A DNA stretch of 62,999 bases, the filler included, from Rhabdomonas costata (Eukaryota): NCBI GenBank assembly GCA_019059605.1. It is 40 parts of 40 records of this genome, joined end to end, with 100 filler letters (N's around TTAATTAATTAA, not from the genome) between each part and the next. Parts side by side here need not be neighbours in the genome. Positions count along the whole stretch, not along the records: positions 39,447 to 40,924 come from JAHMHO010014917.1; positions 41,025 to 42,501 come from JAHMHO010014918.1; positions 42,602 to 44,078 come from JAHMHO010014919.1; 37 more parts are not named here. The stretch is one strand, 5' to 3'. This document shows positions 1 through 62,999 of the stretch, piece by piece. The position numbers and the translations under genes are program-made. The notes under the pieces were generated by a model, which had not been told where the DNA came from, ran no database searches, and saw only the letters and a list, made by a program, of their open reading frames with translations. Position 1 is the first letter of the stretch, and each line of letters starts with the position of its first letter.

Positions 1-173
1 TTTGTTTTTTTTTCCAGCCTTGTCGACTTGTGTGGAGCCCATTGCTTCTTTTTGCTTTCCTTTGCCGGGGCCTACTGGGAAAACATCTGCGAGAAAGTGT
101 CCTGCAGTGGCTTTTCTGGTGCGCGCGGTGGAGTGCGGTTGACCGCACCGCTGTGTGATTGCTTGAGAGGACG

Positions 174-408
174 ATGGAGAAGGTGATTCTTCCCACTCCC
201 TTTGAGGCGTTGTACAGCTATGATCCCACGGCGGACTTCCTGGGGAAGGGGCGGTTTGGGCGTGTGTATCGCGTTACTAGCGTGAGGGGCGGGGAGCATT
301 TCGCCGCGAAGGCGGTGCCGCTGACTCAGGACACCCCTCTGGATGAGATTCTGGCGGAATTCCACCTGCTCTCCCACATCCGGCACGAGAACGTTGTGAA
401 GTTTTACG
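174..408 (+). CDS. Ser/Thr protein kinase, first exon (N-lobe)
   Basis: LGKGRFGRVY glycine loop, FAAK lysine, alphaC Glu (LAEFHLL) and HENVVKFY. Homology stops at a GTTTG donor at 409. Confidence 0.88.
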
Positions 409-1478
409 GTTTGTTGTTGTGGTTTTATTGGTGGGGGTGGGGGCGAGGTGGGGTACAATTCACGACGGATATCCGGATCTTCGTGGCTAGACATCACAAC
501 GCGCACACGCAGCAGCAGGGGGCCGCAGCTCGTAAAGGGAAGGGACTGAATAAACCCGAAGAATGGCGCATGGTATCAATGGGCACTGTTTCTCAGACCG
601 GGTGACAAAGGTGTGATAGCCAGGGAAAGCCGCGGCTGCAATACATAACTCAGCATATCAGTTTAAAGGCCACACGTGACGCGATCCAGGGACCCACATG
701 ACGGGCATCTGAAACCCGACGAAGTTATAGTGGCTGTTAGGCGGTACCCCTTGGCACCACTGTGACATAGGGCTCTAGAGATGAGGACTCTGGGATCAGT
801 GGGCTAACTCGGCAGCTACGCAACTCACCAGCGCTGAAGACCTGGTGATCACCAGTACACCGGAAGAGCGAGACGTCACCTGCATTCCAGTTAATCGCGC
901 TCTCTCCAGCGGAAAAAATGAGACAGTTTTAGAAAAGCAAATTTGCACAAACCTACACACGCGCACAGGTTGGTGTTCAGTGGGTGTGCTCCCAGGGACC
1001 GATGCATCAGCTCCAGCGCACAAGGTGCTCATCACAGTCGCCCGCACTTACAAATGGCATCGGCCAGAGAGGAAGACGCTGGAGGAGGAACGGCAAACCT
1101 GTTTCTGTGCCCCCAGATCACGTTGTACGCACGATGCGGAGTGGTCTACCCTTGCTTATCGCTGTTTTATAGGTTTAGTTCTAGTCCTTTGTGAAACGAT
1201 ACCCAATCCGGGGTTTGTTTTTAAAGTACGTTACACCGTCAACTCAGAACGTCCACTTCCACTTTACTGACAAAACAGCAACAATCGAAAACTCCCTATT
1301 AGACCTACGCGGTCTTTTGAGGTGCCCCAGACACGTCACATCTAGCCTTTTAAACAACCTTTAACTGCACGTACCCCTCAAGATTCCGAAAATCTCTCGC
1401 CTTCGGCGCCAATGGACCAAAAGCAGATGGTTCTTGAAATAAAAGTGGACAAAAGGGCAAGTAACGCCACGTGACCAA

Positions 1479-1578
1479 NNNNNNNNNNNNNNNNNNNNNN
1501 NNNNNNNNNNNNNNNNNNNNNNTTAATTAATTAANNNNNNNNNNNNNNNNNNNNNNNNNNNNNNNNNNNNNNNNNNNN
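1479..1578. other. Artificial contig spacer (first of 39 identical spacers, one every ~1578 bp)
   Basis: 44 N + TTAATTAATTAA (stop in all six frames) + 44 N. Flanking contigs are all 1475-1479 bp, consistent with a length-sorted concatenation. Confidence 0.98.
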
Positions 1579-4500
1579 GTGGTGGAGGATCGGCACAGGT
1601 TGCTCAACTTCACATACTGAGGTGTTATCGCGTTGTGGTGGAGCGAGCAGTGTCATCAGGCCACATGTTGGCCAAGTTGGTGTGATCCCATTCATCCAGA
1701 GACACAACACTATAGCGTACATGCCATGGTAGGAACGTAGGGGCATGGTTAACCTATCACTACTACTCTGTGTGTTAGAATATGGTGTTGAGGTAGGGCG
1801 TAGGGTGTTGGTACCAATATGTATGCTGCCGATGTACAGTGTGGTAACCTGGGTGTGTCATCCCGTACCCAACCTCAATGTCATGTGGTGGTAGTGGCAT
1901 CGGTGTACCTTACGTTAGTCTGTGCGTAGGTTAGGTCATGCTGTTATCATCCGCTGGTTGTCATGTGCAGCGTACCTCATTCGTTGGTGGTTATGCATCG
2001 AGTGGTTAGGCATCGGCTGTCTACCACACTGTGTGTGATCCTACCGATACTACCGTTGAAGCGACGTTGTTTGTGATCATCAGGTGGTCGTTGCGATGTT
2101 GGCAACCCAGCGAAAGCCCAACATCATACCCAGTCACAACAAAGCAAACCATTAGTCTGTGTGGTGCACATTTGCTACGCTCATGTTCCCCCTAGGTTGT
2201 CACACTCGGTCGCGTTGCTCACTCATGTTCATCCCGACTTCACATTCACTCCTTGCTACGCTCCTGTTCCTCTGCACTTGATCTGTGGTACCAAAAGGTC
2301 TTGGAGCAGCACAAAGGACGAATCCCCAGATTCTCACACCGACCCACCAAGTAATGCGGAGGAATTTCCACAGCTATGCCTGCAGGTGTTGAGTTTTTAC
2401 CTTACTTTTCTTTTGCAATGAGTGCTCGTGATAAGGTGATGTTTTCCACACTGGCACACAAGCATTGGAACTTAACTGATGTCCATATCATGTCAGTATG
2501 AGTATTAAGACACTTTTCCACTCACACATCATCACATTCAGCGGAAAAATGCCCATTAAGACGATGCACAAGCGCCTCCAGGCCCACCCACGACACCTGG
2601 CTTCTTCCCGCTGTACCACGCCAAGACGAACAACATCCCACCATGGAGGGTGTCTACGACCGACATTGCATCCGCAGCAGCAGTCGCATCAGAACACGTT
2701 AAACCAGTCTTCTAGCCCATTATCGTGACTACTGACATGAATAAAGCCAAATTCCGTATCAAAGCATTTGTGGCACCTACAAACAACCGGTCAGTGTGCC
2801 CATTACCACCAAGTGGACTCACCTCCTCCACCTTTTCCCCGAAGACTGCAGTTAGTCCGCAGGATAACTTTCACTCTCTGCTGACACATGCACAACATTT
2901 CTCCACGTGTCCTGGTTGTTGCCTCGCCTCAGCGTGTGATCCGGCAAGTCACACGAGCAGCAGGTACCAGCGATGTAGCTGGACATTGAACAGAAGGCCC
3001 AACCATTCTCTACCCTCCATCTTCCGTCACGAAACCTCAGAAGATGGCACCACCACANNNNNNNNNNNNNNNNNNNNNNNNNNNNNNNNNNNNNNNNNNN
3101 NTTAATTAATTAANNNNNNNNNNNNNNNNNNNNNNNNNNNNNNNNNNNNNNNNNNNNTGTTGGTTGTTTTGCCCGAATGCCGAATCACGCCTATTTTGTT
3201 ACATGCTCTTTCGTGTGCGACGTTGCATGTCCCTTTGGCGGTTCCTTACGTGCTCGAAGCACGTGTGTATTAGTTTTTCCTGCGGTTTCCTGCGGTATTG
3301 TTGGTTTAGCACTTGGGCACTTTCCATGGTGGGTTTCCCCTTCTCACCTTCGGCGGGACACGGGCCAAACCATTGGGTGTTAATGACAGGAGGAATCTTC
3401 TCCTTTCTCTCCTTTTTGGCACAGCTTCATTCTGCCCTCTGCCGTTCTGCCTTCAGATTGCCGAAGCACCTGTGGGGTTCTCTGCTGACCGCCGGGGCCT
3501 CAGGCAGGCAGCGCGCCGTGGAGTCGATTCTCGCTCAGCTTCGGAGAGTAGGGGAGGCCCGTCGCATGGTACCTCACTCCTCTGTGCATCACCCCACCCT
3601 CACCCTCCCGTTCCAACCGTTGAGGTGTGGTCCCCTCCATCGTTTCTCGAGCCCCGAGAAATGCCAGTCGACTCACACGAGGAAGATACGTTGCAGCGCC
3701 TGGCGCACGTGCCCCGTAATTTGTGGTGAATCTGTGGGCCCCTGGCCTTGTTTCGATCGTATTTGCTTAGTGCCCTCATTTTCCCACTCAAATGAGAAGC
3801 CAGCGATGCGGCCACAGATGGGCACTGAGGGCGATTAGGGATGGTATCGTCCATGTGGTGAATCATGGCGGGTGGCTGCGGAATGCGGAATGTGGTGTGG
3901 GGTTTTCTGTTGCCTTCGTGTGCAGCTTCGTCACCTCTTCGGTTTCGGGGATGATGTGCTGAGGGAGCCGAGCGTTCCATGCCCACAATTCCCGATTTCG
4001 GGTGTGACTTGCCGCTGCTATTCTTTTGCGGTTATCAGTGTGAGCAGTTTTGGTTGTGCCTCGCTCTGCGGTGTGGTTTTTGTACGGTTTTGAGCAGCAG
4101 AAACGGGAATAGGGATGCCGCTTACCCAAGTTGAGCGCTCCTTCCAATGCGCTTCCATTTATGGTATTGAGGTGTTTTTTGCTCGCGTCTGTGGCGGTGT
4201 TTGAGGTGATGGGTCGGGTTGAATTTTGTGGCGCATGCGTTGCTCCTTGTCGCCGGGCGGCTGCTCTCTGCTCCAAGATTATTAGTGTGCCGATAAATTG
4301 CTGAGCTATCGACCTCTGCTCCAAAGCCGCGGCGGAACAAGAAGCTTCCCTCTCTGGTTCGTTATGATGGGTTGTTTCTGTGGCGGATCACAACGCGCTC
4401 TAAATAGCAGTCCCAGGGCGGTGCCACAACCCCCACTCTCTTGCCCTCCAATCCATACGGCTGCCTTCTTCTCTGCTCACAGCTTCGCAGTCCTTGCTCA

Positions 4501-4814
4501 GTTCTCAAGACAATCAAGACAAAGTGACCACTGCTGTCGGGTTTCTGGGGCCACTCCCTCGGTGCCTCATGTCTCCTCACACCCTCCCTCCACTGCGGAA
4601 GGCCTGCTCCACCCCCCACCCAAACACACCCACCACNNNNNNNNNNNNNNNNNNNNNNNNNNNNNNNNNNNNNNNNNNNNTTAATTAATTAANNNNNNNN
4701 NNNNNNNNNNNNNNNNNNNNNNNNNNNNNNNNNNNNGGGGGGTTTTTTCTGGCTTGAAGGCAGTCCTGTCCTAACCTTTGCAGTGCTGTGGAATGGAGCT
4801 TTTCTTTTTTTCAG

Positions 4815-6214
4815 GGCCGCACCCTCTTAGCGTTGCTCTGGGTGGCCACGGAAAGCTTGCAGAGTGCCTTACTCGGGCTCTGCTTTCGGCCCTGCTGGTG
4901 AGCGGGGACAGCCAGGCTCAGCAAGTGAGCTCCCTCCCTCCCTCCCTCCTTCCTTCCTTCCTTCCTTCCTTATCCGGCACTTGTGTGATTCGACATCTTA
5001 GTACCCTGCAGCACCAGTTAGTCTTCATTTTGCCCACACTCCCTTCTCGTTCTTCACACATAATACATTGCCTCCCAACATTTCGAATTGGGAGGTTTCA
5101 CATCCTTTTGCCAATGAAAGGGTCGCCGTTCTTGTTCGCACGTTTGCTGTTCGGGCGGCGTGTGTGTGTGTGTGTGTGTGTGCGATTTTGCGATGAGAAG
5201 TGAGTTTTCCTTTTGTTTTGTCTTTGCAGAACAGTATCAGAATATTCAGCAATATCTTGTCTTGCAGGCCTTCAACCGGTGGAAGTGGTCTCTTTCCTTA
5301 TTGGGAGGTTGCAGTTCCTTTGTGTTCTCGCAATACAATCCTGAACATATGTATGTGGTGGGCGCAGCTTTTCCCAAGGGTTCTGGAGGTCCTCTCGGAC
5401 AGTGTGGAGGCCCGGAAGGCCTTCCAGAGGCTGGCACCTCATGTTCCCCCGGCGCTTCTGGTGCCCTGGGTGGCGCAAGTCTTCGCCCACTGCACCGGGG
5501 CAGCCGCTGGGGTGCTACTGCAGGTGCTGTGCCGGCTGGCTCGGCACTTCCCCCAGAAGCTGTACTACCCCTGCAGCGTGTGCTGGGCTGAGGCTCTCCC
5601 CAGGCTGCCGCGGTGTGCGGGATCCGAGGGAGGGGGTACAAAGACGGATCCTGGGTCCGATTTTCAGCACTTTCAACTCAGCTTGGACTGGTTGTTGTTA
5701 GTTGTAGGACGGCGGGCCGTTGAAACCAGAGAGGAGAGCATCTAAGGGACAGTTGCATTGGATAGGGTAGGGTCTGAGCAAAATTTTACAGACGCTACCT
5801 GGAGAAGGCTGAAGAAACAAAGGCAAGCGCGAGCAGCACTCCTTCCCACACCTGTTTTCCATCGCTCCTTGCTTCATGTACCTGTGTCCGCAAGCACTGC
5901 TCTCTTCTGCAATCCCATGACGAGACATAAAACGTAGGTGGACGAAATCGCAGACAGACAGCACGTCCTCCTCCTCGATTTAGATCCATTTCAATCGATT
6001 TTAAACCATTTCCATTTCACCATCACCACCACCCTTCTCCTTGTTGACATTGTCTCTGCAGGACGGCTGAGGTTGAGGAGCTGAGGTGCCGCCTTGAGCG
6101 CATCTTGCAGAAGCCGCAGCAGCAGCTGCAGCCCTTTGTGCGGGCCCTGGAGTTGCTTCGGTACCCCGAGCTGAAGTTTCGGGACTTCTTCTGTGTGCTT
6201 CGCCACCCAACACC
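4815..6214 (+). CDS. PRKDC: DNA-dependent protein kinase catalytic subunit, FAT-domain region (3 exons: ~4815-4924, 5368-5612, 6062-contig end)
   Basis: In-phase GT-AG splicing gives LLSALLVSGDSQAQQ|LFPRVLEVL..VPWVAQV..HFPQKLYYP..|FVRALELLRYPELKFRDF. This is collinear with DNA-PKcs ARLKFPRLLQII..YPQAIVYP..FINALDQLSNPELLFKDW. Confidence 0.85.
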
Positions 6215-7995
6215 NNNNNNNNNNNNNNNNNNNNNNNNNNNNNNNNNNNNNNNNNNNNTTAATTAATTAANNNNNNNNNNNNNNNNNNNNNNNNNNNNNN
6301 NNNNNNNNNNNNNNCCAACACACCGGCACCTGCGCTCGGTTGTCTTCACTTTTCTGAATGGTGAGCCGAGCAAGGGTTGTGACCTGACACACTGCTACCT
6401 GTTTCACTCTGCCCCTTGGTTTCAGTTCGCACAGTGGCACCTACTCCCCCTCCGCCGTGGTGCGTGTGAGACAAAGTGACTTATCAGTTGCTTCTTTTGT
6501 ATGTGTGTGTAGTCCTTGTTGCTCTTGTTGCAAACAGAAAGGAGAAGACCTTTGTGCCAGCCCGTGTCAGCTCATGTTGCTCACCTCCTATATCTTCGCA
6601 GAGTTTGCCTCGAGGAGGTGGCAGATTTCGGGCGCCAGCGCGGTAAAGCTGAAGCAGTGGGTCTGGCGGGTGTGGCAACTGTTCCATGCTTTTTTTTGGT
6701 CGTTTGGGTGAGGTAATCGCTGAGACGATCGCCTCCATTTGCCGCACCTCTTTTCCTGAGTGATTCTTGGAAAGGCCCCATACGTCACTTTTACTCTAGC
6801 AACGCCTCGTAGCGTGACGTTTGCCCTCGGACGTTTGCGGTGTTTTGGCTCTTTTGTATTTTGAGGAGGATTCTTCCAGTGCGGTTCCCATGGGAACATT
6901 GAGACCTTTCTTTGCGTGGTTTGTCTTCGTGTCGGTGGGTTTGTGCATATGTGTGGGTTTGTGCGGGACAGACGGAGGCCCGAATGAGGGGAGGTGGGCA
7001 CCAGCCCTGGCTCCCGGCCTGCCTTACCCCGAGTTTGGTCTGCCCCACGGACCACGACCAGGAGGTCTCCGAGATCCTCTCCAGCGGACGGGGGGAGACC
7101 CCCCACACTGAGGCCCTGGAGGGCGCTGCGGCGCTTGCCACTGCTCCCTCCACCTCCCCGCCTGTCGCACCACTTCGCGATCCTCTCCTCTCCGCCCGCA
7201 GTGAGGCCTCGCAGCGCTCCCCACCAAAGGTGAAGGGTGCCCAAGGGGTAACTAGTTAGGGGACTTGGGTTTTTTTTTTCGTATTGCGGAAAGACTTCCA
7301 AAACCGTTTGCTATTCCTGTTATGGTGGTTTGTGTGTAGGAGATTGCCTCGGATCGTCAGCAGGGTTGCAGCGGGGCTGCCCGGATCCCTTTCGCCGTGC
7401 TGCCACGGTCGCCGTGCAGGGTAGCCAAGCCCCCAGCTCAGGCACGTGACTGTCTCTGTCGGCCCGCTCGTTGCTCCGCTGCCAAGTAGAAAAATTGGGT
7501 GAAACATAGAGGCCGCCACATTGCTTGAGTACAGCAATAGAGACAAAGTTTGCATGCGTGAAGGTAGTGATGTGGTGCGCGGAAATTGCATGTTTCGCAT
7601 AATTTCGTGTGTGGGTTTTCTGGACCCTTCGCTAGTTTCAAACAGGAAAACTAAAAAAGACTCCACGAATTGGGCAAGCAACAATATACACACTGCGCTG
7701 ATCCCTTTTTGCTCCCGATAGTTTTCCACTGTAGCAACGAATTTTCGGTGCCGGCGAACCTCACATGAATGTAACAGCATCAAAAACCCCCCNNNNNNNN
7801 NNNNNNNNNNNNNNNNNNNNNNNNNNNNNNNNNNNNTTAATTAATTAANNNNNNNNNNNNNNNNNNNNNNNNNNNNNNNNNNNNNNNNNNNNGAAAGGGG
7901 CAAAATACGTGCTGAAATTCGAATTTTCCCTGACAAGCATTTTGCTTTTGCGTGATTCGCATGGCTGTGACGGGGAGGAGGGGGATATACGCAAC

Positions 7996-8459
7996 CGTGG
8001 ATGTATCTTGTCAGTCTCCTATATTGTTGAGCTCGAGGTCCAATAGGGAAAGGCAATATGCTCTCCGGTGCTTGTTCCCGGAGCTTCTTGTCCAATCGGT
8101 ACAACCGGTCCAGTCTTTTCCAATCCGGCTGGGCTTGACCATTCGCCCAGGGAGAGACCGCGTTGTTTTGCTGTCGTGGGTGCTTCCACTGCAGCACAGC
8201 TTCGAAAACCTCTCTTAGGGATATCGGAGGAGGCGCACTCACAGCACTGGTCGAGGGCAGCCTCAAGCCTCCTTCAGGGGGCTCGGCTGAACCGAAGCAC
8301 AGTGTTGTGGAGGACAGTGAAGGCCCCTGGTGATCACAAGAGATGGATTCGAGGTGCAGGTTGGAGCCGGCTTTTCGTTCTTCCTCATCCTTCCGACCCG
8401 TTTTTTTTGCTTTTACTCCGTCGGCACTCAGCTCACTTGCCCGATTTCTGACCTTCTTC
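7996..8459 (-). CDS. Hypothetical protein, probable internal exon
   Basis: Open frame of ~155 codons bounded by a candidate AG acceptor and a GTTGC donor. No family recognised. Confidence 0.3.
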
Positions 8460-9652
8460 CTCAAAAACTCAAAGTTGTTTCATACAAAAAACCACTAACC
8501 CCAGAAAACCAGAGCTCGGACCGGTTTTGTCAGCTCTCACTGTTGACGGTGTGCAACGATGTGCCTTCTTGCAACTCCTCACCCGCCGACGCTTCTCGTA
8601 GGACTGTGCAAATGAGTTGTCCTGATATTTCGGTTGGGTTTGATGCGCTGTTTTAAAAGCGCTGGGAGAAGGATCTGAAGAGATGGAGAGCTCCGCCGAA
8701 ACCACACAGGGGAGTTGGAAGCGGAGAAGCTGATGGCCGCTGCTTTGCGTGCGGCGACCTCGGCGCCGTTCAAGGGAATGATGCTCACGGACACCTTTGA
8801 CGTAACATACGCCTTCCACTTCAACCACAAGGTGGAGTTGAATTGCTGGGTGGGGGTTGAGGCGTGGGATGGGCTTTCTGCACCAACTTTTGGAACGCGA
8901 CTGCGCGACTGCCGTGCTCATTTTCACTCCGTCCCACAACACCATCCCACAGGGCTGAAAGAACGCTGTTTGTGTTTTAGAAAGTTGATCCGGACAGGAC
9001 GAAAACGCTTCGCAGAATCTCTGTCACAATACCGAAAGCAGAGGTTCTTTCTCAGTACCAGGCCATGTTTCGGAGTTAGAATTTGGAGAAGCCCACCTGG
9101 GCAACCCGCAACGAAAAATGAAAACCGTTTAATATTGCCTGCGTCACCTCATTCAGAACCGATTTTTTTTGCTCTAAATCGGACGTAGGAGCTAAAAGGA
9201 AGTAGCGAAAAAAAAAAGAACTTTTGCCTGAAGTTGAGGTGTATTCGCTTCTTTCGGGTCTGTTCTTTATCTGCCCCTGCTTCCTGCTTTTGAGATGATG
9301 CTCGCAAATTCCGACAAACGGGTGTGGGCTGCACTTCCCAGGGCGGTCACCACTACTCCTTGGACCCTTTNNNNNNNNNNNNNNNNNNNNNNNNNNNNNN
9401 NNNNNNNNNNNNNNTTAATTAATTAANNNNNNNNNNNNNNNNNNNNNNNNNNNNNNNNNNNNNNNNNNNNGGGTGGGTGGGTGGAGGTCTTTTCTGCCTC
9501 CAGTGGGCTTCCGAACATTCTCCCGCAGCCTGGCCGCTTCTCAAGGTGCGGTTCACCCCCCCCCGCTGCTGGGACGCCAGAAAAGCCTGTGGTCTTGGAA
9601 ATGGTCGGATACAGCATGGGCACGAGAAGTACTCAGGCTGCAGTCTCCGCAC

Positions 9653-10133
9653 CTTGACAATTTTGTCGCAAAGCGCGGCCATGGTTTCCGCCTTGGTGCA
9701 GTCCGCCTCATAGGAGTGAGCGGTGCCTCCAACAGAACGAATGCCCGACTCCACGCCCGGCAACGTCCCGTCAGGAAGAGCCACGAGAACCACCTTTGCC
9801 CCTGTGCAAATGAAAATTGCAAGAACCCCTTACACTCGGTCATAACAAGAATGTGTGGCCACACATAACCTAACCCATTGACCCAACTCATTGACACGAT
9901 GTGCGGTATAGTTTGGCCTCAGCCGCTACCTCCTCTCCAGAGGGCTTGGCTTTTGGTCCCACACAGAAGTACAGCATCTCCCACAGCAGCAGCAGCAGCA
10001 GGGGAGATAGAACTCATTGGGAGAAAAGAATTATCTTGCAATTTGTTGCAGTATTTTTTAGCCAAAAAAAAATGGGGGAAGGCACGTGCCGCATCTTTCG
10101 GTTTTACAATACTTTGTAATTGCTAAAAAAAAA

Positions 10134-10193
<60 letters not shown>

Positions 10194-10515
10194 CTGGCCC
10201 TGACACGTATGGTCCAATCCAAGTACCAATACCACCTTTCTTGGAAGCTCCTGCTGATTGCAAGTGTCCCGTCATCCATATCCCCCGCATCCATCCGCAT
10301 CCACGTGTGGTAGGGACAGTAGCTTGACACCTTCCTCCTTCCACACCTTTGGCAGCCAGCAACTCTGCCGTGCACTTGCCAATGCCACTGGAAGCCCCAG
10401 TAATCAGCGCAAGTTTACCGTCCACGGGGTAGTGCTTGGGGTAGAAGTTCTGGTACGCCGCGTGAGCCACACCCAGGCCCACAACCACGCCCATGACCCG
10501 GGTAAACTTTCCCAT
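9653..10515 (-). CDS. Short-chain dehydrogenase/reductase with N-terminal hydrophobic anchor (exons 10515-10347, 9801-9653)
   Basis: LALITGASSGIG Rossmann motif. A phase-1 GTGTG..CAG intron joins LAAK-G-AKVVLVA..SYEADCT; the next donor is GTGCG at 9652. Confidence 0.9.
10133..10192 (+). repeat. (AAAG)15 microsatellite in SDR intron 1
   Basis: Perfect tandem array preceded by an A run. Confidence 0.95.
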
Positions 10516-12309
10516 TGGGATGCACTGAAAAGGGGTGGGCGACTCAGAAACGGTGCACAAACTCCAAATGGATTTGCGTAAAAGCCACGAAAATCGCGCC
10601 GCTGAAGCGCGGTTCGGTTCTGAAAATGAAATCGAAATGCAAAGGGCGATAATCACAAGTGAGCATCTTGTATGGCAACACAGCGACCTGACAATGCATG
10701 CACAAGAAGGCCTCCTTCCTCGTTCGGATGTGCCATCAGCCAAGCACTTTGGTGGGTTCCTTTGAGCCAAAGCGTTCCTATATAAAGCTGGGTGGCCGCG
10801 GGCATTTTGACACTGAAAGAGGTAGCCGTTGCGGCGTTAAGTTCATCTTTCCTTGGAGGGCTTTGAGTCTTGGAGGTTGAAGACGGTGCCAAGGGGAGCC
10901 ATGTATGAATTTGACTTTCGACACTTTCGACCAATTGTCCCACCCCAACNNNNNNNNNNNNNNNNNNNNNNNNNNNNNNNNNNNNNNNNNNNNTTAATTA
11001 ATTAANNNNNNNNNNNNNNNNNNNNNNNNNNNNNNNNNNNNNNNNNNNNCAAGTTTTTACACACTCTTCTCCCATCCCTCAATCCCGTATTTTCCTAATT
11101 CCGAAGTGGAACGTGGAGCCTGTTTGATTGCTTCATCGTCATTGTCGCCGTCTCCACAAAGCCAGTGAAGTAGGTAATGTAGAACGCACAGCTGGACGCC
11201 TAAGGCAGGCCCTTCCCCGCTCCATTTCCCGTTTTGTATTTCAGGCTTGGGCCGACAAGGCGGCGAGCTCCCGGGGGAGGTTCCGGGGTGTGGCGGGCAC
11301 CACGGGGGGCCTGCCCACGCAGCAGACCCGTGGCCCTTCTACGGGGGTGGGCTTCCAGGCGGGCCGTGGGAAGCCCCTGTAAGGGAGAGAGCTTACAATG
11401 GCCCTAACCAAAATGAGAGATAAAAAAGCTAGCCAATGGGCTCTCCCAGAGTCGGTCAGAGGTTCACCATAAATGCAACTCCCCGTTTTGTTGGGGGGTT
11501 GGGTGGATGGGGTTGGGTTAAGTTGGGCTGAGTTCGTTTCCTGTGCGGTGTGGCTTTCCGGTGTTCTGTTTTCTTCTGTGGCGGCGCGGTGGTGTGCACT
11601 GTCTTCCTTGCGGGCATGGCATTCCCGTTGTCTGCCACAGATTCGGACGTATCTTTGCCTTCCTGACCTCTAATTTCCCTGGCTTTTGGCCCTTAGGGTT
11701 TTGTGTCGCGTGTATTAGCGAGGGACAACGTGCTGCTGCTGCTTGAGGTGGGTTTTTTCTGACCAAACTGAAGATATCCTTTCATCTTGCATATCATCCA
11801 TTTGGCCGTGGACACTGCTCTTATCCATCCATTTACCAAGCCGTAACACTGACGATTTTAGCTGGACGTTCTTTACTTATATTTGTCACATTAGGGGCAA
11901 AAAAAATTTGTGCGGTGCCGAGCTTCCATTTTCTTGTGTCCCATTTCCAAAAGAAAAAAAAACACGGAAATTATTGTGTGTGCAGGCGCATGGTGCATGG
12001 TGCATCTCGGATCTTCAGTTGAGACATTTTTGTCCCGTCATTATTATAGTGGTGAAATTCCCGCCTCTTCTGCGATGGCACCCTCGGTGTGTGAGGAAGT
12101 TAGGGATAGTGAGCGTGTGCGCATCTGAACGATGAACGCGAAGGTTTTACCGGCGCAGGCCGTGCCTTTCTCCCTCTGCTGGGCCTTTTCCTACGCTCTG
12201 CATAGTACCCGGGTGTGCATAGTACCCAGTGCCACGGCAGACCCACGGAATCCTACCGTTGTGTCCTCTGCCGCACGGGTAACGCTATTGCGCGCAACCA
12301 TTAAGTGGG

Positions 12310-12527
12310 CTTTGTGTTTGCGCATATGAGTGTGAGGTGTGAGTGAGTGCGTGTGTGTGTGTGTGCGTGTGTGCAGGTTGTGGGTTTTGTTGGGCGTCGT
12401 GGTTCTGTAAGGCTGTTCTGTGCCCTGCCAGCCAGCCATTCCTCCCCCCCTCCCCACAACCTGCACACACGCACACACACACACACGCACTCACTCACAC
12501 CTCACACTCATATGCGCAAACACAAAG
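12310..12527. repeat. 75-bp inverted repeat reaching the contig end
   Basis: 12310-12384 is the reverse complement of 12453-12527. Confidence 0.92.
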
Positions 12528-14413
12528 NNNNNNNNNNNNNNNNNNNNNNNNNNNNNNNNNNNNNNNNNNNNTTAATTAATTAANNNNNNNNNNNNNNNNN
12601 NNNNNNNNNNNNNNNNNNNNNNNNNNNTGGTTTCACAGGAGATGAAGGCAGCGCGCGAATACCACGTTTTTTTCCTTTCCTTCTCTTCCCCCGCGCAATA
12701 TATTGTTAGCTCGTTCGCTTATGCCCCTTTGTGTGGTTAGATCTCGTTGCCCGCATTGTTTTGACGGAAAAGCCCCCTCCGTTGTTGCCAAAACCGCTTC
12801 CACGATGAGCAGGACGGGAGCTCAAAAGCATGCGCTTTGTCTCCAGATCTTTTGTGCTTGCCGCCCCTCAGTCGGAGCGCGTCGCCTATGACAGCCAAAA
12901 TCTACCGGATGTCTTTGAGAAGGGCAACACGAAGCACTGTAATGTAGAGGGCGCCTTTGTCCACACATTTGCGAGAGTCGATACCCATTAAAGTACTCCG
13001 GCTCACAAAGTTCTGAAAGGAATGGCCGGGAAAGATCGCAGAAAATGGACAGCGGAACCGGGCGCTGGCGCTCACCAGAAAAACACACGACGGCTCGACA
13101 GAAAGACCACTTCCCGCCCTTTTTCTTCCCATCCGGATACCACCGCCTTCAGCTATACCCCTTCCGAAACAAAATAGCTTTGTTGGCAAAAGAGGCCCTT
13201 TCAAAATTGATATTTAGATTTTGCCCTAAAGATCATCGGACTTACGTTTTCGTGTGGGCGTGGTTTTTTTTGGTTTTCACAAGTTCGAAGGAGAAACTTT
13301 TCGTTAGGAATGCGGTCAAATTTGAATTCGAATGAAAGAAAGAAGTGGGTTCAAAAGCGATAGTGGTGGAAAGATGCGGTGCTGAGGCGCTTTGATTGGA
13401 AAGAAGCAAATGGCTTGAAAAGGGAGCTTTGTAAATGGATGGGGCCCTGTTTTGATGATGGCGCTTTTGATGGTAAACCAGGCGGCTGTATGTGTAGGCA
13501 TAGCGAAAGCGAAGTGGTTTCGGCGGATAGGCTGCCGGTTGGTTGCTAGCGAGAAGAAGAACCGGCCCCGCCTACCGCACCAGGTGTGGTCTTTTCTGTT
13601 TGCGCAAGTCTTGCGTCCTGTGGACCGTGTGCTGGCGGGCAAACTCACACGGCGAGCTCGGCAACTTCACCCGCGGCTGCGCAAGCTGTGCGCTTTGCCG
13701 CCGCTTGTGTTTCTTTAAAGGTGCTGATGAAGCTCCGTGTGAAAGTGAATGAAGCGCTGATAGGCCTGCAATATGTTCGGCTGGCACAGCAATTCTTGGA
13801 GCCCACGCAACTACCACGTGGAAACACTTCCACGTGCCACTACCAGCCCTACTCTCGTCGCATGCTGTCGTCATTCGTCGCAGCACTAGACGGTGCTGGA
13901 CAGTTGGTTTCTCGGGTGGGCAAAAGTTGACTAATTTTAAAAAAGAAACGTGACTGCATTGAGGGATTCGGTTTTCAAGATCTTTGGACTAGTCTTATGT
14001 GAGAGTGTTCTTTTTGTTTTGCTTGCTTTGTTGTTCTTCGTTCATAAGGTAGCAAGGAAAAGCACCGAGGCAAATGTCCAGAAGATCAGATAGAATAGTT
14101 AGATTNNNNNNNNNNNNNNNNNNNNNNNNNNNNNNNNNNNNNNNNNNNNTTAATTAATTAANNNNNNNNNNNNNNNNNNNNNNNNNNNNNNNNNNNNNNN
14201 NNNNNGGGTGGGTGCGCAGCTTTCGTGTCGTGTCCCCCAGCAGTCACTATTCCCCGGAGCTTTTCGAAATATTCTCACTTTTCCGCCCCTTGTCAATTAT
14301 TATTTGAAAGGGTTTGTGTGTGTGGTGAACTAGCCACCACACCTCGAACTGCACTGAGATGGGGGAGGGAGCAGTGCTTTGTTTTGCAGCTGCAGTGTCT
14401 TGCGTGGTGGTAG

Positions 14414-14577
14414 GTATTGCCCGCCTCCCAAGTGGAAAGGTTGTGGGGGACGTCGAGTTTGATACGGCCAAGACCCGTGCTGGCTGGATCACCCCTGTCC
14501 CCGGAGGGGTAGGCCCAATGACTGTGGCGATGTTGATGAAGAACACCCTCCTTGCGGCTCAGGAGAGCACATCATAG
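14414..14577 (+). CDS. folD: Methylenetetrahydrofolate dehydrogenase/cyclohydrolase, last exon
   Basis: [32 protein letters not shown] signature, then TAG stop. AG acceptor at 14412-14413. Confidence 0.95.
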
Positions 14578-15015
14578 CTGTGGCGAGGCAGATTGCACCT
14601 GAAGACTTCAGATCGGTGGCTTTTGGTGGACTACAGCCTTGATGAATCCTTGTCTTACTTTGCACGTCATGTTTCAGCCTTCGCCCAAGTTTGGATGTGA
14701 ATGTCTGCGTCACTGGGGCCACATTAGGCATATGGGCAAGCGAGAAGCAGCAAGAAATTACATTTTTCAGTGCAACACTCTCTGTGAGCATTATGTTAAC
14801 GTGGCACTGAGGTACACCGCCTCGTTATTTTTCTTCACAGAACGCAGTTAGACAATAGGAATGCTGAGAGTGCAGTCTGGTCCTGTAACTGCTCTTGCAG
14901 CTCGCGTTGAATGGACTGCATCCTCCTCGGCCATCAGTACTGTGCTCATTTCCTTGAGATTTTTTTTGGCCTAAGTCTCAAAACAGTGGCTGTCTGTCAT
15001 TTTTTACTCAGAAAA

Positions 15016-15630
15016 ATGAGCACCCAAGCCTCTCGGATCCGTCTTCAGCTGACCTGCCTTGATAAGAAGGGCAAAGTTGTTCCCGTCGTTGTCGAACCCT
15101 CCCATGAGGCCATTCTAAAAGTCGCTGCGAACAAGATGATCTGTGGCAAACACGCCCCGCTCAGGATTCTGCTCAAGTGTGGGCGAGAGCTCTTCCCCTC
15201 CGAGGATCTGTCTGAAGTTCTCCGCAACGACATGGTCATCTCTGTGTCCAGTGCCCCTGCCAAGACACCCACCAAAGAGCTCGCTGGGATGCCCCCCTTT
15301 CCTTTTCCCGCTTTGCGGGAAGACCCTGAGCTTTCTGAGCTTCACGCGGATCCGGCGGTTTGCTATGACGAGAGGACCCCGAGAAAGCAGGGCTCTTCTG
15401 AGCCAGAGCCTTCTTCCGGTTCTGGTTCTGGTGAGATACTTTTGCCTGAATCAGAGTCAGCTCGAGTGCCAGCACAGGGATCGAGCGCGTCGAAGGTGTG
15501 CAGCCGTACAGTCGTAGATGGGTCCCAGAAATTTGAGTTCTGCGGGAGCTTCCCTGTGCTGGAGGGAAACGTGCTTCCGTTGCTGCGTGAGGCCATCCGG
15601 GCCTTTCCTGGCGCAGAAGACTTTGCTCAG
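15016..15630 (+). CDS. Hypothetical protein, first exon (beta-grasp/doublecortin-like N-terminal module, low-complexity linker, start of a second domain)
   Basis: 205 open codons from an ATG preceded by a pyrimidine tract and AG, ending at CAG|GTGAA. The domain assignment is by eye only. Confidence 0.6.
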
Positions 15631-17510
15631 GTGAAACCGTATGCTGTTTTGTCAAACAAGTTCGCTTTTGCAGACAAAACACANNNNNNNNNNNNNNNNN
15701 NNNNNNNNNNNNNNNNNNNNNNNNNNNTTAATTAATTAANNNNNNNNNNNNNNNNNNNNNNNNNNNNNNNNNNNNNNNNNNNNGTGGTGGGTGTGTTTGG
15801 GGTTGTTGGTGCAGTGGGTGGGCCAGATGGCCGGCTGCACCCTCCCTCCGGGCTGGACGATTGGTTTCTTTCTACTGTTTTTTGTTTCTTTTTTGTTTGG
15901 TCTGAGCGTTTTTCTCCCTGTGATGCGAGCACTCAGCCCCACCACCATTTGCCAAGTTCTGCAAAAGAGGAAAATCGCTCAATTACAAACTTCCGAAGGA
16001 GAAATGTCATGCTGATGTTGGTGCGTTCTGATTGACACAGAGTTCTTGCATTCACGCTCCCATGCTCTTCCATTTGCTCCCTATGATGAGCTGCACACCT
16101 CGTGCAACACATAGGGCTTAACGGCCGCAGCTACGCTGCGGGAGTGGTTCCCCCGGTGCCTTTTGGTAGCGAGGAGGAGACGAGCGAAGGTATCGAGGAC
16201 TTTTCCGCGGCGAACCCCCCAAGCCCAGCTTTGGCGTGGCTGTACTACAGAACGCAGCAGGTGTGCTACATTGCTGCTGCCGCTTTGAGTCCCAGGTGAC
16301 CACCATGAATCCGGTTTGTTTCAGGTGCTCCGCGATGACCTCCGCAGACAGCTATCCGCAAACCGAACCTGGATGTGAATGAGGAAGAGAGAGAGCGGGG
16401 GTTGTGACCTTCTCAAAAGGTTGCACTTAAATTTCTATTTGAAGTGCTGCACACTTCGAGCATTTTGGTTTGTAATGCTCCATTGCGCTTATTTGTCTTA
16501 TTCACGCGTGACGTGGTGCCTCTTCGGGGAAGGAGGACGAAACCCACTTTCCTCCACACCATTGTACTCCTTCTTTTGCCATATTTACATTTTCTCATTT
16601 GTCCCGCTCCCTTCGTATCACTTCATTTTTTTCTGCTAACCTTCCGCAACCCCTGCTAATTTGTTGCCTGTGGGCGCCCTGCTTTCGCAGACAGCTGATT
16701 GTGAACACCCACCTGCTTCGCTGCTGCTGCAGAACCGGTTTTCTAGGGAGAGGAGGGGAGTAGGCGTGCGCCTGTATGTGTGAGGTAGGTGCTTTCTATT
16801 TGTGCTTGCGTTGCGTTTTTGTTAGGCTGGCGACTCTGTGGTGTGCCCGCGCCCTGCCCCGCGGCACCCCCCGGGGATCTGCGGGCTCTGCAACCTGGGG
16901 AACACCTGGTGTGGCAACCTGGGGGCACACCTCCTTTCGTTGGAACTTGGGGAATGGTGGGGGCGTAGCTGCTGAATTGCTGGCCTGGAATTCTGTCACC
17001 AGGCCTCTGGGGCAGACGCTCTCTGTCTCGGTAACGGGTTGGAAGGCGGCATATGTGAAACCAAGGCACATATCCAGGCAACATATCCAGCAAAAGGGTG
17101 TGGGTGCACACACACACACACTCACACCCTTTGATTGGACTTCAGGGAGGGGGGCGGCAACCCCCTCTCCTGGGGGGCCTACCGCCTTGGCCAGGCCGGC
17201 TGCAACACACGGCTGCCCCACAGGGAATAAAACGCAACCGGCCACTGAAAAAACAAAAAAANNNNNNNNNNNNNNNNNNNNNNNNNNNNNNNNNNNNNNN
17301 NNNNNTTAATTAATTAANNNNNNNNNNNNNNNNNNNNNNNNNNNNNNNNNNNNNNNNNNNNCGGCGCACACTTCCACCCCAATGCCCGTCGTATTGTTCA
17401 GCACGCGCAGCAGCACCGTGAACGCGCCAAAAGAATCAACAGGTGTGCAGAACAAGCAGCACAAGAACACGCCACAGCACACCGCGCCAAGGCGCCGTGT
17501 GTGTGTTTGT

Positions 17511-18840
17511 GTGAATTTTTTGCACAATATACACCTCCTTCCAGTTCCGGTCGATGATCGACCGGACCACTGAAGCTGTCGATGAGGCTTGGGACTTCGT
17601 CACCCAGCGGGACTCTTGGATGAAGGATGTCGTCGCTCCCCATGAATTGACCTTCGGACCGAAGGGGTGGCCCAAGATGGGAAATGGCTACCCGCGTGCA
17701 AAAGTCGCAGAACTTCTGACCTACCTGATCGAGCAAAACTACGTCAACGTCGGCGGTCGTGTTTTGCGACCAATCAATGGGATTCCCATGGGAATGCCCG
17801 CTGCCCCGAAGATTGCCAACCTGGCATGCTACCCTGTCGAGAAGGCGCAGGCATACCGTCTCGGGTCCGGAGGCCCCTTGCTGTTTGCCCCTAAGTCGAC
17901 GATATTTACTCAGCAGGCGTGCCACTCCACTAGAAAGACGCCCCCGGCATGGAATACAAGACCGCAGCGTCGTGGAGCTCGGTTGTGTATCTCGGGTTCG
18001 CGTCTATGAGAAGGTTCGGGAGGACGGCCCCAAAGTCCTCCACACCACAATTATGGGAAGTCAGCATCCATATGGAGGACTTCAATGAATCCGTGGCTAC
18101 GGTCTTCCGGAATGCCATCTGGCAGGGGTATCCGAAGCAAATGGTCGAGAGAGTCTGGCGGCGCTTCCTCTTCCAGAGGTGGCACGCCGTCGACATACGG
18201 GTGAAGGAGCTTCGGATATGGTTCCCCAAGTTTTGGGCGTTCCTTCTCAGGACGGACGGCAAACCCGGTTCCGAGCCGACAAAGCCAGCGCCATCGTTGC
18301 AGGCCGCCGGCGGAAGCCGGTTTCTCCAGGTCTTTGGGATCCCTCGCTCCACACACTCCCAGCCAAAACCCGCAGCGAGCGCCCCAGCATCAGATTCCAG
18401 CACGCCGCCGCCGCCGCCGCAGCGGTCCCTTCATCCCAACGACCCCAACCCGAACCCCAGAGACCTGGAGAGCCACCCATGCAGGTGAATTCCATCCAGC
18501 AGCGTGCTTCTCCTTGAAGACCGGATCGACCGGGCATATACCGGGGAGTCAACAGCCGACGCTGGCGAGATGACCGAGGAGGAAGGCCCTTCCGAGCAGC
18601 TCACCCTGACTCAGGCCACGACATCGTCGAGCCAGGGTGGGCGCACCAGCCGGCGATCATACACCCCGAAGGAAGCCTGGGACCCACAGTTCCTGCAGGA
18701 GTACGAGGCCTTCAAGGCCGCTCGGGGTAACCGCCGGTTCGAGATCTGGTCGGGATGGTCCAAGGAGGAGCGCCGCTTGGTCTACCTCGCCAGCGGGCTG
18801 CGGTCTCGCCAACTGCAGCTGCGCTGGAAGGGGAAGATCA
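17511..18840 (+). mobile_element. Degenerate Penelope-like retroelement reverse transcriptase
   Basis: RT motifs in order: (N)FCTIYTSF (motif A, frameshifted), NYVNVGGRVLRPINGIPMGMPAAPKIANL (motif B), then after a frameshift CP*VDDIY (YVDD with Tyr lost to TAA at 17892-17894), VVYLG and thumb-like QGYP. Confidence 0.82.
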
Positions 18841-19211
18841 NNNNNNNNNNNNNNNNNNNNNNNNNNNNNNNNNNNNNNNNNNNNTTAATTAATTAANNNN
18901 NNNNNNNNNNNNNNNNNNNNNNNNNNNNNNNNNNNNNNNNTGTGGTGGGTGTGTGTGGTTTTGGTTCGGCCGTGTTGGCTCAATGAACTTGGGGGGTTGA
19001 CGATTACAACTTGTAAGAATCGTCCAGAGGAGTCTTGAGGGACTTGAGGTGGACTATACATTACACTGGAGCCGAAGTCGGAAATGGGAACTGAGGTGGC
19101 GAAGCGGAACGAAGAAGGCAATCCAGCAGCAGGAGGTGCAGCTCGTGCTGTCGGCGAGGTTTTCACTTCTCAATCTTCGGGTTTTTCCCCTTCTGATTCT
19201 CCACTCTGCAG

Positions 19212-20279
19212 GGGCCTCAAGGCCTTTGTAAAGTACGTGCCCAGGGACGTGGTGCAAATGATGCTGAGCGGCGAGATGGTGTCCACCAATACGATGACCC
19301 GCTGCATGGTCAGCATCCTGTTCATGTATGCGCCATTGAAAAATGGCGGGTTCTGTAATAACCATACACTTTCTTTTTGGTGGATTTCTGGAATATGCTC
19401 GCTTGATTTTACATTCGAGCTCAACGTGTGCGCACGTTATGGCAAATTTTGACTTCACTCACTCACTCTTACTCACTCTCACTCATCTTCTCACTCTCTC
19501 ATTCTCATTCTCTGCTCTCATTCTCGACAGGGACATTGCGGGCTTCAGCACTCTGTGCGAGAAGATTGCTCCTGACCGGCTGATGCAGTTGAACCAGGAC
19601 TACTTGCAGGTCATGTGCAAGATCATTCTGGACTTCAGCGGTACCCTGGACAAGGTAAGTAAAATTCTTTAAAAAAAAAACTCTCCTTTGAATCCCAAGA
19701 ATATGCTGAGCACAGCCTTCCAAGCACAGCACCTGACGTCGGGCGGGGTCCCAGTGCGTGCTCGTGACCCATGACGATTGGTGATCCGGAGGCCCGCAAT
19801 GGATAGATGGATACTGCTGGAAGAACCCCAGAACGACAAAATGACTCCACACACTACACCAGAGAGCGGATTCTCAGCGACACCACTGTGGCTGAGGGCT
19901 CTGGAGGTGAGCACCCTGGCATTCAGCGAGCGTATGCGCCACACCGGCCTGCGGACACCCAGGCCGATACGCAGGTCACCAGCTCAGAAAAGTGATCATC
20001 CCATTTGGAAGACATCAGCTGTGCATCTGCCAGCGTAACTCGAGACATCCAGGCCACCCACGCACACACTGCGCATCGGGACCGTGCGCACTTTTCGGGG
20101 CGCTACCTTCTTCCTCATTGGGCTCAGTTCATCGGGGATTGCATCATGGCGCTGTGGAATGTCCCGCGGCCCTTGGAGCGCCACGAGGAATCCGCAGTGG
20201 GGGCGGCGGTGGAGATGCAGGCCGGGCTGGTGGAGCTGAACCAGAAGTGGAGGCAGATGGGAGGAATCCCGACTATCAG
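19212..20279 (+). CDS. Class III adenylyl cyclase catalytic domain (exons 19212-19325, 19531-19654, 20128-20279)
   Basis: Spliced product: AFVKYVPRDVV..SILFM|DIAGFSTLCE..GTLDK|FIGDCIMALWNVP. Both metal-binding Asp are present and the Lys in DKFIGD is the ATP-specifying residue. Confidence 0.93.
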
Positions 20280-21190
20280 GTTTGGTTATGTGGCAAATTT
20301 ATGCTCAGTTTGGGCACATCTTAATTGCTTCTTTTATGCTAACGAGGGCATGTGGATCCACTCCATACCGCTCTGACTCCCTCTGACTTCTCCCTGTCTT
20401 GCCCGATCACCCACCACCNNNNNNNNNNNNNNNNNNNNNNNNNNNNNNNNNNNNNNNNNNNNTTAATTAATTAANNNNNNNNNNNNNNNNNNNNNNNNNN
20501 NNNNNNNNNNNNNNNNNNGGGGAGGGTTTCGCACACAGCTTCAGTCCAAGTTTTCTGCGAAGACCACGTCTCTAGGGCTGGCTCCGAAAGGATTTCATCC
20601 AGGGCTCCCTCCAGCCACCGGGCGCACAGCAGTTGCCACAGAGAGCTTGTTTGGGTTTCAGTTGAAAATAAAACTGGTTCGTTTACAGCTCTGTTTGACG
20701 GAGCACTGCGAAGTTTTCGTCCGATAGAGAAGAATTAAACCGTTCTTCGCACAACGCGGTCGTTGGCTCTTCGAATTCAACGCAAGCTGTGCAAGCTGTT
20801 GGTACTGGAATGTTCGACATTAGCAGGAAGCATTTTGAAGGGCTGTTAGTTAAATGCAAACCTGAACAAATTTCGCCAAATCTTGAGAGAATACCCGACC
20901 GTTCAAAAGCTCTTAATTCGCAACTTCAGAAGTTTAGCGGTTTCAGTGCTGTTCTTGTTTTCAATTAGACGTCGAGCCCCGCTTTCTCTTTGTTTCGGGC
21001 GGGGAGCCGTGCTTGTGCTTGTTCTTTCCTTTTTCGTCTTGTTTTCCACTGTGTTGTATACACAGCCAGGCAGGGGAAATAGAAGGCGAGCGCCCTGAAA
21101 AGATTTTCAAGGCAGGGTTTTGTTCACCACCACACCGTCAAGGAAAAGAAGTGCGTTTTTAGTAAGCCACAGAACAGGAACGAGAGCAAA

Positions 21191-21735
21191 ATGGAAGAGA
21201 ACACGTTGCGCGTTATTAATGAGCAGCTGCCTGCGAGCACCTCTGCCGCGGCCGCTGCGGCGGCATTTGCGGACTCGTCCGCACCTTCGGATTCCCTTCC
21301 GCCCTCAATCACTGCTTCCACGTCGGGTTCCTCGCCGACTCCAACCGCCACGGGAAATAAGGAGAGCAAGTTTACCTTCAACCCTAACGCTACGTCCTTC
21401 GTGCCGCGACGGACCACCCCGTCGCCGCCCACACGCCCGCCTTTTGTGGTGGTCTTGCTAGGGCCTCCAGGTTCCGGTAAGACGACTCAGGGGCAGGCAC
21501 TGTGTGCCCACTTTGGATTCGACTTCCTCTCCATCCCCGAAAAACTTCGAGGTGTATTGTGAGTCAAAACTTTCATTTCCGTTCTTCTTGTGTGTCCGAA
21601 TATGGCCATTCTGTGCTCTCTCTGTCCTTCGCAGAGCTTCGCCGCACCGATTCCATCCTTGACTCACACCTTGGCTCCCGGCATTTTTCCAGCGTCACCA
21701 ACAACCTTCTTGAGGAGTACGTGAAGCGAGTCAAG
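21191..21735 (+). CDS. Adenylate-kinase-like P-loop protein with N-terminal PAM2 motif (exons 21191-21551, 21635-21735)
   Basis: SKFTFNPNATSFVP (PAM2-like, 21365-21406) in a disordered N-terminus, then VVVLLGPPGSGKTTQGQALCAHFGFDFLS. The GT-AG intron is in phase. Confidence 0.8.
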
Positions 21736-22776
21736 GTGCCCCCCACCCCGCTATTCAATTTTGTGCAGTGGCGCTATTGATGCCATGAGTAGCGTTCGCT
21801 GTTCATGAACAGCTGTACAACCGCGAGGCCGCCGCTGCGGTGCTGGCCTTGGCGTCCAAAATAAAACCGTCTCAAGTTGGGAATGCATGATTACGTGCAT
21901 TTCCACCCTCGCAGTTCTCCCTCTATGGAGTCGTGTGTGTGTGTGTGTGTGTATGGAGGGGGGCAGACTTCTAATACACCCAACTCACCTAACACANNNN
22001 NNNNNNNNNNNNNNNNNNNNNNNNNNNNNNNNNNNNNNNNTTAATTAATTAANNNNNNNNNNNNNNNNNNNNNNNNNNNNNNNNNNNNNNNNNNNNGGTT
22101 TTGGGTATGTTTGCTCCTTTGTTGGTCGTTCTGCTGAGTGCGGATAGCGGTCCTGGTGGTGGCTTTGCTCTGCGTCTGGAATTCCGTATTTGGGTTTGCT
22201 TTTCTGGGTCCGGCATTTGGGTCGCATTTGGGTCCGCGGGTACAAGTTTGGGTCAGTCGGTGTTGGGTACTCGGGTACCCTGCCCGGCTCTGGGGATTTT
22301 CAGCGTGGGTATTCGGGTTCCAGGTTCTGGGCCCGCGGGTTGGGTAAAGAATTTGGTAAAAGAATTTATGTGCTGCCATGGGCTGTTTGGATATTTTGCA
22401 TGGGGCCGCGCCTGGTTTATCGGGTTCCAGGCTTTCATTGGGCTTGCCTGTCTGTGGTTGGGCTCAAATTGTAGCGGGCTATCATGGCTGCCACGCTGTT
22501 TGGTAGGCGCGGACGGTGAAACGTGAACGTTAAGGCGCTTGGTTTCGGGTTGCGTGTTCTGCTTTCGTTGTTCTCCGGGTTCATTCTCTACGCGTGTTGC
22601 TTCCTCTGTGTCTGGTTGTCCTTCTTGATTGGTGGTGCTGGTAGGTGAAGTTTCTTCCCTTCTTTGCGCCGTTGTTTCGGGAAGGTACAATTGGTGGTTT
22701 CGCGGTGTCCGATGGTGTGTTCAATGGTTGCAAGTTTTTTGTAAGCCCAGCTGTCATGGTTTTAATTACGGTGTTG

Positions 22777-23563
22777 TGTGCGGTTTCGAGTGTCAAACGT
22801 GATCTGTAGGTTCTTTGTTGTGCATGGTAGTACTGCGGATACCGTGGGGTCGTCTGATGATTTCTGTGGTGTTTTTGATGCTCTGGGTTGTGGTGGGGTG
22901 GACGCGTGTGGTTGGTGTCCTTCTGTGCTGTGGGTGTGGGTGGTGGTTTGGCTTCTTCGTTGTGTGCTCTCCTTCATTCGCTGCTGAACTTGTGCTATGT
23001 GTTCCTAATCTACTGCTGTTTGGTCATGCGCAGTGTGGTTGGGATGTGTCAGTGTGGTCGCATGGGTTACCGGTTTGTATTTGTGGATCATGATTTATAT
23101 GGGCTGGTGGTGTAGTTGGCTGGGTTGGAAGTTGCGTGTGGGTTGGAGTTACAGTGGGCTCATGGAATTTCGGAAGCTTGGGTTGTGTGTGTAAATTTTG
23201 ATGATGTGTGTCAGTAGGGTTGTTGCAGTTTGGTTGGTTGGTGGTTGCGCATTTAGTTTCTGTTGTAGTGTGGTACGGTGTGTGAGAGGTTTGGACAAAA
23301 TTACCTACCTATGATGCTGAGAAACCACGCTGAGGATCCGAATCTCCCAAAATCGCGTTTTCTTGTACATACGTTGAGGGTGCCGTCGTTAAACCACCAC
23401 CCACACCCACAGCACAGAAGGACACCAACCACACGCGTCCACCCCACCACAACCCAGAGCATCAAAAACACCACAGAGATCATCAGACGACCCCACGGTA
23501 TCCGCAGTACTACCATGCACAACAAAGAACCTACAGATCACGTTTGACACTCGAAACCGCACA
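22777..23563. repeat. 173-bp inverted repeat reaching the contig end
   Basis: 22777-22949 versus 23391-23563; one mismatch seen. Confidence 0.92.
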
Positions 23564-24665
23564 AAACCCCAAAANNNNNNNNNNNNNNNNNNNNNNNNNN
23601 NNNNNNNNNNNNNNNNNNTTAATTAATTAANNNNNNNNNNNNNNNNNNNNNNNNNNNNNNNNNNNNNNNNNNNNGTTTTGGTGGTTGCAGGTACGCTCTC
23701 ATTCACTGTTGGGCGATACGCACCTGCGGTTGCATGTCGTTGAGGTGTCTGTGTTTGTGATTCGGTTTGAGCAGAACCTCTGACGTGTGTGTGAGGTTAC
23801 TTTTGTCCGCTGCTGCTTCTGCGCATGACTTAAAATCCATTGTTCTCTTTGGATTTGTCTACGCAAGGGTTGGTTGCAGCAGAACTATCGCCGTGACTGC
23901 TGGAAACCCCCATTTTCTTCCGTGCCTGCGAGCGTTGGTGTTATTTTCAGAGAGTGGGGATGTCCTTCGTGCCTCTACATACTCTCAGAGCACGAGTAGC
24001 TCGTGGGGTAATCCCTTTCTCTTCCCACTCTCTTGCCCTGACAGGGCCCATATATGTCTTTCGGCATGCCTTGTCAGATGCGTTTTTGCGTGTTCTTGTG
24101 CGTTGGCGAACGAAATGAACCTCGGTGTACTCAGTGCTTCCCTCACCTCCCCCCGCCCCCGCCTGTCTTTGCTTCTTCTGGAATAGCTATGCTGTGAAGG
24201 CTTTTTTGGTTTGTATGTGCTGCTGGGGTGAGGTTTAGCTTTTGTCAGGTTGCGTCCTTTTGGGCAGTAGTGGTGGAAGGTTCTTTCCTGAAACACAAAG
24301 CTCGCGAGTAGAGCATTGTTTTTTAACAAGAAAATAAAACTGTTGCCAAAGTTGTTGTAAATTAGCATGCCCACGCGCTCATACAACGAAATAAAGCGGT
24401 GCTGTGCATTGTGAATTTCAGTTGGGGGCTGTGCTTTCGTCGGGAACAAATCTCCATTATGCGCTTGGCTTCCAGTAGCATCCCGAACAACATTGCTGCG
24501 TTGACGCATATGCCAATTGATGAAGCGCAAACTTGCCTGCCTGTTGTGCTTCTTTCGGCCGTTTCGATTGTGGACCTGATGGGAAGGGAAGCTTGTGTTT
24601 CCGTGGTCTCACACCAAGGTTTCTTCGAAGCCTTTTTTCCATTCTGCTTGTGCGACCACCCACCG

Positions 24666-25088
24666 ATGTCTTCAGAGCCCTTGGCAGTGTTCCACAGTGG
24701 GACGTACACGCGGCGACGTCCCCCCGCCATCGTCATTCCACCTCCACGACCTCTCCCCAGAGTCATCCGGCACCGCGGGGCCCCCTGTGCCCAGCAGGCC
24801 ACTGCCCCATCCGCCTCAGCACCCGCTCCCGTGCCCACCTGCAAAGACCCTCAGCGCCCGGGGAAGGTCTTCATGGGCACTCCACTGCGGGCAGTGCACC
24901 CCACGCAGCCCGAGGCCAAAGGCGTGGCTCTCAGAAGGGCACTCTCGAAGCTCCGTGGGCTTCTCCGCCGCACAGCAGTGGGCGCGCCCTTGTCCTCCAG
25001 GTGCCAGGCCGGCGGGGAGCTTGAGAAAAAGCCCAGCAAGAGCGGCGTGGCGGCGTTCCTGGCGAGGTTTCGAGGCCGTCGGGATTGA
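24666..25088 (+). CDS. Hypothetical Pro/Arg/Ala-rich protein
   Basis: GC-rich 140-codon ORF set against lower-GC upstream DNA. No recognisable domain. Confidence 0.35.
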   Translation: MSSEPLAVFHSGTYTRRRPPAIVIPPPRPLPRVIRHRGAPCAQQATAPSASAPAPVPTCKDPQRPGKVFMGTPLRAVHPTQPEAKGVALRRALSKLRGLLRRTAVGAPLSSRCQAGGELEKKPSKSGVAAFLARFRGRRD

Positions 25089-25669
25089 AGAGACAGGTTT
25101 CATTCTCAGACCGGCCACTTGGCGTTTGGGGAGATCCACTGTACTCAAACAANNNNNNNNNNNNNNNNNNNNNNNNNNNNNNNNNNNNNNNNNNNNTTAA
25201 TTAATTAANNNNNNNNNNNNNNNNNNNNNNNNNNNNNNNNNNNNNNNNNNNNGCATATCCTTGATGAGATGCCAATTTATAGCCAACAGAATCACGCCCT
25301 CTGTACTGGGAGTAAGCAGGCGTGATTCTGTTGGCTATAAATTGGCATCTCATCAAGGATATGCCGAAACCCCCTTGATTTCCTTCGGGAATGGCGTCTT
25401 CCGAATTTTCCGTAAGTCAATTCGTAATTCAGCAAGTCGCCGATTTTTCGACGAAGCATTCCCGAAACGAACAGGCTTCATTCTTCTTCTGTGAATTAGG
25501 GACAGTTGTGTGTGTCTCTCGAAGAGACGTTATCCTGTTGCGGTTGCCGAGCCCAGTCATGGCCGCTGCAGCTGCAGGTCCTGACAAAAAGCAGGACTCA
25601 GTGTAGTGTGCACCAGTGACGTATGAAACAACCAGAAATCCCACACCACAAAAGCAAAAATTCAAGTAC

Positions 25670-26592
25670 CTTCGGGGCCAGTCTTAAAGGTCACGGTGAT
25701 CTGCCGGTCCTTCAGCCACTTGCCATCCAGCTTCCTAATGGCCTGCAGAGTGAACCAAAGCGGCTACCAACGGACAAATACAAAGAGAGACATTAGAGAG
25801 GCAACGAGGAGTCAGTGAAAAGGGATTACAAAGCCGTGCGGCAAAGGAGAAAGACAACGGCTGGATCAGGGTGGGCATCGGGAAGTGCGAGCAAGAAAGA
25901 GGACCTCTGTGGCGTCCTCAATTGATTTCATGTTAACAAAGCACCAACGCTCTTGAAGTTCAATGGACTCGGGCTGGAAGTCGAGGAAGAAGTCTTCAAT
26001 CTCCCTAGAGACATGAATAAAATGGTGCAAGACCCTTTGTTGCCACTCGCCCCCAAGAAATCGGCAGTAAACCAGTCCAAACCCACAAGTAAACACAGCA
26101 AACAAACGCATCTATACCCAACGGCACGTGGTGCGCTGGCCCCGCTGAAGCCGCTGTACACAGCCCTCTACCGAGGGATCCACTGCCGGTTCCCCAAGTT
26201 GCAAGCGATTGTATGTGAGCTCCCTGCCCCCCACCCCCAGAACGTGTAGGGCGTCTAATGAACAACGCCCCCACCAGCTGGAGGGGGGGGGTCCCCAACC
26301 ACAGCGGTGGCGGTGGTGGTGGGGTTTCGCCAAGCGTAGTTGTGCCTACATTATATCTATAGTGACGTGTGTCTTCGACAGGAACAGCAAAAACGGAGCA
26401 CACTTCTTTGTGGTCCTGGGATCAAAGTTCACCACAAAGAGGGCCTTGGACGGCGGGATGGGCTCGCCCCGCGCCTCAGGAACGCCTCTGCCCTTCACAA
26501 ACTCCACCTTGAGTCTCTTGCCCTGAACCTCGACCCCATCCAGAGCCCGCACAGCATCCTCCGCCCCCGTGGACATCGTTACAAAGGCGAAC
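25670..26592 (-). CDS. Tandem-RRM RNA-binding protein, RS31/RS40-like SR splicing factor (exons 26592-26404, 26004-25905, 25742-25670)
   Basis: FAFVTM..AEDAVRALDG..RLKVEF, then SKALFVVNFDPRTTK|EIEDFF..WCFVNMKSIEDATE|AIRKLDG..ITVTF. All introns are GT-AG and in phase. Confidence 0.85.
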
Positions 26593-27140
26593 CTACCGCC
26601 AGCCCCCCGGCCTTCAGCCTGACCAACGGAATAGAAAAATCCGGAATCATGAGAACGCCCCTACAATTGCACACGGTGAATGGCTCAGTATTCCCCTCTC
26701 CCTCGCGCCGAAACATTCTGAACAACACACNNNNNNNNNNNNNNNNNNNNNNNNNNNNNNNNNNNNNNNNNNNNTTAATTAATTAANNNNNNNNNNNNNN
26801 NNNNNNNNNNNNNNNNNNNNNNNNNNNNNNGGGGGGGTTTGAAGTCACCCAGCATAGTTTCAGACAGGGTTGTCTTCTCAGTCGGGCTGGGCGTCTGAGG
26901 GGAAAATCGCAGAAACTTGGGCGGTGGACGCCACACAAAACGCATGAAATGCGCTTCACGGCAATGTACTTCCCGCTAATACTAGCAGCCTGGTTTGCGA
27001 AACCCACGGCACTGCCTCCCGAGAGGCTGAGAACATACCCGTTCGACTGCTGGGAGATGGAACCTGAGAAATAAAAAAGGCGAAGAGGACCAAGAAATGC
27101 TTGGACCAACTGCAAAAGTTAAAAATGCAGGCAAGCAAAC

Positions 27141-27944
27141 CAAGTCTGGTGCGGAAGCGCCGCGAGATTTCATCCAACTGGGAGGAGCGCAACTGCAGCT
27201 CTTCCCTACACTTCTCTGCAATTGACCTGAGATTGAAAAGCCGAAGTGCGTGTGGAGACATGTGGAGGAGGGAGGGAAGGAAAAAAAGGAAGAAAAAAAG
27301 GAGTTGAATATGTGGGGGAGACTGAAGGAAGAAGGAAGAAGGAAAAAGGAAAAAGAAAGAAGGACGGGGGAAGACAATATGCTTCTGTTTTAAACGAGAG
27401 ATTGGGTTGGGGCCCCAGCTCTGCAACTTGTCCGGATCTCAGAACATTTTTGGACTTTCGGTTTCATCTTTTCATGGGAAGGTCATGTTTGAAAACGAGG
27501 TCCTTCCAGTGAGCAACCAAAACCTGACGAACAACACCAGGAACCAGGGTGCCATAACTCTCTCTCGGTCGTAAGCACACAATTAAGCACACAGGCAAGC
27601 ATAATGAAAAGGACCAACCAAAATTCTGAAGAGCCTTCTCCAGGGCTTCCTTTCTGCCTCAAAAGAGCAGCGTGATGCTCGTTAAGTGAGGCCAAGGTCG
27701 AGCTCTCGGCGGTGAGCCATTGATCAATGTCGCGCAAGGAAGTACACCAAAGGCCGGCTGTGCCGGGCATGTCTGTTGCAGTGTCTGGAGGGTTCAAGCG
27801 AGAAAGGCCATCAACGGTCATTTCGGAAGTGTCCTGCAAAAGAAAAAGAGCAAAAAAAAAAAACCGGACAAGCAGAAAATTCCAGGCACCGTGCGTATGA
27901 ACGGGCCAAAAGCTTACCTTTTGCAACCCTTCATCCGAAGGCAT
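27141..27944 (-). CDS. Hypothetical multi-exon protein, possibly coiled-coil
   Basis: Candidate exons 27944-27918, 27833-~27620 and ~27226-27141 join in frame through GT-AG sites with pyrimidine tracts. Confidence 0.4.
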
Positions 27945-28539
27945 CTAGTTCAGCTTGTCAAGCTTCAGCTTGTCAGCTTGTATTTACAGAAACATTACAC
28001 ATTGGCTGGTTCAACCAGGTTCGAGAAAAGACCGAAAAAAGAGAAGCTGTGGAGCAGAGCCGCCTTTGGCGGTGGGGCACTGGTCGTTGTGAGAACAAAA
28101 AGTGTGCCGAAGTGCACCTGAGCCATCGAAAGTTGTGTCCCTGAGTATTTTGTGGACCACTAACATTGGTTGACCGGCCCTACTACGTTTCTGGTCGAAG
28201 CGTGACAAGGGTTTTCTTGTCTTCGCGCGCGCTTGCACGTGCGGAAACTCGAAAACAATCACACACTTCAGAAAGAAAATCTGCCGCTTAAAACAGCCCA
28301 CCCACCCNNNNNNNNNNNNNNNNNNNNNNNNNNNNNNNNNNNNNNNNNNNNTTAATTAATTAANNNNNNNNNNNNNNNNNNNNNNNNNNNNNNNNNNNNN
28401 NNNNNNNTGTGTTTGTGCTATAAATCAATCTCGAGAAACAGCCGTCTCACAACTGCTTTGGTCAGTGAAAGGAGACCGTTCGTGTTGCGGCCGTACTGGC
28501 CATTTTTACGCTTAGCATCGCGATCGTTTGCCTTTTCAG

Positions 28540-29884
28540 AGGTGGAGTCTCAAGCACGACCCCGGCCACCAGAGGCTGCTTAAGCCGCTGTACCGTCGCC
28601 TGTTCAGCTACGCTCAGCACCCCAACCTATGGAAACGCCTGGGCGCCGCGTTGGCGTTCAACCGCCTTCACCGCGAGTTCAGGGAGGTGGATCAGGTCGG
28701 CATCTTCTCTTCTCGTTCTGCTCTCTGTCTTTCAATCTCTCCCTTGGCCTCCCCATAAACGTTCCGATCCTTTCCTGTTTGTGTTTTTTGTTGATTAATT
28801 CCTTGTCATCCCGCAGCTGGTCGACTTGCACACCCTGGAGCTTCTGTACAACGCTGTTGTCTCTCTGGCCTTCTCGGGGGCCGAAGAGCCCCTCCGTGGG
28901 CTCTCAGCCCTGGCGTCCACAACCTCCTCCTTTGCAGCTTCTGCCAGCGCTGCCACCACAACGGCGCAGTGGGTGGATTTTCTGGGCCGCCTGGAGAGGC
29001 TGATTGTTGTGAAGGCCTCAGTTCTGTGCACTCCCAACCCCTCCCGCGGTCGCCTCGCTGACCTTCCGTCAGCGGTGGAGTGGCTGTTCCAACAGTGTGG
29101 GCGAGTTGAGCGGGCGTGCCGCAGCCAATGCATGCGGCTGTTCGTCAGCTTTACCTGTGCCATGGCCCCGACTCCCGAGGCGGTCGCTGAGGCTCCTCGG
29201 TGGTGGCTGCAGACGAAGCTGCAAAAGGATGCGCTTGTGGTGCGGCAAATGTGTGAGAGGTTCACTCAGCCGCTGCCGGAGAACCTCTCCGCGCTGGCCC
29301 ATGTCAACCTCCCTGCCTACCTGGCCTGGGCCAGGCAGCTGCAGCAGTGCCTGCACACCTACACCTGGGTCTTCAGCCAGCGCTTTCTGTTTCCTCATCA
29401 GGTTCGCAGGGTATAGGGGAGTGGGCGAGTGTAGTTTCGGCTCTTGTCAGGGTGCTTTTTGGGAACCGTCTGCATCATTTTTGCACAATAATTTCCCGAA
29501 GTGGATGAGAATGATGGGTTCAACTTTCACCGCATTGTATGGGAAGCAGAATTGTGTTCTTCTTATTTACCCCTCCATCCTGACTTCGCGTCACCTCTTT
29601 TCCAGCGCACCTGCACCTTTCTTGCTTTATCGGTTCTTTCCCGCCCCATTCAGTGATCCGCTCCTATCTTGACGGTTTTTTCTGCTTCGACTTGCTCATC
29701 AGCGGGCATCCGCTTCTTCTCTTTCTCGCAGGCCTTCCAAGGACTTTGCGAGGAGGGTACTGAAAACCCCTGTGGCCCTCCCGCGAAGAAACCGAGGCAG
29801 GTCGCCAGCCGCAGTGCAGAGCCCTCGAGCCCCCTGCCCTCGGCTGTGCTGCAGCACCTCTTCTACTTCGCCCACCACACCACA
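28540..29884 (+). CDS. PRKDC: DNA-dependent protein kinase catalytic subunit, HEAT region (exons 28540-28695, 28817-29401, 29732-contig end)
   Basis: RWSLKH..LYRRLFSYAQHPNLWKRLGAALAFNRLHREFRE..|LV..VEWLFQQCGRVERACRSQCMRLF matches DNA-PKcs [54 protein letters not shown]. Confidence 0.92.
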
Positions 29885-32800
29885 NNNNNNNNNNNNNNNN
29901 NNNNNNNNNNNNNNNNNNNNNNNNNNNNTTAATTAATTAANNNNNNNNNNNNNNNNNNNNNNNNNNNNNNNNNNNNNNNNNNNNGTTGTTAACCAGCTCT
30001 TTATGAGTGTAATGAACCCTCAAGATATTTCGGCACCTCTGTTCGTTTCGTTCGAGGGTCGAAAATGCCCAGAGTAATTGTCACGGAGTCCCAGAAGAAT
30101 GACAGGTCGTTTAGAATAATACCAGCAACCCGACAACAAAGGTCCAGTGAAAGAAACAACACCGACAGTGGTTGCCCTAAAACGAAGAACACTCGACAGT
30201 CAACATAGGGTTTTTTGACGCTCAGCGGGGCAAAAACTTCAATTCTCCCTTGTTGCTGAGCTTTTTGCCCGTCAAGAAAACTTCTTTTCAATCCCAAGGA
30301 AGATGTTTGAGGACAAAAGAAGTCATAATGTAAGAAGAAGAAAAGCACTAACCGAATTCTGACGCGCACACAGCAAACGGGTGGATAACCACAAGCTTGC
30401 GGCACTTCTGGCAGACCAATGTCAGGGCCCGGTCAGATCCTGTGCTACAGTCTGATGAGTTCGCTGGGCTCTTTGGGAGCTCCGAGGAGCTGTCCAACGC
30501 CCGCATGGGGCTCATCGGCCGCGACGCAAAGGATTGTCGTGCAGCCGCAAGGGCAGCCATGTCAGCGAAGCAGGGCCGAGCAGCAAGTCAGCGTGCCCTC
30601 GTTCAAGGCCGAAAGCGGTAATCCCAGGCCAAAAGGAATTGAGCCTCAACTCAAACTGAAGGCACAGCCTCAGGTACCAGGGACCAGGGACCTGGCCGGT
30701 CGCTGAGATAATTGTCAAACGAGGAGTAAACGCTTGCTCAGTGGGTGCACAGGATAGCAGAACAGCTTCATTCAAAGCAACAGAACAGTGTACCAGTGCA
30801 GAACATGCAAAGATAAAGACTGTGCGGCAGAACAAACAGAACCTTTCATCCACCCACCCACCCACTGGACGGGCTCTTGGCAGATTCACAGGTGATTTAC
30901 ACGTTCCTCGCAGTGGGCCTCGGCATCTTCCGAGAATTTCTTCTGTGTAAGCTGCTTATTGCTGCTTCCCTCAGGGGTGTAATGAGTGTGTTTTGGGTTT
31001 CGATTTTATGGGGAAGTAACAAAAAACAGTACATTACTGAGGGAAGCTGGCAACATCCCCTTGATTTCCCTCGGTGGAATCCTGCACGTCACACAATGAA
31101 AAACTAACAAAAAAACTAACATTCACAACTGGAAATAAAGATTTGAGTGTCGCTTGTTTTTATTGGAACTGTGTGAAGTTACCCTCATGTTAGAGTGACC
31201 ATATTTCATAGTGGATGTGTCGAACACAGCTAAGGTGGTGCGAATTTGCTGGCTTTAATACAAACGGTAAGTTGCGTAAAGTGTTTTCGGCCCCCGTTTA
31301 AAAATATTATAATAGCTGTGTTCTCCCACAAACACCTCCGGTGGTAGAAGAAGCCGCTTCCATCCACGTTGCAGCCCTCAAAATCATCGTCAACGGGCCT
31401 TCACATTGTAAAAACTCCAATGAACCAACTTCCTCTTTTTTATTCCATCTCCCACACCCCCNNNNNNNNNNNNNNNNNNNNNNNNNNNNNNNNNNNNNNN
31501 NNNNNTTAATTAATTAANNNNNNNNNNNNNNNNNNNNNNNNNNNNNNNNNNNNNNNNNNNNGGTTTTCACGGAATTTCCAGAGTTGTTTTGTTGTCGTTT
31601 GACACTGCAAAAGACACTTCTTAAACGTGGGCAGTGCCCAATGGAATCAGAAAACCGCGTTTGGTGTTGATGATTTCTTAAGTTAAGCATCGTGAAACAT
31701 CGTGACGACGCTGACATTGGGATTGAGACATTACGAGCGTAGCAAGAGAGAGAGAGAGAGTAGATGCGGGTTTGCCACTGGTTACCTGGGTGGTTGTGGA
31801 TTCATCCCCCCGGTCCGGCACTGCCGCAACCCACCCGTACCCCGCCCACGGGGCCAACATTGCTTCCAAGCGGCACCCGTTCGTAGTGTGGCATAACGGA
31901 CGCCGGTCAACTCATCGCCGCCGTGCCAATCGTGTTTCCTTTCCCCTACAATGGGTTTCCGGTCAATTCCCGTGCATAGACGCGTCCTCCGTTGAAAGTC
32001 TGGCTGGTTCATACCACGGCGGGTTTTGAGTCACGCGCAAGGCTCGACATCACCGTCCATGCGTAAAGTGGGGTGTGGGTATTTTCGGCGGAGAGCGCGG
32101 AGCGAGTGACGACACCTGATCGACAGAACGTATTCCGAGGTGGAGATCACCACCTTCATTCGGGGAGCGGCGCCCTCATCATTCAGGTTGGTTTGTTCCT
32201 TCGGCGGAACGATGTCAATGGACGTCCCCCATGGGTGCGCCCGGGCGGGGGTTTTTGTGAAGGTGGGGATGCTGATGGGTGCGAATTCATGGTTGAGTGT
32301 TTGCGTGCGACAGAAGGATTTCCGAGAACCTGGACGGTCAATCACCACAGCAACGGATCCGACCAGAACCACCACCAGAATATACACTCCAACCAGACAC
32401 CGACCTTACCTTCCCACCTGACCACAGAACACCATGCAGAACGACAGATCCCCATCCAAAAACCAACACACTCCCACGAAAGCAACTCCCACCCAGCACT
32501 ACAACTCACCGATTGCGACCTCCCACTCAACAACCTCCGTTTAAACGCCCCAACTCTGACACCATAGACCTAAACCCACCAGCTTCAATACCACAGAAAA
32601 CAAGACACAAATGACTCAACCACCCACGCCAACCTCCGAAAACAATGCCAACCTCCAACCCAATATCAAACACAACCTACAACTCTAAGATCAATTGCCA
32701 ATACCAACACCCACTCAACCACATACCCAGCCATTGCAATACCATACAATCAAATCAACTACGCAATACAAATACCTACACCACTACACCAACCCATACC

Positions 32801-33342
32801 ACTACACCCACACTCATACCAACCACCTACACCATACAAACCACTACACTACAACACAGACAAATACAATACAATAAAGAACGCGCACACGTAAGACCAA
32901 GGCCCAATCCAACACCCTTCTAGCGATAAACACGCAAAAAATTCCACCAAAATAAAACGCACTAAAAAAGGTTGACAAACACCCCATTTTATCAAAAATA
33001 CCAGGTAATACAACATTTTCTCCACCAAATTTCTGAATTNNNNNNNNNNNNNNNNNNNNNNNNNNNNNNNNNNNNNNNNNNNNTTAATTAATTAANNNNN
33101 NNNNNNNNNNNNNNNNNNNNNNNNNNNNNNNNNNNNNNNGTTTGAAGAGCGGATGCAGTGGGACAGGTAACAACACTCCGAAAATCTGCATCATTGGAGG
33201 AAAAGGGTCGAAATTGGTGCGGAACTTTACTCGCTCTGCAAGGCCAAGCGATTTGTCTCGGCATTATCCTTCGGCACCAGGGCGGGGACCGAAGTGGACT
33301 AAGCCGGAGAGAAAAGTTTGAATGCAGAAGGGCGGGGGGTAC

Positions 33343-34168
33343 CTGGCAGAGGGTAAGGGTCTCGACAGACATCGCCAGGAGGGGATCCAGGTGGAACTCT
33401 TGGGTGCGCTCAATGAGCAGAGGATGGCCCTAAGTAAACCCAAAACCACGTCTTGTGGGATGAACCCGCTTAATAGAAAAACACCCGTGCATCGAGCTCG
33501 ACAACACAAGCACCTCCTTGTCTTTGCTTAAGACCACTCTTGCCCTCATCTGCACCTTTCGCCATCTGTCCATCTCCCGTGGCCACTGCCAAAAGAACAA
33601 CGCTCCACAGGAGCCGCACGTAAGAGAGTCCGATTTTTTATTTTACATCGCCCCTGGCATGGGATAACTGGTTACCGTTACCCCTCATCCCCAGATCGCC
33701 CTACCCTGAAAAGCCATTCCAAGCCAGCAAACGCACGCTTAAGAGTATCAGCTGCCCAGTCATCGACAGCCTTCGATTTTTTTCCGGTGCATCATTTTTT
33801 AACCCTGCCTCCCGCTCCAAGCAGGGCTCCACTCCACGGCATGCCCGCACAAAAGGGAAGCAAAAGTAGCCGAGGCACATATCAGAGGGATGGACACACA
33901 GGAGGGGAGTTGGATACACAACCAAAGCTCCAGCTTTGCGAAACCTGTCTCAAGGTAACGGGTACACGAGGAAAGGGTGACGACACCCTGCACCATAAAG
34001 TACGCAAATGCATTTAGGTCAAGGGTTGCGGTTTTGACTGTGGCCCCATTGGCAAACGAGACATCCTCGGCACACCCGGTTGTCCGTGCCGTAGATTCCA
34101 GTGGACCAGCTCTTGGCAAACTCGTCCCAGTGGTCCAAAGGGCGGGTGAGCAGCGTATCCGCATCGAC
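33343..34168 (-). CDS. Sec14-like CRAL-TRIO lipid-binding protein (exons 34168-34076, 33429-33343)
   Basis: Not called as a unit in the ORF track. Splicing at GTGTG..TAG gives VDADTLL..WSTGIYGTDNR|GHPLLIERTQEFHLDPLL, matching the Sec14 pattern YHGVDKEGRPVYIER. Confidence 0.72.
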
Positions 34169-34716
34169 CTGGGAAATACGAACCGGGCGTTCAGGAGGGA
34201 GGGAAAATCGGAAACCCCCTCTTAGAAGTCATCAATGTCGAAATCGCAAAAAGAACAATGCATGTGCAGCGGTGATGCGAGAATTTCCCGGCACACGTAT
34301 ACCTCATTGATTTACATCTCAATGGTGTACGCATATCCAAGGGGTGCATAAGCATTTGAAACCAGCCCCAATTGGCCTGCAAGCTGAGTCAAGGGGAGAG
34401 CTGCCGATGCTTGGCACATGGGCGGGCTGTTCATTCCATACCAGACGGGTGGGGGTCTCTTAAAAAAAGCACCGGAAAAATGCAGCTGCCAGGCGAAGGG
34501 CGGAAGAGAAAAGTGTACCCCTTGTGTACCTGTTGTGTACCCCCCCCCCTCAACCCAAAGGAGGAAACTTCACTGCTCGCTGCTCACTCACCCCACAACC
34601 CAACCACACCCAACACNNNNNNNNNNNNNNNNNNNNNNNNNNNNNNNNNNNNNNNNNNNNTTAATTAATTAANNNNNNNNNNNNNNNNNNNNNNNNNNNN
34701 NNNNNNNNNNNNNNNN

Positions 34717-35013
34717 TTTGTGGCTTATTTTTTCCCAAAGACTGTCCGCACTATGTGCGATGCGTTATTAAGAAAGGGCATGCAGAAGAGTGAGGTGGTA
34801 CTCCCCCGTATGAATGGGAGAAATTGCGGGAAGTCGGAGAGGAGGAGGGAGCATAATGATAGCATCCCTCAGCCCTCCGCGTTAACGATAGGTGTCCTGT
34901 CCCAAACTTCTCCCATTCATACGGGGGAGTACCACCTCACTCTTCTGCATGCCCTTTCTTAATAACGCATCGCACATAGTGCGGACAGTCTTTGGGAAAA
35001 AATAAGCCTCAAA
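34717..35013. repeat. 106-bp inverted repeat at the contig start
   Basis: 34717-34822 versus 34908-35013; one mismatch seen. Confidence 0.92.
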
Positions 35014-37621
35014 CAGCAAAGCCTCAACAGTAATGCAATAGCATTTATGCACTTGTTCTTGTACATGGACCTGTTCTGAGCCATCGCCACTGCAAGCTCG
35101 GTGCACAGCGCGAGATATTCCGGGCGCCTCTGCTGGGTCGTCAGGTCGTCCGCGGCCTTCTCACGAGGCTCGTCTCCCGAGACGGCCATCCCCAGCTTGA
35201 CCCAGTGATCGGGAACAACAGCGGCGGCACCACTACAGTGGATGGGCAGAGAACGATGAGCTGCTGCACACGAAACCCAATGGAACGCCTACCATATATA
35301 ACTTGAGGAAATATTGTTCGCAGATAGTCATGCCCCAGCAATAGATACAAAACACCAAAGACACAAAACAGCAAAGAAGGCCCGCCGAGGTGGGCACCTC
35401 GAAGGACAAACATGCACACATGCTTCGTGAGAAAAAAGAAGGAGCAAGCGGCAAAACACCACACGTACGCACAGACTTCTTCGCATCTTCCGCGGTGGCC
35501 TCTGCGATGAGCTTCGCGGCAGGTCTCACGTGTAAGACAACTCGAAAAACCAGCTCCAGCCTGAAGCCCAAGACAAACAAACAAGATCACAGCAGCACCG
35601 AGCACTGAGCGCCTCCGCCCAATCTACCCAAAAAGCAGTTCACTGAAGACGTTCCATTTTTACTGTCTTGTTTCCACTTGCCTGCAAGCGTTTTGGTGAG
35701 AACTCCAGAGCTGACACCTCATTACAGTGGGAGCCTGGCGAAATACTGTTTCCCAAAACAGGTAACCCAAACTGTTTGCCTCCATCCTGGAGCACACACT
35801 TGCACCGCAACGAAGAGAGTCGGCAATCTAACAAAAGAATGGGGGATACGCACCACTCCACAGGCAACAGGTCAGCCAGGCCCAGGGACTCAACCACGGG
35901 GGCCGCAGCAACTTTCCCACCCTGAGAACAAAAACAGGTCAGACGAGCAGCAGGCGAACGAAGGCTGAAATTTGAAAGCGAACAATCTCTCAACAAAGAA
36001 ACCACCGACGCGTACGCCGTTCACAATTGAACACGGCCTGAAGTTGGCTTACCCTGCCCACGGAGAGCCACCGGCTACGCAAACGTGAAGAAACGAAACG
36101 CGCATCGGCACTCACGTCCTTCCGTACTTCCGCACACAGCTACACACAGGAACCTGCTTTTCTCGGCCAGGCTTGACGTCCATCAAACAACCNNNNNNNN
36201 NNNNNNNNNNNNNNNNNNNNNNNNNNNNNNNNNNNNTTAATTAATTAANNNNNNNNNNNNNNNNNNNNNNNNNNNNNNNNNNNNNNNNNNNNTGTAGATC
36301 GGCGCCTGCCTCAAGCCATCTTTTTTGGGGAGGTTGCACGGAGTGTGGAGGGGAACCCGTGGGCAAGTTTGGTGGCTCACGCTGTTCGGGTGGACGCGGG
36401 GTTGGCATCAAGCCCGACGGTTATGGTGGTACAGAACTCAGACACCAGGTATTCTGGGTTTTCGCGATGCAACGGGTTGGCGTGGACAATACGATTTGGA
36501 GAGGTCGAATAATCGTGGACCAACATCACTTCCTTGCAAATGATATTTAGGTTATTCCACAGCTTTTTCTCCGCTCTCCCACCAGTGTAATGCTCGCATT
36601 CCCACATACAGGGTGTTTTTTGTTGTCTTTGCTGATATCCTTCATGTTGCTGTCGTTGTGGTTCGTGGACGATACAGGAATCCTGTCGTGAACTTCTTAG
36701 GCCTCTTGTAGAGACGCTGACGAAAGCCTTGCCCAGAGCTTTGGTGGTGGCCGTGAGGTCCATGACGAACACCACAGTGTCCTCTCAGCACTACGAGGCA
36801 GGTGCTTGCGTGGCTGTTACTGCGAATGTAACTTTTCACTCACCTTCTCACGGGCTGAACCAAAAGATCATCTGCACTTGTCACCGAAGTTTTGGCCCAG
36901 CTAAACTCAACGGGAATGGTCTACTCTTAATGCTGGTGCTGGAGCATGAAGTTGTAGGGTTGACCGGCGACAAGTTCGAAGGGTTGGGGGTCAGGTTTCG
37001 GGGTATGAGGGATGAGGGTACTGGGAGCCGTAAATCAATGCCCCACTCTACAAAACGAATTATTTTAACAGTCCTGATCGGAGTTACCAATATCATCACC
37101 TAGATGTCATGTTCAGTTGTTTTGTATTGTGTTGTTTTGTTTTTCCCATTAATAATTATGGCTCAAGAATTCGAGTCACAATCCACGTCACAGCCAGAGT
37201 GAAAACCTTCGTTGCACATACGCTCACGCACTCTTTCTTTCCTCCTTCTCTCTTCCTGTACTCTGAGAACGCCCTGTCCTGTGAGGGGGACCTCACTGCG
37301 CGAGCCGTGGCGCACCTCAGCGAGCAGCAATGGGGGGTGGGATGGCAGCTGTGGCTGCCCCGCCCCGGCTCGGACACACCCTCCCTGCCCTCCTCTCGGG
37401 AGCCCTTTGAGGACTCCCCACGCAGCCTACAGGGCACCCTGGCCGCAGTACTTCGTGGGGCGCGCAGGACATGGGTTGCGGTACCCCAACGGGCCTTTGC
37501 GGGTCTCCCTGAGGTCCTTCCATTCCTCCTCCGTCCGCTTCCTTTTGTCACTTGTGTGTGGTTTCCGTTGCTTGTGTAGGCCCAGTGTTGCTTTTGGGAC
37601 TTTTAAGGCGCTCTTTTTTGG

Positions 37622-37769
37622 TTGGAAATTCAGCAATTGTGCCTTTATTCATTTTTTTCGGGTTTCTGCACAGGCTTGGAGGCAATGGTATTCCGGGCGC
37701 ACTGCCGAGCAGGTGGTCAGTGCCGCTGCCCGAAAAAAATGAATAAAGGCACAATTGCTGAATTCCCAA
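37622..37769. repeat. 41-bp inverted repeat at the contig end
   Basis: 37622-37662 versus 37729-37769. Confidence 0.88.
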
Positions 37770-39446
37770 NNNNNNNNNNNNNNNNNNNNNNNNNNNNNNN
37801 NNNNNNNNNNNNNTTAATTAATTAANNNNNNNNNNNNNNNNNNNNNNNNNNNNNNNNNNNNNNNNNNNNGTGTGGGTTGAATGTTAAACTCCGGTCTTTG
37901 GGTTCCTTCAATAGTCGTAGCTGCGCGACAAGAGCCCGGGCCCCGTGAGGTGGAACGTGACCGCACGTGGGACGTTTGGAGGTTAGCCGGTACCCCTCGC
38001 TCCGAAGGTATACCCCTTGCTCTTGCGAGCACCCGTATGGCCAACAGTTCGTGCGCCCGTCAGTCCACAGCGGTTGCCAACAGTCAGTCAGGCCCCAGCC
38101 CTAGCGCATTGTGCGCCCAACACGTCCATCTTTGGGTGCCATTTACCAGTCGGTGTTTTGCTTTTGCTCTCAGGGATGTCTCGACCTAACGTGGATTCAG
38201 ACCCAGTTTGAGCAGCTGAAACTGCTCGCCCACGCCGCCACGGACCCCACAGCCACGGTGTGTGAGCATGGCCCTGCGTGGTGCGTGCGTGGATCTCGGC
38301 CAGACTCAGACTTTCTTTTGGGCTTGTAGTAGAGTGGAGGCGGACAAGTGTATTGAGGCCCTCAATTGTATGGAAGGTGTAATGGTAAGGGCAAAGAGGG
38401 CATATTTGGCGGAAGTTGTGTGGAGAGGTGCTTTTTCTTGCCTCAGGAAAATCGTTTTCGTCGATTTTTCGTTCTTTAATAAGTTTTTTTTAATAAAATC
38501 TCTCCACATTGTCACAACGGTTCACGAACGCGGTGCGCAATTCCTTCAACAGAAAACGATTCCAAAGTACCCTACATCATACAATATGGGTTTTGTGCAA
38601 CAGGAGGAGCAGCCTCTGCTTGGGAAGGCCGACGGGCGCAACCAGAGCTCAGGTGTGCTTTTCTTCATTGGCGGCTGCTATTCACCTACTCACCCACCCA
38701 TCATACACACAGGACACCGTGATACAATGTTTCCGCCCCTCTAGTCATGTCACTTGTCACTTGTGGTGGTGGGGACGTCCTCCTGAGGACGGGTGCAGCT
38801 TCCACTGTTGTGTCAATTTCCCTGACTTGTGGATGGATGGAGCTGCCTGAGCCTCGAGTAAACGACTCTCCTGTGCTTTTCGCCTGTTTTTACCCTTTAT
38901 GGACCCGGGGTTTTAAATATTGTAAAATGCTGTAAACTGTTGTTCAATGTTGTATAAAAAAGCTGCAAGAAAAATTTCCGGCCAAAAATTGTAAAAACAA
39001 ACAGACAGATATGCTGAATTATTTTTTGTATAGTCAGCTGTTCTGTGAGACGTGGCCTGCCACGGTATTGGCGTTTTGTTCATCTCTCATCGTTTACATC
39101 GGACATCGCATGCATGGGGTGACAGAACCGGTAAGATGCGCGAGCCTTAAAACCCGTGAGCCTCCCAAAGACCCGAAAACGTCACGTGAATGACTGCCAC
39201 GCGTTAATGCGAAAGAAGACGAGCGAGATGAAGCAACCACACAGTGCCACAGGGCAAGGCGGGCAACATCCCAGGATCCGGCAGTCGTGCCTTCCTCACT
39301 ACGCATACATCAGCAGCACCACCCCCTGGCAACATCACCCAACAACNNNNNNNNNNNNNNNNNNNNNNNNNNNNNNNNNNNNNNNNNNNNTTAATTAATT
39401 AANNNNNNNNNNNNNNNNNNNNNNNNNNNNNNNNNNNNNNNNNNNN

Positions 39447-39771
39447 TAAATCTGCTCATTAGTGCTTCAATTTTATCTTTTAATACGGTGTATTCACCTT
39501 CGTATTGTTCAAATCGTCTTACTGAATCAGATTTAAGGTAATTGCAGCATCGTTCACAATAAAAATCAGATGTTGGGCGACCTCTATAATTATAACCGAA
39601 TATTTCGCTATCTTCTGATGCGTTTTTATCTGAAAATATTTTGAATTCTTTATTATCTATCATATAAACTGATGAACAATGAAAACAGTATCTTACTTTA
39701 CATGTCATACAATAAAAACTATCGTTGATGTTAACACATTTATTACATAATGGACAGTGAATTATTATCAT
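39447..39771 (-). CDS. Cys-rich, probable zinc-binding hypothetical protein from the AT-rich foreign contig (3' truncated)
   Basis: Intronless, A/T-ending codons, with CPLC..C, CMTC, CFHC and CERC clusters. Starts at TATAATG, 37 bp after the previous stop. Confidence 0.75.
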
Positions 39772-39808
39772 TATAATAATACTATATTTTAATAATTTAA
39801 GTTTCTTC

Positions 39809-40123
39809 TTATTGAACTGGAATAATAAATTCAGTTGAACATTTACAAATACCTAATGAAACACCATCAGATGACTCTACCTTTTGTTTTTTATTCTTAA
39901 TATACTCATTAACATTATGTTTTATGTCATCTAACTTGCGCATTGCATCATATGCTATATCACGTTTTGTTTGATGTATATAATCTTCAATATCTTTATC
40001 GTTTTTAATATTATCAAGATGAACATAAAGAGCACTGTACGATATTTCATGTTCAAATGACTCATCTTGTTTATTTTTAATTTCTTTATTTAAAACACTA
40101 ATAAGATTTTCCAATGGTTCCAT
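39809..40123 (-). CDS. 104-aa charged helical hypothetical protein from the AT-rich foreign contig
   Basis: Long ORF in very AT-rich DNA, rich in K/N/I/D/E, starting at TATAATG. Confidence 0.72.
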   Translation of the reverse strand: MEPLENLISVLNKEIKNKQDESFEHEISYSALYVHLDNIKNDKDIEDYIHQTKRDIAYDAMRKLDDIKHNVNEYIKNKKQKVESSDGVSLGICKCSTEFIIPVQ

Positions 40124-40920
40124 TATATAATTATTATATAATTTTTTTAATAAATTATACAAAAATATCCTAGTATGCGCTATAAATTATGGCTGGACTG
40201 GGTGGTATTATGCGCTGGATATTATGGATGGACTGGTAGTAGCATGTGCTAGAGATTATGGACGGGTTGGGTGGTATTATGTGCTAGATATTATGAATGG
40301 ACTGGGTGGTATTATGATGAGACCATACAGACCTATTAAAAATGTTCGGAGACAGAAAAAGAGCTGATATGGTGTGTATACAGAATTGTTTTGAAATTAT
40401 TACTTATATTAAGACCAGGAAGACCTCCTAAAAATGGTCGGAGAGTTAGAGTGAGCTACTCTGATCTGCTACTATATTCTTTTGAATGTGCGGCATGGTG
40501 GTGCTACTACTACTAATACTAATATCTATATATATAGTAGATAGATATATATAGTAGATATAGTATATATAGTAGATAGTATAGTAGTATAGCAATATGT
40601 GAGCACCGTCCCATTTTTACGAAGCCTGCGGCTTCGGAAAACTGGGACGTTGCGCACATATTGCGTTCACTTTCATTCGCCGCCGCGCCGCCATCATTAG
40701 ACTATCTGTTTGAGAGAGAACCGCTAAACTGACTGTTCAGTACAAGTTAAATACCACCCATAATATCCAGCGCATAATACCACCCAAACTATCCATAATA
40801 TCCAGTGCATGATATCACCCAGTCAAGTCATAATCTCTAGCGCATACTACGATATTTTTGTATAATTTATTAAAAAAATTATATAATAATTATATAATTT
40901 TTTTAATAAATTATACAAAC
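40122..40920. repeat. Diverged inverted arms containing ~35-bp tandem repeats around a palindrome/hairpin core
   Basis: Left arm ~40122-40316 has units starting at 40186, 40221, 40255 and 40290 (consensus ATTATGGATGGACTGGGTGGTATTATGCGCTGGAT). Right arm ~40759-40898 carries the same units in reverse orientation. Confidence 0.9.
40592..40664. other. 35-bp stem, 3-nt loop hairpin
   Basis: GCAATATGTG-a-GCA-c-CGTCCCA-t-TTTT-a-CGAAGCC [tgc] GGCTTCG-g-AAAA-c-TGGGACG-t-TGC-g-CACATATTGC, with four isolated mismatches. Confidence 0.9.
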
Positions 40921-42749
40921 ACAANNNNNNNNNNNNNNNNNNNNNNNNNNNNNNNNNNNNNNNNNNNNTTAATTAATTAANNNNNNNNNNNNNNNNNNNN
41001 NNNNNNNNNNNNNNNNNNNNNNNNAATATCGGTAAAAACTTCCCTATTCAACGCGGTGAGGAAGTGGGTTATACTGGCAATTGATAACAAATGATGGAAG
41101 TTCTGGACATTAACAAAATGCACTGCGGTTGGAAGTACGAAAAGAATTATATTAGAGATAACTATCGCTAAAATAGCGAGAATCCCAAGTGCTTGTGACC
41201 ACTCACTGCGGGGTTTTTTGTCATCATCAGTTATGACCAGACCAATTGTTCTACAAGCCACACAGGGCCTTGGGATCAAGCTGTACTCACTGCATCCAAA
41301 TGAGATGCACGAGTGGCTCTGAGAACTTCAACAAGTAAATATTTTGCCCTTTCTGCTAGAAACATCTCCACAAAACAGCTAGCACCAGACACTTATGAAT
41401 GTTCAGTCATAAAAAGGCAGTTCCCATTATGTGCGCCTCCACCATAAGTTGGCACTTGCACCAGTCAGCGTCCCGGTAAGCGAGACCCACGTCAACGCAG
41501 CTACGCGGAAGCCCATCAACACCACTCCGCGCAATTATCTTGGAGCCATCTGAACCCAATTAAGGAACACAATCCACGTTTGTGTGGATTCAGCACTTGC
41601 AGCGGAAGTGCCAACGCTCCGACAACAAGAAATCAAGTGAGCAGAACTTGAATCACAAGTACACGCCACACCACAACGTTCCATGACGCACTGTGTGTAT
41701 GTGCGTAAGTGCGTGTGTGTATTGGTCCGCGTGCCGCCACAGTGTATGACCTGTTGTGCGCATCTCTCTGGATCAGCGCATCATCTCCTCTTTTGATCGA
41801 GCCAGTTGGTGGTGGTGTTCCATATTTTACAAAGAGCTAACACAACTCCGGCGTGAAATCCGAGCAGAGGCTAACGCACGCCGCTTTCTCTCAGCTCTTC
41901 ACGTGCCACATGGTTCCAGACGCACACACATGCATCGTGCATGATACTAACATCACGGCACAAGCATGCTACCCACGCCGTGCCTTCATTTGCATACCAC
42001 AGAAACCTTTTCCTTGTGCGTGTATTTGTGTATATGTGTTTGCTAGTGTATGGTTGTGTATTTGTTTCAGCAAAGGCACACACAATCATCAAATCCGGCT
42101 GTTAGTATCAGGCTTAGGTCACAATTTATTATTGTGCAGCTACTTGATATACTGCCTCCAAATCGGTGACAACACTGGTAAGTTTCAATTGTATTACGTG
42201 CGGTTGTACGTGCGGTTTTTGGTCGGTCTAGAAAAGGTAGACGTTTTCAGCGTCTTTTGTGCTTATCTCCAAATTGTCTTCTTCTTTTAGTATTTGCAAT
42301 GCTAGTGTTGTTTCTGAACGTCACCTCTGTTTTATGCCATAAGGCCCAGCTGGAATTTCTTCCAAACTAACTGTCGCTTTTGATGTTAAAACCACGAAAA
42401 AATAGTCACGGGATAGTAATACCAGCTAATGTACAGCTAACTTATAACAACTGCAATTGTTTACTGTGCAATTTTCAAAACGCACTGAAGCACGAAAACA
42501 ANNNNNNNNNNNNNNNNNNNNNNNNNNNNNNNNNNNNNNNNNNNNTTAATTAATTAANNNNNNNNNNNNNNNNNNNNNNNNNNNNNNNNNNNNNNNNNNN
42601 NTGAGGGGAATTGGGGAAGTCATCCAGCCTCCTCGAGGTATTTATTGTAGGAAAAAGCTGGAACCGCCCCCCGGGAGCACGAAGATGACTAGCTGTTACA
42701 GTGGTCAGCCAAGTTGCGCAAGGATCCTATTACAAGGGTACGCTCCCCT

Positions 42750-43870
42750 ACGCGGACGGTGCCACGGTATCTGCTGGGGTGGAACGTGCTCTCCTCGGAG
42801 CCTTGGGTTTCCTACTCGGTCGGGAGTGCTCCCTCCCCACTTTTAAGCTGGCCTCCCTTCCGGTCAGTTGCGGAGGTTTGGGAATTTCCAGTCCGACGGT
42901 AGCGCATCCAGCGGCTTACTTGTCGTCTCACCTCCTGTTCTGCCACACCCACTGCGACGTTGATGCGTCAGTCCTTCCCCGAGATCTCATGGTAAACATC
43001 GCCCCTTCCTGCAGGCGCTGCCCTCGAAGGGTTGTGCCTTCAACCACTGGATGCACAACCGCCTCCCGCAGGATTTCTGCGAGGATTGGACCCTCCAGCA
43101 TTGGTGGACACAGCAGCTCACCGAGGTCCGTGTCGCGGATTGGGAGTCAACCGCCTCTGCTCGCCCCAGAGCCCTCAGACGCTTGGTGTCGTGCCCGTCG
43201 GCGGGAGAATGGCTCTGTCCCCCTTCTCAAACATGGGTTCCCTGATGTCAGTCATTGCTCCCTCAGTGGGTCGCCTGCTTCTTCTTTGGCGCCTGGGCCT
43301 TCCTCTGTTCCCGGGCGACCCTCCCTTATGCTCCGGCTGCAAGGGCCCCCAAGACCCCTTCGGCGACCGCGCCCTGTGCTGCGTGTGCACCAACTTCCAC
43401 GCTCGGCACAGCCGTGTGCGTGATGGAGTGGGGGGTGCTTTTGTGCGACTCCGGCTTTTCCTTTTCGCTTCCCATTCTCTGCGGACCGCCCAGCGGACGT
43501 ATACAGCGAAACCTTTGGTGGGGCGCTCCCACTGCCTGCGATGTTCACTTGGCTCACCCCCTGCAACTTAACTCCTCCTTCGCGGAGGTTGTGCCAGGTG
43601 CTCTCGCTCAGTCCCGCGCCGCGTCGAAGCGCACGCTGTACGGCCACCGTTGCGCGCTCGCAGGATGGAAGTTCTGCCCTCTTGCTTTCGAGACCACGGG
43701 TGCCTGGTCTTCGCCCTCCCGCTCCTTCGTCACACAGTGGGCCCGCCAGTCCTCCCTCCGCTCCGGCATGAGCGAGACGGAGTGCCGTCGCTCGATCACG
43801 CGCACAGTGGCGTTGCTGATCACGACGGCGGTAGGAGAGCATCTTGACCGAGCGGTGTCACAACACCTTC
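42750..43870 (+). mobile_element. Degenerate CRE-clade (RLE-type) non-LTR retrotransposon, 3' part
   Basis: Collinear motifs across about three frameshifts: LPVSCGGLGI..AAYLSS (RT thumb), AGEWL, CSGC..DPFGDRALCC..ARHSRVRD (zinc knuckle), CDVHLAHP..K..Y..FCPLAFETTGAW (restriction-like endonuclease). Confidence 0.85.
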
Positions 43871-44185
43871 TCTCCATTCTCCCCGATGACACCTCGATCG
43901 AGCCCACCGTCCCCATTCGCGTCTTGGGCCACCTCGCGCTCGCCTTGCCCAAGCCCGCACCTGGCCCTGAACCTCCGGCCCCCCAAGATGGTCTTAACGA
44001 GCTCGCCCTGCAGGCCGACTACGACTTCGAGCTCGAGGGTCCGGGGCCCACCCTTGTCCCGGCTGCCGCCCAGTCGGCNNNNNNNNNNNNNNNNNNNNNN
44101 NNNNNNNNNNNNNNNNNNNNNNTTAATTAATTAANNNNNNNNNNNNNNNNNNNNNNNNNNNNNNNNNNNNNNNNNNNNTGTGGGG

Positions 44186-44299
44186 GGTTCAGCCTAAGGG
44201 CAGTTTATTCACCGAAATGACAGTCATCCAGGGGGGGGGGGACTTTGGACTTTTGAATGGGTGTCATTTTCGGTGAATAAACTGCCCTTAGGCTGAACC
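44186..44299. repeat. ~37-bp inverted repeat at the contig start
   Basis: 44186-44222 versus 44262-44299; one indel. Confidence 0.85.
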
Positions 44300-44974
44300 G
44301 CCCAGATCCTTACAGATCCCGTGCATGCTTCAACTGACAAGTCAAAGCTTTGTCATGGGGCAAGATTGCCTGGCTTCTTACAATGCGAGTGCGTCAAGGC
44401 CGCAGCTGAAATGGCAATGCCGCCCAACCCGCTCAGCGCAGCGTATCCGATCCACGCAGGGCAGAGGCTGTGGCAATTGACGTGTGTTTTCCTGACAAAG
44501 CTCACCCCCCAGCACTCATCATCAGTCAGGTCATGACGAGTTCTCGATGTGAAGGAACCTGGTTGCCTTTGGCTGGAATCCAATGAGCTTTGAACCCACA
44601 GCAGGTGCACCAGATGACTTGCAGTAGGTACAAGCAATCCGAGCGGAAAGAAACCACCTTGCCACACACCAGCGTCCGGCTATTAGCAGGACTGGTGTCG
44701 CGCAAGACTTTACCACGGCACCTAGACGCTGTGGTCAGCTTTTAGCACGACCCTTCCCGGAAACGCCACCACCGCGACCACCACCAACACCAACACCACC
44801 TCAGGAAGTGGATTCTGCAGTGCTGATGCTTTGGCTCAACTTGCCGTTCTTGCCAATCTGGTTCCAGAACCATTCTTTCTTTGCTTAGGTCACTCCCAAT
44901 TTTCGTCAAAGTGCAGGCTGCGATGAATTCTGGTTGTTTTTCTTCCATAAAAACTGGAAAACGTTGGTGTTCAG

Positions 44975-45655
44975 GTCGGAGCCTCCGCCGGGGTGACAGC
45001 GCTAATCAGTGGCAGCCTGGACTTCGCCGTCACCGACAAGATCCTGCCGCAGAGCCTGCTGCAAGCCCACGACCTGGTGGTGGTCCCCGTGGTGGCCACT
45101 GCGGTGGCTGTGGTGTACAGTCTCCCTGAAGCCCCGAGCGGCTGCAACCTTGTGCTCAGCCAGGAGGCCCTTGTGAGGATTTTCAACGGCAGTGTCTCCG
45201 CTTGGAATGACCCCATCATTGCCCATCTGAACCCCTTTATCCCGCTGCCCGCAACCCCCATTACGGTGATTGTGCCGGGCAGGTCCGTGTACCCTTGCAC
45301 CACGTACACTCACTCGCTCACTAACTCACTCGAATTCGCACTGGCCGTAACATAGCAGAGAGTTTGGTTGCCACAAGTTCTCATTCCATGTGTACAATAA
45401 GCCTTCACAGGCTGGAAATGTTGTGCGTGTCTTTAGAAACCAGGCCTGCTGAGGCGTGTCAGCTGAACGTGTTCGTTGCAAGCGAATTTTATAATGAATC
45501 AGCGAACGCTAGACTGCTCGTACTCAGTGTTCAGGCCCAGTCAAGTGACACAGCACCCTGCTTCTTTCACTCATACAGCGGTGACGAGTTCACGCAGGCC
45601 TTCAAGCAGGCTCTGGGGCGGTTCGACCCAACGTGGGCCGCCACCCAAGACACCC
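44975..45655 (+). CDS. PstS-like (type 2 periplasmic binding fold) domain, intron-containing (exons 44975-45282, 45579-contig end)
   Basis: GASAGV..LDFAVTD..PVVATAVAVVYSLP..LVRIFNGSVSAWNDPIIAHLNP..LPATPITVI, then FKQALGRFDPTW. The GT-AG intron is in phase. Confidence 0.88.
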
Positions 45656-48600
45656 NNNNNNNNNNNNNNNNNNNNNNNNNNNNNNNNNNNNNNNNNNNNT
45701 TAATTAATTAANNNNNNNNNNNNNNNNNNNNNNNNNNNNNNNNNNNNNNNNNNNNGGGTGGTTGTGCAGGAAGGGGTGGACCCCCATCCCACCTCACGTC
45801 CACCCAGAGGCAGCCTAGGGGGGGTCCACCCCTCAAGATTCTGAGACCAAGGGGTGCAGGAGAGGTGGACTGGGGTGGACCCTTCCTGCACCCCAAGAGT
45901 AGAAAAGAGTGTAAAAAGGCCTTTTTATTTGCTGGTCGTATACTCCCTCATGTGCATTCGGTCGTATACTCCCTACGTGTTGAACTCAAATACTACCCCA
46001 AGTCTTCGTCGCTGTATGCTCCTCGACTTGGGGGCACTTACCCTTCCATCCTCTACTACGGCATGTCGCTACGCACCATGCCTTCGTGTTCTAAGGGGCC
46101 TTCAAGATGCATGCCTTTACCTTCTATGCATTCTGAGGGGCTAAGGGGTATTCCTGATGCTAGAGCCCATGCTAGGGGTGTTGGGGTGTTTCTTGCCGGT
46201 CGTGAGGTCGCTGCACTCCCTCACTCCCTAAGTGCAGTGGTTCACTCGCTCCACCAGGTACTATATCCCCAAAGCGGGGCATCCCCTTGCCCTTACAGTT
46301 AGTCAGAGTCAGATATGGTTCGTTTTAGTTCTCCATGGTTTGTGTCGCACCACAGAAAATTCAAGTATGCATGCATGCATGCACTCTTTTAAAGAGGTCT
46401 AAAGGGTGCAATAAAAAAAACCGCCCTAAACACAACATCCAACATCCAACATACTCGGAATCATCTAGGTCACCAGAAATTCATCACAGGAAACCAGAGA
46501 GCGTCAGAAAACAAAACCTCCTTTCAGGGAGCGGCGCAGCGCTCTCAAGGACCTCCGGGAACCACACCCGAGGCGACAGCACAAGGGACTCCGAGGAGAG
46601 CCCGTTGCTGGAGATGGTGGAGGCCGAGATGGAGGCCGTGCGGCCACGTGCACCCTTCATGATGCCTTGGGGTGAGGGAGAGGCAGGACTCGGAGGCGCT
46701 GCAGATGCCGGAGACTGGGTTGAGGTTGACGCTGAGGCCGAGAGCGGCTGCAAACCCCCGACGTTGCACGCTCCACAGGCCCCCATAGAACACAAAAGGT
46801 ACCCTGCCGTAGGCTGACGGTCACGCTTCAAAAACGAAGTTAAGGAAGTCTGCTTCTACAAGCACGTTTTTGGAGCGGTTCTCGTGACGTCGGCCGCCTG
46901 GCCGCTTGCGTTCATTTTGGCATATCGGTCAACTCCAACTGAAGGTTTGCATTCAATAGAGTTCGGTTTTACCCCATCGTTTGCGTCGGCCCAAATCACG
47001 CGTGATCAGCGAGAACCTTAACCAGCAAGACTTGGGGAAAGCTTTCCTGGATTGAAATTTGAGCACACATTCAGGTTAAATCATAAACTCGCCCTTCAAG
47101 CGGGCACGTGAGGGGCAGAGAATCGAAGGTAGTGCAGCTTACGGGCAGACCTGAGGTGATGGGGCAAAGGGGTGCTCGAACCACGTCGCCACGGGGCTCA
47201 GACCCAAAAGAAGCATCGCCTCCCCCACACACNNNNNNNNNNNNNNNNNNNNNNNNNNNNNNNNNNNNNNNNNNNNTTAATTAATTAANNNNNNNNNNNN
47301 NNNNNNNNNNNNNNNNNNNNNNNNNNNNNNNNGTTTTGGGGTCTTTTTCCTTCCCTATCCCTTCTTTGTGAATCGAATGCTTCCCTAAGGTGTTTGTCAA
47401 TCACTCTCTTATGTTTTTATGTCTTTGATATTGCGTTGCGTCTCACGCCTTTTTAGTTTATTGGCGTACTTCCTGAAACGCTTTCTCTTGAAGACACTGA
47501 TTGCTTCGTTCCGCATTTTTCCTTCTGTCCATTGATGTTTGCTTCGCACTGCTGAACACTCGAGGTTGCAGAAAAGCTAAAATAGAGTTAGACAAGAGCA
47601 GACCCGAGGAAGTCTGCCCTGATGTCTTTTGAACGCGGAATGCAGCGGAGCCGCGCAGGATACACGTACTACTCCGTCCCGTATTCGCAGTCGTCGCCGT
47701 ACATAGCGGGGGTATACCACACCCATACTTCGCGTTGGAAAAATTTCCGAAAGCTACGCGATTCTGATTAAAGTGATACTTACAGTCCATAGGGTTAGAG
47801 GTGCGTACCGTTCCTTTTTTCTGCCAGCTGCACCTTACCATTAGGGGTGCGGGGTGAATGCATCAGTCAAGAACGCCGTCCAGATATCACTGAAAGGGAG
47901 GAGTGGGCACGCACCACATCTTAATAAGCTTTTCCCGGTTCAGGGAAGGGTCGCTGCAGAACATCGCCATAAGCGCCATCCGGTACCTGCGGGGCGTGCT
48001 TGTGTCTTTCCCAGCGCGGCGAGACCAACATATGTACTCTTGGCTTGTGTGTGTGTGTGTAGTTGGAGGGGGGGATTATTATAAGTAAAAAGGAATAAGG
48101 GACGGGCACACACATGTGCTCCGCCACGGTCTCCACATCGGCAATCGCGTGCACCGTCCACCCCGTTCGCAGCGTTTTCTGGACACAGGAAGCAGAGCGA
48201 AAGGGATGCCAATGATGGAACGCGCGTAAGGGTTTCATTAGGAAGCGAAAAGAGAAAGCAGCTTCCAGCAAATTAGAGATTATGAGGGGGTGGGGGCACA
48301 CGCCTTGAGCTTGCCGACAATATTAAAGAACGCAAGAAGGTCCGGCGCCGCTGTGGGGCCTGCGGCAGAGGCGGGCTGCATCCCACAAATGGCACAGCCA
48401 AATGTTGGGCTGCGCACCGGTGGGAAGAAACCGAAGTGCAGAAGGCAGTAGATCCGGCAAAAGGACGGAGAATAAACCAGTAAAACGAGAAAAGCAAATG
48501 CTTTGCGGCAGAGAGAAGAATCTACAAATACACAAAATACACAAAACTTTCCCCTTTCCATATCTGCAGCGGCAGGTTATGAACTAAGAGTTGATTTTAC

Positions 48601-49379
48601 AAAAGGGAGCCCGGCCCAGAGAAGCCGCAAAATCGTTGATTTTGTCAGAGAGGAATTGCCCTAGTTCAGGTCATTATAATGCAATTCCTGGCAGCGGCAT
48701 CACAGGATTTTTGATTGTGACAGCGAGATTGGCACAAAAGCACCCCTAACACGGCGCTTCCAGCGCAACACCTAACATCGGGAGGTGTCCCAGTGCGTGC
48801 ATGTTCCCTNNNNNNNNNNNNNNNNNNNNNNNNNNNNNNNNNNNNNNNNNNNNTTAATTAATTAANNNNNNNNNNNNNNNNNNNNNNNNNNNNNNNNNNN
48901 NNNNNNNNNCCCAAAAGCTGCAGAGGGCCAGGGCAAGCAAGGGGCACTGCAGTGAGTGGTGTGAAATTAGGTGATGTGGGTGGCGATAGACTTCAAAGAC
49001 TTACAATCCTAACGACATCTCCCTCTTTGCCTGTGCGCCCTTCAAGTGTAGCGGAGTTGGTGGTGTTCCTTCCACTCCCACCACCCCAACTAACTCAACT
49101 AACTAAAGCTCACTGGATGGCCAATGGCCGATGTGAGCCAAAGCAATTACTGGCCACCAGGCATTGCCGGAAGAGGCATGCACTCAGATCAGACCCATGT
49201 CTGGAGCTGTGTGTATGTGTGTGTGTTCGGCGTTGCCTGAATGTCGGGCAAACGCGCTGAGGGTGAAGGGCGCCCTGAAGTGCACAGATCACCCCCGTGC
49301 GTCCCAAATGGTAACCTCCCTTCTGCCCCACATATGCGCATGAGTGTGTACTTGATGTGCTCGCTCCCTTTTCCGACAC

Positions 49380-49673
49380 CTGAATCTTCCTCGCGGTGGC
49401 CTGCCTCATCAGATGGTCCTTCAGGACGGCCAGGGTGCTGATGTTGTCGCTGCGCAGCGAGACCTCCCGGTCGCGGTACCGCGCCACCAGCACGGTGCCC
49501 TGGAAGGTGTTGCGGAAGTAGTGCGTCACCTCCTCCCCTGTGGTGCGCTCCGGAACGTCGGGCAGGCACTGCCCCAGCCACGAGTTCATCTCAGACAGGG
49601 AGAACTTCCCCTCAATGGTCAGCGTGTTCACCACCAGCTCGTCCAGCCCTGCATCCCCCATCCGCACCACACT
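49380..49673 (-). CDS. BBS7: Bardet-Biedl syndrome 7 protein (BBSome), internal exon
   Basis: NTLTIEGKFSLSEMNSWLGQCLPDVPE..YFRNTF..SDNISTLAVLKD..ATARKI matches BBS7. The 294-nt exon is bounded by CAG and GTGTC. Confidence 0.92.
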
Positions 49674-49739
49674 CTGCACGTGCCCACAAACCTAAACACC
49701 CCACTCCACCTGTGCTTGGCTGGGGCTTCATCCTTCGAG

Positions 49740-49792
49740 TGCACTTGCACTTGCACTTGCACTTGCACTTGCACTTGCACTTGCACTTGCAC
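49740..49792 (+). repeat. (TGCACT)~9 microsatellite in a BBS7 intron
   Basis: Perfect hexamer array. Confidence 0.95.
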
Positions 49793-50513
49793 CCACCAAC
49801 TGCCATGCCGCAGCCTCTCTCAGTGTTCGGCTGCCCACCACATCATAGGGCCCGTGATGTACAAGTTCTGTACTGCACCCGAAAAAGTATCTTTTTTACA
49901 TGCAACCGGCCTTCGGCATCCCTATTTACCCTATTGGTACACCCATTCAAGTGACCCTCCTGTCGCGTAAAGGTAATTTCTATGCCACATCACTTCCTCC
50001 GCTGTTCGCATTTCCCTCTCCCGCTCTTTCAATGTGGAGATGATTCACTACGTGTCCACCGACCACCGGTAATGACCTGATGCCAAGATGCCAACATCTA
50101 TTACGGTGGAAGGAACGGCGCCATGGCGGAGTGACGACGGGTATACTACATGCTGTAAGTGTCTCTCTACGGTCACTACGTGCCTTCCAACCACCGCAAT
50201 GCTGAGATGGCCAAGGGTCATGACGTAGCATACACCCTTGGCATTGCACCTGATAAGGACATGATGAGGTGGCGTAACTCAGACACTCTGGCTCACAAAC
50301 CATAAGCATCTGCCGTAAAAGACCAAGGAGGGAACGAGGGAGGGAGGGAGGGAGGGAAGAATGAAATGGGCTAGAACAGGACAACNNNNNNNNNNNNNNN
50401 NNNNNNNNNNNNNNNNNNNNNNNNNNNNNTTAATTAATTAANNNNNNNNNNNNNNNNNNNNNNNNNNNNNNNNNNNNNNNNNNNNTGTGGGGGTGTGTTT
50501 ACGCCCTTCACAG

Positions 50514-50738
50514 GTCAGTCCTCTGGTGATGGACTACCCCGAGCAGGATTTTGTCGCAAAGATTACTGCGGGACACGTGGGCGCTCTTCGCACGGCCCGA
50601 GGTTACCCCAGCCGCGACCAGCTTGCGCGCCGCAACGCTCGCACCGCCAAGAGCGCCCGCGGGCGCTACATGAAAATCCTGGACAAGTACAATGTCACTC
50701 TCCCCCAGCTGAAGGGCGGTCCTGGGGGCTCAGGATGA
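50514..50738 (+). CDS. Hypothetical protein, terminal exon
   Basis: CAG acceptor, GC-ending codons and a TGA stop. No family recognised. Confidence 0.45.
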   Translation, partial: VSPLVMDYPEQDFVAKITAGHVGALRTARGYPSRDQLARRNARTAKSARGRYMKILDKYNVTLPQLKGGPGGSG

Positions 50739-53700
50739 GCCCGCCGCTGGGACTGCCTGGAAATGTTGTCAGGAGTTTTGCTGTTTGGCTGTACCTGCCT
50801 GAAAACACGTATTTCAAGGACGCAGAGTTGTGACTATGATGGCAACGTGACGCGTGTCAAAGGATAACTCTTGATAACTTTGGAACAAGGGGATTCAGCT
50901 CCATCACAATGGGGTGGGCATGTTCATTCAGGGTTTCTTTGTCTAAGTTGTCATTAAATTATGCGGTCTTGTTCGCATCAGTGTCATGTCTTCTGTGACT
51001 TCACCCACTGATGAACATTCTTTATACTTTTCGGTCACTTGTCCCTGTCACAGTTGGGATCAAGGCAACCCCCCATGCCTCTACCAGCAACTATACCTGT
51101 CACTTCGTTCGTTCCACCGGCATAAGCACGGTTTCACTCATTCCGACCGGGCGTGGCCGGAGTACCGAATACCAGTGGATGTTTACGCTTGTACAAGAAG
51201 GCATGTCAGAGGCACGAAGGCATGCCGTAGCAAGCGGTATAGAGGAAGGGCAACGCAGATAAGAGGGTCATCTCCTCCTCCTCACCACGAACCCCGAACC
51301 CAATTCCAGAACCCAGAAGTCCGAACCCAGCACAAGCACACACCAAGCACAACAAACCTCACCCCGAATGCCGAAACCGAACCCGACACCGACACCCGAC
51401 ACCCAGAAGGCAGAAACGCGAACCCGGCCCCAGAAACGCAACACGCAAGCACAACCCCACGAGTTCAGCAGTGTAGCCTCCCCCAGCACCCAGAAACCAA
51501 GCCCCGAAGACAGAAACGCAAGAACGAGTTCAGCAGTGTAGCGTCCCACAGCGAACCGAAACCCTCCACCCCAACCCTGACCCAACCTCCAACCGAACCC
51601 CGCGTGTGACTTGTCCCTAGATCGAATGCCTAACCCCTGAAACTGAACCCCCATTAACCCAGGAATCCGACACCATACACCAAAAGAAGGCCGTGACCAC
51701 CGAATGCGCACCACAACAAGAAGGCCGAATACCAGAACCCAAACCCCGAAACCCGAATGCCCAACCCGAAGACCGAACCCCAAAGACGAATGCCGAACAC
51801 AGACCCCGAATACCGAATGCACGAAGACCAATTGGTAAGATGAAGACACGCCGAAGAACCACTACACAGAGACGCGACTCAGAACTCCAACGCAGAACTC
51901 ATCCTTCAACTCCAACTCAGAAAGGCAGAACCCCAACCCCGAAGACAGAACCCAAAAACCNNNNNNNNNNNNNNNNNNNNNNNNNNNNNNNNNNNNNNNN
52001 NNNNTTAATTAATTAANNNNNNNNNNNNNNNNNNNNNNNNNNNNNNNNNNNNNNNNNNNNGTGGGGGGGGAAAGGAAAGGAGGAGTGACCTCCCTTGTTG
52101 CTGTACCCCCATCGCCTCACCGACGTCACTCCTCCTTTCCTTTCCCTCCCCTCCCCTCCCTCCCTTCCCTTTCCTTGTTCCTTTTTCTTTTCCTTGTTTG
52201 TTTCCCCTCCATCCCGCTCCTCTCTCCAGCCACTCCCTCGGTCTCCCTCTTACATGACTTCTTGACTTCTTTGCTTAGATGTGTGCCTATTCTTCGGTTT
52301 CAGTCTTAGTTTCTGCTTTTGCTGCAAAGTGTTGCCTTTTTCTTTCATACGAACTGTGAACATTGCCAACATTTCACGAGTCCATTTTCCACACTCTTTC
52401 GCCCTCTCTCACTCCTCGCTCTGCCGAGTCACACCTATGAGCGAACGAGGGCGACCACAAAGTACAGGAAACGTGTTCAGCAAAGAAAAAACAAAACAAA
52501 AAATAACAAGGGGGGCACGTCTACAGAAAGGTACTCTGTGAAAGCAGAAGCAAAAGCACCGAGAGAGGACGCGGAGCGCTGTGCGACAAACTCTGAGCAG
52601 TCGTGCCCAAAGCCAGCTCCCCAAAGGTTGAAATAACCAGGGGGACAAACTGGAAAACGAGGCTGTTTGTCTGCATAGTGTCCCCAGCCTGGAGGTGGGA
52701 TTGTCACGCAATATGGCCATGGTTGGAGTGGAGTAGGGCTTGCAACAGCGCTGGACCGGTGCAACTTGTGCACCACTCAACTTCCATAATCCGGATGGAC
52801 AAGAAGCCTAACTGTACCTCAGAAATACTTTCGGAACCCAGGTGCATATCAAGAACTTTAGTTCCCGTCGTTCACCACCATATATAGCACGTTACACCGT
52901 AAACTCAGAACACGTGCTTTTTAGCCTCACTATCGTGAAAACGTTTAAAACATATCGTATGCATACACACCAGCCTAGCGGCATTTTATAGCGTTCCCAG
53001 GACTTCAACTGGAAACTCCTAACACACTGAATTCTGAATTTCGGGATGTAACTTACCTCATATAAGTGCTAATTCCTGACCTACCCCAGGGGAAAAAACT
53101 GTAAATTGTAAACTGCAGTAACAACATCAGCCAAATGCTGCCCCCACCCCCCGTGCACTTATCTTTTGGGGAAAAGATGCAAACCTCAGAACATAATGAA
53201 GCCCTGCGACCACAATTCCAGCCCAAAGTCCTTTTCGCTGCTGCATATTCACACACCCTGGGTGCAGAGCCACGAATGAAGCGAAGCTGTGGTCACTCAG
53301 CAAACGGTGCAACGAAGAGTCACAAGCAACCACGCACAGCGCCCCGAACAGTGCACATGAAGAAGAGGAAGAACAGGGCCAGAAGAGCAGAGGCAGCACG
53401 GAGAGACCCACGAACGCCCCAGCAGGCGTCCAACGACACAAGAGGGGAGGTAAGTCTCAGGTTTTGTTCAGCGCCCCACGCCCCTCCGCAGGCCCCCAAC
53501 TCACTGCTGCTTGCACTCCGGGGGCTCACCAACCCACNNNNNNNNNNNNNNNNNNNNNNNNNNNNNNNNNNNNNNNNNNNNTTAATTAATTAANNNNNNN
53601 NNNNNNNNNNNNNNNNNNNNNNNNNNNNNNNNNNNNNTGTGGGGGTTTGTGGTGGTGGACTTCGTGCAGCTGGGGGTGTGGTGGCACCAGTGCATTTCCA

Positions 53701-54860
53701 CCGCACAGCAGCAGCAGCAGCAGCAGCAGCAGGAACAGCGAGCCTCCGGATCTGCAGCAGTCGTCCCCGTGCGCGGTGTGCAATGCTGTATATAGTGCTG
53801 TATACAGTGCTGTATACAATGCTGTATATTGTGCGTGTATGTTTTCTTGCAAACTGGTGGCACTCACCCCTGGATGGGGTTCCCTCCCCTTTTCCTCCTT
53901 TGCCTTTATTGCGTTTGTGTACGTTTGTGCGATTAAAAGGAGAGGGTGGATGGGAAGAAAAGAAGCCCCTTATATAAAACGCGCGCAGCCTCTGAGTGCT
54001 CACAGGGAGGATCCTATACCACTATACCACTATTGTCCTATACCACTTTGGCAGACGTGGGGTGCCATCTCACCAGACAACTGGCCAGGACCCTCCCCCA
54101 CGTGTCCCCGTCTCATATGCTTAAAATGCGCGAAAGTCAGTGTCCCCCCCAACCTTCTGGGCGCACAACGTTGGGACGGCAATTTTTTGTAGGGATGATA
54201 ATCATGCATTCGGCACGGGAGCAGGAATAGAGCTGCCCGGGTAACCGTTGGAAAAAACTAGCTGCACGACAAAGCTCGGGACCCGTGGGGCAGAAGGGAG
54301 GTTACCATTATACGGCGGTGAGCCGGCACCCCACGGCACCGTTCGCTCGAACGTTTACTCTTCGGACCACCCGTGACGTGACCAACAACACGTGCGCCCG
54401 TCAGTCCACAGCGGTCACTAGCATTCAATCCGGCAACAGCCAGCGCGCTATGCACACACGCATACTCCTTCTTCACGCAGCTGTTTTTCGTCATCACTTG
54501 CCCACTACACCAGACACTACAAAGAACCTGCCTTGTCGGGACGTCCTTGGCTGTTTCTGATGTTTTGGTTTTTTTTCCGAACCGACCTGCCACACACCCC
54601 TCCGTGAGCCTTCGGTGGCTTTGGACCCCTCTTGCTCTCTTGTAACTTAGTTTCTCTCTTGCTTGTGTCTTTCTCGCTTGCATCGACTCTTTTACCGCAT
54701 CTCCCCTTTCTGCAAATTATTGTTGCTCTTTGGTTTCTTTTTTTTCTTTGTCTTGGGGTGCCTCCTTGCACCCTGCTGAACAATGGTGATGTACTATAAT
54801 CTGTTTGCTTCGTCCCTCGGAGTGAACTTTGTTTTTTTTCGCTTTTTATCGGTGGCTTTC

Positions 54861-55106
54861 TTCTGTGGCTGGTTACCCCGTTACCCTCCTCCTGCTTTCC
54901 CCCAATTACGATGATTTCCTTTCTGCTCCTCATCCCGCGTACAGCGGTGTGCAAGTCTTTCCTTGTTCCAGGCACTTCTCACCATAAAAGAAAACTTGCC
55001 ACCGTGCTCTCTTATTTTCATTGAAGGACTTCAAGCTGAGGCTGAAAGGAAATCACCGTAATTGGGGGAAAGCAGGAGGAGGGTAGCGGGGTAACCAGCC
55101 ACAGAA
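54861..55106. repeat. 63-bp inverted repeat at the contig end
   Basis: 54861-54923 versus 55044-55106; two mismatches. Confidence 0.9.
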
Positions 55107-56180
55107 CAAAACCCNNNNNNNNNNNNNNNNNNNNNNNNNNNNNNNNNNNNNNNNNNNNTTAATTAATTAANNNNNNNNNNNNNNNNNNNNNNNNNNNNNN
55201 NNNNNNNNNNNNNNGGGTGGGGGTTGATCAGGGCTGGGAAAAAGTGCGTCCTGCAAAATTTTTGCATTTTTAGAATTTTCGACTCCTCGGTAGATTTTGG
55301 CTTGCATTGCAATTTCCCTGCCCCGAAGGTTACAATCGCATTCCTGCTCTTCTTTAAATCAGAAGACCTTAGCAATGCCGTCGCCTTCGATCATGCTCAC
55401 CAGCTGGAGTTTTGACCTTTTTCTCAAATGAGGGTATAGCCGTGCATGACAAATTATTTGAACTGGGCAACAAAACGGCAGAATTGTGTCGGCCTGCCTT
55501 TCCGTGTGTAAATGTGCTCTGGTGGTCTCTCGCCCAAGATCAGCGACAATAAAAAATACCGTATGATGGGTGCGGGGAGGAGGGCCTTTGCGTGGAGGCG
55601 ATTGTCAAGTATTCCCCTGTTGTTCACGGAGGCTCACGACGGGGCTCACAGTAACTTGTGCTGCTCCCGGGTTTTCAAGCAATGCTGCCGCTCTGTCCGA
55701 GTGCCTTTGTGTCAGAATAACCCCTACACACATGATTGCTGTGATACGTGTAATTACATCTATGATTGATGCGTCTCAGACCCGGACACCAAAAGTCACG
55801 GCACTGCATAACAGCAGCTCGAGTAACACAGACAAAAGAGGAACGGAACCGCGTAACAGAGCCGAGCAACGGCAGGGACCATAGGGTGAGGCAGGGCGCA
55901 TAATTTACCGAGACAAATAAAGAAGATAAAGAAAATTTTACAAAGGACAAGTGGCGGTGTGGGGGGAAGAAAAAGGAAGCAGAGGACAACGGTAAAAAGA
56001 GACACCAATTTGTGGGAGGGGTCACTGATCGGGTAGGCTGTAGAAACGCAAGCCAAGCCGAATACTTCAAATACACTGACACCCCGCCTATACGGGAAAC
56101 GGTCATCCCCCGCAGGACCGAGCCGGGAGTTCCGGTGCTTCAGCTGCTCACACCACAACGGGGCCCAGCACACCTCCGCA

Positions 56181-56423
56181 GTGAAGTACGTCAGCGTGCC
56201 GCCCACAGAGCCTGCCTCTGTGGCTCACCATGCCCGCTCCCGTTCGGCCCATTCCTTCCCACATTCCCACGCCAACGCCACCTCCTACTCGCCGCACAAG
56301 CACCACCCCCATGGCAACCTGCACAAGAAGCGGCACATCAAGAGAGCCGTCGTGAACGGCCTGGTCACCGCGGCAACTACTGCCCTCACGGTAGGCGGGC
56401 TTGTGGCCTTGGCTCTGCTGTAG
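56181..56423 (+). CDS. Hypothetical His-rich protein with hydrophobic C-terminal tail, terminal exon
   Basis: CGCAG acceptor and GC-ending codons, ending AVVNGLVTAATTALTVGGLVALALL-stop. Confidence 0.4.
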   Translation: MKYVSVPPTEPASVAHHARSRSAHSFPHSHANATSYSPHKHHPHGNLHKKRHIKRAVVNGLVTAATTALTVGGLVALALL

Positions 56424-56801
56424 ATATCGGATCTGCAAACCCCCCTTCTGCCCCGCCGGTAACTGGGAGGGATTTTACCCCCTTTTTCGCGACTTTCTGG
56501 GGGGCGGCTGTTGCTTTTGTTGCTGTTGTATTGTCGAGCAAGGGTAGTTTTTCTTCGCGGGGCATCTCCGGTTGCCTTCTATGCTCCCCGGACCCCCCAC
56601 CCCTCCGGCTTTCTTGTGTACTACCAAGGACAAAATAAGGCTCACGGAAGCCGCTTTGACCAAACCAGACGTTCAACATGCGAAAAGCCAGNNNNNNNNN
56701 NNNNNNNNNNNNNNNNNNNNNNNNNNNNNNNNNNNTTAATTAATTAANNNNNNNNNNNNNNNNNNNNNNNNNNNNNNNNNNNNNNNNNNNNAATTGGAGG
56801 C

Positions 56802-57290
56802 GTGTTGCGGAAGCTTCAAGAAAATGACCCGGAGTTCCCGAAATACGACGGGAACGCAGCCAATTTCTTGCCTTGGTTGATTAGCGTCGAAGAGCTAAAA
56901 GATGTCCCGAGGTTGCCGGATCAAGTTGCTATAGTTTACGCCACGGGAGCACCGGGCTCCTTCGCAAGAGGTATAGTGGCGCCAAGTCAGACCTTTGTGG
57001 ACTGGAAAGATTTTTGTGGAAACATTAAAGAAAAGGCTGTGTCCTCAGACTTGGGATTACAATGTCGTGTGGGGAAGGGAACAGCTAAAGATGACGGACG
57101 GGAACTTCCAGTTCTACCACCAGCAATTGGTGACGGGAATCAACCTGCTAAAGGGCACAATGTTTGACAACGAGCCGTTGCAGCAGTATTTGTTTGTTCG
57201 AGGCTTGGAAGGAGATATACAAGCTAAAGTGATGTCGAAGCACCCGCGGACGCTGCACGAGGCCATGGAATGAGCGAGGGGGCGGGGGTA
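56802..57290 (+). mobile_element. Degenerate Ty3/gypsy-like gag (capsid) fragment
   Basis: PKYDGNAANFLPW..WKDF [frameshift ~57013] VETLKKRL..LFVRGLEGDIQAKVMSKHPRTLHEAME*A, which is the retrotransposon capsid pattern. Confidence 0.78.
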
Positions 57291-58368
57291 GACCCTTGCC
57301 ATTGGTAGGTGGAGAAGCGCACCGCCGCTCGTTCCTGGCAGGCCAGGATGGCGGCCATCGGGCGGGTCGCCCAGGAGCGGATAAGCTGCAGGGAGACCAG
57401 GGAATCGATCAGGACCCGCGCCGGCGGAGGGGAGAAGCGGGAGACCAAGGCCAGTGCCACCGGTTCGCACCGGGTGGAGCTGCGGGGGTCCTGGATACGG
57501 GCTGAGTGACAAAGGCCCGATCCAGGCTGCAGAGCTGCCCCGGGCGCAGATGGAGCTGTCGGTCCAGACGGAGCGCGGGGGCGGGGCATCGTCTAATGGG
57601 CCATGGAGACTTCGCCCGGGTAGCCGGGTAGTAGCCGTGGCAACAGGCTGCCGCGGGGGGACGGAGGGACTTTTCCAAGATCGAATTTGAACAGCGAAAT
57701 CGTTTGGTTCGGGGGTCCGGCCAGATGATGGCCCGATTTTCGGTATGTTTCGTTGCTGTGCGGGTGGTGCGGGGTTAGGGCCACATTTTCGCTCTCGCTT
57801 GTCTCCTTTCATTTTTTTGGGGGCGGTTTTTGTGTCTTTCGTGCTCTCTTCGTCTGGGAGCAAAAACACAACGAAAAGCAACACACACAATCAAGGAATG
57901 CTCTAAAAAAGAAAATGCTCTGGTCGGGCGGTCTTCGCAAGACTCATGGGCAGTCTTTTGCAAGATTTATTCTCCTGCATGTTGTTGCGTGCCCTGTATT
58001 GCGCACAAAACCGGATGGATGCGGAATGCAACAAGACATTCAACCCCAATCTTCCGACTCTATGGAATTCCATCGCAATCGACACTGGCGAGGCAAACCA
58101 TCGCCAGTGAGACACGCTAAGTTGAGCACCAAATACTTCAGCCCCCCCGCCCCAGCCGCACCGAAAACAGGTGACAGGCACGAAGGACACGGACAAGGCT
58201 AAGCAATGCACCTTTTTCGAGGAGATCAAGCTAACACCACAACAAACACACGCACGCACACACAACAANNNNNNNNNNNNNNNNNNNNNNNNNNNNNNNN
58301 NNNNNNNNNNNNTTAATTAATTAANNNNNNNNNNNNNNNNNNNNNNNNNNNNNNNNNNNNNNNNNNNN

Positions 58369-58557
58369 GTGGGGGGGTTGGACATCAGCGAGCTTGGACT
58401 TCGCGAGGTTTTGGTGGTAGTCTCGGACGTGCTCCGGGGGTTTGCAAAGAAGAGCCTGATTAATGCTCGTGTGGTGCAAGAGAACTACGGTGCGGCGCTT
58501 GTTGCGCTTGAGGACGCAATATGGCAGGGCTCCCTGGCGTTCTCTGTTGTGGACTGA
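58369..58557 (+). CDS. Longin-type small coat-adaptor subunit C-terminus (TSPOON/zeta-COP-like)
   Basis: ELGLREVL..VL..NYGAALVALEDAIWQG resembles the EL.L.EV...YG...L.LDEIVW.G pattern of TSPOON/LOLITA and zeta-COP. Confidence 0.5.
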   Translation: MGGLDISELGLREVLVVVSDVLRGFAKKSLINARVVQENYGAALVALEDAIWQGSLAFSVVD

Positions 58558-59568
58558 GGAGCGGCTTTCGGGACCGCCAACATGCTCTCTTGAGTGCTTG
58601 TGAATAGACCGCTGTGACACACGTGCTTTTCGCCAATGATTTTTTTCTCGCTGAAGGCAAGACATGTGGAGGGGAGGGGGGGGTTCTCTGCAGCAATATT
58701 GTGTCCCACAGAGATTTGGGCGCTCTTTTTATAATTTGGCACAGGATGAGAAGAGGACAATAACTGATGCAAACGTTGCAGATCCAATCTTGCAGCGAAT
58801 GGTGTTGGATGAAGGCGAGCTGCAAATGTGAGTTTTTGGAGGCCTTGATGAACAGAACTTTCTTGGCTTCTCCAAACCACTCCGAAATTCAGCCTCCGTT
58901 GTCATCGGCGTGAAGGAAAAACCTTCACTGTTTGTGTCCTACTTCGCGCTCTTTTACAGTTGTCACGGCTCTTATTGGTGAGTTTTCTTGTGCTGCAGAA
59001 AGAATGGCTTTTTGAGCCTTGAATTCAGGTATTTTTATGCAAAGCAAGCCGTCAACGCCGTGTTCCCAACTTTTTGAAGAAACAAACACTGCGGAAATTA
59101 TGGGTTGACCATTGAATTTTGAGCGTTCCCCGCGACATTTTCGCGGGACTTGTAGCCTGTTGTCCATCACAGTGAAGGTGTTTACCCACAGCGAAAAAGA
59201 ACACCAAAGAATATAAAAAATTAATACTCACAGAAATGGCTTTGGCGGTGCAGCGTAAAAGGTGACCAAATCAACTACACTCGCCGTCCGCAATGCGTCG
59301 GGGGTCATGACCTGTCTCGGGAGACGTGCATTTTTGGTGCAGATCCTTGTGTCATTGTCCTGCGAAATTTTGGGGGTTTAAGATCAAACTGTTTACACTG
59401 GTGCACTTCGCAAGTAAAGTACATCAGCGGTGTGGCGACTTGCAACCCCAGAAGAACGACTCGAGCGCCATAATCATTTCTTTGTTGCTTCCCTTCCCGT
59501 GCGTTTTTGTGCGGGACGCTGGGTGCTTGTGATTGGTCGCTACAGTGCCCACCTCACCTTATTTTCAG

Positions 59569-59752
59569 TCGACGGTGAGATGCCGGTCTTTCGGAGAGGC
59601 AACTACACGTCCTTCGAGACTCGCGGCCGCAGTGCGCTGCCCCGCGCCACCCGATCTCTGAACTTGAGCCAATTCGAGGAGAGCGTGGTGCGGCCACAGA
59701 ATTCCCCAGCACCATGGTCATACCACCCCCAGGATCCCACAAAAGTCTCAAA
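59569..59752 (+). CDS. Probable exon of a SHIPPO/PG-repeat-like axonemal protein
   Basis: TTTTCAG acceptor, GTACG donor and one SPAPWSYHP motif resembling PGPGxYxP. Confidence 0.3.
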
Positions 59753-62700
59753 GTACGTTAGTGTTTTGCGTTCATCCCCGCAATGGCAATTAAGTTCGTG
59801 CACGCCTTGAAAGTGCCAAGTGGTGCAGCTAGTCCCCCCACAAACNNNNNNNNNNNNNNNNNNNNNNNNNNNNNNNNNNNNNNNNNNNNTTAATTAATTA
59901 ANNNNNNNNNNNNNNNNNNNNNNNNNNNNNNNNNNNNNNNNNNNNTGTGGTTGGTTTCTGTGATCAGTGCTGCTTGCATCACAAGCTCGGGCTATTAGAG
60001 ACTAACGAAAGAAAAACAGAAACGAAAAGAAAACCCATAACCCAGGTTAGGACCTTCACAACGCGAAAAAAAGAAACGGCCAACCAATCCGTCCCCTTTC
60101 ACAAAGAAACACCCCGGCTCCCGCAGATCCAGAGACGAGGGGCTGACGATCTAACTTTCGCAGTTCCACAGAGGCACACTTCCAGTCGATGTGCAAAGGC
60201 CGGCAGCCAGCACTTTCAACCACAAAAAGTAGTTCACGCACAAACTTCTGCCTGCCAAAAAAGAAAATAATCAAACACTTCATAGCAATATTACCCTGCC
60301 CTACCCCTAACCCCTCCTCCATAACCACAACCATTGCCGGAAAAGGTGTTTTCTCGCAACTTTTGCCGTTTTAATCAGCGTTCGCCAGGTTCACAAACCG
60401 GCAGTAGTCTTTCCGAATGTCCACTTGCATACACCAATTTTAAACAAACCAAGCCACACTAGCGGCTGTGTAAGAAACAACGAAGTTTTAAAGATTCGAT
60501 AATCGATTGTATGATACGCTTCGGCTCAGCCCTCTACAATGCCATCACTTCCATAAAATACATAAATAAATACACCTGAAAAAACATTCGAAACGAAGCT
60601 GAAGAACAAGGCCAAAGATACCACAAAACTGAGCACTCAGTAAGTGCCTTCAGGGTCTTGGAAACAGAACTCACGGAAATAAGCGGAGCAAGCTCTAAGT
60701 AGTCTGAAATGAGTGAAAACAAAATCATGAAAACGTCGCCAATGTAAGCGAGCTACTGTGATTGCTGTCCCCGGAGGTCTGCCGAGCCCAAGCTGGGATT
60801 TGAGGTGAAAGTGACGAACGTGAGAAAGACAGTATTATTGCACATCAGAAGCAGCCACAAAAAGTGTTCAGCGTCCAATAGTCCACGAGACAGAACAGAG
60901 AGCCAGAAGCAGGGAGATGGTCTGTGGTCTATCCGGCAGAGCCGAACTAGTATTTACAAGCGGAGGAACCCACCACACCAAGACCCACCCGTTGTACCGC
61001 TGCCATAGGCCGCGGCGGGCAGTCCGCGGCGCGGCCGAAGCGAGGAGGGGAGGGGGCAACATGCTGATAGGGGAGGAGCTCGATGTTAGGAGTTGGGGTC
61101 CCCTTGCTTGCTGATGTTCTCTTAGTTTAGGTGATCTTTGCCACCCCCACACTTGACTAGTTTTTGCTGATCCAGGATGGTGCCAAGCCAGGATGGTGTC
61201 ATGGCCAAGGCAATTTTCTCAAGGATGGTTGTTCTTTAATAGGAAAGCTCGCTGGCTCTCCTTCATATCGCAGTGCTTCCATTCGGTATGGTTCTTTCGA
61301 CTTTCCAACTCCAAATCCAGATAACTCTAAGGGATATAACCCTTTTAGTGACCCAATCTCCTGCCCTACATAGGGCAACAGAGATCGCCCGAAAACGCAG
61401 TGCACGAGCCATCACTCTGAGANNNNNNNNNNNNNNNNNNNNNNNNNNNNNNNNNNNNNNNNNNNNTTAATTAATTAANNNNNNNNNNNNNNNNNNNNNN
61501 NNNNNNNNNNNNNNNNNNNNNNTGCACAAACGGACACCGTTGGAACTTGCATGATATCCCGTGCCAGCATCGCACTGCTGGGGCACACGTGCTCGTCTTC
61601 CACCTGCTTTCGGATGCGGCTTTCATGTGGTCGGCCTCTCCTGCTCTGTGTCTCTGTTCTCCCTAGATGCTAGAGAGAGAGAGTGTGTGTGTGTGTGTGT
61701 GAGGTGAAAGTGATGAACTGTGAGTTGAGCAGCTGAATGATCTGATGTCTTCCTGGAGTGACTCTTTCAACCCTGGCGGAGTGGTTGGGTCATAATCAGC
61801 ATGGCACCATCCGCCTGCCTTGGACACTCTTCGTCGGGTTATTTGCGACTGTAGAGGGAACTAAATGCAGTTTCGGTTCGTGTGGATGTGATGAACTGTC
61901 CCAGCACTTAGAGCGCTTGCTCGGATGTGAGTGGCGGGCGGGATTGTTCTGTGTAAGCTCTTCTGTGGAGTTTGACATAGGTGGTGTCAAGGTGGTCCTA
62001 TTGCTGGGCCTTGGCACTGTGAACTTAGCCGTGGACCCTCTGTTCGTGCTCCTCGGCCGGCGCGACTTCCGCCCGCTGCGCAACCCCTGGTGCAGGCTTG
62101 AGTGCAGATGAACGCTGGTGCCTTTCCGGAAGAGCAGGATGCGGCGCTGCTGCTGCGGTGTGTCCAGCTGTTGGAGGACAACAGGCGGTGCTGCAGATGG
62201 GGGTATGAGCTGTGGCATTGCCCTCCTGCAATACTGGCTTTGCTGAACCTGAGGCTGGGTTGCCACGCGCGGTAGTGAGCTTGCTCCGCCGCGTCGGACC
62301 TCAGCTTTTTCGTCTCGCGCTGGGCTGGGGTGACCTCCGCTGGGGAAGAGGTATGGTGCAGAATGTGCACCACTGACACGTCGACATGCCGGGGAGCATT
62401 GCCTCAAGACGTCCTTATGAAACTCATAGCATCCACAAACCAGACGGGGATGGAAATGAAAGGCACAAGTGGAACCAGGAACCAGCGCAACGCTTGGAAC
62501 TCACCACCGTGAACACACTGCCACCGCTGTGTCCGCTGTGTCCGGTGTGAAGACTTCAGGACGAACACTTCGGGACACCGCTGTATGCACCGCAGCCCAG
62601 ACCGCGCAGTCGTTCCATCGTGTCCGACACTCCATCCGGTCGAAAACGCGGGCTTAAAGCTGCCTTCGGCGAAGGAGACTCCGTGTGAAAATCGTGCAAC

Positions 62701-62999
62701 AGGACAATGTACGAAATTGACGGAGTGGGGAAGTTTGGGGAGCTTTTTTGGGGAGCTTTTACTTTTGCGGGGATTATGACCGAACAGTCGCCCCCTCCCC
62801 TTTTTTTGGGGCCAGGATCACGGATGTCACAGACGCCAACAGATGCCGCAAATTGCCCTCAACACTCGCACTTTTCAGCATCTGTTCATTATAACCAGAA
62901 GTTGCATTTTTCCTGGTGATAGCTCCCCTTTTCTCACCGCGACTGATAAAGGACCTTCTGACGAATGTTACAAGGTTTTGCGACTTTGCCAAACAAAAC

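Follow-up and report, generated by a model that had tools for sequence, protein, structure and literature searches.

The contig examined here raises the question of what kind of molecule a short piece of AT-rich DNA belongs to when it turns up among eukaryote-like contigs of much higher GC content. The window, i.e. the whole stretch of 62,999 nt analysed from the Rhabdomonas costata assembly GCA_019059605.1, consists of 40 contigs of 1475-1479 nt each, separated by N/TTAATTAATTAA spacers, and positions 39447-40924 correspond to exactly one whole contig. The earlier note on this DNA proposed a fragment of an undescribed virus- or plasmid-like element, describing the contig as far more AT-rich than any other in the window and calling for a comparison of GC and tetranucleotide usage. 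The contig is an outlier by both: its GC content is 0.307 (30.7%), as compared with 0.448-0.628 (44.8-62.8%) in the other 39 contigs (mean 0.531, sd 0.032; z = -7.0), and its tetranucleotide profile correlates with the mean of the other contigs at r = -0.24, as compared with 0.38-0.88 for each remaining contig. The CpG observed/expected ratio is 1.0, vs. 0.77 in the other contigs, and blastn against these 39 contigs detected neither similarity nor a second copy of the repeat module described below. The other contigs are eukaryotic in look, one of them carrying a DNA-PKcs CC1/2 exon (Pfam E 4.4e-10) and another an N-terminal exon fragment of a short-chain dehydrogenase, with frame breaks bounding the exon fragments. 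Positions 39447-40924 are compositionally foreign to these surrounding, ~53% GC contigs. The AT-richness spans the entire contig and not the module alone. The dinoflagellate spliced-leader motif is absent from the window.

Two open reading frames, A and B, lie co-directionally on the minus strand, 37 nt apart, and are organized as follows.

39447-39771, minus strand: ORF A, 108 codons, truncated at its 3' end by the contig edge; characterized by translation, HMMER relatives, alignment and an AF2 model
39772-39808, minus strand: spacer from the ORF B stop to the ORF A start, 37 nt, ~10% GC, with TATA directly abutting the ATG
39809-40123, minus strand: ORF B, 104 codons (39812-40123) plus a TAA stop (39809-39811); characterized by translation

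Co-direction and spacing are thus as the note had described them, while its word "intronless" can be read only in the sense of continuous ORFs. It had also stated that both ORFs start at TATAATG, and this word occurs just twice in the contig (both strands together, 70 ATGs), at precisely these two starts. In both ORFs a TATA-type word abuts the ATG (TATATAATG and TTATAATG), the spacers there being almost purely A+T, and the 37-nt spacer at 39772-39808 has no stable fold. When the contig was shuffled by mononucleotides, two open frames this long appeared in 0/2000 shuffles, and one frame of at least 108 codons in 60/2000. The period-3 signal in GC is significant for both ORFs (p 0.03 for A, p 7e-7 for B) and not for the module (p 0.27); it is strongest in ORF B, with GC by codon position of 0.44/0.20/0.135 (chi2 28.3). 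These are two genuine protein-coding genes with a common TATA-ATG start context. Concerning the genetic code, reading TGA as Trp or as Cys reveals no further or longer gene on the contig, and the glutamine codons of both ORFs sit within frames closed by standard stops; a code with TAA and TAG as Gln opens every frame, and is therefore uninformative as a test for a ciliate code.

ORF A is the one for which a richness in CxxC had been pointed out, and it does contain four such pairs, at residues 6/9, 21/24, 29/32 and 72/75, with eight conserved Cys followed by a long C-terminal helix. A HMMER search of 1.84 billion representatives yielded 8 matches, 6 of them credible (E 1.3e-20 to 7.4e-11, 41-44% identity); P0007 and P0010 were set aside, being internally repetitive proteins of 456 and 794 aa with only ~37 residues matched. 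Cluster members and a profile search raise the family to 30 distinct proteins of 55-134 aa, the full-length relatives having 109-134 aa and ORF A itself remaining open at the contig edge. All 30 derive from metagenome assemblies of ENA or JGI, where roughly 34 contigs encode them, and a single one is named, as "hypothetical protein". Among 18 aligned sequences Cys24 and Cys75 are invariant, and Cys21, Cys29 and Cys32 show a conservation of at least 90%. In P0032, one of the relatives, the N-terminus is GIY-YIG-like (Pfam E 0.0048), and P0009, another, is a decayed copy in which most of the Cys are missing. ORF A is a real gene in a conserved, unnamed family of small zinc-binding proteins, found so far in metagenomes only. 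The longest contig carrying a relative has 3096 nt and all others at most 1989 nt, most of them falling between 0.6 and 2 kb; these short lengths may merely reflect low coverage.

The AF2 model of ORF A reaches a pLDDT of 85.4 and is composed of a beta domain (residues 1-72) and a helix (73-106), which suggests a two-zinc beta domain loosely FYVE/PHD/RING-like, followed by a long helix. A PDB search by sequence gave a best E of only 0.32, and a structure search against the BFVD viral models gave 0 matches at E <= 0.001 among at least 500 counted (best E 0.35). No relative of ORF A was obtained from contig scans of 185,579 GTDB species genomes or from protein-based scans of IMG/VR, and DNA and tblastn searches of 72,556 plasmid records and 50,697 phage records (INPHARED) gave no relative of the contig or its ORFs, the sole tblastn match, to the terminase of a Caulobacter phage (E 0.3), being due to chance; JGI metagenome contig scans and single-ORF word-index protein searches found nothing either. 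It should be noted that the absences from metagenome-assembled genomes and IMG/VR weigh little, because short contigs keep such sequences out of those collections. Only one of the 18 family sequences matched a PHROG, an unnamed one at E 0.0077, and no PHROG of named function or NCBIfam family was matched. The family, 30 metagenome proteins that match no Pfam, NCBIfam or functionally annotated PHROG entry, has no name; with the present contig it gains a confident structural model and its first genomic context.

ORF B is an orphan, with no relatives in the word-index protein search or in the IMG/VR, phage and plasmid searches, and no usable match in the language-model atlas. Its PHROG matches, as those of P0032, are of unknown function (E 0.025-0.09). 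The protein is predicted to be helical, with a Cys-containing C-terminal tail; its single-sequence AF2 model has a pLDDT of 61, too weak for a structure search.

The remaining ~800 nt of the contig form the highly structured non-coding module that had been reported next to the ORFs, and its architecture proved to be that of inverted arms built from tandem arrays.

40122-40170, no strand: left outer arm segment, 6% GC, with two copies of a self-complementary 10-mer and a T-run/AATAAA-like stretch
40171-40316, no strand: left array of a 35-nt unit, 4.1 copies in tandem, ~42% GC
40329-40444, plus strand: core, part 1, a 24-nt motif in two direct copies, from 40329 and from 40421
40505-40578, no strand: core, part 2, AT-rich repeats of short period (6 and 9)
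40592-40664, no strand: core, part 3, a hairpin whose 35-nt arms are 89% complementary, with a loop of 3 nt
40753-40857, no strand: right array, 2.7-3 copies of the 35-nt unit of the left array, inverted
40857-40919, no strand: right outer segment, an AT-only palindrome, perfect over 31+1+31 nt, with the contig end 5 nt beyond

The inverted arms, at 40122-40236 and 40784-40898, extend over 115 nt with 90% complementarity; the left array contains 4.1 copies of the 35-nt unit and the right one 2.7. Folded as a single strand, 40100-40924 reaches -186.5 kcal/mol, as compared with -73.2 +/- 7.7 kcal/mol for shuffles (z = -14.75); the core hairpin alone reaches -32.8 kcal/mol as DNA (z = -10.9) and the right palindrome -23.4 kcal/mol (z = -10.8). 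The left outer segment makes up the whole of the ORF B upstream region, and ~48 nt of it are identical to an inverted copy on the right, the inner half of the right palindrome being the inverted copy of this upstream region. The left array contains ATTATG seven times within 40186-40316, and a 16-nt tract of G and C only follows the core hairpin at about 40677-40692. The sole Rfam match of the hairpin, a plant miRNA precursor, is at chance level (E 0.27, 20.7 bits vs. a 200-bit threshold), and IMG/VR scans with four DNA patterns (repeats, hairpin and palindrome) found no relative. A fold-back assembly artefact at the right end was considered and set aside, as the palindrome departs from a simple read-back past 31 nt. 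The G-rich part of the 35-nt unit loosely resembles the universal minicircle sequence. A kinetoplast-type minicircle was dropped as a candidate, since one protein encoded here belongs to a conserved family and the exon fragments on the host contigs are delimited by frame breaks.

As for the nature of the contig, the best explanation, to which we give somewhat less than even chances, is that it comes from a virus- or plasmid-like replicon that is AT-rich and uncharacterised, most likely associated with a eukaryote and not part of the host. It would be a gene-dense, AT-rich element co-assembled with the ~53% GC nuclear genome, and the 800-nt fold-back module would be its cis-acting control region (origin or promoter region). 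The AT-only outer segments could then be outward-facing promoters, the left one upstream of ORF B; the inverted arrays of 35-nt units might provide iteron-like sites for an element-encoded DNA-binding protein, and the hairpin-bearing core may be the place where replication or resolution starts. ORF A would be the obvious candidate for such a protein, with a putative role in binding DNA or the repeats. Its modelled zinc domain is cross-brace-like, of a kind typical of eukaryotes and their viruses, FYVE, PHD, RING and ZAD fingers being its weak but consistent best structural neighbours, and the GIY-YIG-like N-terminus of P0032 together with the decayed P0009 adds a mobile or viral flavour. The TATA-before-ATG context resembles the late promoters of AT-rich nucleocytoplasmic viruses, although this likeness is drawn from two ORFs whose spacers are nearly all A+T. 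Regarding the proposal of a virus- or plasmid-like element, the foreign composition, the real genes and the metagenome-only relatives speak for it, while no specific class is backed by a hallmark or by a relative in a viral collection; the note had itself seen no hallmark gene, and Pfam, PHROGs and NCBIfam indeed reveal no virus, plasmid, transposon, organellar or bacterial hallmark gene on the 1.5-kb fragment. Should the element prove to be a virus, satellite or plasmid that belongs to the sequenced eukaryote, it would open the way to a hitherto unknown pair of host and parasite, and would bring in a further small family of zinc-finger proteins together with a repeat array that is plausibly their cognate target.

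The origins that had been set against the proposal from the outset, an ordinary bacterial or eukaryotic contaminant chromosome and host mitochondrial DNA, did not emerge from these searches, and they stay as rivals. Rather unlikely, at perhaps one chance among a few, is that the contig is nuclear, nucleomorph-like or organellar DNA of a contaminating AT-rich microbial eukaryote (e.g. a ciliate or a protist that has no reference proteome), in which case the metagenome relatives would represent the same gene family in uncultured eukaryotes related to it and sampled at low coverage. Zinc fingers of the cross-brace-like kind occur mainly in eukaryotes, and the weak FYVE/PHD/RING-type matches fit this origin, as do the absence of the ORF A family from prokaryote genomes, IMG/VR, phages and plasmids, the short contigs of all relatives, which low-coverage eukaryotes would give, and the absence of any mobile-element hallmark. 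However, nuclear genes are seldom spaced by 37 nt next to a repeat-built fold-back of 800 nt, and neither contig end shows a telomere repeat. A ciliate code, under which all frames are open and nothing is learned, has against it the Gln codons within frames ended by standard stops, and an organellar origin the lack of tRNA and rRNA genes, the tRNA search having returned none, Rfam no rRNA or other credible RNA match, and Pfam no organellar domain on the contig. A mere contaminant would have to be marked as such and taken out of the assembly.

We consider it improbable that the contig derives from an AT-rich bacteriophage or from a bacterium living with the sequenced organism. The clusters nearest to ORF A in the language-model atlas are unnamed and mostly from Uroviricota (phage), though at a score of 0.88, below the trust level; GIY-YIG fusions such as that of P0032 are common in phages, and small, tightly spaced genes with relatives that are all metagenomic would suit either source. 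Nevertheless, the GTDB, phage, IMG/VR and plasmid collections hold zero relatives, and PHROGs and NCBIfam supply nothing beyond the PHROG matches without a named function cited above. Neither ATG is preceded by a Shine-Dalgarno-like purine run, sigma-70-like sites are at chance level (11 found vs. 11.2 expected) and intrinsic terminators are missing; moreover, the TATAAT word overlaps the ATG and therefore cannot be the -10 box for that start.

A bolder version of the replicon, for which we see only a slim chance, is an undescribed class of AT-rich extrachromosomal replicons or satellites of ~1.5-3 kb, a "mini-transpoviron" that would include the metagenome relatives. Such an element would encode only a putative dimeric zinc-finger/coiled-coil protein and one or two orphans; a helper (giant virus or host) would replicate the iteron-flanked fold-back origin and transcribe from the TATA-ATG initiators, and the contigs of at most 3.1 kb of all 30 family members would represent the true molecule size and not poor assembly. 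Least credible is the host's own DNA, be it part of a mitochondrial or plastid genome or an organellar plasmid, which are often ~30% GC and gene-dense, with orphan ORFs and palindromic repeats, or a fold-back-type transposon in an AT-rich nuclear region, of which arms of inverted tandem repeats are the hallmark, for the contig shows no organellar gene, tRNA or rRNA fragment and gains no longer gene from TGA=Trp codes, a zinc-finger family at ~40% identity over 30 metagenome variants is unlike fast-evolving organellar orphans, and a target-site duplication and copies on the other 39 contigs are absent while the whole contig is AT-rich.

To place the putative virus- or plasmid-like replicon among known systems, its protein, module and gene starts were compared with those of described families and elements. 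ORF A shares with FYVE/PHD/RING domains and with ZAD, a zinc-plus-helix dimerisation domain, the eight Cys in four pairs, a ~70-residue beta domain and a long helix; its best structural neighbours are PHD and ZAD (VIA Z 3.7-4.1) and FYVE (Foldseek E 0.38), none of them significant. All Pfam scores are below threshold: zf_RING-like (PF25080) spans 14.4-25 bits vs. 27, with 19 bits for ORF A and 25 for the best relative, and FYVE (PF01363) 14.6-16 bits vs. a gathering threshold of 27.8. FYVE domains carry a basic HHCR-type motif, which is replaced in the ORF A family by V/I-R-Y-C-F/L.

Fold-back transposons and MITEs have long inverted arms of short tandem units, and the module is like them in its tandem-unit inverted arms around a non-repetitive core and in its very strong single-strand fold. 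It differs in that the flanks (GGTTCC up to one boundary, TTTTTT from the other) have no common duplication, the outer arm segment doubles as the upstream region of a gene, and the surrounding DNA is equally AT-rich. The contig is not placed among these elements, a target-site duplication and, in the 39 other contigs checked, dispersed copies being absent. Nor is it placed among bacteriophages, INPHARED and IMG/VR containing no relatives and PHROGs no match of known function or with E below 0.007.

Transpovirons, linear episomes of ~7 kb found with Mimiviridae and pacmanvirus, are likewise AT-rich and densely packed with small ORFs, a zinc-finger protein being among the conserved ones, and the contig shares their internal tandem repeats and inverted repeats, as far as the relevant sections of PMC7031253 and PMC11788076 describe them. 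The core genes listed in the former are an SF1 helicase, a conserved unknown protein and a zinc-finger protein, and the same sections of both describe the use of the promoters of the helper virus. The present fragment has a zinc-binding protein and, unlike transpovirons, no helicase or any other core gene. Transpoviron inverted repeats are terminal, 380-520 nt long, and their tandem repeat is central, 180-600 nt, whereas the inverted repeat here is internal to the fragment, spans 0.8 kb and abuts a gene start, with the 35-nt units inside the arms. Searches of BFVD (best E 0.35) and IMG/VR (none) gave no match to giant-virus or transpoviron proteins.

Concerning the gene starts, the late initiators treated in the relevant part of a review (PMC5294985) are TATATA at -1 to +5 in ASFV and TAAAT(G/A) in poxviruses, and the TATA-type word against the ATG in 2/2 ORFs is like these; TATATA is also given as the late motif of a 33% GC pacmanvirus in the corresponding section of PMC11788076. 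The likeness to nucleocytoplasmic-virus promoters is judged on two genes only, and the fragment shows neither a viral RNA polymerase gene nor a viral transcription factor gene. On this 1.5 kb, no ORF matched in Pfam the Nucleocytoviricota hallmarks (major capsid, family B DNA polymerase, A32 ATPase, VLTF3, D5 primase-helicase), and none of the virophage/Polinton-like virus genes (double and single jelly-roll capsid, FtsK-type ATPase, cysteine protease) is present.

Finally, iteron-flanked origins of plasmids and DNA viruses, as well as baculovirus-type homologous repeat regions, consist of short repeat arrays around an AT-rich or hairpin core. Unlike iteron-flanked origins, the fragment has no replication initiator (Rep) gene and the origin role of its module is putative; like these origins and the baculovirus repeat regions, it combines inverted short-repeat arrays around a core with the neighbouring gene of a putative DNA-binding protein.

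The window is composed of 40 contigs of 1475-1479 nt each, with N/TTAATTAATTAA spacers between them, and does not represent a single locus; positions 39447-40924 correspond exactly to one of these contigs. The features on which the analysis relies are the following.

39447-39771, minus strand: ORF A, the CxxC-rich frame, open at the contig edge
39812-40123, minus strand: ORF B, stop at 39809-39811
40122-40919, no strand: non-coding module, built from the outside inwards of A+T-only segments, 35-nt arrays and a core
28799-29413, plus strand: DNA-PKcs CC1/2 exon, open frame (Pfam PF20502, E 4.4e-10)
10126-10836, minus strand: N-terminal exon fragment of a short-chain dehydrogenase with a TGxxxGIG motif (Pfam E 2.9e-4, below threshold)

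The contig at 39447-40924 is foreign in composition. Its GC content is 0.307, compared to 0.448-0.628 in the other 39 contigs (z = -7.0), which bears out the earlier note, where it was described as far more AT-rich than the rest of the window. The tetranucleotide profile, proposed there as a check, also separates it from the host contigs, with r = -0.24 against the mean of the others, while every other contig lies at 0.38-0.88; CpG observed/expected is 1.0 in this contig versus 0.77. No similarity to the other contigs of the window was found with blastn.

The other contigs show low coding density and look like a eukaryotic nuclear genome, and the DNA-PKcs match appears to mark the bulk of the window as nuclear DNA of a eukaryotic lineage that retains DNA-PKcs. 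The short-chain dehydrogenase fragment adjoins a perfect (AAAG)17 microsatellite (10125-10193), and the frame break just past it suggests an intron. The lowest tetranucleotide correlations after that of the AT-rich contig belong to contigs 1579-3057 and 41025-42501 (0.38 and 0.43), the latter also having the lowest GC (44.8%) among the host contigs. Contig 42602-44078, the GC maximum of the window (62.8%), correlates with the rest at 0.50, among the lower values, and carries long open frames overlapping on both strands; a Pfam search of it gave no match, and it is possibly what remains of a repeat or retroelement.

Both ORFs of the AT-rich contig are real genes. As described from the sequence, they are co-directional, lie 37 nt apart and both start at TATAATG, a word that occurs only twice in the contig (both strands together, 70 ATGs), each time at an ORF start. 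At 31% GC stops make up 7.4% of all codon positions, so that at any given position a 104-codon frame arises by chance with a probability of about 3e-4. Among 2000 shuffles, 60 contained one frame of at least 108 codons and none contained two frames as long as ORFs A and B. GC by codon position is 0.44/0.20/0.135 for ORF B (chi2 28.3, p 7e-7) and 0.32/0.34/0.19 for ORF A (p 0.03), a periodicity that is absent from the non-coding module (p 0.27). ORF B is an orphan, with no relatives detectable in protein, viral, phage, plasmid and PHROG searches, and its helical model is weak (pLDDT 61). Genetic codes with TGA as sense yielded no further gene in the contig.

ORF A belongs to a conserved, unnamed family whose other members are all from metagenomes. 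When 1.84 billion representatives were searched exhaustively with HMMER (E <= 1e-3), ORF A gave 8 matches, six of which are credible small relatives (metagenome proteins P0003-P0006, P0008 and P0009; 79-129 aa, identities of 39-44%, lowest E 1.3e-20). The other two, P0007 (456 aa, from a 22-kb metagenome contig) and P0010 (794 aa, from one of 116 kb), were set aside: they are long, Cys/Trp-rich and highly repetitive with a unit of about 60 aa, and match weakly some 37 residues in the last third of ORF A. Chance similarity, through composition combined with the repeats, probably accounts for these matches, though both proteins are odd in their own right. The family grows to 30 distinct sequences once cluster members and profile-search matches are included, all from ENA or JGI/IMG metagenome assemblies and only one of them named, as 'hypothetical protein'; one member lies on a contig of 3096 nt, and the contigs of the remainder do not exceed 1989 nt. 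In an alignment of ORF A with 17 family members (13 near-identical cluster members of the 30 omitted) Cys24, Tyr71, Glu73 and Cys75 are invariant, and conservation is at least 90% at Cys21, Cys29, Cys32, Phe46, Ser47, Lys49, Ser55 and Arg63; with 12 sequences aligned, it reaches 90% at Cys6 and Cys72 as well. The CxxC richness noted earlier corresponds to four pairs, at residues 6/9, 21/24, 29/32 and 72/75. The family has a long form with a C-terminal helix (109-134 aa), which includes ORF A without its final 15-25 or so residues, and a short form of 79 aa without the helix. P0009, which is 63% identical to P0006 over 84 aligned positions and lacks most Cys, is its decayed relative. In P0032, a 113-aa protein from a 1448-nt metagenome contig, a GIY-YIG-like N-terminus (Pfam E 0.0048, below threshold) replaces the first two zinc knuckles, a hint of recombination between the family and a homing-endonuclease-type gene.

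In the AlphaFold2 model of ORF A, built from the family alignment (pLDDT 85.4, pTM 0.67), residues 1-72 form a small beta domain and residues 73-106 a single long helix. Structural comparison, suggested earlier as a check, gave no significant neighbour: none of the 323 listed PDB matches in Foldseek has E <= 0.001 (best among them a FYVE domain, E 0.38), nor has any of at least 500 counted in BFVD (best E 0.35), and VIA-align against 48,161 chains gave none with Z >= 5 (best PHD and ZAD domains, Z 4.0-4.1). Pfam scores also stay under their gathering thresholds: for zf_RING-like, with a threshold of 27 bits, ORF A scores 19 and the best relative 25, and for FYVE, whose match covers all eight Cys, the scores are 14.6-16 against 27.8; NCBIfam, PHROGs and PDB sequence searches added nothing. 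The family is therefore not assigned to FYVE, PHD or RING, and is described as an unnamed, cross-brace-like finger that is predicted to bind two zinc ions and ends in a helical tail.

The non-coding module adjoining the ORFs is, as first noticed, highly structured, with a whole-module fold of -186.5 kcal/mol versus -73 in shuffles (z -14.75). Outermost on both sides lies an A+T-only segment (6% GC) with two copies of a self-complementary 10-mer plus T-run, identical between the arms over about 48 nt. Arrays of a 35-nt unit (about 42% GC; 4.1 copies in the left array, 2.7 in the right) follow in inverted orientation, enclosing a core of about 420 nt that contains a 24-nt motif twice, short-period AT repeats, a 16-nt G+C-only tract and a hairpin whose 35-nt arms are 89% complementary (-32.8 kcal/mol, z -10.9). 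The outer segment on the left runs precisely up to the ORF B ATG, and thus makes up all of that gene's upstream region. Its inverted copy on the other side is followed by a further inverted half and no gene start, which produces a perfect palindrome (31+1+31 nt) 5 nt before the contig stops; an assembler fold-back was discarded, as the sequence beyond the palindrome departs from simple read-back. An Rfam search of the module gave nothing credible. The outer segments would act as outward promoters, ORF A would bind the 35-nt units, and the hairpin-bearing core would serve as origin or resolution site, a scheme offered as a testable hypothesis and not as a result.

Taken together, the two tightly spaced genes with their shared TATA-ATG start context, the relatives that are decayed or fused to GIY-YIG, and the hairpin flanked by iteron-like inverted arrays most resemble a selfish replicon, and we tentatively favour a eukaryote-associated, virus- or plasmid-like element. 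A contaminating AT-rich eukaryote is a doubtful source. Origin from a phage or bacterium is unlikely: sigma-70-like sites are at chance level (11 vs 11.2 expected), no intrinsic terminators were found in the contig, and TATAAT overlaps the ATG and so cannot be the -10 box for that start. Neither relatives of the ORFs nor the repeat, hairpin and palindrome words were found in prokaryote genomes (one each for 185,579 species), 50,697 phage records, 72,556 plasmids, IMG/VR or scans of JGI metagenome contigs, but MAG and viral-contig collections largely exclude sequences that assemble only into contigs of 3 kb or less, hence these absences are only weak evidence that the origin is neither prokaryotic nor viral. 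A host organelle or host transposon is the least probable source, since the contig shows no tRNAs or organellar genes, TGA-sense codes add none, and no target-site duplication flanks the inverted repeat.

An AT-rich foreign contig of an uncultured element within a draft eukaryote assembly is of a familiar kind; neither the ORF A family nor the module is described in the libraries searched, namely Pfam, NCBIfam, PHROGs, Rfam, PDB and BFVD. The start context of both ORFs resembles that of late genes of AT-rich nucleocytoplasmic viruses: the review PMC5294985 gives TATATA at -1 to +5 for ASFV late genes and TAAAT(G/A) overlapping the initiation site for poxviruses, and TATATA is reported as the late motif of a 33% GC pacmanvirus (PMC11788076). 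For the earlier reading as a fragment of a virus- or plasmid-like element, the foreign composition, the two real genes and the membership of ORF A in a metagenome family are shown, and the replicon character is inferred. The defining genes of transpovirons are absent from the fragment, and no homology was detected. The boldest reading, an improbable one, is that the contigs of the relatives are uniformly short because the molecule itself measures 1.5-3 kb; it would then be a helper-dependent mini-replicon smaller than any transpoviron. In several traits, as described in PMC7031253, transpovirons are similar to the present contig, being AT-rich, with inverted repeats, an internal tandem repeat and a zinc-finger protein among their three core genes.
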